From positions 1 through 64,000 of IMG/VR virus record IMGVR_UViG_3300048813_000107: DNA of 64,000 nt. The stretch is one strand, 5' to 3'. Below, in pieces: positions 1 to 64,000 of the stretch; position 1 is the first letter of the stretch, and each line of letters begins with the position of its first letter. A program made the translations under genes and the position numbers. This DNA comes from a virus. Below the pieces are notes generated by a model that was not told where the DNA came from, did no database searches, and worked only from the letters and a program-made list of their open reading frames with translations.

Positions 1-26
1 TGCCGGACTGCCGCTCGCCGCTGCAT

Positions 27-488
27 ATGGTGCTGACCTTCAGCAAGGGCATCTACCTGACCGACACCGCCGAGCAGTTGCGCGACCCGAATCAGGCGCA
101 TTCCAGCACGTGGCACGTCGAATGCGCCGGACTTCTCGCTGTTCCGCGAGTGGGAGCGGTCGTGATCGTGACCCTTGAGACCCACGTCAAATGCCCGTCG
201 TGCTCCCACCCCATCCGGTTCATCGGCGTGGCCACGATCCGGGTGAACAAGAGGTCAGCCCGGACCGTGGATGGCATCATCCTCGGGGCGTTCGAGGACT
301 GGCGCTGTCCCGGCTGCCGTGAGGTCATCCCCAGGGACATGCCGATGGACAGGGAACCGTACCGGGTGGCGGATAAGGACGCGGTGAAGGTGGCGGCCTA
401 CCGGAAACGGCGGTGGGGGATCGAGGACGGCGGGGCGATCGTGGAACGGGTCAGGTCAGAGACGGCAGCGACGAGGGATGCAGGGTGA
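27..488 (+). CDS. Hypothetical protein with two CxxC motifs
   Basis: CPSC and CPGC; stop overlaps next GTG (GTGA); true start uncertain. Confidence 0.6.
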   Translation: MVLTFSKGIYLTDTAEQLRDPNQAHSSTWHVECAGLLAVPRVGAVVIVTLETHVKCPSCSHPIRFIGVATIRVNKRSARTVDGIILGAFEDWRCPGCREVIPRDMPMDREPYRVADKDAVKVAAYRKRRWGIEDGGAIVERVRSETAATRDAG

Positions 489-970
489 GTACCGCCGCAG
501 CATGGCCAGAGCCCTACCTCCAGCCTGACCGCAACCAGGACTGCGGCTTCTACGCCACCGCCTACATCGTCCGCTGCCTCGGCGATACGGGGTGCACGGC
601 TGGCCAGGTCAAGGCGTGGCGCGAACTTACCCGCTATCACGAGACCGCCTACCCGCGTGATGTGACCGGCGCGGAGACGTGCGCCTTCACCGACGACATC
701 CACGACCAGGCCGGGCGTGCCAGGTACTACATGGGGCCGGGTGGCGAGGCGTGGGTGCGGGGCTGGCTGGCGGACGGCTGGACCGGCTACGCGAATGTCT
801 TCCGCATCCCGGACATAGCTCACGCTGTGGCCGTGCTCGCCGCTTCCGATGACGGCGTGCTGCTGATGGACCCGCTCAGCGGCCACGTCACCGAGCCGTG
901 GGACTGGTTTCTCGGAATCGGCCCCGGCAGGTACGGCTGCCATTACATCGAGAGCTGGTACCGGTTGTGA
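485..970 (+). CDS. Papain-fold cysteine peptidase, C39-like
   Basis: Q-x6-C (QPDRNQDCG), HAVAV and LMDP give the Q/C/H/D catalytic set; GTG at 485 coupled to upstream stop. Confidence 0.75.
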   Translation: MSTAAAWPEPYLQPDRNQDCGFYATAYIVRCLGDTGCTAGQVKAWRELTRYHETAYPRDVTGAETCAFTDDIHDQAGRARYYMGPGGEAWVRGWLADGWTGYANVFRIPDIAHAVAVLAASDDGVLLMDPLSGHVTEPWDWFLGIGPGRYGCHYIESWYRL

Positions 971-990
971 GCACGCGGACCTCAGTTCAT

Positions 991-1008
991 CCCGCCCCGC
1001 ACGGCGGG
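991..1008. terminator. Short GC hairpin between convergent genes
   Basis: CCCGCC-6nt-GGCGGG. Confidence 0.35.
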
Positions 1009-1062
1009 GAAATACTCTCACATCAAAGCAAGAAAGAAAACACTCGATCTACCTGCGATGTT

Positions 1063-1158
1063 GCACCAGAATTGGTGCGGTCAGGGGTCACCAGAATTGG
1101 TGCGCCCGAAACGGCGAATGAGAGTCGCTCACCTTGGCTTCTGCACCAGGATTGGTGC
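1063..1158. repeat. Three copies of a 16-bp imperfect palindrome GCACCAGAATTGGTGC
   Basis: 1063-1078, 1088-1103 (first base T), 1143-1158 (one substitution). Confidence 0.9.
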
Positions 1159-1596
1159 GCGGCCGGCGATTACCCTGGACCTGTGCTCGCGGCGGACGCC
1201 GAGCTTGTCCAGCGCTTCCCGCGTGCTGTATCCGGCCATCTCCAGCATGGCGAGGCGCAGCGAGGTAGGCGGCATCTGGATCAGCGCGAGCGCGGCCAGA
1301 TCGTCAAGGTCGACCGAGGTACGGCCGGCGCGCCCGCCCGGCATGCACGGCCCGACAAGCTTGGCGACGTGGGGACGCATGGCGTCCATGTCGTGAAAAC
1401 CGCACCACGACTTCCAGCGGACGTGCTTACCCGGCGCGTCGTACTGAAGACCGCGCTCAACGTCACAGCCGGGAACGGGGCAGTTGGCACGCCACTGCCC
1501 GTTCGGCTCGCGGTGCGAACCAAGCCTGATCAGCGCACCGGACCAGCATCGGATAGCGCAGTCTTCGGCGGTGGGTTCACCGCGCCCGCACGCCAC
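1129..1596 (-). CDS. Zn-ribbon protein resembling a primase zinc-binding domain with helical C-terminus
   Basis: WRANCPVPGC...WKSWCGFH; may start at ATG 1647 through an in-frame TGA (see findings). Confidence 0.6.
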   Translation of the reverse strand: MACGRGEPTAEDCAIRCWSGALIRLGSHREPNGQWRANCPVPGCDVERGLQYDAPGKHVRWKSWCGFHDMDAMRPHVAKLVGPCMPGGRAGRTSVDLDDLAALALIQMPPTSLRLAMLEMAGYSTREALDKLGVRREHRSRVIAGRAPILVQKPR

Positions 1597-1733
1597 CCCT
1601 GGTCAGCCGCGACCGGGGCACGAGTGCCCGAATTTGCCGTGGGGCATACTAAAAGCTCTCCTGTTCGCGGGAGTAGCGCGGGGCCGGCCTGCTTCTTGGT
1701 CGGAGGGGGCCGGTCCTGCGTGTTTTACAGGGT

Positions 1734-1958
1734 TTACTGCGGCGTCTTGGTCTTCCCGTCGCGGACCTTGGCGATGTACTCGCGCGTGAAGCTGGCCGCG
1801 TGGCTGATAGCCGATGGCCCTAGCTCGCGCTTGCGGTCTTCTGGCAGCGCCTCGCCTTCTGCCAGCCCTTCCTTGATCTCACGGAACAGGCGAGTGCGTG
1901 CGCGGTCGTACTCGACGCGAGCCTTCCTGATCCGTTCGAGGCGGTCTTCTGGTTCCAT
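1734..1958 (-). CDS. Small repressor-like DNA-binding protein
   Basis: Helical N-terminus then HTH-like GPSAISHAASFTREYIAKVRD; TAGGAT -10 sits 7 nt before ATG 1958; divergent from early operon. Confidence 0.7.
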   Translation of the reverse strand: MEPEDRLERIRKARVEYDRARTRLFREIKEGLAEGEALPEDRKRELGPSAISHAASFTREYIAKVRDGKTKTPQ

Positions 1959-1965
1959 GATCGCC

Positions 1966-2034
1966 ATCCTAGCCCAACACTATGCGCGTACCAAGTGCGC
2001 ACCGTTTGACGCGAACAATGTTGGCTGCTACTGT
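1966..2034. promoter_or_regulatory. Divergent leaderless promoters with imperfect inverted operator pair
   Basis: + strand TTGACG(2006-2011)-17nt-TACTGT(2029-2034)-6nt-ATG 2041; - strand TAGGAT at 1966-1971. Confidence 0.75.
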
Positions 2035-2040
2035 TCTCGT

Positions 2041-2415
2041 ATGCAGACCACCGAGCACACCGCCAAGTGCCTCCGCTGCGGCCGGGTCCGCCGCTTCCGC
2101 ACCGCCGAAGCTGCCGCGAAGGCAGCCCCGAGCGGGCGCATCTGCCGGATGAAGATCCGCGCTGCCGCCATCGCTGCCGCTGTCAAGGGCTTCGCCCAGC
2201 GGCAGATCGACGCGGCCCTTGAGCTGATCTCGGACGGCGGTCTCGTCCCCACCAACCGCCCCGGCGTGTTCCGTGCGGTGTCCAGCGACGGGGAGCGGAC
2301 CTACCTCACCCACAGCGAGACGTGCGGGTGCCCGTCCGGCCTGAAGCGGCTGACGGCCTGCACCTGCAAGCACTCGCTTGGCGTCCGCATCATCATGGCG
2401 ACCGGAAAGGCCTGA
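2041..2415 (+). CDS. SWIM-type zinc-finger protein
   Basis: CLRC near N-terminus; CGC...CKH SWIM signature; real start ATG 2041 within the listed 505-aa ORF. Confidence 0.75.
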   Translation: MQTTEHTAKCLRCGRVRRFRTAEAAAKAAPSGRICRMKIRAAAIAAAVKGFAQRQIDAALELISDGGLVPTNRPGVFRAVSSDGERTYLTHSETCGCPSGLKRLTACTCKHSLGVRIIMATGKA

Positions 2416-2418
2416 ACC

Positions 2419-2733
2419 GTGATCAGCAGCGAAGACTACCTGGGTCTCAAGCACCGGCCGCACTCCATCAGCAGCCGGGCGCTGGACAAGCGCCGCACCG
2501 AGATCGGCATCTGCAAGGCCACCGACCGGATACAGGAGAGCGGCAGGCCGGTCCTGATCGAGCACTGCACCCTCCGGTACCCCACGTACAAGATGGCGCG
2601 CGAGGTTGCCGAAGCGCTCCCGCTCGGCCCGGATTACTACCGGATCAACCTGACCACCTACAGCGCGGCGACGGGCTGGCAGGGTCAGGCCACCGGCAGC
2701 CGCGACGCTGACGGCAACTGGCAGGAGATCTGA
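2419..2733 (+). CDS. Hypothetical protein
   Basis: ORF with RBS, tightly packed in operon. Confidence 0.7.
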   Translation: MISSEDYLGLKHRPHSISSRALDKRRTEIGICKATDRIQESGRPVLIEHCTLRYPTYKMAREVAEALPLGPDYYRINLTTYSAATGWQGQATGSRDADGNWQEI

Positions 2734-2734
2734 G

Positions 2735-2893
2735 ATGGCCCGCCTGACCCAGCGCGAACTCAGGGCCATCAACGAGGCGCTATCCGCCCGTCTGGCCGGC
2801 GAGATCGAGCCTCTGGACGGAATCAGCGCCGAGGACTACGAGACGGCCAAGGCCAAGATCGAGGCCCGTATCAACTGGAAGGCGGACGAGTGA
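2735..2893 (+). CDS. Hypothetical protein (52 aa, not in ORF track)
   Basis: MARLTQRELRAINEALSARLAGE...; AGGAG RBS; TGATG coupling to next gene. Confidence 0.7.
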   Translation: MARLTQRELRAINEALSARLAGEIEPLDGISAEDYETAKAKIEARINWKADE

Positions 2894-3108
2894 TGCCCGG
2901 TATATTCCCGAACCCCGGTGATGTCGTTACTTTCCCCGGCGCCGCAACGCCCGCGAACCGCACGCGCCGGTATGTGGTCACGGACTGGTACGGCAACCTC
3001 ATGGTTTTCGTTCCGGAGGACGCTCCCGACGTGAGCTTTAACTACCTGTACGTCGACCTGTGGCGGATCGGGATGGCCCTAGCGCCCACAGAAAGGGCGG
3101 CGGTATGA
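2893..3108 (+). CDS. Hypothetical protein
   Basis: Coupled at both ends. Confidence 0.6.
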   Translation: MPGIFPNPGDVVTFPGAATPANRTRRYVVTDWYGNLMVFVPEDAPDVSFNYLYVDLWRIGMALAPTERAAV

Positions 3109-3377
3109 GCGGCTACGCGGACGGTTTCAAGCGCGGTACGAATATTCACCAGCGCACCCGGATGGCACGCGTAGCCGACTTCCAGGCGGCCGAACTGGAC
3201 GTGGCGATATCCCTGCATGGAACCCGTGACGCCAAGTGCGCCGCCGGGGATCACGCTGTGCGCGTGGCCGACCCGAAGCAGGTCACTTACCTCGCGTACG
3301 GGAAGCGCGTCGAGCCGGGCACCCGTTACTGCGGCTGGTGCAGCGCGATCCTTCCAGCCGAAGGGGCGGCACAGTGA
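3105..3377 (+). CDS. Hypothetical protein with CxxC
   Basis: ATGA overlap; YCGWC. Confidence 0.65.
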   Translation: MSGYADGFKRGTNIHQRTRMARVADFQAAELDVAISLHGTRDAKCAAGDHAVRVADPKQVTYLAYGKRVEPGTRYCGWCSAILPAEGAAQ

Positions 3378-3625
3378 GCAGCGACGCCGTACCGGCCGGA
3401 GACGTCGACCGCTGGACCCGGCACCTCTGGCACACGTCCCAGCACAACCGGATGGTGATCGGTCTCGCCGGCCGGATTCAGGGGATCGTGCACGAGATGC
3501 GCGAAGCGGCCGGCCTGCCAGAGTTCGGCTGGAACACAGCCTTCCCGGATGCCGAGTTCAGCGAATGCACCGTTCACGTCGAGGACTGCTCCGGGCAAGA
3601 GCATCACGGAAGGCTGGCCCCATGA
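3374..3625 (+). CDS. Hypothetical protein
   Basis: GTGA overlap. Confidence 0.6.
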   Translation: MSSDAVPAGDVDRWTRHLWHTSQHNRMVIGLAGRIQGIVHEMREAAGLPEFGWNTAFPDAEFSECTVHVEDCSGQEHHGRLAP

Positions 3626-3867
3626 CCACCCTGACCATCCCCGAGTACCCCGGTCCCGGTGTCGGCATCTCGGACCAGTGCGGTATCTGCCGCGAGACGT
3701 TCGACCTGATGGCCGAACCGGACCAGTACCCGTCCGTCGCGGTCGAGGGTGAGATGCCCGAGCTGATCTGCGACGCCTGCCAGGACGCCATGGAGCAGGA
3801 GCCGGCCACCGCGAGCGAAGGCTATTGCCCGCTGCCGGTGCACTGCGGCTCCCCTTGTCGCTGCTAA
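3622..3867 (+). CDS. Cys-rich hypothetical protein
   Basis: CGIC, CDAC, terminal CGSPCRC. Confidence 0.65.
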   Translation: MTTLTIPEYPGPGVGISDQCGICRETFDLMAEPDQYPSVAVEGEMPELICDACQDAMEQEPATASEGYCPLPVHCGSPCRC

Positions 3868-3903
3868 GACCGCTCCCGCTGAGACCTGAACGGAGACCTT
3901 GAG

Positions 3904-4158
3904 ATGAGCACCCCCTTTGAACTAACCCCCGCCGACATCTCGGCCATCGAGGAGGCGTTCGAGGCCATCGCCGGCAGCGTGACCGGTGACCTCGTGCCCG
4001 ACGCAGCGCAGATCACCGCCCGCGACCCGAAGTGGGCCGAGGCGGCCATGTCGCTGCTTGAGCGACTCGACGCGGCCCGCTCGGCTGACGGCGACACGGA
4101 CTGGTCTACCTCGTCGCTGCGGAACATGATCGCCCGCGCTGCGCAGAGCGGACGCTGA
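3904..4158 (+). CDS. Hypothetical protein
   Basis: GGAG RBS, high GC3. Confidence 0.65.
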   Translation: MSTPFELTPADISAIEEAFEAIAGSVTGDLVPDAAQITARDPKWAEAAMSLLERLDAARSADGDTDWSTSSLRNMIARAAQSGR

Positions 4159-4198
4159 CCCATGACCTCCACCCCGACAAGCCGGAAGGCGGAACCGG

Positions 4199-4432
4199 AT
4201 GAGCCGTCTCGATGACCTCCGCGCTGCCATGAAGCGCTACGAGGAGAAGCAGCTCCAGAACATGGTCGTGCCGCCGCTTGAGGTGCTAGGTCGGCCGATC
4301 ACCAAGGCCGACATCGAGGCGTACCCGGTGTATTTCATCATCGGCCCCGGCCGGGAGATCGCCGAGCGAACCAAGTGCGGCCACGGCTACCTGCTGACTA
4401 GCAGCTGCCCCGGCTGCGATGCGGAGGACTGA
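4199..4432 (+). CDS. Hypothetical protein with C/H cluster
   Basis: CGHGY...CPGC. Confidence 0.65.
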   Translation: MSRLDDLRAAMKRYEEKQLQNMVVPPLEVLGRPITKADIEAYPVYFIIGPGREIAERTKCGHGYLLTSSCPGCDAED

Positions 4433-4492
4433 CCTATGTCTCTCACCGGACACGACATCCCGATCGTCACCGCGAAAGCCGGGGGCTGAACG

Positions 4493-4744
4493 ATGGCCAT
4501 TGCTCAACTGCGGGAAGGTATCCGGCCGGGGTCGGGGCTGTGGTTCTACGACTGCGGCGCCTGCCCGTGTGCTTTCGGGACGATGGGGTCACGGGAGAAG
4601 GCGGAGCAAGAGGGCGGAGCTCATGACGCCGTGTATCACGAAGGCCGAGGAGGAATAACCGATGCCAGTCACCGGACACGACATCCTGACCAACGCCGAT
4701 CTGTTCCGCGCGGCCTACCCGTCTTGGCCGTCCGCCGAGACTGA
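4493..4744 (+). CDS. Hypothetical Zn-finger-like protein
   Basis: CGAC...H...H; 3' part overlaps next gene. Confidence 0.45.
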   Translation: MAIAQLREGIRPGSGLWFYDCGACPCAFGTMGSREKAEQEGGAHDAVYHEGRGGITDASHRTRHPDQRRSVPRGLPVLAVRRD

Positions 4745-4892
4745 CCCTCTGGCCCTCCCGCCCATAACCGCCCGCGAACTGACCGACTACAGCGACGACG
4801 AGGGTTTCGCCGTCCCGTGGCCACCGAGAGCCCTAGCCGTGGCCAGCCCGACCACCCAGCGCATGACCCGCCTTCTGGCGGGAGAGGACTGA
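4662..4892 (+). CDS. Hypothetical protein
   Basis: GGAGG RBS. Confidence 0.65.
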   Translation: MPVTGHDILTNADLFRAAYPSWPSAETDPLALPPITARELTDYSDDEGFAVPWPPRALAVASPTTQRMTRLLAGED

Positions 4893-4896
4893 ACCG

Positions 4897-5226
4897 ATGC
4901 CGACCGCGACCCGCACCCGCAGGCCCCGCCGCGAACTGACCCCCGCCGATGTCACAGCGCGCTTCCCCGCGTTCCGCAGCGGCCGGGTCGAAGCCTGGGC
5001 TGCCGCATCGCGTGACGGCGTGTGGAAGTACGAGCGGATCGAGGACACGGGGACCCTGTGGACAGTCATTCACGTGCCCACCGGCATCGAGGGTGACTAC
5101 TACGGCACGCTGACCGCCGCCCGCGAAGCCACGGCGGACGGGTCGGCCCTGGCGTACATCGAACGCCTGCTAGCCCATGATCGCGGCGAGCACGCCGAGC
5201 GTGACTCCTACTGCGGAAGGTGCTGA
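4897..5226 (+). CDS. Hypothetical protein
   Basis: GAGG RBS; ends H...H...CGRC. Confidence 0.7.
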   Translation: MPTATRTRRPRRELTPADVTARFPAFRSGRVEAWAAASRDGVWKYERIEDTGTLWTVIHVPTGIEGDYYGTLTAAREATADGSALAYIERLLAHDRGEHAERDSYCGRC

Positions 5227-5228
5227 CA

Positions 5229-5489
5229 ATGACCACGACGACCAGCGCGATGATCAACGCCGGCGAGGTCGGCGAAGACGTGACCATGCTGATCAACGAC
5301 GCCGGGCGGATCGTCTTCCGGACTCCCGGCCAGTCCGTGGTGGTGGACGCCGGCCAGCTGGCGGAAGCACTCAAGCGGGTCACGCCGGTAGTCGGGCTCG
5401 TGGCGAGGTCCAAGACCCCGATCAGCGGCATGTCCGCGCCGATCGCGCGGTCACTAGAGCATTTCGGCTGCACCGTAGAGGAAGGCTGA
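5229..5489 (+). CDS. Hypothetical protein
   Basis: Operon spacing, codon bias. Confidence 0.6.
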   Translation: MTTTTSAMINAGEVGEDVTMLINDAGRIVFRTPGQSVVVDAGQLAEALKRVTPVVGLVARSKTPISGMSAPIARSLEHFGCTVEEG

Positions 5490-5492
5490 CCG

Positions 5493-5729
5493 ATGGCCAC
5501 CACCGAACCCGAGTTCACCCCCGGCCAGGAAGTCACCTGGACCGGAACCGAGGGACTGTTCTCCAAGCGCGTCCGCATCGTCGCGCCCCGCCGCTCGTTC
5601 CTGGCCATCTTCGGCGAGACCCCCGATGACGCCGTGACCGTCTATGACATCGCCGTGCCGGGGATCAAGGGGACTGTGTACGGCATCCCCGCCGGTCAGC
5701 TTCACGCCGTCACCGCACGGAAGGACTGA
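5493..5729 (+). CDS. Hypothetical protein (possible SH3-like barrel)
   Basis: FTPGQEV...VYDI...GQL pattern. Confidence 0.65.
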   Translation: MATTEPEFTPGQEVTWTGTEGLFSKRVRIVAPRRSFLAIFGETPDDAVTVYDIAVPGIKGTVYGIPAGQLHAVTARKD

Positions 5730-5735
5730 GCACCG

Positions 5736-6041
5736 ATGACCCCCACCGAGACCTACGCCGCATCAGTCGTAAAGATCCTCGCCGGGCATTTCCCCGACCT
5801 GACCGACCCGGTAGTCGCCGCCGTCGCCCTGACCGCCATCGACCGCCAGGTGTGCAACCCGTCCGAAGCGTTCGAGTTCATCGTGGACGACCCCGGTTCG
5901 GCACGGTGGCGGCTCAAGGCCCGCGGCGACGACAGGAGCCGCGTCCGCCTCGCCTACTGCCCCGTGAGCCCCCCCGGCTCCACTGCCGGCGACGTGCTGG
6001 AGCACGTCGTGAACCACGCCCTGAGAGCACTGGAGACCTGA
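5736..6041 (+). CDS. Hypothetical protein
   Basis: AAGGA RBS. Confidence 0.65.
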   Translation: MTPTETYAASVVKILAGHFPDLTDPVVAAVALTAIDRQVCNPSEAFEFIVDDPGSARWRLKARGDDRSRVRLAYCPVSPPGSTAGDVLEHVVNHALRALET

Positions 6042-6044
6042 GCA

Positions 6045-6323
6045 ATGCCGATCATCTACGACGAGGAGTCCGGCGGCCTGACCGTCGCGTCCGAGACCTG
6101 CGAGTGCGGGGAGCCGCTGAACGACACCGGCTGTGACGCTCCCGGCTGCAACGGGTACCGCTGCAGCGACTGCGGGACTGGCTGCGACCTCGACTTTGAC
6201 GACACCGGCCGGTGCTGGACCGCGATGGCCAGTGAGAGCGGCGAGGACTACAGCGCCCGGGTCGATGCTGAGCGGGCAGCGTTCGGACTGAGCCCGGTCG
6301 CCCCTGTGGCGGGAAAGGAATAG
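6045..6323 (+). CDS. Cys-rich acidic hypothetical protein
   Basis: Eight Cys in 92 aa. Confidence 0.65.
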   Translation: MPIIYDEESGGLTVASETCECGEPLNDTGCDAPGCNGYRCSDCGTGCDLDFDDTGRCWTAMASESGEDYSARVDAERAAFGLSPVAPVAGKE

Positions 6324-6326
6324 ACC

Positions 6327-6632
6327 ATGGACACCGAGACCACGGCGCGACTGCTGGGACCCGATGGGAAGATGTGGGTGCCGGTCAAGATCAGGCTCCG
6401 TGACCGTGTGCTTCTGTACCGACCCGAAGACGGTCGCTCCTGGGCCGGCTTGTGCCGCTTCGTGCTTCGCACGCTGACCGCGCGATGGGCAGGCCAGGCC
6501 GAGGGCTCGTACCCACCCGGGAACGGTCGCTACGACAACTGGTGCGGCTGGTGCGGACACAAGTCCTTCACTAAGCGCCAGATGCTGAAGCACAGCCACC
6601 CGCGGACGGCCCCCGGATGCCTGACGCCCTGA
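6327..6632 (+). CDS. Hypothetical protein with C2H2-like finger
   Basis: WCGWCGHKSFTKRQMLKHSH. Confidence 0.6.
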   Translation: MDTETTARLLGPDGKMWVPVKIRLRDRVLLYRPEDGRSWAGLCRFVLRTLTARWAGQAEGSYPPGNGRYDNWCGWCGHKSFTKRQMLKHSHPRTAPGCLTP

Positions 6633-6979
6633 CCTCCACCCTGGACCAGATCGGGGAGCGCAACAGAACCGCGTCCACTTACGACGACTGGCGCCAGGTC
6701 GGCCGCGATGGGCGGGCTCTCCTCGCTGCGATCGGGGTAGCTCTGGAGCCGCACCAGCCGGGGGCCCGCACGGTCCTCGGTGCCCTGTGCAAGCGCCACG
6801 AGAACCACCGATACTTCTCGGTCACCAGCACCGAGGCGGACGATGTGCGGGCCTGCCCGGATTGCACGGCGGCGGTCTGGACCTCATGTGCTGGCTGCGG
6901 CGGCGGGGTGCCCGCGGATGAGTGCCCGGTCCGCGAGGCCATCACCCGTGAACTCACCAAGGGGGAGGGGGCTCCGTGA
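6617..6979 (+). CDS. Cys-rich hypothetical protein
   Basis: CPDC, CAGC, ECP. Confidence 0.65.
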   Translation: MPDALTSTLDQIGERNRTASTYDDWRQVGRDGRALLAAIGVALEPHQPGARTVLGALCKRHENHRYFSVTSTEADDVRACPDCTAAVWTSCAGCGGGVPADECPVREAITRELTKGEGAP

Positions 6980-7221
6980 GCGGCGTCAGCATCTTCGGGG
7001 ACATGTCAGACCCGCAGGCCGGCCGGGCGTGGCGGTCAGAAGACGGGACTATCAGCGGCATCATGCGGTTCGGGGACCGGAGCTGGCCGTACCTTGCGTT
7101 CTACTCCTCCGCCGAAGCCCGCGCCCACGCAGCCGCTGCTATCGAGATCGCCGAGGCAATGGAACGGCTCGAAGCGGAGAGTACGGCTCTCCCGGCTGAG
7201 GGGGAGGCTGGCGATGGGTGA
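6976..7221 (+). CDS. Hypothetical protein
   Basis: GTGA coupling, GGAGG RBS. Confidence 0.65.
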   Translation: MSGVSIFGDMSDPQAGRAWRSEDGTISGIMRFGDRSWPYLAFYSSAEARAHAAAAIEIAEAMERLEAESTALPAEGEAGDG

Positions 7222-7510
7222 CACCTGCCTCATCGACCATCCGAGGACCGGGGATTGCTGCGAAGAGCCGGCCATGGCGACCATCACCTTCGGCTGCGCT
7301 CATGAGCACATCGACCGGCCCCGGTCCTGCGCGGGATGCGCCGTCGACGTCCAGCGCTGTGCGGGCGACATGATCTGCCCTCACTGCAGGGACGCAGCCA
7401 AGCCGCACGCGTGCATGTGCCTGGTCGTCATCGACTGGGACAGCGGAGAGAAGACGATCGTGCAGGAGCCCGGCCGGGCGCAACTGGGGAAAGGTGCCGA
7501 TCATGGCTAG
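7214..7510 (+). CDS. Cys-rich hypothetical protein
   Basis: CAHEH, CAGC, CPHC; GGAGG RBS. Confidence 0.65.
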   Translation: MGDTCLIDHPRTGDCCEEPAMATITFGCAHEHIDRPRSCAGCAVDVQRCAGDMICPHCRDAAKPHACMCLVVIDWDSGEKTIVQEPGRAQLGKGADHG

Positions 7511-7787
7511 ATGGCGCGGCAAGTACACCACCGAGGGCATCCACCCGCGCACTCTCAACGAGGTCAAGGACGGCGACCCCGTGACCGTCCGTGACGCGGA
7601 AGGCGATTTCCTCCCTCGCATCGCCACGACCGGCGTCACCAGGGGCGGTAACTTCCTGGTGGTCTGGGTTGCCCGCGCCGAAGAGATGGCCAGGGCGCTG
7701 CGTGAAGGGAACGCGCCCGAGCAGATCCCGTGGCCCGCCACGGACGTATGGGTGCCGGGCGAGGAGCCGGGGAGTGACCGTGGCTGA
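7503..7787 (+). CDS. Hypothetical protein
   Basis: AAAGG RBS. Confidence 0.65.
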   Translation: MARWRGKYTTEGIHPRTLNEVKDGDPVTVRDAEGDFLPRIATTGVTRGGNFLVVWVARAEEMARALREGNAPEQIPWPATDVWVPGEEPGSDRG

Positions 7788-8139
7788 CATCCCCAAGGCC
7801 GCCATCGATGCCGTCTCCGAGGCGATCGGCCTGGACGAGTTCGACGCCCGTGATGCCCTGGAAGCAGCCGCACCGATCCTGGCCGAGGCGTGGGGAGTGA
7901 CCGGCAAGCGCAAGAAGCCCGGCGGCACCCGCGATCCGCGAGCCCGGATTCCCTGCCGCCGCTGCGGAGCGCAGCCGGGCCAGCAGTGCGTCACGTCAGC
8001 GGGAACCAGGGCGCCCATGGTGCATGCCGAGCGCAGCAACGACTGGCGACGGGCCGAAGGTCAGGCGGCCGGGATGATGGAGGCTGAGGGCACGCAAATG
8101 GACCGTTTCCCGCCGCCGGAGGAGGTGCCCGGCGCCTGA
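7780..8139 (+). CDS. Zinc-finger protein (PCxxC...GQxC...HxxR)
   Basis: PCRRCGAQPGQQCVTSAG...HAER. Confidence 0.7.
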   Translation: MADIPKAAIDAVSEAIGLDEFDARDALEAAAPILAEAWGVTGKRKKPGGTRDPRARIPCRRCGAQPGQQCVTSAGTRAPMVHAERSNDWRRAEGQAAGMMEAEGTQMDRFPPPEEVPGA

Positions 8140-8221
8140 CCCGAACCGCGTCTACCTCGATCCCGGCGACCGCCACGCCGCACTTGCCCGCCTTGCTCCC
8201 GCGACATCCCGGAGGTGCCCG

Positions 8222-8776
8222 ATGGCCACTGAGCCTCACGAGTTCCGGCCCGACTGGTGCATAGCTCCGGCCGAGCACCTCCGCGAATGGATGGAGGACA
8301 ACGGCGTGAAGCCGCGACTGATTGCCGCCATCTGGTCAGGGCGCGACGAAGAGCGCAAGACCGCCGCCCTGGCGCTGGTGCAGGACGTGCTCGACCGCAA
8401 GCCCCTGACCGAAACCCACGCCGCCGTCCTGGCGCGCGGCACGTTCATCCCGGCGCGGTTCTGGCTGGGACTCGAAACGAATTATAGAAATGGCCTTGCG
8501 GCGGGATTGAAGGACGTGACGGACGACTCCGCTCCCGCGGGGGCAGTACAGGAAGATGGGGGACCGGTGAGCAAGCTGACCAAGGGAACCATGGCCGCAG
8601 TAGTGCGAGCCGCTCCGTGTCCCTACTGCCGCGAGGATGCAGGCCAGCGATGCATCAGCAGCGGCGGCCGGGAGCTGGCCAGGCCGCACGGCGACCGGAT
8701 GGCTTTCTACGCCATGACCGATGAGGGGCGACGGGAGATGTTCCCGCACATGTTCAAGCAGCCCGATGGCCGTTGA
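8222..8776 (+). CDS. HigA-like XRE antitoxin domain fused to a zinc finger
   Basis: PAEHLREWMEDNG...LTETHAAVLAR...ARFWLGLETNY matches HigA pattern; C-terminal PCPYC...GQRC...HGDR. Confidence 0.7.
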   Translation: MATEPHEFRPDWCIAPAEHLREWMEDNGVKPRLIAAIWSGRDEERKTAALALVQDVLDRKPLTETHAAVLARGTFIPARFWLGLETNYRNGLAAGLKDVTDDSAPAGAVQEDGGPVSKLTKGTMAAVVRAAPCPYCREDAGQRCISSGGRELARPHGDRMAFYAMTDEGRREMFPHMFKQPDGR

Positions 8777-8987
8777 TACCGGGATCGTGAACTGGCTTGC
8801 CCGCGGCTTCGCCCGGCTGACCCTGGACCCCTCACCCCGGCTCCGCAGGCTCCGCGAAGAGGCGGGGTGCGCCAGCCTCCCGCGCTGGTTTGGCCCGCTC
8901 CCGCCGCTGCCGGACAGCGCCTACCCGCCCGGTGCGGTCCCGCTGGATACCTCAGGAGTGCCGGAGGATGAGCACCATGACCGCTGA
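8766..8987 (+). CDS. Hypothetical protein
   Basis: Overlaps upstream stop. Confidence 0.45.
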   Translation: MAVDTGIVNWLARGFARLTLDPSPRLRRLREEAGCASLPRWFGPLPPLPDSAYPPGAVPLDTSGVPEDEHHDR

Positions 8988-9000
8988 CACTGAGGCGCAG

Positions 9001-9006
9001 TAGAAT
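9001..9006 (+). promoter_or_regulatory. -10 box for the tRNA
   Basis: TAGAAT 6 nt before tRNA base 1. Confidence 0.55.
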
Positions 9007-9012
9007 AGCCGT

Positions 9013-9085
9013 AGCGGGTTGGCGCAGTTGGTAGCGCGATGGGCTCATAACCCGTAGGCCGCGGGTTCAAGTCCCGCACCCGCCA
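9013..9085 (+). tRNA. tRNA-Met(CAT), initiator (fMet)-like; CCA not encoded
   Basis: Full cloverleaf: AGCGGGT/ACCCGCC acceptor with A1:C72 mismatch, GCGC D stem, ATGGG-CTCATAA-CCCGT anticodon arm with three G:C pairs, GCGGG-TTCAAGT-CCCGC T arm. Confidence 0.93.
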
Positions 9086-9229
9086 CGTCGAGATCCGGCC
9101 GGGCAGCTCTTAAACTGCCTCGATCTCTGCGGGATGACTATGGTCCGGAACGGTCCCCGTGGGCATAGAAGCCGCGCGAACTAGGGCAGGGCGGCCACGC
9201 CAGCTAGGGATGAGGCTGGCACTGCAACA

Positions 9230-9285
9230 GAGAAGGACCGGGAACCGCGCCCATTCAACGGGGGGCGCGGCACCCGGTCCTTCTC
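9230..9285. terminator. Long hairpin between convergent tRNA and recombinase
   Basis: GAGAAGGACCGGG...CCCGGTCCTTCTC 13-bp outer stem plus inner stem. Confidence 0.75.
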
Positions 9286-9292
9286 GTTGGGG

Positions 9293-10315
9293 TCAGAGCA
9301 CGCCGTCGAGCACGTCGATTAGCCAGCGGTCGGCATCCTCGATGTACCCGGACACGGCCCGCGAGCCAGCTTCCCATCCGCCTTGCCGTTCGATAGAGCG
9401 CCGTTCGGCGCCCGCCTGGTGCATGGCGGTGGCGAGTCCGCGGCGCAGGCTATGCCCGGACCACTTCCCGCCGAGTCCGGCCGAGATTGCGCATCGGTGG
9501 ATCACGTCCGCGATGGCCTGACCGGTCATGCGTCCGCCGCTGTCACCGATGGGAACGCCGTCGCGGACGACCTGATGGCCGATGCGACCGTGCCGGTCGA
9601 TCCGCACAAAGAGCGGGCCCTCCGCTCGCCCGGCCGCGGCGAGGACCTCTATCCACTCGGCCACGGCCCGGACGGGGCATACGTTCTTATCGGGCCGGTA
9701 CTGCACCACGGGGTCATCCATCTTGCGGGTCTTCTGCCGGTAGACGGAGACTTGAATGCCGCGGTCCTGGAAGTCGAGTTCCCCGATATCCAGGCTGGCG
9801 ATCTCGCCGCGGCGGCCAGCGATAGCGAATCCCAGGAGGACGATCGCAGCGTTCCGCTTACCTGCCGCGGTCGAGCGGTCGAGGATGGCCAGCATCGCGA
9901 CGAGTGAGCTGCGGCTGGCCGGGGTTGCCTTTCGCGGCTTGGCCTTGGGACTCTTGGATTTGGCCAGCGACTCCCGGTAGCCCTTGAGCACGCCGACCAG
10001 ACCGTCTGTGCTCGGCGGCGGCACCTCGGCCAGCGAGTGCCATTTGAGGATGGCCCACCGGGCCCGCTCGATCGAGACCGGAGTCCAGCCGCAGGTGTAG
10101 GCGGCATAGGTCGCGTACTCGGTGAGCGTCGTTCCGTCAGTCGGCAGGCCGCCGTGACCGTGCTCAGCGCACCATGCCGCGAAACGCTTGATGTCCTCGG
10201 TGTAGGCGCGGCGCGTTGATTCCGGCATCCCGGCGGCCACGGCTGCGTGGGCGGCCGGGGACAGCCGGGCCGGGGTTGCGACGCCCCGGCCCGGTGCGGC
10301 TACTTCTCCGGGCAC
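9293..10315 (-). CDS. Tyrosine recombinase, Cre-like
   Basis: N-terminal STRRAY..D...F..WC; catalytic R (GRRGEI), K (QKT), HSLRRG, GGW, Y (SGYI). Confidence 0.92.
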   Translation of the reverse strand: MPGEVAAPGRGVATPARLSPAAHAAVAAGMPESTRRAYTEDIKRFAAWCAEHGHGGLPTDGTTLTEYATYAAYTCGWTPVSIERARWAILKWHSLAEVPPPSTDGLVGVLKGYRESLAKSKSPKAKPRKATPASRSSLVAMLAILDRSTAAGKRNAAIVLLGFAIAGRRGEIASLDIGELDFQDRGIQVSVYRQKTRKMDDPVVQYRPDKNVCPVRAVAEWIEVLAAAGRAEGPLFVRIDRHGRIGHQVVRDGVPIGDSGGRMTGQAIADVIHRCAISAGLGGKWSGHSLRRGLATAMHQAGAERRSIERQGGWEAGSRAVSGYIEDADRWLIDVLDGVL

Positions 10316-10617
10316 TGCAGTTCCTCCGGGCTGGGTAGCGCCCGCTGCCCATTGCTCGCGATCCGGCTGGCGTTAAGCATGCCGCCGTACCACCGCTCCG
10401 CCAGTTCCGGCGTGCTCTTGGAGAGCATGCCGGTCACGAATTCGATTTCGGCGTCACCCTGGAGGTGGCGGCAGTAGTCCTCCAGGGTGCTCCGCGGGTA
10501 CTCGTGGCCCGCCGCCGCCGACGGGGGAATGACCCGGAGGAGTATCTCGCCAACCCGTTTCGGGTCGAGGTATGTCGCCGGGCAGTAGCCGGGCTCGATG
10601 GCTGATTTCTGGCTCAT
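10300..10617 (-). CDS. Hypothetical protein upstream of recombinase
   Basis: TAAGAT -10 (10626-10631) 8 nt before ATG; overlaps recombinase start. Confidence 0.55.
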   Translation of the reverse strand: MSQKSAIEPGYCPATYLDPKRVGEILLRVIPPSAAAGHEYPRSTLEDYCRHLQGDAEIEFVTGMLSKSTPELAERWYGGMLNASRIASNGQRALPSPEELQCPEK

Positions 10618-10723
10618 GGGAATGTATCTTACCGTTAGCCAGCCGGATTTCTGCGGATGCTGTGATGCTCACGTGAACGTGTCGTGATACGGCATTCCGG
10701 GCCCCGGTCCCTACGCTGTTCCC

Positions 10724-10954
10724 GTGAACCGACGCGACCTCGCCCTGATCCAGGAGACTCGCGCGGCGCTGGCCGACAGTTCGGCGAAGCGGCGGCGGCG
10801 GGAAGCCGGGGTCCGGCAGGTCGAGGTGGCCGCGCTGCTCAGGAAAGCCCAGTCGACGATCTCGCAATGGGAGAACGGCCTGCGGGTCCCCGATGCGGCC
10901 GATGCTCTTGCCTACGGCCGCGCGCTGGCCGCTCTCGGGAGACGTGCGGCCTAG
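10724..10954 (+). CDS. XRE-family HTH regulator
   Basis: RREAGVRQVEVA...QSTISQWENGLRVP; TACGCT -10 6 nt before GTG. Confidence 0.9.
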   Translation: MNRRDLALIQETRAALADSSAKRRRREAGVRQVEVAALLRKAQSTISQWENGLRVPDAADALAYGRALAALGRRAA

Positions 10955-11021
10955 CCCTCCCCCGCCGTGCGCTAATTACGGTGCGGGATTGACGATGTAC
11001 GGATTGTGACACTATGGCCGG

Positions 11022-12530
11022 ATGGGACTTACGCCTGAGCGGGCGATCCGTCAGACCCGCATCTCCGACGCCAGGGACGAGGAGACCAAGGGCGTCGACG
11101 CGCAGGGCACCGACTGCGACAACCGCGGTGCAGCGCTCGGCTGGCGTTTCGGTCCCGCCGCCACCCATCACATCATCGAGAACGACACGTCAGCTTTCAA
11201 GCGCAGGACCATAACCCTCCCGGATGGCCGGCGCGACACGCGCACGGTGCGCCCCGGATTCCGGGAGGCGCTGGCCATGCTCGCGGACGGCCGGGCGGAC
11301 GGTTTCATGGCCTACGACCTGGACCGGGTGTTCCGCGATCCCCGCGACCTTGAGGACATGATCGACGTCGTAGAGGCCTCGGCCCCCCGCATTCCCGTCG
11401 AATCGGTGACCGGATCCCTCCGGCTGGCCAACGACAGCGACATCACCATGGCCCGGGTGATGGTCGCGATGGCGAACAAGTCCAGCCGGGACACCGCGCG
11501 CCGGGTGGCCAGGGCCCGGCAGCGGCAGGCCGAGGAAGGCCAGTGGGGCGGCGGCAAGCGGCCGTTCGGGTTCGGGCCCGACGGGGTGACCCCCGACCCG
11601 GAGGAGACGGCCGAGATCCGCCGGGCCGCGGACGCGATCCTGGCGGGCGTGTCGCTGCGGCAGGTGACGGCGAGCCTGCGGGACCGCGGCGTGCCCACGG
11701 TCACCGGTGCGGCGTGGAGCACGGTCACGGTGCGGGACATGCTGCTGCGGCCCCGCAACGCCGCGCTGATGGTTTACCGGCCCGGCGGCGGACGCGGCCC
11801 GCGGCGGGCCCGGCTCTACACCGACGCCGACATCACCGGCACGGCGCCGTGGGCCCCGGTCATCCCGGAGGAAGCATGGCGGGCGGTCCGCGACATCCTC
11901 ACCGACCCGTCGCGCCGGCTCGGGCCCGGCAATACGCCGCGGTGGCTGGGCAGCCGGATCTACCGGTGCGGCATCTGCGATGACGGGTCAACGCTCGTCG
12001 TGTCCGGGAGCACCAGCAACGGCCGCCGGTACTTCCGCTACTTCTGCCGGGAGAAAGGCCACCTGGCCCGCGCGGCCGTCCCGTGTGATGAGTACGTCGG
12101 GGCGGTCGTCACGGCGTGGCTCGCGGGCCCGGACGGCCAGCGGGTCGCGTCACGCCCGGTGCAGGAGCACGACGGGCCGGATCCGCTGGAGCTCCGCCGG
12201 GAAGCGGCGGCGCTGCGGGAACGGCTGGACGAGCAGGCCCGGCTGCACGCGGAAGGCGTCATCGACGGGCAGCAGCTCGCGAAGGGGTCGGAGTCGGCCC
12301 GCTCGCAGCTGGCCGCGATCCAGGCTGCGCTGAACGGCATGTCGTGGCACAGCGCGCTGGACGGCATCGCGGGCAGCCCGGACGCCGCGCAGGTGTGGGC
12401 CTCGTTCGACCTGGGGCGCAAGCGGGCGATCCTGCGGGAGACCGTCACGGTGACCGTTCACCCGGCCGGCAAGCGCGGGAGCCGGTTCGACTACGAGACG
12501 GTCCTGTTCGGCCCCTGGCATCACCAGTAG
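11022..12530 (+). CDS. Large serine recombinase (integrase)
   Basis: RISD catalytic Ser, RPGF..AL, DRVFR, recombinase domain PFGF, Zn ribbon CGIC..YFC, coiled coil. Confidence 0.93.
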   Translation: MGLTPERAIRQTRISDARDEETKGVDAQGTDCDNRGAALGWRFGPAATHHIIENDTSAFKRRTITLPDGRRDTRTVRPGFREALAMLADGRADGFMAYDLDRVFRDPRDLEDMIDVVEASAPRIPVESVTGSLRLANDSDITMARVMVAMANKSSRDTARRVARARQRQAEEGQWGGGKRPFGFGPDGVTPDPEETAEIRRAADAILAGVSLRQVTASLRDRGVPTVTGAAWSTVTVRDMLLRPRNAALMVYRPGGGRGPRRARLYTDADITGTAPWAPVIPEEAWRAVRDILTDPSRRLGPGNTPRWLGSRIYRCGICDDGSTLVVSGSTSNGRRYFRYFCREKGHLARAAVPCDEYVGAVVTAWLAGPDGQRVASRPVQEHDGPDPLELRREAAALRERLDEQARLHAEGVIDGQQLAKGSESARSQLAAIQAALNGMSWHSALDGIAGSPDAAQVWASFDLGRKRAILRETVTVTVHPAGKRGSRFDYETVLFGPWHHQ

Positions 12531-12583
12531 GGGCAGATTCCTTCATCTTCCCTGAATTGTTGCGTGTTCTTCCGTGAAGTTCC

Positions 12584-12612
12584 TTTACTTACCCGCTCTA
12601 TCTCCATATCAT
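12584..12612 (+). promoter_or_regulatory. Leaderless sigma70-type promoter
   Basis: TTTACT-17nt-TATCAT-7nt-ATG 12620 in an AT-rich gap. Confidence 0.6.
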
Positions 12613-12619
12613 CTCCGGT

Positions 12620-12790
12620 ATGGCTCCAGTCCTGCCCCCCGCCGCGTATGAGCGCGCCAGGGAGATCGCCGCGGCGGCACCCCCCTTCTCCGAGGAGAAG
12701 ATCGCGCGCCTGCAGCTGATCACGTGGGGCATGCCCGCTGGAGTCCCCGTGGCCGCCGTGCCCGAGCCGGGCCCGGCCGAGGCCGCCTGA
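12620..12790 (+). CDS. Hypothetical protein (56 aa, not in ORF track)
   Basis: MAPVLPPAAYERAREIAAAAPPFSEEKIARLQL; follows promoter. Confidence 0.6.
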   Translation: MAPVLPPAAYERAREIAAAAPPFSEEKIARLQLITWGMPAGVPVAAVPEPGPAEAA

Positions 12791-12805
12791 CCCGCTGGAG
12801 ATGTG

Positions 12806-13126
12806 ATGCCGAAGCCGATTCCCCCGCCGCCGACCCTGGGCGAGCTGCTCGCGGAGCCCGTGGTGCTCAACAAGCACCAGGTCTGCCAGGCGCTCGGCAT
12901 GACCGGAAGCCAGGCAGACGAGCGGCTGGCGAACGGGACCTTCCCGGTCAAGCCCATGGAGCCCCGCAAGCGCGGGGTCCCGCTGCGGTTCGCCCTTGCT
13001 GACGTCCTGGCGGTGCTCGGCTTCGACCTCGGAGACATTCTCCGCGAGCTCGCCGGGGTTCTGCGTGATCTCGGCCCGTCCCTGTCCTCCTCCCCTGCAG
13101 GGGACCACGGGGAGCGTGCAGCATGA
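12806..13126 (+). CDS. Excisionase-like winged HTH protein
   Basis: VLNKHQVCQALGM...NGTFPV...LRFALADVLAVLG; near integrase. Confidence 0.65.
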   Translation: MPKPIPPPPTLGELLAEPVVLNKHQVCQALGMTGSQADERLANGTFPVKPMEPRKRGVPLRFALADVLAVLGFDLGDILRELAGVLRDLGPSLSSSPAGDHGERAA

Positions 13127-14505
13127 CCACGGCCACCTGGGCGCAGTTCCTCGAGCGCCGCTCCCAGCTCGACGGCATGGCCGGATTCGAGCCGCTATGG
13201 ATGCCCGACTTCCTGTTCGGCTTCCAGCGGCTCATGGACGAGTGGGCGATCCAGGCCGGCCGTGGCGCGCTCCTGGCGGACTGCGGGCTCGGCAAGTCCC
13301 CGATGGAGCTGGTGTGGGCACAGAACGTCCACCTTCACACCGGGAAGCCGGTCCTGCTGCTGACTCCTCCGGCGGTCGGGTCTCAGATGGAAGAGGAAGG
13401 CGCGAAGTTCGGTATCGAGGCCGCAGTGTCCAGGGACGGGAAGATACCGGCGCCGATCACGGTCACGAACTACGAGCGGCTGCACTACTTCGACCGGGAC
13501 GACTTCGGCGGCGTCGTGGCCGATGAGGCCAGCTGCATCAAGGCGTTCGACGGGGTGCGCCGGGCGCAGGTTACCGACTTCACCAAGAAGATGCGCTACC
13601 GGCTGGCGGCCACGGCCACCGCGGCGCCCAACGACTTCACCGAGCTGGGCACCCTGAGCGAGATGCTTGGCTACCTGGGCCACACGGACATGCTGAGCCG
13701 GTTCTTCGTCAACGAGAGCAAGTCGGGCGCGACCGGCCGCGGGTACATGGGCGAGGCCCGGCACTGGCGGTTCAAGGGCCATGCCGAGGACCCGTTCTGG
13801 CGCTGGGTTTCCTCGTACGCCCGGGCCATACGCAGGCCCTCGGATTACGGGTTCCCCGATGACGGCTTTATCCTGCCGCCGCTGGAGTACCGGCAGCATG
13901 TCGTTGAGCCGGGCATGCCGTCCGATGACGGCACCCTGTTCGACGTGCCCGCCATCGGCCTGCGCGAGGAACGCGAGGAAGAGCGCCGGTCGCTGCGAGA
14001 GCGCTGCGAGAAAGCCGCGGAGGTCCTGGCCGACGCCAGCCCCGGCGTGGCCTGGTGTCACCGGAACGCCGAAGGTGACTTGCTGGAGCAGATGATCGAC
14101 GGCGCGGTCCAGGTGTCCGGTTCCGATGACCCGGACGCGAAAGAGGAGAAGCTCGCGGCGTTCACCCGCGGCGAGGTCCGGACCCTCGTGATTAAGCCCA
14201 AGATCGGCGCGTGGGGCCTGAACTGGCAGCACTGCCACCGCATGACCTACTTTGCCGGGCACAGCTTCGAGTCCCACTATCAGGCGGTGCGCCGCTGCTG
14301 GCGGTTCGGCCAGGAGCACCCCGTGACCGTGGACATCATCACCACGCCGGGCGGGTCCAGGGCCCTGGCCAGCCTCAAGCGCAAGTCGGCACAGGCCGAC
14401 GTGATGTTCAGCGCCCTGGTGGCCCACATGAACGACGCGATGAGCGTGCAGCGTACCGATGTGTACGAGCAGGAAACGGAGGTGCCCGCGTGGGCAAGGT
14501 GCTGA
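13123..14505 (+). CDS. SNF2/SF2 helicase-like protein
   Basis: Walker A ADCGLGKS, TNYE, DEAS, TATAAPND, GLNWQ, QAVRRCWRFGQ. Confidence 0.92.
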   Translation: MTTATWAQFLERRSQLDGMAGFEPLWMPDFLFGFQRLMDEWAIQAGRGALLADCGLGKSPMELVWAQNVHLHTGKPVLLLTPPAVGSQMEEEGAKFGIEAAVSRDGKIPAPITVTNYERLHYFDRDDFGGVVADEASCIKAFDGVRRAQVTDFTKKMRYRLAATATAAPNDFTELGTLSEMLGYLGHTDMLSRFFVNESKSGATGRGYMGEARHWRFKGHAEDPFWRWVSSYARAIRRPSDYGFPDDGFILPPLEYRQHVVEPGMPSDDGTLFDVPAIGLREEREEERRSLRERCEKAAEVLADASPGVAWCHRNAEGDLLEQMIDGAVQVSGSDDPDAKEEKLAAFTRGEVRTLVIKPKIGAWGLNWQHCHRMTYFAGHSFESHYQAVRRCWRFGQEHPVTVDIITTPGGSRALASLKRKSAQADVMFSALVAHMNDAMSVQRTDVYEQETEVPAWARC

Positions 14506-15536
14506 GCCAGGTGATTACCGGCTCCTATGCGCTGCACAACGGCGATGCGATGGAGGTGATGCCGGACTACCCGGATGGCTGCATGCACGCCGTGGTCTAC
14601 TCCCCGCCGTTCGCCTACGGAGACGAGGGGCCCGGCGGCGCGGGCCTGTATAAGTACAGCTCAAGCGAGCGGGACTTGTCGAACGCGGGCGGCTACACCG
14701 AGTTCTTCAAGATGTACGGCTATTTCGTCCGCGAGCTTCACCGGCTGACGATGCCCGGCCGGATCAACGCCGTCCACTGCATGGACACCCCGATGGGGAA
14801 TAGTGGCGGCGACGCGCTGGCAGACTTCCCCGGTGACGTGATCCGGCTGCACCGCGAATCGGGGTTCGACTACATCGGCCGCCACGTCATCTGGAAGGAA
14901 CCGCTCGCGGTCCGGAACCGGACGATGGTCAAGGACCTCACCCATAAGACGACCGTGGTGGACTGCACCGACGCAGGGCTGGCATCGGCGGACTGGCTGC
15001 TGATCTTCCGCAAGCGCGGTGCGAACCCCGTCCCGGTGACCCATCCGAACGGGTTCACCGAGTACTACGGCGCCGCGCGGCCGCCGGCCGACGTGCTGAA
15101 GTACCGGGGCTGGACGGGCCCGCAGACGCAGAACCTGTACTCCCACTGGATCTGGCGGCAGTACGCCTCTCCGGTCTGGGATGACATCCGCGGCAATATG
15201 GGCCAGTGGGACGACCGCAAGCACATGGCCGTGCTGCCGCACCGCGAGGCCCGCGACGAGGAAGACGAGAAGCACGTCCACCCCCTCCAGCTCGATGTGT
15301 CCCGCCGGGTTGTCGACATGCGGACCAATCCGGGCGAGAGGGTTTTCTCCCCGTGCATGGGTGTCGGTTCCGAGGTGTTCGCCGCGATAGAGCTGGGCCG
15401 CCTCGCCGCTGGCGCCGAACTGAAGCCGAGCTACTACCGGCAGGCCGTGACGAACCTCGCGCTGCTCGAGCAGAAGAAGCCGAAGCAACTCGGCTTCGAT
15501 GACGAGGAGCCCGCCGAGGAACGCGCGGCCTCCTAA
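14490..15536 (+). CDS. DNA methyltransferase, N4-C/N6-A, beta class
   Basis: SPPF motif IV precedes FSPCMGVGSE motif I; HVHPLQL; GGAGG RBS before GTG 14490. Confidence 0.9.
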   Translation: MGKVLSQVITGSYALHNGDAMEVMPDYPDGCMHAVVYSPPFAYGDEGPGGAGLYKYSSSERDLSNAGGYTEFFKMYGYFVRELHRLTMPGRINAVHCMDTPMGNSGGDALADFPGDVIRLHRESGFDYIGRHVIWKEPLAVRNRTMVKDLTHKTTVVDCTDAGLASADWLLIFRKRGANPVPVTHPNGFTEYYGAARPPADVLKYRGWTGPQTQNLYSHWIWRQYASPVWDDIRGNMGQWDDRKHMAVLPHREARDEEDEKHVHPLQLDVSRRVVDMRTNPGERVFSPCMGVGSEVFAAIELGRLAAGAELKPSYYRQAVTNLALLEQKKPKQLGFDDEEPAEERAAS

Positions 15537-15705
15537 CCACCACAGACCCCCGTCCCCCGCAACACCGGGACGGCCCCAGCAAGCCACCACCGCCAGCGAG
15601 ACGAGGAACAGCCGGTCATCGGGCACGTGCCAGCGCGGAGCATCGCAACCCTCGCTGGCATGTGCCGGGGGACCGACCCCCGGACAAAGAAGGATACGAG
15701 GAATC

Positions 15706-16443
15706 ATGACCACACCAGAGCGCACCGAGACCGGCGGCCCGTCACGCACCCCCAGGAGCGAGATCACCGCCGCCGTGTCCGGCAACCGCAAGAAGGAGCC
15801 GGTTCTCCTGCTCGACCTGTCCACTTCGATGGACTGGGACGCGGCGCAGGGAGGGCCCGAGTGGAACGGCCAGGGCGGCGGCAGGCGCGGCATCGTCATC
15901 GAGGCCCTGCACGGCCTGGTTTCCGCGCTGGAAGCGGAGGACAGCGAGGCGGCGGCGGAGCAGGCCGGCGGCAGCGATGACCTCGGCGGGCTGCTGACGC
16001 ACGGCTTCGCCAGCGGTCACGTGGAGATCGGCGACCTGAACTCTTCCAACCTGGAGCGCAAGCTCAACGCGATCCAGTGGGGCGGCGCGACGCACATCAT
16101 GCCCGCGTGGAAGGCGGCCCTCGCGGACTACGACGAGGAGTTCGGCGACAAGGACCCCGACGAGCAGCCAACCCTGCTGACCCTGGTCCTGACCGACGGC
16201 GAGGCCGATGACTGGGCCGAGTTCGTGCCGGTACTGGAGAAGGCTAGCCCGAAGCGGGTGTTCGCGGTCGCGATCGTCGGCCACGGTACCGCCCATGACG
16301 CCACCGTCCGCGCCTACCAGCAGGCGGCCGAGCGGAACCGGTCGCAGGACAAGTACGGCAAGGAACACGTCAAGGTCGTGTCGTTCGACTCGGTGACTGA
16401 CCCGAAGGAGATCGCGGCGGACCTGATCACGCTGATCAGCTAG
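15706..16443 (+). CDS. von Willebrand factor A domain protein
   Basis: MIDAS DLSTS, GGAT, LTDGE. Confidence 0.85.
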   Translation: MTTPERTETGGPSRTPRSEITAAVSGNRKKEPVLLLDLSTSMDWDAAQGGPEWNGQGGGRRGIVIEALHGLVSALEAEDSEAAAEQAGGSDDLGGLLTHGFASGHVEIGDLNSSNLERKLNAIQWGGATHIMPAWKAALADYDEEFGDKDPDEQPTLLTLVLTDGEADDWAEFVPVLEKASPKRVFAVAIVGHGTAHDATVRAYQQAAERNRSQDKYGKEHVKVVSFDSVTDPKEIAADLITLIS

Positions 16444-16467
16444 CCCGGCCCGTTTCACCATCTCGCC

Positions 16468-16552
16468 GCCAGCCGGTCCCGGAGGATCGTTCAAAGCCTC
16501 CGGGGCTGGCTGGCTCCAGGATTCAGGGCCGCCTCGCGCAGGGCGAGGCGGC
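16468..16552. terminator. Two GC-rich hairpins between vWA and GT2 genes
   Basis: GCCAGCCGGTCCCGGAGG/CCTCCGGGGCTGGCTGGC and GCCGCCTCGC/GCGAGGCGGC. Confidence 0.55.
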
Positions 16553-16573
16553 AGTCATACCGAAAGGTCACGA

Positions 16574-17767
16574 GTGCCCGACAGAATTGCCACGCCGGTA
16601 CTGTGGCCACGTTTCACCGAGGCCCCGACCGTGCCGCTCCGCCGGCTGCGCACTGATACTGAGCCTGCCAGGCCTCCCTGGGACTGGTTCCGGCCGTCGC
16701 TGCCTAAGAAGGCATACCGGAAGGTAGTCGCGATCGTTCCTGCCTGCAACGAAGCTGACGCGATCACTGCGACAGTCCGGGCCTTGCGGCAGCAGAGCCG
16801 CGCTCCTGACCGCATCGTGGTGGCGGTGAATAACACCACCGACAACACCGCCGGGCTGGCCCGTGAAGCTGGGGCCGAGGTGATGATCCTCGCGGACAAC
16901 AAGTTCATGAAGGCCGGGGCGATGAACCAGGCCCTCGACGCGGTGATGCCGGGTCTTGATGACGAGGACATGGTGCTGATCCAGGATGCCGATACCTGCC
17001 TGAATCCGGACTTCACGAAGTACGCCGTCGAGGCCATGCGGCCTGGCATCGGCGGGGTGTGCGCCCGGTACGACAACCCGGCCCCCCGCAACCTCATCGA
17101 GCGGCTCCAGGCCAGCGAGTTCACCCGGTCGCGCCGGAAGATCTCGCGGGCCCGCGGGAAGGTCCTGATCCTGGTCGGCATCGCGACCCTGTTCCGGGTC
17201 GGGGTCCTGCGCCACGTCCTGGCCGCCCGCGAGGCCGGGGAGCTGCCTGGCAGCCGCACCTACTACAACCTGACCTCGCTGTGCGAGGACTACGAGATGA
17301 CCCTGGCCATGCGGACGCTCGGGTACAGGCTGACCAGCCCCGCCCGGTGCCGGCCGCTGACCCACGCGATGCCGACCCTGGGCAAGCTGCACGGCCAGCG
17401 GGTGCGGTGGACCCGCGGGGCCCTGGATGACCTCCAGGCCTACGGCCTGACCGGGATCACCCGGACCTACATCCTGGCGCAGGTAGGCCGTCTGCTTTCC
17501 ATGCTCTCGCCGGTCCTGTTCGCGGCCTACCTGCTCTCGCTCCAGCTCACCTACGGGCGCATCGTGTGGGACCTGCCCTGGGTGTGCGTCAATGCCCTGT
17601 TCATCGGCGAGCGGGTCATCACCGTGCGCTCAGCCGGCTGGAGGGCCATGCTGCTCTCGGTGCTGCTGCTGCCGGAGCTGGCTTACGACTGGTTCATGGC
17701 TGCGTGCTACCTGCAGGGACTGGTGCTGCACCTTCGCGGCACCGCCCCGGTATGGAAGGAGACCTGA
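16574..17767 (+). CDS. Processive GT2 polysaccharide synthase (IcaA/PgaC-like)
   Basis: VPACNE, KAGAMN, DADT, CED, QRVRW (D,D,D,QxxRW) and C-terminal TM helices. Confidence 0.92.
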   Translation: MPDRIATPVLWPRFTEAPTVPLRRLRTDTEPARPPWDWFRPSLPKKAYRKVVAIVPACNEADAITATVRALRQQSRAPDRIVVAVNNTTDNTAGLAREAGAEVMILADNKFMKAGAMNQALDAVMPGLDDEDMVLIQDADTCLNPDFTKYAVEAMRPGIGGVCARYDNPAPRNLIERLQASEFTRSRRKISRARGKVLILVGIATLFRVGVLRHVLAAREAGELPGSRTYYNLTSLCEDYEMTLAMRTLGYRLTSPARCRPLTHAMPTLGKLHGQRVRWTRGALDDLQAYGLTGITRTYILAQVGRLLSMLSPVLFAAYLLSLQLTYGRIVWDLPWVCVNALFIGERVITVRSAGWRAMLLSVLLLPELAYDWFMAACYLQGLVLHLRGTAPVWKET

Positions 17768-17922
17768 TGTTCGGCGACACGATGACGCCGGATACGGCCC
17801 CCGGCATCCTCGGGCTGCTCGTGCTGCTGGTGACCCTGCTTTTCATCGGGCTGGCCCTGAACAGCCTAATGCCCCGCCCGGAGTGGCTGTACCGCCTGCT
17901 CACCAGGGAGAGGCACCGGTGA
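17767..17922 (+). CDS. Small single-TM protein (possible IcaD/PgaD analogue)
   Basis: 51 aa, ILGLLVLLVTLLFIGLAL; coupled to both neighbours. Confidence 0.6.
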   Translation: MFGDTMTPDTAPGILGLLVLLVTLLFIGLALNSLMPRPEWLYRLLTRERHR

Positions 17923-19028
17923 TATCTCCCCCGGCGCACCGCGGCATGCGGCGCTACCTGCTCGGCATCCCCGGCTCGATTCTTGGCCTCGCCGTCGTCG
18001 CCATCATTGTCGTCTCCGTCTGGCATCCCGGCACGAACCCGGCCGGGCCGGGGGCAAGCACCGACGGCGGCGGGCTGCCGGGAGCGCACCCGGGAGCGGT
18101 AACGGTCACCGTCCCGTACGTCCGCACCTACGTCCGCAAGGTCGCCCGCATCCCGGTGCTGGCCTGGCACCAGGTCATCGGCGGGGTCGCGGCGACGCCG
18201 GCCGAGGACGTGATCTGGAACTTCGGCAGGGACTGCAAGCCGTCCGCCGCGGTCTGCGATGCGCCGGGCAATCCCGAGACGGTCAGCCTGGCCCAGCTCG
18301 GCGCGGAGCTGGGATGGCTGAAGCAGCAGGGCTACCACTCCATCACGGCCGCCCAGTACTACGCCTGGGACGAGGGAAAAAGAGTCGCGCTACCGTCAAG
18401 GCCCATCTTGCTGACCATTGACGACGGCACGCTGAACTCCTACGTGAACGTCACCGCCGTGCTCCAGGAGTACGGCTACAGCATGGTCGCCTTTATCGTC
18501 AGCCAGTTCGCTGACGGGGCGGCCGCGAACCAGGAGCCGTACGCAGGGTGGGATGCCACCTGGGCGCAGCTGAAGGCACTGCCTGCTGCCCAGTGGTCTT
18601 TCGCCTTTCATGCCGGGGCGCACGGCCACAACGTGACGTTCCCGGATAACCCCGGCTGCACGTACTACTACCCGTGCCAGCTGCCGGGCGAGACGACCGC
18701 GCAGTATGAGCAGCGGGTGTCTGGTGAGATCAGCGCGGGCCGCAGGGCGGAGATGGCCGAGCTGGGCGCGCGGTTCGACACGGACATGTGGGCCGTGCCG
18801 TGGAACGATCTCGGCAACCAGCCGAACCTGCCCAGCGAGGGCACGGCGGGAACCTGGCTGGCGTCATGGGCGGCCACCCGGTTCCCGGTCATCTTCATCC
18901 AGGACCCGCTGCACAACGGGAAGCAGCACGAGCGGTACCGGCTGGAGATCCAGGGCACCTGGTCCCTGAAGACGTTCAAGAACAACTTCCTCAGCAATGC
19001 CCGGGACGGATTTTTCAACGCGAGATGA
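17919..19028 (+). CDS. Membrane-anchored polysaccharide deacetylase (CE4, IcaB/PgaB-like)
   Basis: N-terminal TM, IPVLAWHQV, LTIDDG, HAGAHGH, AVPW. Confidence 0.88.
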   Translation: MISPPAHRGMRRYLLGIPGSILGLAVVAIIVVSVWHPGTNPAGPGASTDGGGLPGAHPGAVTVTVPYVRTYVRKVARIPVLAWHQVIGGVAATPAEDVIWNFGRDCKPSAAVCDAPGNPETVSLAQLGAELGWLKQQGYHSITAAQYYAWDEGKRVALPSRPILLTIDDGTLNSYVNVTAVLQEYGYSMVAFIVSQFADGAAANQEPYAGWDATWAQLKALPAAQWSFAFHAGAHGHNVTFPDNPGCTYYYPCQLPGETTAQYEQRVSGEISAGRRAEMAELGARFDTDMWAVPWNDLGNQPNLPSEGTAGTWLASWAATRFPVIFIQDPLHNGKQHERYRLEIQGTWSLKTFKNNFLSNARDGFFNAR

Positions 19029-19930
19029 CGGCGGGGAACGGGGAGTACACCCGCCGGCGGGCTCTCATGATGGGCCTGGCAGCACTAGACACCGTAGTTA
19101 TCGGCAGCGACGACACGCAAGGAGCCCCCATGACCGAGCAATCGACAGGCCCGGCGGTCTTTTCCCCGGACGGAAGCCACACGCATTCCGTCCCTACTCC
19201 GGCCCCGGTGCCGGCGCCGGTACCAATACCAAAGCCCTACACCTTCTTCGATGAGTTCAGCGGCGCGGCGGGCACCGCACCGGATCCGGCGAAGTGGGCT
19301 CCGCAGACCGGCCGGGGAATATGGGGAACCGGGGAGGTCGAGAACATGATCAACTCGACCACCACCGCTTACGTGGACGGGAACAGCAACCTTGTCATCG
19401 CGCTGGCCAGCGACGGTCAGGGCGGCTTCAACGGTGCCCGGCTGAACAGCAAGTTCAGCGGCTCGTACGGCACGTGGGTCATGCGCGCGCAGGTCCCTGT
19501 TGCTCTCGGCGCGTGGCCCGCGCTGTGGTTCATGGGCAACAAGGGGCAGTGGCCGGCTAACGGCGAGGTGGATCTGGTCGAGATCTACGGGCCGAACGTC
19601 AACGGCGGTCAGCTCCAGACCACCGTCCACAGCAGCGGGGCGAACGGCCAGCCCAGCTACTATGCCAACCGCGCTACGGACGGGAAGTTTCACGTCTACC
19701 AGATGGTCTACTCGGAGACTGGTTTCGTGTTCTCAGAGGACGGCACCCAGTACCTCGCCGTCGCCGAGTCGCAATTCCCGGCCGGCGGATACCCCTTCAA
19801 CGGCAACGGCGGGATGTACTGCATCCTCAACGTCGCAGCTGGCGGGGAAGGTCCTGGCGGGGCAGTCCCGCTGGCAGATGAGCTGCCGATCAGGATGCTC
19901 ATCGATTACGTCCACTTCACGGCGGCGTGA
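19025..19930 (+). CDS. Glycoside hydrolase family 16
   Basis: FFDEF, WPALW, catalytic EVDLVE, FHVY, MLIDYV; Tat-like TRRRAL N-terminus. Confidence 0.9.
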   Translation: MTAGNGEYTRRRALMMGLAALDTVVIGSDDTQGAPMTEQSTGPAVFSPDGSHTHSVPTPAPVPAPVPIPKPYTFFDEFSGAAGTAPDPAKWAPQTGRGIWGTGEVENMINSTTTAYVDGNSNLVIALASDGQGGFNGARLNSKFSGSYGTWVMRAQVPVALGAWPALWFMGNKGQWPANGEVDLVEIYGPNVNGGQLQTTVHSSGANGQPSYYANRATDGKFHVYQMVYSETGFVFSEDGTQYLAVAESQFPAGGYPFNGNGGMYCILNVAAGGEGPGGAVPLADELPIRMLIDYVHFTAA

Positions 19931-19931
19931 C

Positions 19932-20480
19932 ATGCCGCCGCCGCCGGCCGGGAAGCATCAGCGCAAGAGATGGCGGCAGGCTGGCCTCTGGCTCCTCGCC
20001 GGCACCGCGGCGGGTGTTATCGTCACGGGCGCTGCTGTCGTCGTGCCGGGCGCCCGCCATGAGGTGGCCAGCGTGGCGGCCAGCGTGGTGCATCGTCATG
20101 GCGGGAACAGCAAGACCGCATCCCCGCCGCAGGTGACGCCGGCCATGCGGGTGCCTTTCGCCGCTCGCGTCGTGGCGGATCCGTCCCCGGCCAGGGCGGC
20201 AAGGGCGGCTGCCACGCCGAAACCTTCCAGGGTGCCAGCCAGCACACCGGTGCCGGGTGCTAGTCCGAACCCGGCCACCAGCCCTACCGCAACACGGCGG
20301 ACCCAGACGCCGACCAGCCCGCCGCCGATCCTGAACACAACCGCCACCAGCAGCCCGACCACCTCGAGCCCGAGCCCGACGCCCGACCACGGCCCGACCA
20401 CGACGCTCTCGTCCTCGCCGCCAGTTAGCCCGCCCGTCTCGGCGACTTCCAGTGCTCCGGCAAGCCCCCCGGCGTCCTGA
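19932..20480 (+). CDS. Membrane-anchored Pro/Ser/Thr-rich protein
   Basis: Basic N-terminus, one TM, low-complexity P/S/T tail. Confidence 0.7.
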   Translation: MPPPPAGKHQRKRWRQAGLWLLAGTAAGVIVTGAAVVVPGARHEVASVAASVVHRHGGNSKTASPPQVTPAMRVPFAARVVADPSPARAARAAATPKPSRVPASTPVPGASPNPATSPTATRRTQTPTSPPPILNTTATSSPTTSSPSPTPDHGPTTTLSSSPPVSPPVSATSSAPASPPAS

Positions 20481-20512
20481 CTGGGTGATACCCCGTTTCC
20501 GGGCATGACGAA

Positions 20513-20553
20513 AACGCCCCGCCGCTGCCCGGTAAAGGCAGCGGCGGGGCGTT
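20513..20553. terminator. Bidirectional terminator between left arm and late operon
   Basis: Perfect 17-bp stem AACGCCCCGCCGCTGCC/GGCAGCGGCGGGGCGTT. Confidence 0.9.
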
Positions 20554-20569
20554 CGTCGTTACGGCTGAG

Positions 20570-20929
20570 TCAGGCGGCCTTCAGCGCGGCCGAGGCGAGA
20601 GCCAGCGCGCTCTGCCCTGCCGCGATGGCCTTGGGAACCAGCGCCCTCACGGCGGCGAACAGGGCAGCGTCAGCGGGGTCTACGAGGTCCAGCAGCGCCA
20701 TGGCGTCGCCGCTGAAGTCCAGGATCAGGCTAGCGTGGCCGGTCAGGAAGCTCCGGGAGTCCGCTGCGATGGCGGCGAGGTCAGCCTCGGCGTGCTGGCC
20801 GTGGCCGTGGAACCAGTCGGCGACGTGACCGAGCGGCCCCTCATGCGGCGCGGGTGCGGCAGGTGACGGGGGCACGGCGGTCGGGGGCGTGATCACCGGA
20901 GCTGAAGGCTCGGGTGCGGAGATGGACAT
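20570..20929 (-). CDS. Hypothetical protein
   Basis: AAAGGA RBS; last gene of late region. Confidence 0.7.
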   Translation of the reverse strand: MSISAPEPSAPVITPPTAVPPSPAAPAPHEGPLGHVADWFHGHGQHAEADLAAIAADSRSFLTGHASLILDFSGDAMALLDLVDPADAALFAAVRALVPKAIAAGQSALALASAALKAA

Positions 20930-20957
20930 GGCTGTCCTTTCATGCGGTGGAGGGGGT

Positions 20958-22952
20958 TCAGGCGGTCAGGCCCGCGAACGCCCCCCCGCGGGCAGGAGTG
21001 ACGGGCGGGCAGGTGAACGTGTCGGTCTGGGTGACCCTGGCGACCTGTGCGTCAGCGTCCCAGCCGGTGAACGACACGGTGATCGTGTGCCCGTCGTCGG
21101 TGATCTGGATCCGGCCGTACAGCGCGCAGCTGCCGCCGGAATTGTCCCAGAAGCTGTTCCACACGCTGGTGTTGAGGCCGCCGCCCGTGTTGGCCATCGG
21201 GGCCGCGCAGTACACCGGGAAGCCGCCCCAGGAGTTGTCAGCCCCGGTGATGGTGCCCACGAGGTGGCTGTCCCCGTGCCACCACATGAGCTGGCCGGCC
21301 TGCGCGGCGTTCGCGGCGATGAAGGCCATGATCGCGCTGCGCTCGGTGGAGTAGTTCCACCACTTGTCCTGGCCCTCGCTGTCGAGCAGCGTGCTGGCCG
21401 GCCCGGCCCACTGGGTGTCCCCCACGATGATCTTGAGCGGCTCGGGCTGGATCAGCTCGGACTCAAGCCACGCCAGCTGCTGCGCGCCCAGCATCGTCTT
21501 GCTGCCGTTGTCGGTGTTCGCTCCGGGCGAGCGGTCGATCGAGCGGATGTCGATCATGATGAAGCGGACCCGGCCGCACACCCAGGACTGCCACAGCCCG
21601 TGGACGGGGGAGTTTACCGTGTCGCCGAGGGTGGCCATCGGGTAGACCTGCTGCGCCGCGGCGATGTTGCACGGGATGTAGGGCACCGCGGAGGCGGGCC
21701 CGCTGTCGCCGTTGTCCGGGCCGGCCTCGTGGTCGCTGCGGCAGTAGTAGCCCCACGCGCGGCCGTGCATCATGCTGTAGCTGCTCGGGTAGCCCGCGGC
21801 CGCCGAAGCGCTCGACCCCACGCCGGTCAGCGCGATCTGCGTCTCGTAGACCTGCGTCTGCGTGAAGCTGTCCAGGGCCTCGGTGTCGCTGTAACTCTGG
21901 TCGCCGGTGAAGATGTTCAGGTCCGCATTCCACGCCGTCCAGTCGTCGATGGCAGCGGTGTCGGTGGCCTGCGGGATCACGCATGAGACCAGGGCCACCC
22001 GGAACGACTGCGGCGAGCCGGCCGGCGGGAGGGTCTTGCACATCCCGATCGGGCCGAGCGGCGTCTCACCGCCGCCGCTGGGCGTGTTGGCCAGCTGGTA
22101 GTAGTACTGCGTCCCGGGCGAGAGGTTCGCGGCGGTGTGGCGGACGTAGCCGTAGGCGTCCGGGGTCTGCGCGGCGGCATAGGTGACACCGGTGGTGAGC
22201 GCCGCATTGGTGGCCACCTTCAGGCGCACGGTGAACGCCCCGGCCAGCTTGGACACCACCTGGAACTGATTGCCCGTCGGCGCCCCCGCGACGGATTGCC
22301 GCCACGTCGCGGGCAGCGCACCCTGCGCGGCGATCGTCATGACCTGCACAGCCCACGTCGTGCTGGTGATCGTGGCGCTGGCCGTCACCGCGGCTGCGGA
22401 CGCCAGAGCCTGGCAGGCGACGGTCAGGTACGCATTCCCGCTGGTGTGGACCTGCGCTACCTGCGTCCACCCGCCGGGCAGCGTGGGAGCACCTCCGCCG
22501 CTGCCGCTGGAGAACGTGGCGATCGCGAGCTCGGAGGAGCTCCCCAGTGCGGCGTTCGTCACCGCTGACGGGCTGGTGCTGCTGCCGCCGGCCTGGCCGT
22601 ACTGGTCGAGCAGCGTGCCCGTCGTAGCGGCCCCGTGGACGCCGGCGACAGCCAGCTCTTTCGTGTCGGTGCTGTTGGAGAACAGCACGCTGATCGTGTC
22701 GCTGGTGCTGAGCGCGTTCGCGTCCTGGCAGTAGAACTGCCACACGCCCTGGCTGCTGATTCCCTGCTGGACGATGCTGTAGACGTTGCCCTGCGTATCG
22801 CTGACCAGCCAGACGTTTACCCCGACCGCACCGCCTGTGCTTGCGGACAGGACGATCGTGTCGCCCGCCGCGACTGCGCTGGTGATCGCGGCGGTGACCG
22901 TCGATGCGGTCGACGGTGCCGCAGTCCCGGCCTCGTAGACGGTGTAGGTCAA
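20958..22952 (-). CDS. PhoD-like metallophosphatase fused to N-terminal tail-type beta-sandwich domains
   Basis: VSC, GDQSYSD, SDHE..DN, DIRS, MLGAQQLAWL, GDSH; TTG start overlaps upstream stop (TTGA). Confidence 0.85.
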   Translation of the reverse strand: MTYTVYEAGTAAPSTASTVTAAITSAVAAGDTIVLSASTGGAVGVNVWLVSDTQGNVYSIVQQGISSQGVWQFYCQDANALSTSDTISVLFSNSTDTKELAVAGVHGAATTGTLLDQYGQAGGSSTSPSAVTNAALGSSSELAIATFSSGSGGGAPTLPGGWTQVAQVHTSGNAYLTVACQALASAAAVTASATITSTTWAVQVMTIAAQGALPATWRQSVAGAPTGNQFQVVSKLAGAFTVRLKVATNAALTTGVTYAAAQTPDAYGYVRHTAANLSPGTQYYYQLANTPSGGGETPLGPIGMCKTLPPAGSPQSFRVALVSCVIPQATDTAAIDDWTAWNADLNIFTGDQSYSDTEALDSFTQTQVYETQIALTGVGSSASAAAGYPSSYSMMHGRAWGYYCRSDHEAGPDNGDSGPASAVPYIPCNIAAAQQVYPMATLGDTVNSPVHGLWQSWVCGRVRFIMIDIRSIDRSPGANTDNGSKTMLGAQQLAWLESELIQPEPLKIIVGDTQWAGPASTLLDSEGQDKWWNYSTERSAIMAFIAANAAQAGQLMWWHGDSHLVGTITGADNSWGGFPVYCAAPMANTGGGLNTSVWNSFWDNSGGSCALYGRIQITDDGHTITVSFTGWDADAQVARVTQTDTFTCPPVTPARGGAFAGLTA

Positions 22953-24499
22953 GGCCCGACCGCCATCCACAGCGCGCCCGCCGTGCTGCTCATGGCCGAC
23001 ATGGTGACCGACGCGGGCGGGGACGTGAGAGTACTCCCGGCCGACGCCGCCTTCAGCGTCACCGCAGCGGCCGAGCAGCCGAGGTTGACCACTGCGGCGC
23101 TGGACGCGATCCCGGACCGGAACACTGGCATCGTGCCCGCCGAGCCGATGAGGATCGCCCCGTAGTAGTCCCCCGCGGCCAGCGCGGGACCGGAAACCCA
23201 CGGGACGGTCCACAAGGACGCGCTGGTGGTCAGGGCCGTGTCGGCGGACCGCTGGGCGGACTGGGCGACGATCGTGCCGGAAACACTGAACAGCACGGCG
23301 TAGACGTTGGCGGGGGTGGCCCCGGCGGTGCTGATGAAGGCGTAGAAGCTGCCGCTGGTGCCGCCCTCAGGCACGCGGAGGCGGGTGCACTGCAGGACTC
23401 CGGCGGTCGGCGTGAACGTGGTGGCCGCGAACACGAACGGCATCGTGAGCCCGAGTATGGTCCCGAGGCCGCCCATCGCCCCGTACGTGTCCGGGTGGAC
23501 GTGCCCGGCGTCGGCCCACTTGCCGGTCGCGCCGGCCGCCTGGGCTCCCGCCGCGGCGAAGTCGGCGGCGGTGGAGTCCGCCGCGGTGAACGCCGGCGGG
23601 GCCGAGCCGCCCGCCCCCATGAGCAGGGTGCCCGCCGCCCCCGCAGCGATCTGCTGGAGGGTTCCTGTGCTCGTGGTGCCGGCTGCGAGCAGCTCGTACG
23701 CGGTCAGGGCAGCCAGCCCGGTCCCGCCCTGGGCCACGGTGGCCGGGGTCGCGTTCACCGACTGCGGGACGAAGCCGACGCAGTACCAGGTGGTCGTGGC
23801 CAGGTCGTAGCGGAACGCGATGAAGTCGTGATAGGCCGGGGTGGCGGACAGGACCGGCGTGCCGATCGAGGCGGGGAAGCTGTAGGCCGAGCCGTAGGCC
23901 AGGGTCCGGGAGCCGGTGGCGTCCTGGATCACCTCGAACGCGATGGCCTGGCCATCGGCCGGGTTCGACGGGTTGGCCAGCGTCCGGTTACCGCCGAGGG
24001 TGACCCGGAAGACATTCGACAGCGCCGCGTTGACCACGATCGAGGAAGCGTCGGTCAGGGCCGAGGGGACGGTGCTGAACGCCCCGGTGACCGCGCCCCC
24101 GGTGAGCTGCAGGAACAGCGCCTCCAGCTGCGTCAGCGGCAGGTCATCCGCCAGCACCGTCCAGACAGCTGAACCGCTGTCGTACTCGAACAGCACGCCC
24201 TGGCTCGCCAGCGTCAGCGAGTCCGTCGTAGAGCCGCCCGGCTTGTTGATCACGTCCGAGCCCTGGCACTGCACCGTCACCGAGTTCCCGGTGCCCAGGA
24301 TGACCTGTTTCACCGCGTTCAGCGTGGACGACGCCGGGGCCTGCGGCAGCTTCACGGTCCCGCTGCCGCTGGTCGTGTCCACGGCGGTGATCTCGTCCGC
24401 CAGCGCGGTATGGGCCGCGCCGGGAGACGGGACCGTGAACAGGACGCGGGTCAGCGTCAGGCCGCCGCCGCCGGGGTCGGCGGGAGGGTAGAGGGGCAT
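22949..24499 (-). CDS. Minor tail/fibre protein
   Basis: Ala/Thr/Gly rich; VTLGGNRTLANPSN, VAQGGTG, DAGHVHP fibre motifs. Confidence 0.75.
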   Translation of the reverse strand: MPLYPPADPGGGGLTLTRVLFTVPSPGAAHTALADEITAVDTTSGSGTVKLPQAPASSTLNAVKQVILGTGNSVTVQCQGSDVINKPGGSTTDSLTLASQGVLFEYDSGSAVWTVLADDLPLTQLEALFLQLTGGAVTGAFSTVPSALTDASSIVVNAALSNVFRVTLGGNRTLANPSNPADGQAIAFEVIQDATGSRTLAYGSAYSFPASIGTPVLSATPAYHDFIAFRYDLATTTWYCVGFVPQSVNATPATVAQGGTGLAALTAYELLAAGTTSTGTLQQIAAGAAGTLLMGAGGSAPPAFTAADSTAADFAAAGAQAAGATGKWADAGHVHPDTYGAMGGLGTILGLTMPFVFAATTFTPTAGVLQCTRLRVPEGGTSGSFYAFISTAGATPANVYAVLFSVSGTIVAQSAQRSADTALTTSASLWTVPWVSGPALAAGDYYGAILIGSAGTMPVFRSGIASSAAVVNLGCSAAAVTLKAASAGSTLTSPPASVTMSAMSSTAGALWMAVGP

Positions 24500-24503
24500 C
24501 GTG

Positions 24504-24758
24504 TCACCAGCTCGTCAGTCGCGCGTAGCCGTTGGCCGACGTCCAGATTCCGTCGACTTCCCCCATGTAGAGGGGAAGCGGGAACTCGTAGTAGCCGCCC
24601 GCGGCGATCTGCACCGTGTAGTCAGAGGCGGAGGCCACGGCCCCGAACTTCAGGTAGAGGACTGACGTCGAGTCGTTGTAGACGGTGCGCCCGTCCATCG
24701 GCCCTCCGGTGAAGAGGGGGACACTGGCAGCGCTTGACGCCACGCTCGCTGTGGCCAT
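24504..24758 (-). CDS. Small virion beta-sandwich protein
   Basis: VYNDSTSVLYLKFG; AGGAGG RBS. Confidence 0.7.
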   Translation of the reverse strand: MATASVASSAASVPLFTGGPMDGRTVYNDSTSVLYLKFGAVASASDYTVQIAAGGYYEFPLPLYMGEVDGIWTSANGYARLTSW

Positions 24759-24793
24759 TTACGCCTCCTGGCTAACTGTGCGGATCGAGAAGG

Positions 24794-25174
24794 TCAGGGA
24801 GCGGGAGTGCCCGCCAGTGAGTACAGGTCCACGCTCGACGGCGAGGCGGGCAGGAAGAAGTTCCAGCCGTCCGTCACGGTCGCATTGCTGCCGTTGGCGT
24901 GGATCGTGATGGTCACGGTCCAGAACCAGAACCCGCTGCGGCCCTCGATCGTCAGGCCCGTGCTCGCCGTCGACAGAAGCTCGAGCGTGCCGCCCTCGGC
25001 ACTGCGGAGCTGACCGCCGACGATCTGCGCGGCTATAGGGGTGTCCGGGGTCACGACGGGGCCGCCTGCGGCGTAGACCGTCTCGTTCGAGGTGAAGGTC
25101 ACCGTGCCGCTGGATACCGGCTGGTCGCTCGCATCAGTGAACGTCCCCGTAATGGTGATGTAGGTCGCGGCCAC
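24794..25174 (-). CDS. Putative minor tail protein
   Basis: ITGTFTDASDQPVSSGTVTF beta pattern. Confidence 0.7.
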   Translation of the reverse strand: MAATYITITGTFTDASDQPVSSGTVTFTSNETVYAAGGPVVTPDTPIAAQIVGGQLRSAEGGTLELLSTASTGLTIEGRSGFWFWTVTITIHANGSNATVTDGWNFFLPASPSSVDLYSLAGTPAP

Positions 25175-25207
25175 GGCAGGCTCCTAGCTCACGGGATAAT
25201 GGACGGC

Positions 25208-25996
25208 ATGCCCGGTGACATCCTCGGCCTGATCGACGGCGCGCTCAGTGACTGGTCGGCCAGCGAGGACGCGATGCGGTGGCGGCCGGAAGGCGGCGAG
25301 GAACGAGAGCCGGCCCAGATGTCGTGGCGCCCGGCATTCACCCCGGTGCTTCCCTCCGCGTACGGCCTGATGGTGTCCGCTTCGGACGTGCAGGTGGGCA
25401 TGATGCTGCTGCAGCGCGTTGCCGGGGGCTACGAAGGCCGGCTTTACAAGCTGCCGCCCGGCGGCAGCGGCCAGATCCCGCTCGCGGACCTTGAGCTGGC
25501 CGGCACAGGCCTGTATGACGAGAACGGGACGCTGATCAGGGAGCTTTTAGCGAGACTTCGGCATCCGGCAGAAGGCCAGAAGCTCCGCCTCGGTGCCACT
25601 GAACAGGTCCGTGTCGACCGGCGAATCGCCCGCCTGCCAGAACGTCCAGGCCGTCCACGGCGCAGGCACGGCAGGCCGCTCAGCGCCGTAGTCCGCGATC
25701 CACAGATGCCAGGACTCCATCCCTGCGCAGTTGCCCGCCTCAGCGAACGCCGGGTAGGTGTACACCAGCACCCGGTGTCCCGGTGCGAGCTCGTTGACGG
25801 CCCGCAGGAACGTGACGGCAGATCCGGCGGTGAACTCCGGTGTCATCCCGTCTGCGGTCTCCAGGTCCAGGACGAAATTGTCACCCGGCAGCAGCCCGTG
25901 GGCCCGGACGGTGGCGACGAACCGCTGAGCCTGCGCCCGCGGATCCTCGGAGGGATGGAAGAAGTGGTACGAAAATCGGCAGAGCGTGGGCGATAG
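25208..25996 (+). CDS. Antisense inserted gene, hypothetical; frame runs on into the lysin gene
   Basis: GATAAT-7nt-ATG; fills the 25175-25546 gap; no stop until 25996. Confidence 0.5.
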   Translation: MPGDILGLIDGALSDWSASEDAMRWRPEGGEEREPAQMSWRPAFTPVLPSAYGLMVSASDVQVGMMLLQRVAGGYEGRLYKLPPGGSGQIPLADLELAGTGLYDENGTLIRELLARLRHPAEGQKLRLGATEQVRVDRRIARLPERPGRPRRRHGRPLSAVVRDPQMPGLHPCAVARLSERRVGVHQHPVSRCELVDGPQERDGRSGGELRCHPVCGLQVQDEIVTRQQPVGPDGGDEPLSLRPRILGGMEEVVRKSAERGR

Positions 25997-26155
25997 CTCC
26001 CACATCGCATCCCAATTTTCGGCGAAGTCCGGGTCCGTGAAGCCGAGACCTTCGGTGGCCTTGGCCATGCCGAAGGCGATCTTCCCGCGTTCGGCCGCCC
26101 AGGGCCAGCGCGCGCCCTGTGCATTGGAGATGTCGATACCCTGCGGTTCAGTCAT
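25547..26155 (-). CDS. Endolysin, GH25 muramidase (catalytic domain only)
   Basis: GIDIS, KATEG, YHF, LDLE, LWIADY, WTFWQ, VDTD. Confidence 0.92.
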   Translation of the reverse strand: MTEPQGIDISNAQGARWPWAAERGKIAFGMAKATEGLGFTDPDFAENWDAMWELSPTLCRFSYHFFHPSEDPRAQAQRFVATVRAHGLLPGDNFVLDLETADGMTPEFTAGSAVTFLRAVNELAPGHRVLVYTYPAFAEAGNCAGMESWHLWIADYGAERPAVPAPWTAWTFWQAGDSPVDTDLFSGTEAELLAFCRMPKSR

Positions 26156-26273
26156 CGCGCTCCCCCTTGCGTGTCCGGTACTCCCTGATCCACCGTTCGG
26201 TGCAGTCGCCGCACAGGCAGGTGATGGCACTGAGCAGGCGGAAGAACCGGCACCGATTGCAGTAGCCGCTCAT
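26148..26273 (-). CDS. Cys-rich microprotein (41 aa, not in ORF track)
   Basis: MSGYCNRC...CGDC; ATGA coupling. Confidence 0.55.
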   Translation of the reverse strand: MSGYCNRCRFFRLLSAITCLCGDCTERWIREYRTRKGERDD

Positions 26274-26827
26274 CCGGTGCCCTTCTCGCTGCCGCGCTCG
26301 GCCTTCGTCGCCAGTCGCTTGGCCGGTGCCGCTTTCGGCGGGACCGATGCCAGCGCGATGGCCGCCCGGACTTCCTCGGTCAGCGCCGTGTTGGCCTCGA
26401 TCCGCTCGAGGATGGCGAGGATCTTGTCGTCTTGCGCAGCGAGGTGGGCGGCCTGCTCGTCCTGGCCGTGCAGCAGCGCCTCGACGTCATCAAACTGGCG
26501 CTTGGCCATGCGGTCGGTGGCCGAGGCCAGGACGGCGGCGCCCACGATGATGATCGGCAGGAGCACGAGCTGTATGAACTGCGAGCTAGCCCACTGGACA
26601 AACCCGGCTGGGCCGCCCTTGAGACCGGCGGGCAGCCCGTACAGCGCGAGCGCGGTGAAGGCGTAGGCGCACCACATGGTCCCGACGCCGCGAGTCACGA
26701 TCACCGCAGCGCGGGTGTTGATCCGGGTGACCGCGTTCCCGGACGGCCGCACGTCGGCGACCTTGACCGGGCCCGCTTCCTTGCGGTGCGCGATGTGCGG
26801 ATGCGGGACGTGCCTGTACAGGCTCAC
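26270..26827 (-). CDS. Two-TM membrane protein, DUF1003-like (lysis cassette)
   Basis: VGTMWCAYAF, SQFIQLVLLPIIIVG, coiled-coil tail. Confidence 0.75.
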   Translation of the reverse strand: MSLYRHVPHPHIAHRKEAGPVKVADVRPSGNAVTRINTRAAVIVTRGVGTMWCAYAFTALALYGLPAGLKGGPAGFVQWASSQFIQLVLLPIIIVGAAVLASATDRMAKRQFDDVEALLHGQDEQAAHLAAQDDKILAILERIEANTALTEEVRAAIALASVPPKAAPAKRLATKAERGSEKGTG

Positions 26828-26846
26828 GGTGCGCCTCCGGGAAGGG

Positions 26847-26996
26847 TCAGGGAACGAGCGCCGAGAGGAACAGGAACACCAGGCCGGCGATCATGAACGC
26901 GTCCGGGGACACGGGGCCGAAGCTGAGCCGGGTGATGTCGAGGAACAGCGCGGCGGCGAGGACGAGAACGGCGGCGGTGCGGAGTACGCCGGCCAG
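26847..26996 (-). CDS. Small two-TM holin-like protein, apparent CTG start
   Basis: LAGVLRTAAVLVLAAALFL...FMIAGLVFLFLSALVP; GAGG upstream of CTG. Confidence 0.5.
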   Translation of the reverse strand: MAGVLRTAAVLVLAAALFLDITRLSFGPVSPDAFMIAGLVFLFLSALVP

Positions 26997-27005
26997 GGGA
27001 GTGCC

Positions 27006-27314
27006 TCAGGCCCCCGTCTCGCCGCTGTCCGCGTCCGCCTCGTCCGGCGGCACCACGATGTAATGCGACTTCACGGTGACGTTCAGGCTCAGCGCAGAGC
27101 CGCCGCCGCTGTGACCGCTGGCGTCGACGACGTACACCTGCTCATAGCCGTCGCCGACGAGGCAGTTCAACGGCGCGTCCTCGGCGATGTGGCGGGCCAG
27201 CAGCAGGGCGACCTCGCAGCCCACCTTGTTATCGTTCTGGGCACCGACCTGGACGTGCCGGAGCTGCTTCACTACGTCGTCGCGCTTGCCAATGGCGGCG
27301 AATCCGAATGACAT
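27006..27314 (-). CDS. Hypothetical protein
   Basis: GAGGG RBS before MSFGFAAIG. Confidence 0.65.
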   Translation of the reverse strand: MSFGFAAIGKRDDVVKQLRHVQVGAQNDNKVGCEVALLLARHIAEDAPLNCLVGDGYEQVYVVDASGHSGGGSALSLNVTVKSHYIVVPPDEADADSGETGA

Positions 27315-27368
27315 GAGTCCCTCTTTCTGGTTTTCGTTACCTTGCAGGTCAGAGCGCGGATGCACAGC

Positions 27369-27530
27369 TCAGAGGCGGGTGTACTTCACCCGGTCACCGA
27401 ACCCGTACAGCAGCACGAGTACGCCGATGAGGCCGATCAGGATGGCCAGCGCGTGCGCGACGGTGATGCCCGCCATCCACAGCACGACGGCGACGATGAC
27501 CAGGGCTATGCCGATGAGGACAGAAAACAT
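27369..27530 (-). CDS. Small two-TM holin-like protein (53 aa)
   Basis: MFSVLIGIALVIVAVVLW...LAILIGLIGVLVLLY, basic tail; AAGGAG RBS. Confidence 0.7.
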   Translation of the reverse strand: MFSVLIGIALVIVAVVLWMAGITVAHALAILIGLIGVLVLLYGFGDRVKYTRL

Positions 27531-27566
27531 GCGAGGTCTCCTTGAAGGGGGGTTGCGTCAGGCCGG

Positions 27567-27878
27567 CTATTTGCAGCCGAAGTCGGCGCCGAGCTGGTCG
27601 AGTATCGCGTGGTTGTTCTGGTCGTACGCCCTGCTCGGGTTCGTCCTGGGGTTGCCCGCTGGCGGCTTGTTCGCCGCCAGCTTTCCGAACGTGGTGCAAA
27701 GCTTCCGCTCGAGCACCGCACCGGCCTGCTGTTGCAGTACCTGCTCGTGATGCTGTGACGCCCTGATGTCCCCGGCGCTTGCGTGCACCTGATCCCACGA
27801 CGCCCACAGGTTCCCCGCGCCTACGATCAGCGTCAGGACCAGCAGCGCGACTATCGCCCGCATCGGCGTGATCTTCAC
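27567..27878 (-). CDS. Single-TM protein with Cys pair (lysis accessory)
   Basis: N-terminal TM, LCTTF...FGCK; GTGA coupling. Confidence 0.7.
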   Translation of the reverse strand: MKITPMRAIVALLVLTLIVGAGNLWASWDQVHASAGDIRASQHHEQVLQQQAGAVLERKLCTTFGKLAANKPPAGNPRTNPSRAYDQNNHAILDQLGADFGCK

Positions 27879-28204
27879 GGTTCCTCCTCGCGCCGGGTGC
27901 GTTCCGCTTGCAGCACCTCCAGGCGCGCACGGACCCCGGCCTGCTCGTCCTTGATCTGCGCGACGTCCCGGGCTGTCCGGTGGACGACATCGCGCAGCGA
28001 GTTGCCGCCGTCCGGCTTCGTCTCGGCCTTGATCTCGGCGATCTCCTGCTGCAGCCCCGTGATGGCCGTCTTCATCTTCGGCCAGTCGGTCAGGAAATCG
28101 TGGGTGGCGATGAGGAGCCGCACTCCCCAGCGCCCTCCCCAGGCCCCGAGGGCGGCGAGGGCGACGGCGAGTGCGGTGATCGCGGTGATCCATGCCGGAT
28201 CCAT
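27875..28204 (-). CDS. TM plus coiled-coil protein (lysis cassette)
   Basis: N-terminal TM, ETKPDGGNSLRDVV motif typical of actinophage membrane proteins. Confidence 0.75.
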   Translation of the reverse strand: MDPAWITAITALAVALAALGAWGGRWGVRLLIATHDFLTDWPKMKTAITGLQQEIAEIKAETKPDGGNSLRDVVHRTARDVAQIKDEQAGVRARLEVLQAERTRREEEP

Positions 28205-28213
28205 GCGCCTCCC

Positions 28214-28381
28214 TCAGATGTGCTCGAGCTGGGCGGGCCGGAAGCTAACCGGCGGGTGGCCGTCCAGGCTGACGACGATCACCGCATTGACGCCGCTGCC
28301 GGCAATAGCCCGGACCGAGCCTTTCCGGTGCGGTGCCGCAACTTCCCGGACCCGGTCCTGGATCCTGAACGTCGCGGCCAT
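28214..28381 (-). CDS. Small SH3-like hypothetical protein (55 aa)
   Basis: FRIQDRVRE..KGSV..VVSLD..FRPAQLE. Confidence 0.6.
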   Translation of the reverse strand: MAATFRIQDRVREVAAPHRKGSVRAIAGSGVNAVIVVSLDGHPPVSFRPAQLEHI

Positions 28382-28399
28382 CACGGCTCCTCGCGCTGA

Positions 28400-31300
28400 T
28401 CAGGTGAAATACCCGCCCGGCGGAAGCGGGTCGGCGGTGATGGTCAGGCTGGCCTCAGGCCTCGAGCCGTTCGCCCCGAACGCCATCTTCCTGCCGCTCA
28501 TATTCGAGATGCGGTAGATCTCCACGCTCAGCGGGCCGCCGGACATCGGCTGGTCTGTCACCTGGACCAGGTCACTGACATTTGCGCCGGCGACGTACGG
28601 CCACGCGGCAGGGTATCCGGCCGCGTCGACCTTCAGGGTCAGCACGCGACGCTCCAGGGATCCGTACGTCGCGAGGATCCAGTCGGCGGCGGCCTGGATC
28701 CTTGCCGCTGACTGCAGGTAGCTGGTCGTCCCGGTCGCCAGCGGCCGCGGCCCGTACTGCCGCTGCGATGCGTTCGCCGCCGTGGCGTCGGAGGGGGTGA
28801 TGAACGGCAGGCTCGCGCCGTCCGGAGAGTACGGCGCGACCTGGATAACGTTGGTCACGTACTGCGGGTCGTTGCCGAAGTCCATGCCCGGCTGGTACGG
28901 GTAGCCGTAGGCCGGCCCCGCCGAGCTCAGGTACCAGATGACGGTGTCGGAGCTGAGATGGGCCCGGGACCTGTACGACTGCGTATTGCAGTTGTCAACA
29001 AACCACATGCCGTAGTCGCTGCTGACGATGTTCTGGCAGTTCGCGCCGCACTGCTGGCCGCCCGCGTCCAGGGCTGCCTGCACCAGCTCCGCCGCCGTCG
29101 CGTCGATGGCACGGGCCGGCGCGGTCATCCCGCCGAGGCCGAGGAGCCGTTCCAGCCTCTGCGCCACGGTGTCCCCGAGGGGGGTCGGCGCCGACGGCGG
29201 CGATGCTCCGGTGCCTCCCCCGGTCGAGCACACCCCGGCGTCCGCGGCCGCCGCCCCGAACCCGGAGCTGAACGAGTCCCCGGACCCGCATACGGTCGCG
29301 GCCGAGGTCTCCGCATTCGCGGCGGCGGCAGTGTAGAGGGCGTACTGCGGTGCCAGCCCGGTGTAGGACAGCCAGATGGCATTTCCGTAGTAGCTGTGCG
29401 ACCCGCTCACGCCGATCCCGGCGGTGACAGCCCTCGCTGACGGGCCGGAAGTATAAGAGCCGGCTGCAGCCGCGACCTCGCCGCTGAAGGTGAACGGGAC
29501 GAGGCTCGTCCCGCCGGCGTACCCGTAGGAACCCTGGTACAGGGTTCCGTCCGGGGTGTACCCGGTCGGGAGCTCGTTGATAACAGCGGCCACGGCGACA
29601 GTCTGAGGGGCAGGCAGGAGCCCGGAGCCGGTGATGGCGGCGCTGTACTGGGACAGCAGCCGCCAGGGGGGGAGGATGGAGCCCCAGACGGCCCAGTGGG
29701 AGTAGGCGACGTTCCCGCCGTGCTGGATGTCCGCCGGGCTGGAGCCGCCGTTCGCCCCGTAGTCGCCGTTCAGGGTGAGCCACGTCCAGCCGGCGGTCAT
29801 GCCGGCGGCGGTGCCGCTGACGTTCGCGGTGAGGCCGCCGTTGACCAGGACCGTCCATGTCGTGGTGGTGAGCTGGAGGTCAATGCAGTGCCACGACGCC
29901 GAGCGAAGGTCAGAGGAACTGTAGATGGGGTGCGTGGTCGCCGTCGGGCCGTTGTAGGTGATCAGCTCGAGCGCCCCGGCCAGGGACAGCTGCAGGATCG
30001 CGACGGGCGCGGAGCCCGTCGAGAGGGTCGCCAGGGTAATGACCGAGCAGGGCTGCCCGGCGATGGGATAGTACTGCCCGGTGCCGTTGTCCTTCCAGCC
30101 TGTCGCCGAGGCGAAGAAGTCGGCGCTGAACCAGCCCTTGACCGTGATACCGCCGGACAGGGGCGGGTAGGCCGGGTCGAGCGCGGCGAGGAACCAGGTG
30201 TTCGCTCCCCCGCTGCCGAGCAGCCCGGTCTGCTGCCATGCCGCCGAGCCGGGGCTGGACGTGACCGGGTTCCCGGTGGAGTAGCTGGCCGGGGACGACT
30301 GCGGGTCGCCGTAGTTCCATCCTTGCTGCTGGCCGACTGCGGACACGGCGACGGACGGGGGGACGATGGTGCTGCCGCCGCCTGTTGCCGTCGCGTCGAT
30401 GCCGGTGGTGGTGTAGGAGTCCCCGGCGGTGATCCCGCCGGGTGAGGCGACGATGCTCATCGTGTTCGTGTTGCCGGGCGCGCTGCTGGCCAGTGATGCG
30501 GGCTGCACGCCGCCCGCCAGGGGCTGGTCGTCCATCGCCCACCAGGAGTGCGGGGCGTCTCCGGGTGCGGTGCCGAGCACTTCCCCCCGGTACGGGGTTG
30601 GGCACGGGACGCCGGCGACGGACCAGCCGTCGGTGAGGCCGGTCTCGACGTAGCTGTGCTGGTCCTCGTCGCGTTTCTCTGTCCAGCCCAGGGCGTTCCG
30701 CTGCCAGATGTAGGTGCGGTCCACCGGTACCCCGCCGACGGTGCCGAGCATGATCCGGAGCCGCAGCGGGGTGCCGGTGGTCACGCCCGGGTAGTACAGG
30801 CCGGCCGCGTTGGAGGGCGTGAAGTTGCCGGGCCCGTTGTCGAGGGTGACGCTGCCCTCGGAGGACTGTAGCTGGCCGAGGGCGTACGGGATCCCGGTGC
30901 TGGTTTCCTCCCACGCCCAGAAGCACTTGTCCTCTTCGGCCGGGGTCAGCGCGGAGTCGTTGAGGGTGACCCATTCCATCTCGTCGGCGGGGGTCTGGAA
31001 TCCCGACCCGATGGCGGCTTCGAGGATGGTCCGGCCGGCCCCCCCGGGGGCCACGGCGGAGTCCTCGGGGATCGGGCTGGGCGCGCCGGCCTGGACGCCG
31101 AGGATGGAGCCGCTGAGATCCTCGGCCGTGCCTGCGGTGCCGGTGACTGATTCGGAGGATGAGGTGACGGTCCACGCGGCGGTGAGAACCACATCGCAGC
31201 TGTGATCGGTCCCGTTGCTGGCGGTGACGGCCGGGAGGGTGGTCCAGCCGGCCGGCGCGAAGGCCTGGGTTGCGCTGGTGTTGTCCCCGGTGATGAACGC

Positions 31301-31402
31301 GATCTCGAAGGCGTTGACCGGGGCCGCCGCCGCCGCCGAGTAGCCGCCAGGGACGGCCAGGCCGGGGACGGCCAGGCCGGGAGTGGAGACGGGAGCTGCC
31401 AC
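28400..31402 (-). CDS. Large minor tail protein (hub-like, LamG/ConA-like domain)
   Basis: WWAMDD, ITVKGWF, WHCI; downstream of tape measure. Confidence 0.8.
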   Translation of the reverse strand: MAAPVSTPGLAVPGLAVPGGYSAAAAAPVNAFEIAFITGDNTSATQAFAPAGWTTLPAVTASNGTDHSCDVVLTAAWTVTSSSESVTGTAGTAEDLSGSILGVQAGAPSPIPEDSAVAPGGAGRTILEAAIGSGFQTPADEMEWVTLNDSALTPAEEDKCFWAWEETSTGIPYALGQLQSSEGSVTLDNGPGNFTPSNAAGLYYPGVTTGTPLRLRIMLGTVGGVPVDRTYIWQRNALGWTEKRDEDQHSYVETGLTDGWSVAGVPCPTPYRGEVLGTAPGDAPHSWWAMDDQPLAGGVQPASLASSAPGNTNTMSIVASPGGITAGDSYTTTGIDATATGGGSTIVPPSVAVSAVGQQQGWNYGDPQSSPASYSTGNPVTSSPGSAAWQQTGLLGSGGANTWFLAALDPAYPPLSGGITVKGWFSADFFASATGWKDNGTGQYYPIAGQPCSVITLATLSTGSAPVAILQLSLAGALELITYNGPTATTHPIYSSSDLRSASWHCIDLQLTTTTWTVLVNGGLTANVSGTAAGMTAGWTWLTLNGDYGANGGSSPADIQHGGNVAYSHWAVWGSILPPWRLLSQYSAAITGSGLLPAPQTVAVAAVINELPTGYTPDGTLYQGSYGYAGGTSLVPFTFSGEVAAAAGSYTSGPSARAVTAGIGVSGSHSYYGNAIWLSYTGLAPQYALYTAAAANAETSAATVCGSGDSFSSGFGAAAADAGVCSTGGGTGASPPSAPTPLGDTVAQRLERLLGLGGMTAPARAIDATAAELVQAALDAGGQQCGANCQNIVSSDYGMWFVDNCNTQSYRSRAHLSSDTVIWYLSSAGPAYGYPYQPGMDFGNDPQYVTNVIQVAPYSPDGASLPFITPSDATAANASQRQYGPRPLATGTTSYLQSAARIQAAADWILATYGSLERRVLTLKVDAAGYPAAWPYVAGANVSDLVQVTDQPMSGGPLSVEIYRISNMSGRKMAFGANGSRPEASLTITADPLPPGGYFT

Positions 31403-31431
31403 GGGTCACCCCCGCGCGGTCGCGCCGGCCG

Positions 31432-33777
31432 TCACGAGAGGGCCGCCCAGAACCCGACGCCCTGCTGGGTGATGCTCGACGGCGTGATCGACCCCGGCAG
31501 CGACGTCTGCCCGGAGAGAATCCCCCCGTACCGGGACGTCGCGGCGCTGTTCGCGCCGTTCACCAGCCCCGCGACGTTGTTGACGTTGCGGCCGAACGCC
31601 GGGCTGGTCGTCCCGTTCGCCACCAGCGCCACCCAGTACATCCCGGCGGGGAGCGTGAACGGCCCCCCCGCCAGCGCCATCGTCTTCAGTCCCGCCCCCG
31701 CGGAACCCCACGCGGTCGTCTGGTCGGCACTGGTCCCGATCAGCGTCCCCGCGGAGTTGTACAGCCCGGCGAAATTCTCGCTCGCGGTGAGGGTACCCCC
31801 GGCCGTGCTGACGACGGTGATGACATTCGTGCAGGACACCGGGGAGCGGACGTTGACCCCGATCAGCACGATCCCGCCGAGGGAGGGCAGGGTGCTGGAG
31901 TTGACGATCAGCGCCGGGTCATAGTTCCACGCCAGCCAGCCCACGTCGGACGGCAGGAACGGCGGCCCGGCGGCCGGCAGCTGCACCTGCGCCGGGTACC
32001 AGACCCCCGCGTTGCCCCACCACAGGAACGTCATCGAGGTCCCCGCCGGGACGACGCAAGCGGTCCCGGTGGCCACGTGAGACGTCGCCAGGGCAGCGAA
32101 GGTGATCGACCCGGTGCCGGCGTTGACCAGCGTGAACGTCCGGTTCGCCCAGGATGCGGCCCCGGCGCCCTGCGCGCCCGGGTCGTTGGTCCCCAGGATG
32201 CAGCCGGTGACATTCCCCGCCGGCACCGCGACGGCGAGCGCGTTATACCGGGTGGTGATGAACGCGCCGTTCGTGATGGTGCCCAGGGCGAAATGCGTCA
32301 TGCCCGCGCCGGTTACCCGGAACAGGTTGACGTCGCCCATGCAGATGCCGTCGAAGTCGAAGGACCCGACCGAGTTGATAGTGGTGGCGAATCCGCTGCT
32401 GCCCGTGAAGTCGATGATGCCGGTGCAGTCGCGGATGGCGTTGCTGCCTGCAGTGCCGAAGTTGATGGTGACCGGCTGGTAGATCCGGCCGCCGCCGCTG
32501 GTGGCGTTGCATTCCACGCCGATGTCCAGGCGGCTGGCGTAGATCCTGCTGAACGGCCCCTGGACGGTGCCTGACCCGGTGGACGTCGAGTTGACCGCCG
32601 CGCCGCCCGCCGTGGCCGACAGCCCGAAGGTGGCGCCGCTGGCGTTGACGACGTAGTAGCCGCCCGCGGTGAACCCCGCGGGGAGAGACCCGCCGGACAG
32701 GGTGACGTACGTGGCGTTGGCGAAGTAGCTGCCCGTCGCGGTGAAAACGCAGGGGCTGGCGTTCGTCGCGGTGAACGAGTAACCCGGCCCCCCGGTGATG
32801 TTCATGACGGAATGCTGGGCGGTGCCGTAGTCGCAGTTGCCGTAGATCCCGATCCTGCTGTCGTAAAGCTCCGCGCCGTTCAGCAGGGTCACCCCGTCGC
32901 CGACGGCTTTCATGTCCAGCACGATGTCCAGGAGGGTGCGGGCGAAGCTGGTGGCAGCAAGGCCGCTGACGTTGGCGGAGTTGTCGAAGACCACGTTGGA
33001 GGTGTTCTCCTGCGCCCAGATATGCCCGTACATGTCTTCGCACCAGAAGTACTGGTTGTCGAACCACCAGCCTTTGGAGCCGCTGCCCTGGAAGAACCGG
33101 ACGCCGGCGTCCCACCCGAGCTGGTAGATGTCGCCGGCGTGGACGCCGCACGACCCCGCCCCCGCGCTGGTGCCGTCGATCGTCAGGCCCTTGATGCCGC
33201 CGCCGAACCCGCTGGTGTACTGGCTCGTCGCGTACATCCGGATGACGGTGCCCGTGCCGACCGCGTAGGCGACGGTGGCGTCCAGCCCGGCGCCTTGCAA
33301 GGTGATCCCGGCCTGGTCGATGACGGTGCCGCCGCACGTCCAGTAGAAGACGCCCGCCGCGACCCGGACGACCCCGCCCTGGCTCCCCAGCTGGGCGATC
33401 GCCGCGTTGAGGTAGGCGGTGTCCAGGACGCCCGTCGCGTCCCCGGCCGGCTGGAGCGCGATCACCGCCGAGTTGAGCCAGTTCGCCACGATCGCCTGCG
33501 TGACCGTGAACGGCGCGGAATGCGCTACCGGGGTCGTGCCGCCCGCGCCCCGGACCACGGTCGCCGACGTGCCGGAGGTGTTCTCGACCAGGATCAGCTC
33601 GGCGCTCTTACCCGGCGCGGTGTCGTAAATGTGGTACTGCGTGCTGCCTGTCGTCGCCTGCGCGAACGCCGCCCACGACGGGGCCGTCCACGTCTCGACG
33701 GTGCCGGCGCTCGGGGCGGTGGTGCCGCCGCTGGTGACCGTGGCCGTGGGCTGGTTGGCGAAGACTTCTACGGCCAC
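31432..33777 (-). CDS. Tail fibre/tailspike with pectate-lyase-like beta-helix
   Basis: GDATGVLDTAYLNAAI..GGVVRVAAGVF..ITLQGAG beta-helix start; modular C-terminus. Confidence 0.8.
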   Translation of the reverse strand: MAVEVFANQPTATVTSGGTTAPSAGTVETWTAPSWAAFAQATTGSTQYHIYDTAPGKSAELILVENTSGTSATVVRGAGGTTPVAHSAPFTVTQAIVANWLNSAVIALQPAGDATGVLDTAYLNAAIAQLGSQGGVVRVAAGVFYWTCGGTVIDQAGITLQGAGLDATVAYAVGTGTVIRMYATSQYTSGFGGGIKGLTIDGTSAGAGSCGVHAGDIYQLGWDAGVRFFQGSGSKGWWFDNQYFWCEDMYGHIWAQENTSNVVFDNSANVSGLAATSFARTLLDIVLDMKAVGDGVTLLNGAELYDSRIGIYGNCDYGTAQHSVMNITGGPGYSFTATNASPCVFTATGSYFANATYVTLSGGSLPAGFTAGGYYVVNASGATFGLSATAGGAAVNSTSTGSGTVQGPFSRIYASRLDIGVECNATSGGGRIYQPVTINFGTAGSNAIRDCTGIIDFTGSSGFATTINSVGSFDFDGICMGDVNLFRVTGAGMTHFALGTITNGAFITTRYNALAVAVPAGNVTGCILGTNDPGAQGAGAASWANRTFTLVNAGTGSITFAALATSHVATGTACVVPAGTSMTFLWWGNAGVWYPAQVQLPAAGPPFLPSDVGWLAWNYDPALIVNSSTLPSLGGIVLIGVNVRSPVSCTNVITVVSTAGGTLTASENFAGLYNSAGTLIGTSADQTTAWGSAGAGLKTMALAGGPFTLPAGMYWVALVANGTTSPAFGRNVNNVAGLVNGANSAATSRYGGILSGQTSLPGSITPSSITQQGVGFWAALS

Positions 33778-33818
33778 GGGCGCTCCCCTCGTCGGTGCGC
33801 CCGCCGCATAATGGGCGG

Positions 33819-33891
33819 ATGGACGGGACTAGCGGAGTTCCTGGCGGCCCGGGCGGACGAGGATGAGGCGGTGGCTACGCTCGGGTCATGA
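33819..33891 (+). pseudogene. Frameshifted, truncated DUF6221-like N-terminus
   Basis: CATAAT-6nt-ATG, then LAEFLAARADEDEAVA one base out of frame. Confidence 0.45.
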
Positions 33892-34166
33892 CAACCCCCG
33901 GCGGCGAGCCGTTCCCGTTCCCCGGCATCGCGATACCCGTCTTCGATGAGGCGGACATCCGCATGTCCGGCTGGGATATCGGGAGCTCAGAGGGTCGCGC
34001 CGTCCTCCAGGCCGGCCGCTGCGGCGACCACTTCACCCTGATCTTCCGGCCGGGCTCGTACATCACCTGCCGCGCGGACGGAAGCCTGGAAATTAGCAGC
34101 ATCGATTTCGGCGGCGGTCCGGTCACCCACGACCCCGGCTGCCCCACCGCAAGCGCGGCACCGTGA
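33888..34166 (+). CDS. Antisense inserted gene, hypothetical
   Basis: Fills gap between tail genes; ATGA coupling. Confidence 0.6.
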   Translation: MTTPGGEPFPFPGIAIPVFDEADIRMSGWDIGSSEGRAVLQAGRCGDHFTLIFRPGSYITCRADGSLEISSIDFGGGPVTHDPGCPTASAAP

Positions 34167-34182
34167 GCACTCCCGCCGCCCT

Positions 34183-35586
34183 CTACTCCGGTGCAGGCAG
34201 GTCCAGCCCCAGCGACGTTGCCCCGCCCGCATAGCCGGTCTCGTAGCCCGTCACCGCATCCCACGGCCCGAGGTTCGCGACCTCCACGACCATGACCGCC
34301 ATCGCCGCGCTCGCCCCGCTGGGAGCCACGTAGACCACAGCGGGAATCCTGGCCAGGTTGGCGGTGTACCAGGTGACCGAGCGCGTGCTGCCGCTGAGCG
34401 TGCTCGGCGACTGAGGCCGCCAGAAAGAGTGAATGTCATCGGCCACGCCCACGGTCATCGCAGGCAGCCCGTTGTCCTGGTTCCAGCCGGCGAGGCAGAA
34501 CAGCCAGTTACCCTCCGACGGGAACCCCGTGCCGCTGATGATGCTGTAAGTCGGGTCCAGCGGGACGGTGAGGCTCTGGAGCGCGGGCGGCATCGGCCCG
34601 AACGAGGACGGCTGAGCGAAGCTGCTGGCCCACGCGTTGACCACGCCAGGGTTGAAAGCGGCACCGGCGAGGATCCCGTACCCGGCCGCGTAATCCTTCG
34701 CCGCGCCCTTGCGGTTCGCGCGCCCGGTCGCCGTGCCGATGCCGGCCGCGTAGCCGTTCGCCGACGACGACGGAGGCGGGTTGATGATCCCCGTGCCGGC
34801 CGCGTAGTCCCTGGCCGCGCCTGACGTGTGCTTGGACCCGGACGCGGAGCCGGTTCCCGCCGCGTAGCCCTTGCTGCTGCTGGCCGCCTTCTTGAGCCCG
34901 GACGCCGATCCGGTCCCGGCCGCGTAGTCCTCAGCAGGACCGCCGACGATCTCAGTCCAGGTGATGATGACCTGGCCGGCCGCGCCGTCCCCGCCAGGCT
35001 GGTTGCCGGAGTCGCCACCACCGCCAGGGGCCCCGCCGGGGGCAATCCCGTCGACGCCGGGCGATGCGGGACCGCCGCCAGCGGCGCCCGGCGTGCCCCC
35101 GCCGGCCCCGGCTGCCCCTGCTGACCCGCCGACCGTCCCGCCGAGGCCACCAGCCCCGCCGGACCCCGAAGCCCCCGGCGACCCGGGGCCGCCGGCACCC
35201 CCCTTGCCGCTTCCTGAGGTGCCGTGCGTCCCGCCGGTTCCCGCCGTGGCGACGGTGTTGCTGCCCGCCGCGCCGGCAGCCCCGGGGATGTTCGCCACCG
35301 CACTGGTGCCGGCATCGGCCTGCACGGTGACCGAGCCGCCAGTCACGGTGGTGGCCGTGCCCGTGCCGCCCGTGCCGATCGTGATCGCCAGGACGGTCCC
35401 GGCGACTACCCCGCCAAGAGCCGGCTCCGCAGCGTAGGCACCGGTCCCGGCCGACGCGCCGGAATGGGATCCGGATACGCCGTGCCCGGCGTTCCCGCTC
35501 TCACCCCACGCCTGGACCTCGGGGGCGCCGCTGATGTTGCTGGGGGCGGTCCACGTGGTGCTGGCCGGGATCGTGATCGAGGGCAC
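34183..35586 (-). CDS. Glycine-rich minor tail protein with YAAG repeats
   Basis: TTWTAP..VQAWG..GGDGAAGQVIITW Gly-rich domain, five YAAGxG repeats, beta-sandwich C-terminus. Confidence 0.8.
   Translation of the reverse strand: MPSITIPASTTWTAPSNISGAPEVQAWGESGNAGHGVSGSHSGASAGTGAYAAEPALGGVVAGTVLAITIGTGGTGTATTVTGGSVTVQADAGTSAVANIPGAAGAAGSNTVATAGTGGTHGTSGSGKGGAGGPGSPGASGSGGAGGLGGTVGGSAGAAGAGGGTPGAAGGGPASPGVDGIAPGGAPGGGGDSGNQPGGDGAAGQVIITWTEIVGGPAEDYAAGTGSASGLKKAASSSKGYAAGTGSASGSKHTSGAARDYAAGTGIINPPPSSSANGYAAGIGTATGRANRKGAAKDYAAGYGILAGAAFNPGVVNAWASSFAQPSSFGPMPPALQSLTVPLDPTYSIISGTGFPSEGNWLFCLAGWNQDNGLPAMTVGVADDIHSFWRPQSPSTLSGSTRSVTWYTANLARIPAVVYVAPSGASAAMAVMVVEVANLGPWDAVTGYETGYAGGATSLGLDLPAPE
34685..34926 (-). 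repeat. Five intragenic YAAGxG repeats
   Basis: GCCGCGTA at 34685, 34745, 34799, 34859, 34919 (spacing 60, 54, 60, 60 bp). Confidence 0.85.
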
Positions 35587-35627
35587 CTAGACCGCCCCCC
35601 TCGCGAGCAGGTGCCGGACGGGAAGGA

Positions 35628-36227
35628 TCAGGCGATTGTGATCGTCGCGGCGGTCACCTCATAGGTGCCCGCCCCGCTGAAGGCCTCCGTCGTGATCGCC
35701 AGGACGATCCCGGACCCGTCAGCGGACAGCGAGATGGCGCTACCGCCGTTTGTCGCCGAGAGCTGGAACGAGTCGCTCGACGGGGATTTGGTCCAGTAGA
35801 TGGTCCCCGCCGTGAGCCCGGTCGGCAGTGTCGTGCCCGCAGGAGCGAACACGACCACCGGCTGATTGGCGCTGTACGCCGTGCCGGGGGCCAGCAGCGT
35901 GGACGTGCTCGACGGGGCCGAGAATCCGTAGCCCGTCGCCCCGCCGAGCGGCGACATGCCCTGGAAGGTCCCGCCGGTCGCGGCAGTCCAGAAGCCCACA
36001 AAGGCCACCGTGGTGGAGGCCGGGACGTTCAGCGTGTACGGGGTCCCGGCCAGCGCCACGGCGTTGCTGCCAGGCGTGGCCCAGGTGACCGCCACGCGGG
36101 CGTAGGAACCGCCGGCCAGCTCGTTGGCACCGGATGCGCTGTAGGCGGAGTGCAGAGACGCGTACAGGGCCTCGTTGGTGGCCCACTGGCCGAGCATGTA
36201 ATCGCTGGCACTGGTGCTGAAAGGCAC
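35628..36227 (-). CDS. Minor tail protein
   Basis: YASLHSA..GANELAGGSYARVAVTW family pattern; directly after tape measure. Confidence 0.8.
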   Translation of the reverse strand: MPFSTSASDYMLGQWATNEALYASLHSAYSASGANELAGGSYARVAVTWATPGSNAVALAGTPYTLNVPASTTVAFVGFWTAATGGTFQGMSPLGGATGYGFSAPSSTSTLLAPGTAYSANQPVVVFAPAGTTLPTGLTAGTIYWTKSPSSDSFQLSATNGGSAISLSADGSGIVLAITTEAFSGAGTYEVTAATITIA

Positions 36228-36298
36228 GGCAACGCCTCCTGGTTTTATCCGGCCCGCCGCGCTGTGACCTGCGGGTTAACTAAACTGCCGAGGACTGG

Positions 36299-39200
36299 CT
36301 AGCCCGCCCGGCCCGGCCTGATTATTCCGGTCTGCCAGTTTGCCGCGCCCTTTGCCCGGAGTCCCTTTGTTACCGCGTTGACGAGATCCTGCTGCGTAGA
36401 GACGCTGCCGTTCACCGTCATGTTTATTGTGATGTGCGTGTCTCCGCCGCCCCCGCCGCCGCCTGAGCCGCTCCCGCCGCCATGCCCGCCGCCGTAGCCC
36501 GCGTAGGCCATGCCCGGGTGGTAGGCGCCTGTCATCCGGCTGCCCATCCGGCCCACCGCGGCGACAGCCTGCCCGGCCCCGGCGTCGACGCCCATCGCCA
36601 CGCCCGCGGGGACCATGGCGCCCCGCTCGGCGAACACCAGCGACGGGGACTTGATCTTGAGGTCATGCTCGATCGTCGCCACCATCGACCTGGCCATCGC
36701 CGAGATCGCCGCGTCAACCGTCCCGAGCTGGGACTCCAGGCCCTGCGCGAGACCCGCGCCCGCCTGGACCCCCGCCTGGTACATCGCCGGGCCGCCCACG
36801 CCGCCCAGCTGGGCGGCTGACGCCTGGATCTGGGATTGCAGCTTGTTGACCTGCCCGATCGCGCCCTTCCCGCCGGAGGTCAGGCCCTCAGCGACAGGCA
36901 GGCCGGACGACGCCCCGGACTGGACGATCTGGTTCAGGCTGGCCGAGTTCAGGCCCATCTTCTTCAGCTGGCCGGCCTGCTGCGCGAACTGCGCCTGGTC
37001 TGCTGCCTGCTCCTGCATCCCGGTGATGGTCGCCGAGGCGGCCAGCGGGCCGTCGCTCGCCGCGAGCGACGGGGTGTACGTGCCGGCGCTCATCACGCCG
37101 GTGCTGCTGAGCACCTGCTGGGCGATCTGCTGGGCGTCGGTGATCTCCGTCTCCAGCACGGTGCGCCGCGCCGACAGCGACTGGAGCTTCGCATTGTCAG
37201 CCGTCAGCATCCTCGTCAGCGCCGAGTCCTGCGGCTGGCTGACCTGCCCGGCGGCCAGGGCGTGGGCCACGTCGCCCTTGAGGGTGGAGATCGTGCTGAT
37301 GATCGTGGTGATGTCCTGCGGCCGGGACCCCTTGCCGGTGACGGCCTGCATGGCCGCGTCGATTGCGGAGGTGCCGCCCTGCAGGCCCTGGGTAAGGCTG
37401 GTGATGGTGGCGGCCGACAAGGTGAGCGCGGACGTCTTCACGGCGGTCGTGCCGCCGGTGATGCCCTTCGCCAGGCCGGCGGAGGTGTCCACGCCGACCG
37501 CCTCAGTGACCTTCGACGGGGAGAAGCTTTTCAGTACGCCCTTCATGGCGCCCTCGACAGCGCCTGCGACATGCTCGGCCGCGCCGACGACAGCGCCGAT
37601 CCCGGCCTCGATCCCGTGCGCGAGCCCGGCGACCGCTGACGACCCGATCGATTCCAGCTCGCCCGGCATCCGCGCCAGGGCAGCCGCCGCTTTCCCGCCG
37701 ATCGAGCCCACTTCGGATACGACCCGGCCGGCCCCGGACTCAGCCGCCGACGCCGCCCCGGACATGGCCGAGGACACCGCTGACTCCACGGCATGGAACC
37801 CGGACGACGCCGACGCGGCGGCCTTGGAGCCCGCGCCTGAAACCTCCGCCGCGATCCCCGACAGCGCCGCCCCGGCACCGGACTTCGCACTGTCGAACGC
37901 CGACTCGATCGCGTGCCCGGCCGAGGTGAACGCCCCGGTGTCCGGTGGCTTGACCTGCGCGAATTTGACGGAGTCACCCCCGCCGCCCCCGCCTACCCGC
38001 TCCATCTGCGGGGGGCCGCCGCCGCCGAACAAGCTGGCGATCGAGTGACGCGCGTCATCGAACAGGCTGCGGGGGATTCCCCCGGCGATCTGGCTTCCGG
38101 CCGACTGCGCCCGGCTGATGTCCTTGCCGATGTCGAGGCCGATGTTCGACAGCCCGAGCTTGCCGATGATCCCGCCGACAGCCCAGTCGGGGCTCATCGG
38201 GTTCGACTTCTGGACGTCCTGGCTGATCTGCCCGGCAGGGGTTCCCTTCGGGGCCAGCGAGTCGCTGTAGCCCCGGAGCATCAGCCCCGCCGTGACTCCC
38301 GCGGCAATCGGGGTCACCGCGGCGGCCAGGCCCGCGCCGTCCAGGCCGCCCTTGCTTGCCACCTTCGCGAACAGGCCCCCGGCGCCTGCACCTTCGGCAG
38401 TACCTGCAGCGTCCCCTTCGGCAGTCCGGGCGGCTCCGGCCTCGGCACCCGCCGCGCCGCCGGCGCTGCCCTCCTTGAGGGTTGCCGCCGCCTCGCTGAG
38501 GTCGGCCGCCGAACCGCTAAGGTCACCCGCCGAGCCCTTCAGGCCTGCCGCCGCGCCGTCGAGCCCTGAGCCCTGGCCGAGACCCGACAGCTTGGACAAG
38601 CCGGGAATGTTCAGCGTCTCCGCAACCTTGCCGACACTCGCCAGCGCAGTGGCCCCGGCGCTGGCGACCTTCCCCGCGACCGCGACGCCGGCCAGGACAC
38701 CCCCGGCCTCAACGAGCGGCTTGGTCAGGCCCGGATTGCTGGCGAGGAACCCGCCGACGTCCGACAATCCGTGCATGAGGCCCGTCAGGGCAGGCAGCGC
38801 CACCTGCCCGGCCTCGGTGGCCACGGCCTCAGTGGACTTGGTGAAGCTGCCGAGCTGGAAGTTCAGCGTCGACTGGACCGCGGACCAGCCCTTCACGTTG
38901 TCCCCGGCGTGCTGCGCGCTCGCTGCGACCGCGTCGACGTTCGCCTTGGCGGTCCCGGCGTGCTGCCCCGTCAGCATCAGCGCCGTCTGCAGCCCGACGG
39001 TCCCGCCGAGGATCTTCGACATCGCGGCCGAGTACACCTGCGCGTCGGGCTGGCCGGACTTCAGCGCGGCGTTGAAGCCGTGGGCGGCGTTCGCCGTCGT
39101 GGCGAACTGCGAGAGCAGGTTCTTCTGGCCGGCCGATTCGGACCCGGAGAAAACCTCAGCGTTGTACTGCTTCGCCGAGATAGTCCCGTCCAGGTAGGAC

Positions 39201-40786
39201 TGCGCGACCTTCGAGATCGCGGGCGGCATCGCCTTCATCATCGTCGTGGCGTCCTGAGCCGCCGACGCGCTCTGGTTGAACGTCTTGAGCATCACCAGGC
39301 CGCTGGGCCCCATGGACTTCATGACCGCCGTCTGGATCTCATCCAGGGTGCCGGTGATCCCGGTCTTGCCGAGGTTCTTGGCGATGCCGACCGGGTTCAG
39401 GCCGAGCTGCTGCATCTCCCCGGTCTGCACCGTGTTCGGGTTCTGCAGCGACCCGATGGTGTGCCGGAGGTTCTGGGCGGCCCAGTCCGGGCTCATGCCC
39501 ATGCTGGTCATCGTGGCCAGTGCCCCGGCGACCTGCGGAAACGAGACGTGAGCGGCGGAGGCGACCGGCAGGACGGCAGGCAGTGCCCCGACCGCCCCGG
39601 CCATCGTCATCTTGCCCTGGCCGACCATCGTGATGATCTCGTTCATGTCCGACATGGCGGTCTGCGAGGTCGTCTTGCCCTTCTGGGGGCCGTACGCGTT
39701 CATCAGCGACGTGAGCGCGTTGCCGACCTCGGACAGCGGGGCGCCCTCAGCCTGCGCGCCCTGCGCCGCGGCCTTCAGCACGCCGAGGCCGGCCTGACCG
39801 TGGAACCCGGCCGAGTTGATCATGTACGCGCCCTGCGCCAGCTGGGACTGCGACGTGTTGGTCTCACCCGACAGCTTCAGGATCCCCGCCGAGTCCATCG
39901 GGAGGCTGGCCTGACTCTCCCCGGCGCTGGTGTACAGCCGGGTCACCTGCGTCTGGAGCTGGGCCGCCTTGTCGACGCCGTACGCCAGCGCGGCCGCGCC
40001 GCCGAGCGCCAGCAGGTGGTACTTCGTCGCGCTGGCCTCGGCTGCGCTCGCGTCGTCAGCGGCCTGCTGGGCGGCGACCTTCCTCGCCGCCTGCTGCTGC
40101 GCCACCGCCGCGTCCTGCTCGACGCTCGAGGTGGCCAGGGAAGGTGCGGCCACGGCCATCGCCGCGTCACCCTTCGCCAGCGACAGCGAGCTATCCGCCG
40201 ACCCCGCCGCGATCTTGTCCTGCATGGCGGAGGTCTCGGCGATGGTTGCGCTGATCTCCGCCCGGAGCGCCGCCACCTGCGCGGCAGCCTCGTCCGAGGA
40301 GGTCCCGATGCCCTTGATGCCGTCGCCGACCGCGCCGAGCCCGGCGCCCTCCTCGGCTACGCCGCCGAGCGCATCACCGAGCTTGCCGACTTCGCCGGCC
40401 GCGCCCGCAGCCCCTTCGCCGAGGTCATCGAGCTTGCCGCCGCTCCCGGCGATCTTGTCCATGCTCGCCGAGATGTCCGCCGCCGCGGTGTCGTACTTAG
40501 CGACGAGATCATCCAGCCCGGCCCCGCCTGCCAGCGCCCCGGCGTCACCGAGGCTCGCGATCTCGTCGCGGATCTTGCCGATGCTCCCCGACACCTTCGC
40601 CGCGGCATCGTTCCAGGCAGCGGCGATGTCGCCAGCCCCGGCCCCGTCAGCCGCCCCGCCTCCGAGGGAGGCCAGCTCGTCCTTGAGCTTGCCGACAGAC
40701 TCTGAAGCCTTGTCGAAGGCGCCAGCCAGGTCGTCGACGGCGCCGAGGCCGGCGACATCGACGGTGATGGTCTCTTCGATCGCCAC
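36299..40786 (-). CDS. Tape measure protein
   Basis: 1495 aa, Ala/Gly rich, TP901-type core, IKSPSLVF motif. Confidence 0.93.
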   Translation of the reverse strand: MAIEETITVDVAGLGAVDDLAGAFDKASESVGKLKDELASLGGGAADGAGAGDIAAAWNDAAAKVSGSIGKIRDEIASLGDAGALAGGAGLDDLVAKYDTAAADISASMDKIAGSGGKLDDLGEGAAGAAGEVGKLGDALGGVAEEGAGLGAVGDGIKGIGTSSDEAAAQVAALRAEISATIAETSAMQDKIAAGSADSSLSLAKGDAAMAVAAPSLATSSVEQDAAVAQQQAARKVAAQQAADDASAAEASATKYHLLALGGAAALAYGVDKAAQLQTQVTRLYTSAGESQASLPMDSAGILKLSGETNTSQSQLAQGAYMINSAGFHGQAGLGVLKAAAQGAQAEGAPLSEVGNALTSLMNAYGPQKGKTTSQTAMSDMNEIITMVGQGKMTMAGAVGALPAVLPVASAAHVSFPQVAGALATMTSMGMSPDWAAQNLRHTIGSLQNPNTVQTGEMQQLGLNPVGIAKNLGKTGITGTLDEIQTAVMKSMGPSGLVMLKTFNQSASAAQDATTMMKAMPPAISKVAQSYLDGTISAKQYNAEVFSGSESAGQKNLLSQFATTANAAHGFNAALKSGQPDAQVYSAAMSKILGGTVGLQTALMLTGQHAGTAKANVDAVAASAQHAGDNVKGWSAVQSTLNFQLGSFTKSTEAVATEAGQVALPALTGLMHGLSDVGGFLASNPGLTKPLVEAGGVLAGVAVAGKVASAGATALASVGKVAETLNIPGLSKLSGLGQGSGLDGAAAGLKGSAGDLSGSAADLSEAAATLKEGSAGGAAGAEAGAARTAEGDAAGTAEGAGAGGLFAKVASKGGLDGAGLAAAVTPIAAGVTAGLMLRGYSDSLAPKGTPAGQISQDVQKSNPMSPDWAVGGIIGKLGLSNIGLDIGKDISRAQSAGSQIAGGIPRSLFDDARHSIASLFGGGGPPQMERVGGGGGGDSVKFAQVKPPDTGAFTSAGHAIESAFDSAKSGAGAALSGIAAEVSGAGSKAAASASSGFHAVESAVSSAMSGAASAAESGAGRVVSEVGSIGGKAAAALARMPGELESIGSSAVAGLAHGIEAGIGAVVGAAEHVAGAVEGAMKGVLKSFSPSKVTEAVGVDTSAGLAKGITGGTTAVKTSALTLSAATITSLTQGLQGGTSAIDAAMQAVTGKGSRPQDITTIISTISTLKGDVAHALAAGQVSQPQDSALTRMLTADNAKLQSLSARRTVLETEITDAQQIAQQVLSSTGVMSAGTYTPSLAASDGPLAASATITGMQEQAADQAQFAQQAGQLKKMGLNSASLNQIVQSGASSGLPVAEGLTSGGKGAIGQVNKLQSQIQASAAQLGGVGGPAMYQAGVQAGAGLAQGLESQLGTVDAAISAMARSMVATIEHDLKIKSPSLVFAERGAMVPAGVAMGVDAGAGQAVAAVGRMGSRMTGAYHPGMAYAGYGGGHGGGSGSGGGGGGGDTHITINMTVNGSVSTQQDLVNAVTKGLRAKGAANWQTGIIRPGRAG

Positions 40787-40847
40787 GGCGACTCACCCCC
40801 CGTGCGCGAGAAAGAAGCAGCGGCGAGAGGGACGGGAGAGGTGCAGG

Positions 40848-41273
40848 TCAGAGCGTCAGGTACTCGGCCAGGATGATCTGCATTGCCGCGGGCATCGTCC
40901 CCCGGACCTCATCCTCCGCGCGCTCCATGTAATGACTGCCGGCCTGGGTAACCGACCCGCCGGGCCGGCTGAATACCTGCCCGGTCGCCGCGTTCCGCAA
41001 GGGCCACGGACCCTTCGCGGTGATCGTCCCGCCGTCGTTGCGGAACCGGCCGTAGATGATGTGCGGCGCTACGACCGCGGTCGCATGGGTCCCGGAGCCG
41101 AACACCGCGTCGACGTGCTCCGAGCGCCGCAGTGCCCCGGACAGGACCGGGGTCGTGACGTCGAGACCGGCGAGGTACTCCTTCGACCCCGCCTTCGCGC
41201 AGTCCAGGGCAAGGGACTCCTCGCAGTGCTCCGCCATCTCGCGGTATGCCGTCGCTGCTTCGGAGAGGTTCAC
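40848..41273 (-). CDS. HK97 gp10-like neck/tail-completion protein
   Basis: TPVLSGALRRS..IYGRFRNDGG..HYMERA. Confidence 0.7.
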   Translation of the reverse strand: MNLSEAATAYREMAEHCEESLALDCAKAGSKEYLAGLDVTTPVLSGALRRSEHVDAVFGSGTHATAVVAPHIIYGRFRNDGGTITAKGPWPLRNAATGQVFSRPGGSVTQAGSHYMERAEDEVRGTMPAAMQIILAEYLTL

Positions 41274-41382
41274 CGGCCGCCCCCGTTCTGGATCGCCCTC
41301 AGCGTGTAGGCCACCGCATCGAGGACCCCGGCAACAGGGATGGGGATGTCATCGGGGGTGGCGGGGTGGATCCACCCTTCGG

Positions 41383-41886
41383 CTATCCAGCGGGCGTGGC
41401 GGATGGTGCGGGGGCTGAGGCCTCCGGGGGGGCGGCGGCACTGGCCGAGGAGGTACTGCCTGAGGTGGGGGCCGAAGGCTGGGTCTCTTTTGGGACATTT
41501 CCGTTGAGGATTTCAAAATACGGATCCAGGGCCTTCAGCAGCGCGTTCCACACGACCAGGCCGCCTGCGGTGGCGAGGCGATTCCGCGACCCGGCGTCCC
41601 ACGGGAGAATGCCAGGGAATGAGATGCCCTGCACGATCCACTGGCATACCAGGTCGTGAACGGGCTTAAGGTCCCGCCGCAGCAGCCTGACCGAGGGGGG
41701 CGGAGCGTCCGGGTCGGGTACCGCCCCCGGGTACGCAGCCGCCGCAACGGCTATCGCGGCCTTCTCCTTGGCGTCGATGATCTCCAGGCGAAGATCCTGG
41801 TAATCGTCCTGCTGACTCGGCTGGAGCGTCGCGGGGTTCTTGATGTCCGCCAGATCGACCCATCCGCCGGGCAGGGGAATCTGCAT
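41383..41886 (-). CDS. Tail assembly chaperone; -1 frameshift extends product to 41270
   Basis: After tail tube; slippery C CCA AAA; -1 frame open to TGA 41270. Confidence 0.8.
   Translation of the reverse strand: MQIPLPGGWVDLADIKNPATLQPSQQDDYQDLRLEIIDAKEKAAIAVAAAAYPGAVPDPDAPPPSVRLLRRDLKPVHDLVCQWIVQGISFPGILPWDAGSRNRLATAGGLVVWNALLKALDPYFEILNGNVPKETQPSAPTSGSTSSASAAAPPEASAPAPSATPAG
41488..41494 (-). other. Programmed -1 frameshift heptamer CCCAAAA
   Basis: X XXY YYZ in correct phase (GTC CCA AAA GAG). Confidence 0.8.
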
Positions 41887-41945
41887 TGTGCTCGCTTTCG
41901 TGTTCGGGTAAGCGCCGCAGGGTACGTAAAGTAGCGTAGAGGTGA

Positions 41946-43211
41946 CTACGCGTAAGTTGGTAGTGCGTTTTGCAACGTTATGGAGCAGGGGGATCGGCCT
42001 CCGGAGTTACCACTGTTAGTTACGTTCGAAACGAAATCTCCCGAAACATCGAAGCCAAAAAATTCGTCCCCCGACAGCGGCGCCGTCTTGTACGCGGCCT
42101 GGTTAGCAGCCAGCGCGAACGACCACAGGCCCGTTCCGCTGCCGCCATTGCCGATTGACCACGCCAGGGTCGGCTGCGCGTTCGTCAGCATGTTCGTCAG
42201 CGCGCTCTCATCCAAAGCCGGGTCGTACGTGAGCTTGAACGAGCAGTCGAAGTTGCCCCTGCCGATCAGGTAGGGCTGCTGGTACCCGTCGCCCGTGTTC
42301 TTCGGCGTGACCTTGCGGGTCAGGGTGGCTGACCACACCGTGATGTCGTCCAGGAGCGTGGATGCGACCGTGGTCGTGCTCTTCCAGCCCGGGATCATGC
42401 GGACAGCGCTGAAGCCCGGCACCGGGATAAACGACGGGTAGGCCTTGGCGTAGCTCGTCACCTTGCCCGACCAGGTGAGGATCCCCGACGCCTTGGCGTT
42501 GATGGTGATCTCGCTCATGCACCCGTACGGGAACAGCCACGCGTAGTTGTTGCCCGCGCCGGGGATGTTGTTGCGGTGGATGAGCGAATGGGTCGGCCCC
42601 TGCCCGGTGACGACCCCCGTGCTGCCGTAGGGGTTGAGCAGGGAGAACGTGTGGCTGAAGGGTGCGATGACCGTCACCACGGCGATGGTGGTCAGGTGGG
42701 AGAAGCGCAGCGGCGTCGTCGCGTCCAGCACGATGGAAGTCGCCGTCGACCCGGTGCCGACCTTCACGACCTCCGCGTTGACGCCGGTGTCAACCTGGAT
42801 GAGCGTCCCGGCCACGGCGGAGGTCGCGGACGTGACCGCGACCGGCCCCGCCCCGGCCGTCAGCGCCCCCGATGTCGTCCACGTCGGCGTGCTCGCGGTC
42901 CCGGTCTCCACGAGATCGGACATCAGGTTATACAAAAAATGGCCGAACGTATCGCAGTAGAGGGGGCTCTCGGCGATGTCGGACTCAGCCCACAGGGGTC
43001 CCTGCTGCACGTCGTGAGTTTTGGTGAAGTCGCCCCACATGCTGCCGTCTTCTACCCACGTGACCTTGTTGTCCGGCTTGAAGTCCACGATCGGCGCGCT
43101 GGCAAAGGCGGCCTGGGCGGGAGTGACCCCGAATCCGCCCGATTCCAGGCCGATCTGCAGGAGCTGCGTGCACTTCGGGTACACGCCAACCGGGGGCGAG
43201 GGGGCAGCCAT
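41946..43211 (-). CDS. Major tail (tube) protein
   Basis: LQIGLES.GFG, HTFSL, GCMSEITI; position before chaperone. Confidence 0.85.
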   Translation of the reverse strand: MAAPSPPVGVYPKCTQLLQIGLESGGFGVTPAQAAFASAPIVDFKPDNKVTWVEDGSMWGDFTKTHDVQQGPLWAESDIAESPLYCDTFGHFLYNLMSDLVETGTASTPTWTTSGALTAGAGPVAVTSATSAVAGTLIQVDTGVNAEVVKVGTGSTATSIVLDATTPLRFSHLTTIAVVTVIAPFSHTFSLLNPYGSTGVVTGQGPTHSLIHRNNIPGAGNNYAWLFPYGCMSEITINAKASGILTWSGKVTSYAKAYPSFIPVPGFSAVRMIPGWKSTTTVASTLLDDITVWSATLTRKVTPKNTGDGYQQPYLIGRGNFDCSFKLTYDPALDESALTNMLTNAQPTLAWSIGNGGSGTGLWSFALAANQAAYKTAPLSGDEFFGFDVSGDFVSNVTNSGNSGGRSPCSITLQNALPTYA

Positions 43212-43213
43212 CT

Positions 43214-43552
43214 CTAGTTCTCCTCGCTGCCGGGCTGGCCGGCGGGGGTCGGGGCGGTAGCGGGCATGACGGCGGGAGGTGCGGGGACGGGACCGGCGGC
43301 CACAGGACCGGGCGCCGCGGGCTGCTCTTCGGCCGCCTCAGGCTCCGCCTCGGCCCTGTCCGCGGCTTCCTCCGCTTCCAGGGCTGCGGCCCTGGCCCGG
43401 TCCTCGCCGGTGACGGGGCGCCACTGGCGGTCGGGGGCCTCGTCCAGGTCCCGGATGTCACCCGGCTTCACCTCGCTGAGGAGGATGCCCCTGGCGTCCC
43501 TGGTGGCGGGGTAATACCAGGGGGTAGAACCGGTGTAGATCAGTTCAGGCAC
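43214..43552 (-). CDS. Hypothetical virion-associated protein
   Basis: GGAGG RBS before GTG 43552. Confidence 0.7.
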   Translation of the reverse strand: MPELIYTGSTPWYYPATRDARGILLSEVKPGDIRDLDEAPDRQWRPVTGEDRARAAALEAEEAADRAEAEPEAAEEQPAAPGPVAAGPVPAPPAVMPATAPTPAGQPGSEEN

Positions 43553-43606
43553 GGGACGGCCTCCAGGGAGCGCAGCGAGGAAGAGGGGCGTGGGACGATG
43601 GCGGCC

Positions 43607-44032
43607 ATGAGCAGCACGAAGGGGGCAGCGGCGTGGCCTGAGGGGACGCTGCCCGCGATCCTCGAGCCCTGGATACGGGTCACCATCACCGGTCCGGCGA
43701 TGGGATGGGGCGGGCAGGTGATCCAGGTCGCCGGGTACGTCAAGGGGCCGGAGACCGTAGGCGACACCGGCGCGGACATCGACGCGCTGGTCGGCCGCAG
43801 CCATCAGCGGTTCACCGACGGGCTGGCCCGGGCCACCCGGGAGACGATGTACCGGCAGGCCGAGGAGGCGATCGAGGCCGCGCTAGAGGCCGGGTGGGTC
43901 CTCGCCGGGCACCCGGAGATCAGGGTCGGCGGCACGGTCAACCGCGACCGCGACACGGGCGTTGATGTCCCGATGGCCGAGGTGGGCGTCGCGCTGCACT
44001 TCCGCGCGCCTAGCCCGCCGGATCAGGAATAA
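43607..44032 (+). CDS. Antisense inserted gene, hypothetical
   Basis: GACGAT-7nt-ATG. Confidence 0.65.
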   Translation: MSSTKGAAAWPEGTLPAILEPWIRVTITGPAMGWGGQVIQVAGYVKGPETVGDTGADIDALVGRSHQRFTDGLARATRETMYRQAEEAIEAALEAGWVLAGHPEIRVGGTVNRDRDTGVDVPMAEVGVALHFRAPSPPDQE

Positions 44033-44041
44033 TCGCTTCCC

Positions 44042-44539
44042 ATGACGACCCCTCAGCCTGAGCCCGCCCGCGGCAATGACGGCTCCTCCGCCCCTGACGG
44101 CTTCCTCTCCGGCATCCCGCAGCAGATCGGCCAGGCGGTGGCCGCTGCCGTCGCGCAGGTCCTGCAGCAGGTCCCCATGCGCGTTCAGCAGCTCAAGTGC
44201 GCGACATGCGTCCTGGCCCGGGCCCAGTGGGCAGCAGCCCACGCTGCCGACATCAAGGCCGCCGGGGAGCGGATGGCGGAGGCGCTGGCAGCTTTCCCGC
44301 CGGATCACCCGATCCGCCAGCAGGCGGACCTCGTGGCGTTCCTGCCGCCGCACCTGCACCCCGGGGCGGGCCCGGAGTCGATGCCGCCCGTCCAGGACGG
44401 GGCCGTGATGACCGCGGGGACGATCGTGTGCCCCGCGCACATCCCCGGCATACCGCAGGCGGGCGGGGGGCGCAGGGAGTTCCTGATCGCCAACGGGTCC
44501 CTGTCCGCGACGATGCTCGCGGAGATGGCCAGGCGCTAA
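44042..44539 (+). CDS. Antisense inserted gene with CxxC/CxxH
   Basis: AATAAT-8nt-ATG; CATC, CPAH. Confidence 0.7.
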   Translation: MTTPQPEPARGNDGSSAPDGFLSGIPQQIGQAVAAAVAQVLQQVPMRVQQLKCATCVLARAQWAAAHAADIKAAGERMAEALAAFPPDHPIRQQADLVAFLPPHLHPGAGPESMPPVQDGAVMTAGTIVCPAHIPGIPQAGGGRREFLIANGSLSATMLAEMARR

Positions 44540-45051
44540 GCCTGGATAGTCTCGGTGACCAGCAGCCTGAGCAGCGAGTCGTAGCGCAGGTACGCCTGAT
44601 CCTCCAGCGCGGCGACGAAGATCTTGCCGCGCATCACCTCGCCGAGGTTCGAGATCTGCGTTTCCTCGCCCGTCCACGGGTCGATGACGTCCGCCGGCAT
44701 CGGGTAGGCGAACCGGAACGCTTTCATCGCTGCGTCGACGATGCCGGGGAACAGCGAGTCGGCGTCTTCCTCGTCGTCGGCTTCCATGTGGATGATGAAC
44801 ACGTCGATCGAGTGCCGGAGCACCTTGAAGCCGGCGGAGGTGTCAGGACCCTGGTTGCGGGACATCGACCCGCCGTTCTTCAGGTCCCGCGCCTCGCTGA
44901 TCTCCGTGGGCCACACGTAGGAGGTCGGGATGTCCGTCTCGGTGTTCGGGTCCGGGGCGTTGATGTAGGCCGCCATGTCCGGCACGCTGCCGGGCATCGG
45001 GAGGCTGACCAGAAGACCCTTGACGTATGCGAGGCACGAGGCGATGGGCAC
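44536..45051 (-). CDS. Putative tail terminator
   Basis: Size and position between adaptor and tail tube. Confidence 0.65.
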   Translation of the reverse strand: MPIASCLAYVKGLLVSLPMPGSVPDMAAYINAPDPNTETDIPTSYVWPTEISEARDLKNGGSMSRNQGPDTSAGFKVLRHSIDVFIIHMEADDEEDADSLFPGIVDAAMKAFRFAYPMPADVIDPWTGEETQISNLGEVMRGKIFVAALEDQAYLRYDSLLRLLVTETIQA

Positions 45052-45064
45052 CGCTCACCCCCCG

Positions 45065-46030
45065 CTAGATAACCCGGTCGAACGTGCCGACGAGCAGCGC
45101 CTTCGCGTCCTTCTTGAAGTCCGCGATCCGGCTGGTACCCGATGCCCCCGTGGCGGGGACCTGCCGGGTCGTGGTGCTCGTCGCGCCCCGGGTCAGTGCC
45201 TGCGCGGCGCCGAACAGGATCGCGGCCTGCACCACGGTCTGAGGCAGCGTGGAAACCATCACCCCGGCCGCGTGCTCGTAGGTGAGCGGGGTGGCCAGGG
45301 TCAGCGTCCCCGGCCCCTGGCTGGCGGACGCCGCAGTGACCTGGATGACCTCCTGGGCTGCGGCGTCGTACGCGGTGCCGGTCGCCCCCGTCGCCCCGTT
45401 CAGCGCCGCCGCGATGACCCACCCGGCGCAGTCATCGACCTGGATCGTCTGCACGGCGGGCGAGACGGCCGGGGTAGCGATCGCGGTCAGCCCCGCGTGC
45501 GGCCAGCCGTTGACGTACTGCACCTGGACGGCCAGGCCGTTGCGCCCGTAACGCCCGTTGACGTACTCGCTGGAGACGAGGATGCCCTGCCCGCCCTCGC
45601 CCGCCGCCGGGGGGGCCGTGGAGCCATACAGCCCCGCCGGGGGGTACTGCACCTGGTACAGGCCGGCGGGGACGGTCGTCCACACGTACGGGAGCCGGTT
45701 CTGCGCCACCTGGACGGAGACGACCTCGAGCACCGGGCAGCGGGTCATGATCAGCGTGGCGTCACCGCACCCGCCCCGCGGGGCGCCGACCCGGGCACCG
45801 GGCCCGTACAGGATCAGCGTGTCGATGGTGGCCCGCAGCGGCTGATGGCATACGCCATCGACCATCGCCGTGGACCGGGCGCAGATATTCGACTGCTCGG
45901 CGAGACGCTGCTCCGGGCTGACATTGCTGCCGGCAGGGATCGATGACCAGCTCACACCGGTGCTCGCCTGGGTCAATAGCTCCGGGGTGCAGTACGGAGT
46001 GAGGCCCGCCACGGGCAGGGGGGTAGTCAC
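45065..46030 (-). CDS. Head-tail adaptor
   Basis: PYCTPELL, VDGVC, VQYVNGW, LPQTVVQAAIL. Confidence 0.75.
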   Translation of the reverse strand: MTTPLPVAGLTPYCTPELLTQASTGVSWSSIPAGSNVSPEQRLAEQSNICARSTAMVDGVCHQPLRATIDTLILYGPGARVGAPRGGCGDATLIMTRCPVLEVVSVQVAQNRLPYVWTTVPAGLYQVQYPPAGLYGSTAPPAAGEGGQGILVSSEYVNGRYGRNGLAVQVQYVNGWPHAGLTAIATPAVSPAVQTIQVDDCAGWVIAAALNGATGATGTAYDAAAQEVIQVTAASASQGPGTLTLATPLTYEHAAGVMVSTLPQTVVQAAILFGAAQALTRGATSTTTRQVPATGASGTSRIADFKKDAKALLVGTFDRVI

Positions 46031-46098
46031 GGGGCGCTACCCCCCGCCGTCATCTCCGGGCAGCCCTCGCTGCGTGAATGAAGTCCCGCAACGCGTCT

Positions 46099-46758
46099 TT
46101 ACCGGATGCCGTACCAGAGCTTGCTCGCGGACAGCGCCCACGACGTGCCCCATGCCAGCGTGGTCGTCGCGCCGATGGTGGTCGGCGCACCTGAGGTCAG
46201 GACCGCCGAGTTCAGCGTGGGGACCGTGGCCGACAGCGAGCAGTTCGGGTTCATCACCGCAGCGCCCACCGACCCGGTAGCCGTCGCGGTCACGGCCGGC
46301 ATCGACGGGGTGGTCGCCGTGTGCTCCTGGAAGACGTAGTAGTAGCCCGGGGTCAGCGCCACCGGGGTCACCCACGGGACCGAGGTCAGGCCGTTGGCGG
46401 TGATGAGCGCGTGGGACTCCGCCGTCCAGGCCACCGGGCCGACGCCGGTGGCGGTGTACAGCCCCCAGATGGAGTTGGACGGGGAGCCGTAGGCGGTGAA
46501 GATCACGTCCAGGTAGGTGCTGGTGCCGGAGACGGGGACGTAGACGCGGGTCAGGTAGCCGTAGGCGGTCGTCAGGACCACGGCGGTCGGGGAGAGAATC
46601 TCCGTGTTGACCGACTGGCCGAGGTAGCCGCCGGCTACGGCCTGGGTGCTGACACCCGACTCCGCGACGATGAGGCCGGCGACGGACTGGGGCAGCGGGG
46701 ACGTCGAGTTGATCGTGTTCGGGTAGCCGGCGATGAGGCCGTCGTTGTTGTTGCCCAC
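46099..46758 (-). CDS. Putative head decoration/fibre protein
   Basis: Beta-rich; shares domain pattern with fibre C-termini. Confidence 0.65.
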   Translation of the reverse strand: MGNNNDGLIAGYPNTINSTSPLPQSVAGLIVAESGVSTQAVAGGYLGQSVNTEILSPTAVVLTTAYGYLTRVYVPVSGTSTYLDVIFTAYGSPSNSIWGLYTATGVGPVAWTAESHALITANGLTSVPWVTPVALTPGYYYVFQEHTATTPSMPAVTATATGSVGAAVMNPNCSLSATVPTLNSAVLTSGAPTTIGATTTLAWGTSWALSASKLWYGIR

Positions 46759-46815
46759 AGGGGACCTCCAGGAGTGCTGTCAGGTTGATGTGTCCGGGCA
46801 GGTCCCGGGGTGGCG

Positions 46816-47148
46816 CTACTTCGCTGCAGTGGCGGCCCTGGGGGCGGCCTTGGCGGTCTCCGGTGCACTGTCCGCGGCACCGGCCTTCCTTGCCAGGCTG
46901 ACGAGCTCGCCGATGGCGGCGTAGAGCGTGGCCGGGTCACGCTGGCGGGCGGTCTCGTCGCCGTGGAGGCGCTCGGAGCGCTCGTCCTCGGTCTCCCAGA
47001 TCTTCTTGCCGCGGTGGTGGAAGCTGTGCATCTCATCCGACAGCTCGTCCGGCAGGTCGAAGCCGCCGTGATCCGGGTCGGCCGCGAAGTTGCCCCAGAC
47101 GGGGTGGTCGATGACTGCCCGGGGTGCCCCGAGCGGGTACAGGCGCAT
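46816..47148 (-). CDS. Hypothetical protein after capsid gene
   Basis: AAGGA RBS. Confidence 0.75.
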   Translation of the reverse strand: MRLYPLGAPRAVIDHPVWGNFAADPDHGGFDLPDELSDEMHSFHHRGKKIWETEDERSERLHGDETARQRDPATLYAAIGELVSLARKAGAADSAPETAKAAPRAATAAK

Positions 47149-47236
47149 GGTGCATTCCTTTGGTTGCCTGCCGTTACCGCCCCCGGCGCGGAGCAGCAGC
47201 GCCGGAGGCGGTACGGGCCTGGTGATGGGTGCGGCT

Positions 47237-48733
47237 TTACCCCACGTTTGAGATGACCGCCTGGGCTACCGGAGCCCGGTTGATGAAGGCGGAGTTCGTG
47301 CGGATCTCGAACTCCTTGCGCGGACCCCCGCCCTTGACGTTGGCGACGCGGGAGATCCCGTAGTCGAACTGCGCCATGTCGCGCAGGCAGCGGACCTCGA
47401 ACACGGAGCTGATGTTCGCCTGCGGGAACGGGACCCGGTCCATCCGGCCGATGATCGTGCCGGGCGGGAGGGAGACGTCGACCTCGATGGGTACGTCGAT
47501 GCCGCCGGCGGGCGCGTTGATGATGTTCCCGACCCGGCCGCCCGCGGTGACGTTGATACGGCCGGAGCTGTCGGTGTTCAGGAACGTGGTCGCCGAGCTT
47601 GCCCCGAGGACGAGATTGGCCATCTCCTGGGCCTGCGCCGCGTTCACCATGACCGCGGTCGGGGACGCCTTGACCTGGTTGAACAGGGTCATGAAGATGT
47701 ATTCCTGGACCTCGTTGATGGTGCCGCCGCTCAGGGTCAGCGCCGCGCCGTTGAGGCTGGTCCAGATGGACGGGTTGGCGGTGCCCGTTCCGGGCTGGAC
47801 CCACTGGCCCACGCCGTTGTAATCGCCGCTCAGGGACGCGAGCAGCCCGTCATAGTCGTTGGCGAAACCGCTGCCGTTGTCGGCCGCGGAGTTGTAGGTC
47901 GGGACGCCGGTGACGCCCTGCCACAACTTGCTCAGGTCCGGCAGGGTGGTCGGCAGCGCGTTGCTGCTGGACAGGACCGACGTCATCGTGACCGTGTTCG
48001 TGGTCGTCGTGCCGTAGTAATACCAGGTGACGCCGTTGGACGACTGGAACCAGTCGTAGCAGACGGCGCCCCGGACGGCGGCCGTGGTGGCCAGGACCGA
48101 GTTGGTAGTACCGCCCGAGAAGGTGGTGTGCGCGGAAGCGCCCTGAGAGTTGCCGTTGCCGTAGAAGTAGCCCGAGCCGGTCCGGGCCGCCACGCCGGTG
48201 TACACCTCGACGTTGGTGATGGTGCCGCCCGTGGACACCTGGGTCAGGGTCGGGGCGGTCGCCGCGGCCAGCGGGAACGACTGGGCGGTGAGCAGCTGCC
48301 GGTCTTCCGCGATCAGCATCTGGTTCATCACGTTGAAGGTTTCAACGGCATACGGATCGGCGTAACCGGACGCCAGGTCGTAGGCGTCCTGGGTGACCAG
48401 GCCGGAGTAGGCCAGCGGCTTGTAGCGGGCCTGGAAGTCCTGCTCTTCGATGTTGATCTCGTTGCCCGCGAAGTCGAAGCCGGGCGCCGGGGACGGCTGG
48501 GTGTTGTTGACGTTCATGATCGCGCGCCACACGGCGAACGGGTTGCCCTGCTTGGCCTTGGTGCGGGCCACGCGGTCACGCCACGGGGTGACGACCGGGA
48601 TCAGGCTGACCAGCTCGGACAGGTCATAGCCGTAGATGCCGGTGTCGTTGTAAATACCAGCCTCAGTGGCCTTCTGGACGCTGACGATGGCGTCGATGGT
48701 CTCCTGGGTGAGACCGTCAAGCGTTGCGGTCAC
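47237..48733 (-). CDS. Major capsid protein with inserted Ig/FN3-like domain
   Basis: AAAGGAGG RBS; LIPVVTPWRDRVAR, DYDGLL, FINRAP..AVISNV; position after scaffold. Confidence 0.85.
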   Translation of the reverse strand: MTATLDGLTQETIDAIVSVQKATEAGIYNDTGIYGYDLSELVSLIPVVTPWRDRVARTKAKQGNPFAVWRAIMNVNNTQPSPAPGFDFAGNEINIEEQDFQARYKPLAYSGLVTQDAYDLASGYADPYAVETFNVMNQMLIAEDRQLLTAQSFPLAAATAPTLTQVSTGGTITNVEVYTGVAARTGSGYFYGNGNSQGASAHTTFSGGTTNSVLATTAAVRGAVCYDWFQSSNGVTWYYYGTTTTNTVTMTSVLSSSNALPTTLPDLSKLWQGVTGVPTYNSAADNGSGFANDYDGLLASLSGDYNGVGQWVQPGTGTANPSIWTSLNGAALTLSGGTINEVQEYIFMTLFNQVKASPTAVMVNAAQAQEMANLVLGASSATTFLNTDSSGRINVTAGGRVGNIINAPAGGIDVPIEVDVSLPPGTIIGRMDRVPFPQANISSVFEVRCLRDMAQFDYGISRVANVKGGGPRKEFEIRTNSAFINRAPVAQAVISNVG

Positions 48734-48760
48734 GGGATGCCTCCTTTCAGGGGGCATGCG

Positions 48761-48791
48761 AAAGCCCCGCGCGCTCAGGCGTCACGGGGCT
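48761..48791 (-). terminator. Hairpin with short U tract between scaffold and capsid genes
   Basis: AGCCCCG...CGGGGCT followed by TTC on - strand. Confidence 0.45.
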
Positions 48792-48807
48792 GGAGAGTTC
48801 CGGGGGG

Positions 48808-50940
48808 TTAAGGGGCGGCGACGGCAGGCGACTGCGGGTTAGCGCGGATCTGCGCCAGCTTGGTGACGGCCATCAGTTCCATCTCGTGGAAGGCCTTCGC
48901 CTGCTCGGGGCCGGAGCCGTGATAGAGGGTCTCCCTCAGTTCCGCGGCCTTGGCCACGTCGACCGGGGCCGCGCCCTGGTCCTGGCCGCGCAGCTGACTC
49001 GCTGGCGGCACCTGGCCGTTCGTGAACACCTTCGGTGCCGCTTCGCTGTTCTCCACCGTCACCAGGCGGGCCTTCAGCGTCTCGACCTGCTCGCTGAGCC
49101 CGGCGACATCAGCCTGCTTGGCGATGTCCTGTGCCGGGCCCTGCGTGCCGAACGCTGCTGCCACTGCCTTCGCGACGATGCTCTCCAGCACCGCGTACCT
49201 GTCGCTGTCACTGCTCTTCGCGACCGTGCCGTCAGGGTCGACGGCATCAGCCGGGGTTCCGGTCTCCGCTGGGGGAGCCGGGGTCATGTCAGCAGGATCG
49301 GCCGCGGGGGCCGCATCCGCTGCCGGGTCGTCGCCGTCTGCGGCGGCCGCGGGCTTGCCGGCGCCGGTCACGGGCTGGATCGCATCCGGGGCCACGATGC
49401 CGATCAGGTCGCCGTTCTGGTCGAACACGGCCTGCATCGGCGCCTTCTCCCCGTCGGCCTTGGCGACCTGCTGCACGATCTCCGCCGCGCTGGTGACGCC
49501 GATGAGGCGCCGCTCCTGGTCATAGACGAGGGCGAGCGCGGACTTCAGCACCTCGCGGCCGGGCAGGTCACCGGGGAGCGGCTTGACGTCGCCGCCCTTC
49601 GGGGTGCCCATGCCGGCAGTGCCTCCCGCGTTCACGGGGCCGGTGTCCTTCGCCTGCTCGTCGGCGTCCGCCTTGGCGACCTGCGCGGGCGCGGTTACGG
49701 TAGCGGTCACGGCCGCCTCCTTCTGCTTGGCGACGGGCTGGCCGTCATCGGTGACAGGGGCTTGCGGCAGCGAGGAAAGGACCGTGGTCAGCCTCTGCGC
49801 CGCCTCGCGGATGTGCGTCTCGTTCGCGGAGGACAGGACCCGGCCGGACTTCGCGACCGCGCACAGGCCCTCGACGGTGACGAGCGGCGCAGGATCGAAC
49901 GCGGCCATGGCCTTGCCGATCGCTTCCAGCGCCTCGCCGCCGAGATCCGCCTCAGCCTGCTCGTCGGCCGCATACACGGCCAGCTCGCTGATCACGTAGT
50001 CCACGGCGCACATGGCGTCCTCGAGGTCGAACGCGTTCTCGATGTCGTCCGGGTCAGCGGAAGCGGCCTCGAGCATCTCCCGCTCGGCCAGGACACCGAG
50101 GGCGTTCTTCAGGCGGACCGCGATGGACGTCCACTTCTGGGCGGTGGCCGCGTCGATGGCCTCCCATGCGGGACTGCCGGGGTCGGCGGGGTCGCCGGGG
50201 GCATCCTCATCGGGGGCGGCCAGCGGGACTGTGGGGTCCATGCCGTCGACACCGGTGTCGAGCTCGGGGCCAACGTCCTTGGCCACGGTCGCTGTCTTGG
50301 ACACTGACGCCTCCTTGAGGCTGCCGTCGGCTGCCCAGTTGTCGGGGATCTCGCCGGACGCGCCGAGCGCCCTGGCGCGCTTGATGACGTACTTCCGGAT
50401 CGCGTCGTGGCCAGCACCGCCCCGGCCCACCGCGTGGATTGCGTTGCCCAGGTCTGCGGTGTCGCCGACCGGGTAGCTGTAGCTGCCGTCCGGGTTCTTG
50501 AAGGCGCGGCCCTTGGCGCCCATCGCCTTGAGGTCGTCGGCGCTGTACTTGCCCTTGAGGATCCCCGTCGCCATGCCGGCCATCGCCGTGTCGACGCCTG
50601 CGAGCGAGACCTTCAGCTCGTCCGCGAGGCCGGCGCCGATCCGCTGCCCCCCGGTGAGGCTGGCACGCTGCGAGGCCTTATGGATGAAAGCGGCCATTGC
50701 GGCCGGGCTGCCGGTCATCGTCACCGGCCCGTCGCTCGCAGGCTCGGGCTTGGCGTCGGGTTCGGCCTGCTTGCCGATCAGCTCGCGGACCATGCCGGGG
50801 GGGACGAGGCCGCGGGAGTCTTCGGCCTGCTTGGCGATCAGCCACCGTCCGACGCCGTTAGCGCCCTTGCCTACCGCGTCGACACGATCACAGTCAAAAT
50901 CGACCAGCTCGGTCAGCTCGTCGTCATCAAGGTCGGGCAT
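48808..50940 (-). CDS. Scaffold/capsid-maturation protein with DUF6582-like domain
   Basis: RVDAVGKGANG; DGSYSYPV..DLGNAI..IIKRARALG-like segment; GRVLSSANE; acidic, VAK repeats. Confidence 0.75.
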   Translation of the reverse strand: MPDLDDDELTELVDFDCDRVDAVGKGANGVGRWLIAKQAEDSRGLVPPGMVRELIGKQAEPDAKPEPASDGPVTMTGSPAAMAAFIHKASQRASLTGGQRIGAGLADELKVSLAGVDTAMAGMATGILKGKYSADDLKAMGAKGRAFKNPDGSYSYPVGDTADLGNAIHAVGRGGAGHDAIRKYVIKRARALGASGEIPDNWAADGSLKEASVSKTATVAKDVGPELDTGVDGMDPTVPLAAPDEDAPGDPADPGSPAWEAIDAATAQKWTSIAVRLKNALGVLAEREMLEAASADPDDIENAFDLEDAMCAVDYVISELAVYAADEQAEADLGGEALEAIGKAMAAFDPAPLVTVEGLCAVAKSGRVLSSANETHIREAAQRLTTVLSSLPQAPVTDDGQPVAKQKEAAVTATVTAPAQVAKADADEQAKDTGPVNAGGTAGMGTPKGGDVKPLPGDLPGREVLKSALALVYDQERRLIGVTSAAEIVQQVAKADGEKAPMQAVFDQNGDLIGIVAPDAIQPVTGAGKPAAAADGDDPAADAAPAADPADMTPAPPAETGTPADAVDPDGTVAKSSDSDRYAVLESIVAKAVAAAFGTQGPAQDIAKQADVAGLSEQVETLKARLVTVENSEAAPKVFTNGQVPPASQLRGQDQGAAPVDVAKAAELRETLYHGSGPEQAKAFHEMELMAVTKLAQIRANPQSPAVAAP

Positions 50941-50978
50941 CGCTCACCCCTGCTCTGGTCGTGGGACGATCGGGGGCT

Positions 50979-51377
50979 ATGAGCGAGTACGGGATTGAGC
51001 TTTACGACCTGGAGCCTCCGGTTGACCGCCGCATGCAGCCCGCATATTCGCCGCTGCGAAACCCCTGGCGGGGTCCCCGGCCGCCGCAGCCTCGCTGGTC
51101 GCCGCCGCCGCTGCCGGACGGATTCGCCCGCGTTGAGCTTGAGGACGACTACGAGACCGGGCCGCAGTTCGCGGACTGGAGCGCCGAGGAGGCCGGGCAT
51201 CCGTCGCGGGTCTTCGATATCCCTGCCGAGCAGCACGAGCGGTGGGCGGGCGCCGTTGCTGCCTACTCTGCGATGCAGGAAGAGATCGAGGCGCTGCGCG
51301 AGGAGCGGCTGCGCACGCCCGGGTGGGCGCTGTCTGGCTGGGTGCGCAAGGACAAGCCCTATCAGGCGCAGCCGTGA
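50979..51377 (+). CDS. Antisense inserted gene, hypothetical
   Basis: GACGAT-8nt-ATG. Confidence 0.65.
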   Translation: MSEYGIELYDLEPPVDRRMQPAYSPLRNPWRGPRPPQPRWSPPPLPDGFARVELEDDYETGPQFADWSAEEAGHPSRVFDIPAEQHERWAGAVAAYSAMQEEIEALREERLRTPGWALSGWVRKDKPYQAQP

Positions 51378-51670
51378 GCAGCGGACATGCCGACCTGAGC
51401 CGGTTCCTATCCGAAGGCTGCACGGAGTGCGGGACGCCGGGATACCAGCGGCACCTCAGCGCGGTCAATGGGTGCGCTACCTGCGCGGCGGAAGATCCCC
51501 GGCCGGTTCACATCCCGGTGCGGGACGTCATCGGGACCGTGCTGGTCCGATCCATGCGGAGTGCGACCGAAGTGGCGTTCCCGCCGCCGAGGACACGCGA
51601 GCCCGTGCGCTCGTGCTACCGGATGGCCAGCGGGGCGATGGTCCACGTCAAGCCGGACTGCCGGTGCTAG
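51374..51670 (+). CDS. Antisense Cys-rich hypothetical protein
   Basis: GTGA coupling; CTEC, CATC, HVKPDCRC. Confidence 0.6.
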   Translation: MSSGHADLSRFLSEGCTECGTPGYQRHLSAVNGCATCAAEDPRPVHIPVRDVIGTVLVRSMRSATEVAFPPPRTREPVRSCYRMASGAMVHVKPDCRC

Positions 51671-51882
51671 CCGTAGGGGAAGGCGCGAAGGAGTGCCAGA
51701 CCTGCTTCCGGTACCGGCCCCGTGGCGAGTTCGAGCTGCCGATGGATGACGCGCGGCGGTTCGAGGCGAAGATCTGCCGCCGCTGCCGGGTGCTGCTGTG
51801 GGACGATCCGGACGACCCCTTCGAACGCGAGGCGGTCTTCATGGGCGACCCGCTGCCGGAAGCGCCTAAGCCGCCGGCCTGA
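51664..51882 (+). CDS. Antisense Cys-rich hypothetical protein
   Basis: CQTC, CRRC. Confidence 0.5.
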   Translation: MLAVGEGAKECQTCFRYRPRGEFELPMDDARRFEAKICRRCRVLLWDDPDDPFEREAVFMGDPLPEAPKPPA

Positions 51883-52246
51883 CGCGCCGCCGCCGGGCGG
51901 TTCCCTGAGGACTCCACCCGTTCAGGCGTCCGGCCTTGTGGAGCTCCCAGGCTTCCGGGCTGAGCACGGCACCGATGAGCCAGTCACCGGACTTGGCCAC
52001 GATGCCGTCCCCGAGATCCCAGTCCGGGCCGCGGTAGATGTACGACTCCACGACATCGGCGGCACCCTCGGTGCCGTCTACGTGGAACAGGCCGACCTTC
52101 CGGCCGCCGGTCAGGAACTTCCAGGCCGCTTTCTCCAGCTCGGCCGCGGTGAAGTAATCCCGGCCGCCGTCCGCGCCCTTGGTGATGCGGGGGTCGGGGC
52201 CGGCCTGGTAGGCGATCCCGAGGACGTAGCGCTGCTCGTCAGCCAT
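51866..52246 (-). CDS. XkdF-like prohead serine protease
   Basis: RYVLGIAY, ELEKAAWKF, GLFH, VVESYI, GDWLIG, NGWSPQG. Confidence 0.85.
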   Translation of the reverse strand: MADEQRYVLGIAYQAGPDPRITKGADGGRDYFTAAELEKAAWKFLTGGRKVGLFHVDGTEGAADVVESYIYRGPDWDLGDGIVAKSGDWLIGAVLSPEAWELHKAGRLNGWSPQGTARRRRVRPAA

Positions 52247-52279
52247 GGCCACCCCCTCGCGGTCGGGCATGATGGCGGG

Positions 52280-52609
52280 ATGAGTGGTGAGATTCGCCTG
52301 ATGCTCGACCCGGATGCCTGGAGCGCGGCCCAGGTCACGGAATTCGAGCGGCTGTGGTGGATCGACGGCCTCAGGCGGCGGTGGCGGCTCGTAACGGTCG
52401 GCGAGCAGTGGATCAGGCACACGTACCCGTCCGGCTTCCGCACCGGGCAGTGGGCACGCCTGGATCGCGTGACGATCCTCCGAGGGCGCACGTGCTACTG
52501 CGTCACATTCGAGGACGGCATACGGGATTACTGGGATCCGGCCAACGAGTACGAGTTCTTCCCGCCGAGCCACTTCACGGGACTGCTCGACATCCTCGAT
52601 GGCTGCTAG
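52280..52609 (+). CDS. Antisense inserted gene, hypothetical
   Basis: CATGAT-6nt-ATG. Confidence 0.65.
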   Translation: MSGEIRLMLDPDAWSAAQVTEFERLWWIDGLRRRWRLVTVGEQWIRHTYPSGFRTGQWARLDRVTILRGRTCYCVTFEDGIRDYWDPANEYEFFPPSHFTGLLDILDGC

Positions 52610-52632
52610 TTCAGCAGGCAGGCAGCGAAGAA

Positions 52633-54105
52633 CTAGGCCGGCACGACTTGACACCGGCACGACGGATGAGCAGGCGCATCAGCGTCTCCGCTGGGGTACG
52701 CCTGACCCATCCTCACCCGGCCTGCCGCGGCGTTCAGCAGGCAGCCCGGGCACACATTCGATGCCGGGTCATTCAGCCATTCGCCGTACTGGATCTGCCG
52801 CAGCAGGTACAGCGCCAGCGCTGCGGCCCCGATCCCGATGACCAGCTGACCGAGCACTGACCCGCTGGAGTTATCCCGGTCGGCCAGGACCGCGACGAGG
52901 GACGCGCCGATCGCGACCGCGCCGAGCCCCGACGTAACGCCGTCGACCAGCGCCCGGCCGAGCCTGGTCATGTACCCGCCGGCCATCTGCTGCGCGGTCT
53001 CGTCCGAGGTGGCCAGAGCTGCGGACAGGCTAGCGCCGAGCCCGAGCGCTTCTACCCGCTGCTGCGCGGTGTTCGTGTCCCCCGGCTGCCAGCCGCCGAG
53101 ATCCGCGCTGCCGCCGTCGGTCATCGCCGCGGCCGAGGCCCCGCCGATCAGGTGAGCGTCAGCCAGGATGCCGGGTACCAGCGGCGCGATCACGGGCACG
53201 AGGTCCAGGCCCTGGCCGGCCAGCCACACCGCTGCGGCGTCGACAGCCTCACGCTTGCCCTGGTCGCCCTGCTCCTCGGCTGGGTGCTCCGCGATATAGG
53301 CGCGCGCTATCCGCTCGGCCTGGGCCTTCGTCAGCGCCCCGGAAAGAGCAGCGGCGAGGAGAGGCGCCCAGTGCCCGACGGCCTGGAGGTCCAGGTCCCA
53401 GCCGGGCCAGTGGCGGGCCTTACGGCCTTTTGGGACGCTCGGTGCGCCGCCTCCACCGCCGTTCGTGATAGCGGACTTGGCCACGTCACCGTCCGGGTAG
53501 TCACCATGGAACGGGTCTATGCGCGCCATCCCGCAGTACCAGCAGCACGGGGAATCGCCGTCCGGCCGGAACGCGTGGCTGCCGTAGTCCTGGCCGTCCG
53601 GGTAGGCCTTGGCTATCGCCGCCATCTTGCCGCTGACAGACGCGCCGTCATCGTGGCTGATCGATCCGTCAGCGTGCTGCCAGCCGTTCATCTCGTCGTA
53701 CACGACCGGGGTGCCGCACGGGCAGGTGGCCTCGTCGCCCTCATCCGGGCAGCCGAGAGCGGCTATCACGGCGTCGATGTCGGCCAGCAGCTCGGGACGT
53801 ACCGCAGGGTTGCCGGGCAGGTCGGCCGGGTTCCACCATGCAATCGTCTCCGTGCCCGAGCAGTCGCCGTCCGGGTCGGAACCGAGCTGGCGGTCGAAAA
53901 TGTCAAGGTCGGCCTCGCTGGCGATGGTGTAGACAAAGCCCTGGTAGATGCCGTTGGCGCTCGTCCAGGTGCCGGTCCACTCGCCGTCAGGGAAGTTGAG
54001 GCCGGTCTCTTCCTGCCATTCCCGTGTCGCGGCAGCGCGGGGTGATTCCGCGCCTTCGATGTGACCGCCGGGTATCTCGAACTTGCCCGCAGCAGGGTCA
54101 GGCAT
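52633..54105 (-). CDS. NUDIX (C-terminal part) plus MuF-like minor head protein
   Basis: Complete Nudix box GHIEGAESPRAAATREWQEETGL; MuF end VCPGC..N...PAHPSCRC. Confidence 0.85.
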   Translation of the reverse strand: MPDPAAGKFEIPGGHIEGAESPRAAATREWQEETGLNFPDGEWTGTWTSANGIYQGFVYTIASEADLDIFDRQLGSDPDGDCSGTETIAWWNPADLPGNPAVRPELLADIDAVIAALGCPDEGDEATCPCGTPVVYDEMNGWQHADGSISHDDGASVSGKMAAIAKAYPDGQDYGSHAFRPDGDSPCCWYCGMARIDPFHGDYPDGDVAKSAITNGGGGGAPSVPKGRKARHWPGWDLDLQAVGHWAPLLAAALSGALTKAQAERIARAYIAEHPAEEQGDQGKREAVDAAAVWLAGQGLDLVPVIAPLVPGILADAHLIGGASAAAMTDGGSADLGGWQPGDTNTAQQRVEALGLGASLSAALATSDETAQQMAGGYMTRLGRALVDGVTSGLGAVAIGASLVAVLADRDNSSGSVLGQLVIGIGAAALALYLLRQIQYGEWLNDPASNVCPGCLLNAAAGRVRMGQAYPSGDADAPAHPSCRCQVVPA

Positions 54106-54114
54106 GCGGCCCCC

Positions 54115-54438
54115 TCAGGCGTCGGCGCTCCCGTGGTGACCCAGGCCGCCGATAGCGAGCGCATCGTCGTTCGCGAACAGGGCCTTGATATCGGCCAGCG
54201 GCAGGCCGTCCAGCGTGATCCAGCAGGAACACAGCGCGGTTGCCGAACACATCTCGCCGCAGTCCTCGCAGCGCCACGGCGGACACTCGCCGCAATGCAG
54301 CGACGGGGACAGGTCGGTCGGGTCGTCCGAGAGCGAGTGCTTGACCGCGCCACAGTTCCGGCACGCCAGGATCGGCGTCAACGCCTGCTCGGCCGGGTCA
54401 AGCTGCTGCCACTCCCAGCCGTGGACCGGCTCATTCAT
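54115..54438 (-). CDS. Cys-rich gene inserted inside the NUDIX coding region
   Basis: CRNC, CGEC, CEDC, CSC; flanked by GCCTGA repeats. Confidence 0.7.
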   Translation of the reverse strand: MNEPVHGWEWQQLDPAEQALTPILACRNCGAVKHSLSDDPTDLSPSLHCGECPPWRCEDCGEMCSATALCSCWITLDGLPLADIKALFANDDALAIGGLGHHGSADA

Positions 54439-57400
54439 CAGGCTCTACCGCCCTTTGCAGCATCAGCACCCGGCCAGTGTCCGCAGCAAGGACAGCAAGC
54501 CCCGCCACGGCTACCTCGCCAGCAGCCTTGCGGACAGCGAGCCTGCCGCCGTCGTTGAGGTTGTGCGCCTGTACCGGGCCGACCGCGCGGAACTCGAAGT
54601 CGTGCCACTCCCCGGCCTGCCGCCGCTTCCTGCGGAAGTTCCTGAACACGGTGAGCTCGGACTTCACCGCCGCAGTGCGCGCGGCCTCCTCGTCCACGGC
54701 GACGACATAGTCCGGGATGATGACCTGCGGCTTGCCGTCGTCATCCTCGCCAGGTCCGTCGTAGCCGTAGATCCCGGTGTCGCTGGTGATCCCCGCCGTG
54801 GGTGCGCCTTCGCCTTCCTTGGCGACCGTCCCCGGCTGCTGCGGTCCTGCTGGCGGCAGGGCGGACGGGCCGTACTCCTGCTCGGCCAGCGGCTCCCCGA
54901 TCAGCGGCGGGGACGTGACGACGCCCTCGACGGTGGTGAATGCCTGATGCGGCAGGGAGGCCCCCGGCTCGGGCGCGGCCGTCGCCTCGTCTACCGGGCC
55001 CGCGACCGAGTCCAGCGAGATCAGCGGGATCGGCCCGGCGCGGGAGGAGAAGATAAACCGCGGCACCGGGACCGGATCGGACCAGCCCCACCGCTCCTCA
55101 CGGACCTCGCTGGTCGACACGGTGCCGTTCTTGATGTAGATGTCATCAGCCTGCGCCTGGGCCAGCCGGTCGTCCTGCTCCTCGCCGCGGTCGAACTGGT
55201 GCTTCAGCGGCAGCCCGAGGTCATCCTGCAGGAACCCGGTGATGATGCCCTCGACGTGGTTCTCCAGCGGCAGCTCGCCGACCTTGTGCACCACGTCGGC
55301 CTGCGACTCGCCAGATGACCTGTTGACATCCTCCGTGAATCCGAGGTCGCTAGGCACCGTGTGATAGGCGGCCAGCGTCTTGCGCATCAGGAACAGGCTG
55401 AACTGGTCGCTGAAGTCCTTCTCGTTGCTCCACGCGAACTTGGTACCGGGCGGCATCCACTTGATCTGGTGCTTGCCAGCCTGGTCGCCGTACATCATCG
55501 CGTCCCAGTAGACCTGGAACGCCTCGATCTGGTCGGGGCTCCAGGTCTCCGGGGCCGCGGCGAAGGCAGCAGGAAGATTGCCGGCTGTGAACCGTTCCAA
55601 AAAGTAGAGCTGGAACCTCATATCGGTGTTGGCGCACCATGATGGATAGCCATTCCTGCGCACATACAGCGTCTTGTTGGGAACGCTTACGCAATAGACC
55701 TTGCCCTCATAGGGAACGGGCTCAACGTCGATGCGATAGGCCGGCTTACGGCGAGTCTGGATTTGCCACCGCTGGTGATGGGCCGGCTTTGCCGGCTTCC
55801 CCACAGGACGCACCGCCCCAGAATAACCGATCTTCTGCAAAACCTCCTGCAGGCCATCTGCGAGGCGCTTGCTGCACGTGGACACGATCTCCGTGCGAGG
55901 ATAGATGGCCCCGTCACCCAGGACGTAGAAGTGCCAGAAAATCTCAAGCTGGCGCCGGGACATCCCGAGCACCTCGCGCGGGATGTACTTCTCATGCGCC
56001 TTCCCGAATGGCCGCAGGTAGTCGGCCAGCGCCGTATGGCCGAAAGTGAAGGCGCCCCGGTGATACGGGGCTTCGCGTCCGAGCATCCGCGCCAGCAGAT
56101 CGCGGAACTCCACATAGCCCTTGGAGAACTCCTCCTGCGCGATGGTGATGTTCGAGCAGTCTGGCCTGACGCATCCCTCCGACAGGTACATGCCCATGAA
56201 GGCGGCGAAGTCGTCGCCTTCAATGCGGCTGCTGAAGTAGTGCGCGTCTTCCCGGATGACGCCGCGAGGCAGTCCGTAGGCATCGCGGATAGCTTCGGCC
56301 GACGCCCGGCGCAGGCGCTCGCCTCTTTCCGCCCGGCGCAGTGTGGGATGAGTGATGCCGAGGCTGCAAGCCGGGAAGCCGGCGTTTGCCCGCGCCTCGC
56401 GCACCGCCTCCCCGTCCATGCGCACGAAGTCGCACGGGCTGACGGGAAGCGTGAAGCACTCAAGGTCGGGGGCGCTCCAGGTGCTCGTCGCCGGGCACCT
56501 GACGCCCGCTCCCCCGCCGGGAAGCGCGGACTGGTACTCGTAGAGGTCCGCGGCGTGAACCAGCCATTCGCTGCCGTGCCTGACGCCCGGACAGCCGCTG
56601 GGCAGGCGGTTGACCAGCAGCCGGTGGCCGCCGGTGACGAGCAGGTCCGCGTTCCTGGACGCGGCGTGGTACATGATGCCGTCGGAGTCGGCCTCGTAGT
56701 ACCTGGTCGCCGATTGCCACTCAAACGCAGCGGTCGCGGGATTGCGCGTCGCGAACCTGTCTGAGCTGATGTCCGCCTCTGCGAACCGCAGCCAGCCGCG
56801 GTCTGTCAGAACCTCGGTGTCGTCGCTGTAGCAGTTCGCGTTCAGGATTATGCTTTCCAGTGGCGCGTACCCATACAGCGAGTTCGGGCGCGGACGGAAT
56901 GGCTCGTAGATAATATCGTCCCTGGTCAGCCAGTTCCAGGGCAGGCCATTGACGTACTGAACATACGCCTCCGCAGGCGGCTGAGGCGGATTCCCCCAGT
57001 AGTCCAACAATGGCGCTATTGTCGTTCCGTCGATCACACTCAAGCCTACCACTTTACCGCCGCGATTACGCAGCCGGTAAAGCGCTCCCGCATCATAAGC
57101 GAGAATGTCATAAAGGTATTTGGCAAGCCACGTGCTGAACGAGCTGATCCGGTCGGGCTTCTTCAGTGCGACCATGCCGATCTTAACGGCATCCTCGACG
57201 TCGCTATTGAATCCGTCGGCCGCGACCAATTTCCAGTCCAGTGACCGGATTGAGTCGATGCGATGCCAAATCGCGATCTGCGCGATGTCATAGGAGTCGA
57301 CCAGCCCGCGGAGCGTCTCGAAGCTGACCCGCTCGTGGATCCTGGGCCGGGTGGCAATGTTCGTCCCGGTGACGAAATCCTGTGACCTCGGGCGACGGTC

Positions 57401-57559
57401 GTAGCCGTCATAGGGTCCGATGGGCGTACCGGGCGAGAACGGGGACGCCGGGGTCATCTGCGAGGCTTCTTCGCCCTCGCGGAACGACTCCGGCGTGCCG
57501 GGGCCGAACACCTTGGCGACGCGGGTCAGGCCGTCATGGATGCGGGAGCGGACGCCCAT
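54431..57559 (-). CDS. Portal protein with intein and C-terminal NUDIX N-fragment
   Basis: IDGTTI, YVQ, DDIIY.P..RPNSLYGYAPLE, VPSDLG; ends VAGLAVLAADTGRVLMLQRA. Confidence 0.9.
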   Translation of the reverse strand: MGVRSRIHDGLTRVAKVFGPGTPESFREGEEASQMTPASPFSPGTPIGPYDGYDRRPRSQDFVTGTNIATRPRIHERVSFETLRGLVDSYDIAQIAIWHRIDSIRSLDWKLVAADGFNSDVEDAVKIGMVALKKPDRISSFSTWLAKYLYDILAYDAGALYRLRNRGGKVVGLSVIDGTTIAPLLDYWGNPPQPPAEAYVQYVNGLPWNWLTRDDIIYEPFRPRPNSLYGYAPLESIILNANCYSDDTEVLTDRGWLRFAEADISSDRFATRNPATAAFEWQSATRYYEADSDGIMYHAASRNADLLVTGGHRLLVNRLPSGCPGVRHGSEWLVHAADLYEYQSALPGGGAGVRCPATSTWSAPDLECFTLPVSPCDFVRMDGEAVREARANAGFPACSLGITHPTLRRAERGERLRRASAEAIRDAYGLPRGVIREDAHYFSSRIEGDDFAAFMGMYLSEGCVRPDCSNITIAQEEFSKGYVEFRDLLARMLGREAPYHRGAFTFGHTALADYLRPFGKAHEKYIPREVLGMSRRQLEIFWHFYVLGDGAIYPRTEIVSTCSKRLADGLQEVLQKIGYSGAVRPVGKPAKPAHHQRWQIQTRRKPAYRIDVEPVPYEGKVYCVSVPNKTLYVRRNGYPSWCANTDMRFQLYFLERFTAGNLPAAFAAAPETWSPDQIEAFQVYWDAMMYGDQAGKHQIKWMPPGTKFAWSNEKDFSDQFSLFLMRKTLAAYHTVPSDLGFTEDVNRSSGESQADVVHKVGELPLENHVEGIITGFLQDDLGLPLKHQFDRGEEQDDRLAQAQADDIYIKNGTVSTSEVREERWGWSDPVPVPRFIFSSRAGPIPLISLDSVAGPVDEATAAPEPGASLPHQAFTTVEGVVTSPPLIGEPLAEQEYGPSALPPAGPQQPGTVAKEGEGAPTAGITSDTGIYGYDGPGEDDDGKPQVIIPDYVVAVDEEAARTAAVKSELTVFRNFRRKRRQAGEWHDFEFRAVGPVQAHNLNDGGRLAVRKAAGEVAVAGLAVLAADTGRVLMLQRAVEPDE
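55628..56833 (-). mobile_element. Intein (402 aa) with LAGLIDADG endonuclease and XRE-like HTH insert
   Basis: C1 CYSDDTEVLTDRGW; block B LVTGGH; FMGMYLSEG and FYVLGDG; VYCVSV..WCAN followed by Thr. Confidence 0.93.
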
Positions 57560-57590
57560 TGAGCCGCCCCCTCGCTGCCATGATGGGCGG

Positions 57591-57971
57591 GTGAGCAACG
57601 AGGAGCTAACCGCGTGGGCGCTGACCAGTGACGGGCCGGACTGCGAGCCGGATGTCAGCTTCGGCTCGTTCTACGGCTGCGTGACGGCCGGGCGGTGGAT
57701 TGCGGGCGTGATGAGCTGGTCGGATTCCCCGCTCTGGGTGGACACGATCCTGCTGGGCGAGGACCGGTTCGTGATCCGGCCCCGCGTCCGGGTGTCGCCC
57801 GGGCGGACAGCGTGGTTCAACCTGGGCGGCTGGCCAGCAACCCCCAGGAGCCGCTGGCCGGCGCCGGACATCAACCCCGTGGCGTTCACCGAGCATGTGC
57901 TCAGCCGGCCGCTGGACTGGCTTCGCGACGATGAGCGGCAGGACATGCGGCGGATCTTCGGGCTAAGCTAG
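57591..57971 (+). CDS. Antisense inserted gene, hypothetical
   Basis: CATGAT-6nt-GTG. Confidence 0.6.
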   Translation: MSNEELTAWALTSDGPDCEPDVSFGSFYGCVTAGRWIAGVMSWSDSPLWVDTILLGEDRFVIRPRVRVSPGRTAWFNLGGWPATPRSRWPAPDINPVAFTEHVLSRPLDWLRDDERQDMRRIFGLS

Positions 57972-58086
57972 GCGGTCCGGAGGGGTTGGGCCGGGTGGCC
58001 GTGCACATGCCGAGCAGCCGGATCGATTGCGGTGAGAGACCGTGACGGGCCACGCCGGGCTTCACTTGCTGCCGCCCCTCCGGGGC

Positions 58087-58302
58087 CTAGCTCCCGCGCA
58101 TCCGGCCGGCCAGGCGGAACCATGTGCGCCTGATCCGCCACCACCACCAGCGCCACCGGAACGGCGCCAGCAGCCGCACATGCCACGGCACCGGGCCGAT
58201 GCCGATCTGCCACGGCTTCACGTCGAAGGCCTCGCAGACCTGCCGCTGCAACATCACCAGGTCGCAGGTGAACTCCTCGTCGCTGCCGGTCTCGCTGGTC
58301 AC
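58087..58302 (-). CDS. Hypothetical Trp/Arg-rich protein
   Basis: QRQVCEAFDVKPWQIG; WRWRWWWWR tail. Confidence 0.55.
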   Translation of the reverse strand: MTSETGSDEEFTCDLVMLQRQVCEAFDVKPWQIGIGPVPWHVRLLAPFRWRWWWWRIRRTWFRLAGRMRGS

Positions 58303-58499
58303 GGACAGAGCCTAGCTTCCCCGCACCCGCATCTCGCTGACGATGAACGGGAACACGCCCGTGCGGACCTTGCCGTCATCGTCGGTGTAGATGCGCTCGC
58401 TGCCGATGCGGCCGGGGCGCCCCTGCGGGTCCGGGATACGCTCCGGGAACAGCAGCGGCATCCCCTTGTCGTCGGCGAACATCACCAGGTCGCAGGTGA
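58250..58499. repeat. Exact 22-bp direct repeat AACATCACCAGGTCGCAGGTGA
   Basis: 58250-58271 and 58478-58499, both encoding TCDLVM. Confidence 0.9.
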
Positions 58500-58755
58500 T
58501 GAAGCTCTGCACATCGGCGGTGACGCGGAGGATGGTGGCCTTCTCCACGGTCGTGATGAGCTTGCCGGTCGTGGCGTCCAGGATCGAGCAGTCCCATGCG
58601 GGCATCATCCTCGGTATCCCGTCCTTGCGGCGGGGCACCGGCCACTCGATGATCACGTAGCCGTAGTACTGCCGCTCCGGGCCCTGCGGCCACGGGTCGT
58701 CCCCGGCGATCTCGGCGTCTGCGATCTCGCCGGGTACTGCTACCTCAGTGGTCAT
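58312..58755 (-). CDS. Hypothetical protein
   Basis: GAGG RBS, codon bias. Confidence 0.7.
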   Translation of the reverse strand: MTTEVAVPGEIADAEIAGDDPWPQGPERQYYGYVIIEWPVPRRKDGIPRMMPAWDCSILDATTGKLITTVEKATILRVTADVQSFITCDLVMFADDKGMPLLFPERIPDPQGRPGRIGSERIYTDDDGKVRTGVFPFIVSEMRVRGS

Positions 58756-58764
58756 CGCCGAGCC

Positions 58765-59250
58765 TCACTGTCCGGGATTCGTCTGGCCGATGTGGATCGT
58801 CCTGTGATCCGGGTGCTGGCGGCCGGTCTCGGTGCGGACCTCCGCGATCATGTCGTCAAGGGTCATGCCGGTGACATCGCCGCACTCAACCGGGACGACC
58901 TCGCGGCAGGCCGTGCACACGACCTCCCTGACCGTCGCGCCGCAGGCGTTCACCGCGGGCGCTATCTCCACCCACGGCTCTGCGTCATCCGGCGGTGCGC
59001 CCTTCTGCTGTTTACGCACCCATTCGCCCGGGTCTATCGCTATCGCCATCGTGGCCACGTCCGGGCGGCGGCCGGTCAGGCGCTGCCAGCCGGCGATGAA
59101 ATCCCGTACCGCGATCATGTGCATCAGGTCATCGGCTGCTGTCCAGGGCCCGTAAGTCTCCTGCATGGTCAGCCCGGTCACGGCCTCGCGCCACTGGAGG
59201 GTCAGGACGATCTGGTCAGGCCGACTTGCGGGCGCCTCATCTACCGCCAC
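58765..59250 (-). CDS. Hypothetical protein with CxxC
   Basis: GAGG RBS; overlaps terminase stop; CTAC. Confidence 0.6.
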   Translation of the reverse strand: MAVDEAPASRPDQIVLTLQWREAVTGLTMQETYGPWTAADDLMHMIAVRDFIAGWQRLTGRRPDVATMAIAIDPGEWVRKQQKGAPPDDAEPWVEIAPAVNACGATVREVVCTACREVVPVECGDVTGMTLDDMIAEVRTETGRQHPDHRTIHIGQTNPGQ

Positions 59251-61052
59251 CGTGCCGCCTCTCCTCGCTGTGCCTGCCATGCTGCGTTCCGTGCCCGCTT
59301 CCGGGCTTCCACCGGGTCAAGGATCTCCGGGGCCGGCTCAGGTGCGTCCATGCCGCGCTCGGCCGCCCGCTCGTCGCAGTCGCCGGCGTGCGCGTGGATC
59401 TCGTACTGGCCGTCAGCAGCCTGCGCACAGGGGCCGCAGCAGTACAGCGCACCGAGGGACACCAGGCGGAGGCAGTCCGGCTTGCCGCACTTCCTGAAGT
59501 CCTGCACTGCGATGGCCCGGGCCTCAGCGGCTGCGAACTCTGCGTCCGGGCCGATCGCCGCGGCCTGCTCGGCCTTGCGCTTCGCCCATGCGATCCACGC
59601 CTGCGCGCCGTTCCCGTCCAAGAGCAGCTCCGCGAGGGCCTGGCTGGTGGCGTCCACCTGGTCATCGTGGGCGTCGTTCGGGAAGGCCGCGCACTCGGTT
59701 ACGTACGCTTCCGTATCGAAGAGGGCGATCTCGGCAGCGGGCAAGAATGCGTTGCCGGCCTCGATGAACGGGGCGACCGCGGTAGCCCGCGCATACTTCG
59801 ATTCGGTCGGCGTGATCGCGACGATGCCGGGAATCTTCGACTTCAGCGACGAGATCACGGCCGGGCCGTTCGCCTTGTTCTCGACGAGCTTTCGCGTTGC
59901 CTGCGGCCATCGCGCCACCATCGCCTGGAATGCGACCAGCGTGTCCGTGAAGCTCAGCCGCTTGCGTACCTGGTCGAGCAGGTAGACGCTGGCGCCGCGG
60001 CGGCACCAGATCTGGCCTGCTACGTAGTCGCTTCCCTTGGTATCGGCAAAGGCCATGTCCCACGACGCGATTACCTCGTCGCACTCGTGGACGAGGTAAG
60101 CGTCCGGGCGGTCAGGATGCTGTGACCACAACGGCGTGCCGTAACGCCGCCACCATTGCCGCTGCCACACGTTCCCCGCATCGGGGGACGGACGACCCTG
60201 GTACAGGGCGGCGAACACGCGGGACCCGGCCTGGATCCGGATCTGCTCCCACTCGGCGACCGTCCGGCCCCGGGCGGACTGGAGCCATTCGCCTGGCTCG
60301 CGGCCGAGCGGGTCGCTCTGGCCCTTGGCCGGGTCGTGGTCGGCGAGGGCGGGGATGTTGATGACGCGCCACCGGTGGCCGTCCTCGGCGGCGACGAGGC
60401 GGCCGGCCAGGTCGTCTTCGTGCCAGCGGGTGAGGATCACGATCACCGGGGCACCAGGGGCGAGGCGCGGGGCGCCGACCGAGCGCCACCACTCCCAGAC
60501 CCGCTCGCGGTAGTAAGCCGACCCGGCCTGCTCGGCATCGGCGAACGGGTCGTCTATGGTCAGTGCGTCAAGCGGGCGGCCGGTCAGGCCCGATCCGATG
60601 CCGACGCAGACGACGCCGCCGCGGTGCCCCTCGAGCTGCCAGCGGCGGGCCGAGCCGTTGTCGCGGGCAATCCTCAGGCCAAGGTTGAGCGTGCCTTCGT
60701 CGCCGTTGAACGTGGTGATGGTGTTGCGGACCTCACGGCCGAAGCCCTCAGCGAGGGACTGCGCGTACGACGCGATGCCGAGCCGGAGTTCGGGGTTGCG
60801 CTCGAGCGCCCACAGCGAGCTGGTCTTCGTGACCCTGCTCGACTTGCCTTCCTGAGGTCCGATCGAGATGATCAGCCGCGCGCCGGGAGTCGTGTACGCC
60901 CAGGTGACTGCCTCGTCTATAAGGTCGAGCGCCGGGGTCTGCACGGTCGTGGGGTCGATGGCTACGGCGAGTTCGCCCGGTGTCTCCCATGTGCGCTCAA
61001 CGGCCGGCGGGTCGAGCCTGTCGGCGAGTGAAGCAGCGAAATCAACCGTCAT
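59241..61052 (-). CDS. terL: Terminase large subunit
   Basis: GPQEGKS Walker A, LTIDDP Walker B, TRWHEDDL, SWD, HDDQVDA. Confidence 0.95.
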   Translation of the reverse strand: MTVDFAASLADRLDPPAVERTWETPGELAVAIDPTTVQTPALDLIDEAVTWAYTTPGARLIISIGPQEGKSSRVTKTSSLWALERNPELRLGIASYAQSLAEGFGREVRNTITTFNGDEGTLNLGLRIARDNGSARRWQLEGHRGGVVCVGIGSGLTGRPLDALTIDDPFADAEQAGSAYYRERVWEWWRSVGAPRLAPGAPVIVILTRWHEDDLAGRLVAAEDGHRWRVINIPALADHDPAKGQSDPLGREPGEWLQSARGRTVAEWEQIRIQAGSRVFAALYQGRPSPDAGNVWQRQWWRRYGTPLWSQHPDRPDAYLVHECDEVIASWDMAFADTKGSDYVAGQIWCRRGASVYLLDQVRKRLSFTDTLVAFQAMVARWPQATRKLVENKANGPAVISSLKSKIPGIVAITPTESKYARATAVAPFIEAGNAFLPAAEIALFDTEAYVTECAAFPNDAHDDQVDATSQALAELLLDGNGAQAWIAWAKRKAEQAAAIGPDAEFAAAEARAIAVQDFRKCGKPDCLRLVSLGALYCCGPCAQAADGQYEIHAHAGDCDERAAERGMDAPEPAPEILDPVEARKRARNAAWQAQRGEAARWR

Positions 61053-61149
61053 GCCCGCCCGATGTCACGCTCTGCTGATAGTTACCGGCTAGTACGGGTC
61101 TCGGCCCCGTCATCCGGGGCACCTCTACCCGCCAGTAACATGAATTCGG

Positions 61150-61698
61150 TCACGCAACGCTACGGAGATGCCTCGCGAGACGGCCGCGGGCGTCTCGCTG
61201 CTGCTCGGCTGGCAGGCCCATCTCGCGGAAGGTGGCCGCCAGTGCATCACTGACGAGCCGCGCCTGCGTCTCCGTGATCTTCGCCAGCCGCTCCTCGATG
61301 TTCAGCTTCGCGATATCCACCAGCAGCCGCCCGCACCGGTCCATCGCCCGCTCGAGCACCGAGACCTCAGCGCGGAGCTGCTCCCCGCCTTCCTCGCTGC
61401 CGTAGCGCACCGACCGGAGGTTGTTGACCAGGCCGCCGATGGTCTCCTCGAGCGCCAGCGCACGGCCGGCCAGCCGCTGCAAGGCTTCGAGCGGGTCAGT
61501 GACGGGGGCCGCGTCGTACCTGTACAGCAGCCGCCGGGCTTCCTCGTTCAGCGCGGCGACACGGCCCGACGGGGTGCAGCCGCCATGGTTCTTGCAGTTG
61601 CCGACGCCTTGGTGATCCGTGCCCTTGCCTGCGCCGTTGCCGCACGGCTTGCCCTCGCGGTTGGTGCCGCCGCACTTCGGGGCAGCTCCATGGCCCAT
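61150..61698 (-). CDS. Terminase small subunit-like protein with HGG zinc knuckle
   Basis: CGG..R.GKPC...CKNHGG; directly upstream of terL. Confidence 0.75.
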   Translation of the reverse strand: MGHGAAPKCGGTNREGKPCGNGAGKGTDHQGVGNCKNHGGCTPSGRVAALNEEARRLLYRYDAAPVTDPLEALQRLAGRALALEETIGGLVNNLRSVRYGSEEGGEQLRAEVSVLERAMDRCGRLLVDIAKLNIEERLAKITETQARLVSDALAATFREMGLPAEQQRDARGRLARHLRSVA

Positions 61699-61740
61699 GA
61701 CGTCACCGCCTTGGTTCCATGGCCAAGCGTTTGCCCGGCA

Positions 61741-62043
61741 TCACCAGAATGAGCACCGGGCGGGCTCGTCCTGCACGATCTCGCCGCGGTAGGGGCCGGC
61801 TTCGTCCGCCTCCGGAGTACCGGCGGGATGGCCGCACGGCTCCAGCTCGTACAGGTCCGTCATGCTCCCCCGCACCGCGCCGAACGCGACGATACGGTCA
61901 CCGGGAAGGTGCACGCCCTCGGTGTGGCAGAGCGTCCGGTCTGCGGTGAAGCCGAACCGGTGGTCGTCGTCCACGGCGTCGCAGCCGGCGAAGTCGCCGG
62001 TCGTGCCGCCTTCCCTGACCTTGGCGAGGGTGCAGAACTTCAC
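61741..62043 (-). CDS. Hypothetical protein
   Basis: GTGA coupling; Cys/His residues. Confidence 0.5.
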   Translation of the reverse strand: MKFCTLAKVREGGTTGDFAGCDAVDDDHRFGFTADRTLCHTEGVHLPGDRIVAFGAVRGSMTDLYELEPCGHPAGTPEADEAGPYRGEIVQDEPARCSFW

Positions 62044-62315
62044 GGGCGCCGCTCCGTCATCGTGAACGCCGGGTGGTCCGGGGGCCGGTAGAGCAGCTTC
62101 CCTGACCAGGTGAAGACGGCTTCCTGCGGCGGGATGATGGTGTGGGTGTACGGCGGTCCGGGCGCTGGCTCGGCGAGCAGGCTGGCGAGGAACGCCCCGG
62201 CAGCCTCGGGCCAGAAATTGAGGCTGTTTTCCGGCCAGTCTTCGGGCAGGACCCATCCGGGCGGGGCTTCGAGCGGGCCGTCCGGGTACTGCCTGCCGGT
62301 GCTCTGGGTGCTAAC
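62040..62315 (-). CDS. Hypothetical ORF lacking a canonical start (GTT)
   Basis: Open frame filling the gap with high GC3; start codon apparently mutated. Confidence 0.35.
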   Translation of the reverse strand, partial: VSTQSTGRQYPDGPLEAPPGWVLPEDWPENSLNFWPEAAGAFLASLLAEPAPGPPYTHTIIPPQEAVFTWSGKLLYRPPDHPAFTMTERRP

Positions 62316-62324
62316 GCGGCCAGC

Positions 62325-62549
62325 CTAGCCTTCGGCCGCCTCTTGCGGAGCGGCCTGCGAGGCCACCAGGAACTGCCGGCGCGAATCCCGGTCCAGCAGG
62401 CGGACGGCGCGCTTGGCTTCCTTGCCGCTCATCTTCAGCCCGGCCCCGATGTCCGCCCAGGAGGCTCCCGCTGCCCTGGTCTCAGCGATGAGACGGAGGC
62501 GCTGCATGGCGGAGCCGAGGGTGGCGGGCATGGCAGCGGGCGCGGTCAT
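62325..62549 (-). CDS. Small HTH protein
   Basis: RAAGASWADIGAGLKMSGKEAKR. Confidence 0.65.
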   Translation of the reverse strand: MTAPAAMPATLGSAMQRLRLIAETRAAGASWADIGAGLKMSGKEAKRAVRLLDRDSRRQFLVASQAAPQEAAEG

Positions 62550-62875
62550 CGCGGCCGCGATCCCGGCGCCCAGTTCGCGGCGGAACGGCGGCGTTCCCGG
62601 TCCAGCAGCTGCGGCAGGACGCGGCCAAGGCGCACGGTGAACTCGGCGTCCGTCTCGGGCTGCACGACGGCCATGTCCAGGTGCGGGACGACGAGCACCT
62701 TGACCTCGGGGGCGTTCTCGGCCAGCCACCACGCGGCGTACTCCTGCATCTCGCCGGCCTGGTCCGGGGTCCAGCCTTCGGGGCAGCGCAGGATCAGCGT
62801 CTCGCCGGGCTTCACGACGGTGACGCACTCGCGGAGTAGCTGCCGGATCTCGTCCGGGCTCAGCTCAGGTGCCAC
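62546..62875 (-). CDS. Hypothetical protein
   Basis: ECVTVVKPGETLILR; coupled. Confidence 0.7.
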   Translation of the reverse strand: MAPELSPDEIRQLLRECVTVVKPGETLILRCPEGWTPDQAGEMQEYAAWWLAENAPEVKVLVVPHLDMAVVQPETDAEFTVRLGRVLPQLLDRERRRSAANWAPGSRPR

Positions 62876-62974
62876 TCAGTCCCCCTGTCCCGCGCAGCAC
62901 CGGCAGTCCCGGCTGGTGCACCGCTCGTGCTTGTCGCGCTCGCACTGCGGGCACACCCAGTCATCGGCGGGCAC
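62876..62974 (-). CDS. Cys-rich microprotein (32 aa)
   Basis: WVCPQC..KH..C..DCRCC; GGAGG RBS. Confidence 0.5.
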   Translation of the reverse strand: MPADDWVCPQCERDKHERCTSRDCRCCAGQGD

Positions 62975-62976
62975 GG

Positions 62977-63108
62977 CTACGCCCGGCCCCCTCCGCCGGG
63001 CGTGGCCGGCGACGGGGCGGGCTGGAGGACGTCGACGGTGACCGACGCGGTAGCCACCAGGCCGGCCTTGTCGGTCACCGTCGCCGTGATCGTGAGGGTG
63101 GCGCTCAT
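62977..63108 (-). CDS. Short beta-strand peptide (43 aa)
   Basis: MSATLTITATVTDKAGLVATASVTV; ATGA coupling. Confidence 0.5.
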   Translation of the reverse strand: MSATLTITATVTDKAGLVATASVTVDVLQPAPSPATPGGGGRA

Positions 63109-63431
63109 GCCGCGGCGGGAGGCGTCCCGATCGTGGCGGTCAGCACCGCGACGCCGGCGGCGTTGGATACCTGGGTGTAGGCATCACCGAAATTGTCCGT
63201 GACGCCGATCGTCATCGGCTGCTGCTCGGAGGTGTTCACCGTGACCGACAGGTCGGCGTTGATGCTGTTGCCGGCCGCATCGGTGGCCGAGGCGACGATC
63301 GACAGGGTGACCGGGGCGGAGGTGGAATCAGAGTAGGTCGCGGTGAGAGTCAGGACATCGCCGACGCTGTAGGTCGCCTTGTCGGCGGCGAGGGTGAGGG
63401 TCGGGGCGACAGCGGGCGCGGGGGTGGTCAT
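63105..63431 (-). CDS. Ig-like beta-sandwich protein
   Basis: LAADKATYSVGDVLTLTATY, ATDAAGN. Confidence 0.7.
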   Translation of the reverse strand: MTTPAPAVAPTLTLAADKATYSVGDVLTLTATYSDSTSAPVTLSIVASATDAAGNSINADLSVTVNTSEQQPMTIGVTDNFGDAYTQVSNAAGVAVLTATIGTPPAAA

Positions 63432-63535
63432 GGGGGGCTCCTAGCTGGGGGTTTCGTGGTTGCTGCGATACCGGGCGCGAGATGGGCGGCCGGGATGTCT
63501 TCGGGGCGGGCGGCCAGAACGCGGCGAACTTAGGG

Positions 63536-63799
63536 TCAGGCCGCTATGTCCTGCCGGCGGGCGCCGTTCGCCATGCGCTCGCCACGCTGCCGGGTCTCGA
63601 TGTCGGCCCGCGCGACGTCGCGGAGCCGGTACTTCGGCCGCCCCCGGCTGTCGCGGATCTCCCGCCCGTTCTTGTCCGTGGCCACCGGAAGGTAGCCGCG
63701 GTCCCGCCAGTTGCAGATGGCCGGGACGGACACGTGCGCGTACTCCGCCGCCTGGGTCGCCGTGATCAGGGCGTCCATGTCGAACGTGGGGGCGTCCAA
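63536..63799 (-). CDS. MerR-like HTH protein (possible late regulator)
   Basis: LITATQAAEYAHVSVPAICNWRDRGYL..PKYRLRDV; GGAGG before TTG 63799. Confidence 0.75.
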   Translation of the reverse strand: MDAPTFDMDALITATQAAEYAHVSVPAICNWRDRGYLPVATDKNGREIRDSRGRPKYRLRDVARADIETRQRGERMANGARRQDIAA

Positions 63800-63820
63800 G
63801 CATCCTCCCCCGGGCATGAA

Positions 63821-63843
63821 GAAAGCCCCCGGAATCCGGGGGC
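63821..63843 (-). terminator. Intrinsic terminator-like hairpin
   Basis: GCCCCCGG-ATT-CCGGGGGC then TTTC. Confidence 0.5.
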
Positions 63844-64000
63844 CCGTGGTGCTTGCGGGACGCCTGCGAACATGGCTGTCCGGGAGACAGGTTAACCCGT
63901 GAAGCTGCCCGCCGGCAAGTAACGCCACGCGCTTCTGCTCGGCGGCGAGCCGTTCCACTTCAGCGTCGTACTCGGCCAGCGAGAGGATGCGGTTGCAGAC

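Follow-up and report, generated by a model that had tools for sequence, protein, structure and literature searches.

The window analysed here comprises 64,000 nucleotides of viral DNA, positions 1 to 64,000 of the IMG/VR virus record IMGVR_UViG_3300048813_000107 (74 kb). On its minus strand, a portal gene whose tail encodes the first two strands of a NUDIX domain is followed by a gene for a 107-aa Cys-rich protein (ORF107) and then by a gene that joins the remainder of the NUDIX domain to a MuF-like head protein (Table 1). The portal ORF has the C-terminal end ...VLMLQRAVEPDE-TGA, and the NUDIX-MuF protein begins MPDPAAGKFEIPGG. The original prediction had described portal tail strands, an intervening Cys-rich gene and a downstream gene with a perfect Nudix box; all of its sequence statements were confirmed, including the three copies of the hexamer GCCTGA at 54443-54438, 54120-54115 and 54103-54098.

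Table 1. Features of the portal/NUDIX-MuF junction, with positions in the window
Feature	Position	Strand	Description
Portal gene	54431..57598	-	1055-aa ORF, contains an intein; collinear with Sonali gp3
Intein in portal	55628..56833	-	ORF residues 256-657; missing from Sonali gp3
N-terminal NUDIX strands VAVAGLAVLAADTGRVLMLQRA	54449..54514	-	3' end of the portal gene
Cargo slot, extra DNA relative to fused homologues	54100..54436	-	337 bp, from junction alignments
ORF107	54115..54438	-	Small Cys8 (two-zinc type) protein; cargo gene of the window's lineage
GAGGGGG, Shine-Dalgarno-like	54110..54116	-	4 nt upstream of the NUDIX-MuF ATG
NUDIX-MuF	52633..54105	-	490 aa; C-terminal three quarters of NUDIX plus MuF-like head protein
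Nudix box G-x5-E-x7-R-E-W-x-E-E-x-G-L	53998..54066	-	NUDIX-MuF residues 14-36

The portal gene is recognisable both from its profile matches and from its position after the terminase gene, the place that gp3 also occupies in the Arthrobacter phage Sonali. It matches phrog_2662 (E 1e-36) and Pfam PF04860, the latter with 34.9 bits against a cut-off of 39.1, a score that stays under the cut-off because the intein splits the domain. Two blocks flanking the intein align to Sonali gp3 with 41-45% identity, leaving a gap between portal residues 256 and 656, and intein-bearing PHROG families match portal residues 253-330 and 622-663. Judging from the alignment to Sonali gp3, the real portal start is probably the ATG at 57559.

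The downstream protein is collinear with residues 563-986 of Sonali gp3, which is annotated as a 'portal and MuF-like fusion protein', and its residues 260-489 match the C-terminal part of phrog_2662. Its NUDIX portion is detected by Pfam PF00293 (E 2.5e-10; 40.9 bits versus a gathering cut-off of 21.1), residues 4-96 corresponding to profile positions 26-118 of 134. As the match begins at position 26, this ORF lacks the first ~25 profile positions; the Nudix box is complete, and the alpha/beta/alpha NUDIX fold is not contained in one chain, its first two strands being encoded by the portal gene. The MuF profile PF04233 gave no Pfam match to the window's protein at E<=0.01 and is present in three of its homologues (P0007, P0022 and P0028). 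The putative MuF identity of the window's protein rests on these homologues, together with its collinearity with annotated fusions.

Between the two lies ORF107, with eight conserved cysteines (C26, C29, C49, C52, C57, C60, C70 and C72) and an AF2 model of pLDDT 84. Its fold has no credible match in Foldseek searches against the PDB and BFVD or in the protein atlas, Pfam and PHROGs gave no match, and neither a nuclease nor a transposase signature was found in family and fold searches. Homologues of the family occur in 82 representative clusters; a single-protein scan of viral contigs returned no relatives. ORF107 starts with an ATG that shares bases with the last portal codons and stops with a TGA situated inside the second GCCTGA. 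In keeping with the proposal that all three ORFs are expressible, their starts and stops overlap or are closely spaced, NUDIX-MuF is preceded by a Shine-Dalgarno sequence, and promoter-like or terminator-like sites were not found between the three genes.

A search of the phage collection returned no DNA nearly identical to the region. The search for unsplit homologues, suggested along with the original prediction, revealed that the fused state is the majority form: 141 of 173 motif-bearing related loci encode a single portal-NUDIX-MuF protein, among them Sonali and another Arthrobacter phage, Mufasa8, each as gp3. About 30 split proteins, 44-98% identical, all begin at the same residue (M-[S/P/A/T]-DPAAG), one of them located on a 10.1-Mb contig in the genome record of Streptacidiphilus sp. 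PAMC 29251. The split forms make up one clade (SH-aLRT 99) that requires one change on the tree. Together with the fused majority, this bears out the claim that an ancestral portal-NUDIX-MuF fusion was split, and the phylogeny points to an old, inherited split of single origin. One locus that is fused at the window's split site, L015, nests within the split clade; either recombination can heal the split or this locus is misplaced in the short tree (121 columns). In L015, a 374-aa ORF with LAGLIDADG-like motifs cuts the same NUDIX domain at a second site. At the split point of eight loci there is an in-frame Zn-ribbon about 50 aa long, indicating that the loop tolerates insertions. In some relatives, the NUDIX domain is replaced by a 2H phosphoesterase or an ART domain.

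The contents of the gap were read in eight split lineages with genomic context. They consist of 325-771 nt of unrelated small genes, lying on the opposite strand in six of the eight, and the gap is never empty. The layout of the junction is common to all eight: one extra codon and a stop close the portal gene, and a Shine-Dalgarno sequence, an ATG, one codon and DPAAG open the next, with GGGAGG-type sequences at the equivalent place in other split lineages. DUF6221 is one of the cargoes, and Pfam and PHROGs gave nothing for most cargo genes. A homologue of ORF107 sits inverted in the same slot of another lineage (L130; 38.8% identity, E 3e-19), and beyond the flanks no similarity was found between the inserts of the window and of L010. 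Taken as a whole, these comparisons show that the gap is a variable cargo slot, in which small accessory genes have probably been swapped in either orientation.

The original prediction had instead viewed the intervening DNA as a 340-bp insert with GCCTGA ends. As a discrete insert specific to the window's phage and bounded by a 6-bp duplication, it would be a recent small mobile element, with GCCTGA as its target-site duplication, as could be argued from the exact direct repeats at both ends. Deleting 340 bp from one outer copy to the other does bring the downstream gene back into frame, but the resulting loop is one residue shorter than in every fused homologue, where four residues separate LQRA and DPAAG (e.g., LQRAMDPD-DPAAG in L012); the gap that fits the fused homologues is the 337 bp of Table 1, giving AVEPD-DPAAG. 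Moreover, GCCTGA is very common in the window (81 copies versus 46 expected), and its outer copies are the codons for E-P-D and M-P-D, similar CC-GA pairs being found in other split lineages. Neither terminal inverted repeats at the insert nor a second copy of it in the 74-kb record was found, and no transposase-like protein is encoded, so that none of the marks of a transposable element (terminal inverted repeats, a transposase and several copies) was seen; relatives of ORF107 in M. abscessus prophages stand among ordinary early genes. Against specificity to this phage, the same junction recurs with unrelated cargo in at least eight lineages, and it occurs across the clade of about 30. The cut is thus old and clade-wide with lineage-variable cargo, and GCCTGA is therefore not a fresh target-site duplication; the recent mobile element is largely refuted, and we rate it as very improbable. 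The idea that the insert is removed, by a recombination switch at the DNA level or as an intron at the RNA level, so that some cells make a fused protein, could draw on the same frame-restoring repeat and on the intein in the portal gene, which implies that the window's phage tolerates self-removing elements. The search for sequences lacking the 340 bp covered contigs from two DNA and two RNA-library runs, and none skipped the insert, an absence that is weak evidence because contigs drop rare variants; the RNA-library contigs run through the two junctions without splicing. With a stop and a start of its own, the insert does not keep the frame as an intein would, and Rfam provided no intron family match, a permissive threshold yielding chance-level hits only. 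The gap encodes no recombinase, and the related inserts, most of them with reverse-strand genes, share no sequence or structure. Excision at either level is not supported by these results, and we give it hardly any credence. An artefact of assembly or sequencing, such as contig chimerism or a frameshift error, might be suspected from a MAG, L097, whose reading frame shifts by 1 nt at this site and suffers additional breaks downstream, but it is refuted by independent contigs that span the stretch. The stretch is also present at 0.7-1.0 of sampled words in 16 runs from many studies, and split forms occur in many samples as well as in the Streptacidiphilus record, leaving an artefact with a negligible probability. 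L097 itself lacks an insert; readings of it as a minimal split or a programmed frameshift were rejected in favour of a probable read error because its frame breaks again downstream.

Selection has acted on both halves of the enzyme. The fused protein L012 has the same strands as the portal tail, and in L012 they align with the beginning of solved NUDIX structures; these strands are also identical or nearly so in eight split and many fused lineages. Over 24 codons in the eight split lineages, the summed differences are 21.5 nonsynonymous versus 291.5 synonymous, with dN <=0.06 and dS from 0.2 to saturation, a pattern that argues for strong purifying selection on the orphan strands. In the other half, 21 split-clade proteins all share G14, E20, R28, E29, E32, E33 and G35, so the NUDIX residues are not decaying, in contrast to what would be seen in simple decay. 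When portal tail and NUDIX-MuF were modelled as a complex, the NUDIX sheet was re-formed in trans with a score of 0.66 versus 0.00 for the best control; the mark set for this score is reached by 58 of 80 solved complexes and by 2 of 110 mismatched pairs. The contacts agree by at least 79% in three runs, with a partner pLDDT of at least 47 that is below 50 in two of the three, and the predicted interface places the N strands (tail residues 63-85) against residues 5-16, 52-67 and 86-93. As far as modelling in silico goes, the proposal that the halves reassemble is thereby supported. The model may owe its pass to memory of NUDIX folds, a point that would suit the contrary reading, in which the enzyme was split and has decayed: the fragments would stay apart, the C-terminal part of NUDIX would be inactive or independent of the N strands, and the tail would be kept for a portal crown function, linker length or the like. 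The fused state, as the majority and presumably optimal form, would be compatible with it as well. However, the N strands hardly vary even where synonymous sites have reached saturation, and the Nudix box does not change within the split clade. Judging from general knowledge of the fold and from the alignment of L012 to solved structures, a NUDIX fold would also probably be unstable if it lacked its first two strands; we consider decay unlikely. The N strands could also be conserved for docking alone, or for a role in the portal, without catalysis.

Given that the cut is old and common to about 30 phages, with a different small gene in each lineage, the halves most likely re-join as proteins. 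The explanation that we favour, and hold to be reasonably probable, is an old inherited 'gene in pieces', in which the split NUDIX domain is kept, its halves complement each other in trans and the gap serves as an accessory-gene slot. The ancestor would have made one portal-NUDIX-MuF polypeptide, and an insertion would have hit the surface loop that links the second NUDIX strand (..LMLQRA) to the one preceding the Nudix box (DPAAG.FE.PGG). Two genes would have resulted, a portal gene with the first two NUDIX strands and a NUDIX-MuF gene with its own Shine-Dalgarno sequence and ATG. This split state would have been retained through long divergence as the gap turned into a slot for swaps in either orientation, and the slot of the window's phage would have come to hold a forward gene for the Cys8 zinc protein, its start and stop abutting the flanking genes. 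For trans complementation, packaging and the enzyme's substrate we reason by inference: the C-terminal strands of the portal would complete the beta-sheet of NUDIX-MuF, so that the hydrolase would regain activity and MuF would be docked on the portal with no covalent bond, and the head would then carry the enzyme as packaged cargo until its release upon infection. More tentatively, the split enzyme might act as an assembly latch. In that case NUDIX-MuF would fold only with the portal strands, gain activity only on docking to the portal, with as many as 12 copies per head, and be set free as an effector at ejection; the gap would be a conserved landing pad, held by the need for both halves, for swappable accessory genes that are possibly expressed in lysogeny or involved in defence or counter-defence.

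Small unrelated genes, often on the reverse strand, are known from the moron or accessory-gene hotspots of temperate phages, where they occupy a fixed site between conserved late genes and differ between close relatives. The gap resembles such hotspots of structural operons in its fixed position and its variable, often reversed, small genes; unlike them, it lies within a former single protein domain and is occupied in every lineage with context. MPMEs, the ultra-small mycobacteriophage mobile elements, measure about 340-440 bp and have one small ORF and a short direct end repeat. The window's insert shares their size range, the single small ORF and the short direct repeat, and differs from them, as from other elements that produce target-site duplications, in having no terminal inverted repeats, further copies or transposase-like protein. 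The 'genes in pieces' described in the Aeromonas phage Aeh1, where nrdA is split by the mobE homing endonuclease gene (Crona et al. 2010, PMC3045599), offer another comparison: here too, an inserted gene has divided into two ORFs a phage gene that is contiguous in relatives. In Aeh1, neither piece of nrdA was lost, and the two come together at the protein level with no splicing of RNA or protein, with short new tails at the junction (PMC3045599), similar to the one extra codon on each side of the portal/NUDIX-MuF junction. Unlike mobE, the intervening gene is not a recognisable endonuclease, ORF107 having neither the family nor the fold of one, and it differs by lineage and appears in either orientation. 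The cut also falls inside a small single-domain fold, unlike in nrdA, and the assembly of the halves is predicted; it would thus be a beta-strand complementation and, since the pieces belong to two structural head proteins, it would also tether these to each other.

Portal-MuF or head-protein fusions to NUDIX, 2H or ART effector domains have been reported, with the proposal of a head-packaged, injected enzyme, in the portions of two surveys drawn on here (Iyer et al. 2017, PMC5512222; Iyer et al. 2022, PMC9503650). The window has the same order as these fusions and Sonali gp3, portal then NUDIX then MuF in a late operon. The known fusions in those portions are single polypeptides, whereas the NUDIX domain of the window is divided between two genes, an arrangement of which the same portions make no mention.

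Fusions of enzymes to portal and MuF proteins are thought to be a phage route for packing effectors into the head. The clade described here amounts to a natural experiment, in which the same enzyme is fused in most relatives and divided between two structural proteins in about 30 lineages. If the halves do not complement each other, this would be an ordinary fragmented gene. If they do, it would constitute a compact natural case of fragment complementation, with a cargo protein docked on the portal, and would show how phages can neutralise gene fragmentation without splicing; the ~25-residue tail and the ~120-residue domain would form a defined, testable pair. The variable gap, in turn, is a place to seek accessory genes of actinobacterial phages, including the uncharacterised Cys8 family.

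In the window, residues 4-96 of the NUDIX-MuF ORF match only positions 26-118 of the 134 in the Pfam NUDIX profile, so the start of the domain is absent from this ORF. Its ATG is preceded, at a distance of 4 nt, by a GAGGGGG motif, and no promoter-like or terminator-like sites were found among the portal, ORF107 and NUDIX-MuF genes (see the table). The anatomy given in the original prediction has been confirmed, including GCCTGA at each of the three positions that it names. The window belongs to a 74-kb IMG/VR viral record, and sequencing runs from peat and permafrost, at least 16 of them, contain this record. Portal profiles are matched on both flanks of an intein (ORF residues 256-657, between ..LNAN and TDMRF..), which is absent from gp3 of phage Sonali; the portal of the related locus L010 carries an intein at another site, near AQI / IWHRID. 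The portal ORF is listed from a TTG, but the ATG 13 codons 3′ of it lines up with the first residue of Sonali gp3 and is more likely to be the portal start.

Features of the window and of related loci (L-numbers)
Feature	Position or length	Strand	Remarks
Portal ORF, 1055 aa	57598..54431	-	terminus ...GEVAVAGLAVLAADTGRVLMLQRAVEPDE-TGA
Portal, TTG to ATG	57559-57598	-	
Portal intein, ~400 aa	55628-56833	-	
ORF107, Cys-rich, 107 aa	54438..54115	-	ATG overlaps final portal codons; TGA 9 nt ahead of next ATG
NUDIX-MuF ORF, 490 aa	54105..52633	-	N-terminus MPDPAAGKFEIPGGHIEGAESPRAAATREWQEETGL
Extra DNA, best placement	54436..54100		337 bp
Slot, window	325 nt	forward	Cys8 protein ORF107
Slot, L130	371 nt	opposite	ORF107-family protein (38.8% identity, E 3e-19)
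Slot, L021	538 nt	reverse	DUF6221 protein
Slot, L126	615 nt	reverse	Cys-rich protein, 123 aa; second small ORF besides
Slot, L134	401 nt	reverse	homologue of L126 protein (75% identity)
Slot, L010	561 nt	reverse	179-aa protein
Slot, L025	771 nt	reverse	two further proteins
Slot, L020	360 nt	reverse	candidate ORF, 132 aa
Zn-ribbon in cut loop			just 5′ of DPAAG motif in L042, L044, L071, L074, L099, L148, L168, L182
Second-site ORF, L015	2282-3406	+	374 aa
MuF-part relative, L014	348-4520		enzyme other than NUDIX
Rejected minimal split, L097	2940-3060		Actinomycetota MAG

The NUDIX part of the NUDIX-MuF ORF matches Arthrobacter phages Sonali and Mufasa8, where it lies within a single gene of ~1000 aa after the terminase gene, annotated in Sonali as a 'portal and MuF-like fusion protein'. 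Both the window portal (41-45% identity, intein excepted) and the entire NUDIX-MuF ORF are collinear with Sonali gp3, whose junction reads ...TGRVLMIQRCLDPE-DPAAGTWEFPGGH. Scanning viral, genome and metagenome contigs recovered the DPAAG..E..GG motif at 173 loci, 141 of which carry the first two NUDIX strands (N strands) in frame directly upstream. In the fused locus L012, these strands (VAGLAVLAADTGRVLMLQR) align with those that open the fold in NUDIX proteins of solved structure, e.g., 1sjy, and the cut point maps to the loop ahead of G-x-W-x-x-P-G-G. The ancestral portal-NUDIX-MuF fusion is real, and the window portal tail is the beginning of the NUDIX fold.

A search with the NUDIX-MuF ORF returned ~30 distinct proteins (400-510 aa, 44-98% identical), all beginning at one residue, M (or V), followed by S/P/A/T and then DPAAG; a 10.1-Mb contig in the Streptacidiphilus sp. 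PAMC 29251 genome record encodes one of these. In a 126-row tree built from the NUDIX C-part, 30 of 30 split forms fall in a single clade (SH-aLRT 99) and one change is needed. The proposal that an ancestral fusion was split proved right. Both flanks were available for eight split lineages, those whose slots are tabulated. The portal ends in LQRA-x-x-P-x-x-stop in five of them, one codon beyond where fused forms enter DPAAG, while those of L020, L025 and L130 stop only 6-12 residues beyond the point at which fused forms continue. A GGAGG-like site precedes the downstream gene in each of the eight, and this gene opens with ATG/GTG, an NCC, CCT or ACT codon and GAC/GAT CCT/CCG. The cut is old and common to the split clade. 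A candidate minimal split in L097, with a single extra T at the junction (GAC GCC TGA C GAC CCG), was rejected, as further downstream frame breaks point to probable read errors.

The GCCTGA copies had been taken to border a 340-bp insert, on the reading that a new element arrived and duplicated 6 bp. Deleting 340 bp does restore the frame, but the resulting loop is one residue short of that in fused homologues, whose four-residue spacing from LQRA to DPAAG favors 337 bp. The outer copies form the codons GAG-CCT-GAT (E-P-D) and ATG-CCT-GAC (M-P-D), the hexamer occurs 81 times in 64 kb, and shorter versions of the pair are found upstream and downstream in L010 (CCCGA and TCCGA, respectively), L025 (GCCCG at both) and L126 (CCTGA at both). 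Given such pairs in other split lineages, the pattern is either inherited with the junction or derived from ancestral D-P-x-D-P codons; it is no mark of recent insertion, and a fresh element is unsupported. Nor does an excision switch at the DNA or RNA level find support. The suggested check for reads or cDNA lacking the 340 bp gave no joint over the insert in contigs from two DNA and two RNA-library runs, where rare forms could escape contigs. One DNA contig covers the entire region, and RNA-library contigs cross the portal/ORF107 (54188-55000) and ORF107/NUDIX-MuF (53963-54165) junctions unaltered. The insert matched no intron family, and reverse-strand cargo in relatives argues against RNA-level removal.

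The eight gap sequences share no similarity outside the flanks, and none of these slots is empty. The ORF107 family comprises 82 representative clusters; eight cysteines are conserved in the family, as is a LADIKALFA-like helix. ORF107 relatives in M. abscessus prophages are located among small early genes; the AF2 model of ORF107 is confident (pLDDT 84) and matched no known fold. The reverse cargo genes of L021 and L130, which are unrelated, both start MAGMS and adjoin the downstream junction just 5′ of the NUDIX-MuF ATG, beside which both loci share the DNA CATGCCCGCCAT. These common features hint at cargo exchange by recombination at conserved slot borders. A variable accessory-gene slot is the best explanation of the gap.

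Other events have affected the same domain. An in-frame Zn-ribbon module of ~50 aa (CPCG...W.HADGSISH) occupies the exact cut loop of eight fused loci, indicating that this loop tolerates insertions; the window copy of the module sits after the NUDIX domain, at NUDIX-MuF residues ~127-152. In L015, an ORF with two LAGLIDADG-like motifs and repeated C..C...H.. zinc motifs (recognized by eye) interrupts the domain at another, second site, which follows ..FVYTIPREADL, and the C-part resumes as a new TTG-started ORF (protein P0048); such an arrangement is typical of genes in pieces. At the first site L015 is fused, but its C-part is nested within the split clade (99/98), which tentatively suggests, the row being short and the branch long, that the first cut was healed by recombination with a fused relative. 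In the MuF-part relatives L014, P0052 and P0013, the NUDIX place is taken by a 2H phosphoesterase (HxT motif; PF13563 in P0052) or by an ADP-ribosyltransferase (PF03496 in P0013); the enzyme between portal and MuF is a swappable module. Both alternatives are also described for head-packaged effectors in PMC5512222 and PMC9503650.

Across the eight split lineages, the 24 codons of the N strands show 21.5 nonsynonymous versus 291.5 synonymous summed pairwise differences (dN ≤0.06; dS from 0.2 to saturation). Among 21 split-clade proteins whose mean column identity is 43%, no variation occurs in the Nudix box residues or in the DPAAG..E..GGH stretch. When NUDIX-MuF(1-125) was modelled in complex with the 89 C-terminal residues of the portal, the score was 0.66 (three runs: 0.66, 0.66, 0.70) versus 0.00 for the best control, a score that expresses likeness, not binding, and that may reflect memory of the well-known NUDIX fold; of 80 solved complexes, 58 attained this mark, as did 2 of 110 mismatched pairs. 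Contacts agree between runs by at least 79%, and pLDDT of the partner does not fall below 47. The confidently predicted interface sets two strands (tail residues 63-85) against partner residues 5-16, 52-67 and 86-93, re-forming the sheet.

Among described cases, the nearest is that of Aeh1 NrdA, which mobE divides into fragments that assemble by protein contacts (PMC3045599). The cut within a small domain divided between portal and MuF, its clade-wide persistence and the turnover of cargo appear to be new, and no description of them was found in the literature searched. The best explanation, and a fairly probable one, is an old and maintained gene in pieces, whose halves would complement each other as proteins while the gap serves as a slot for accessory genes.
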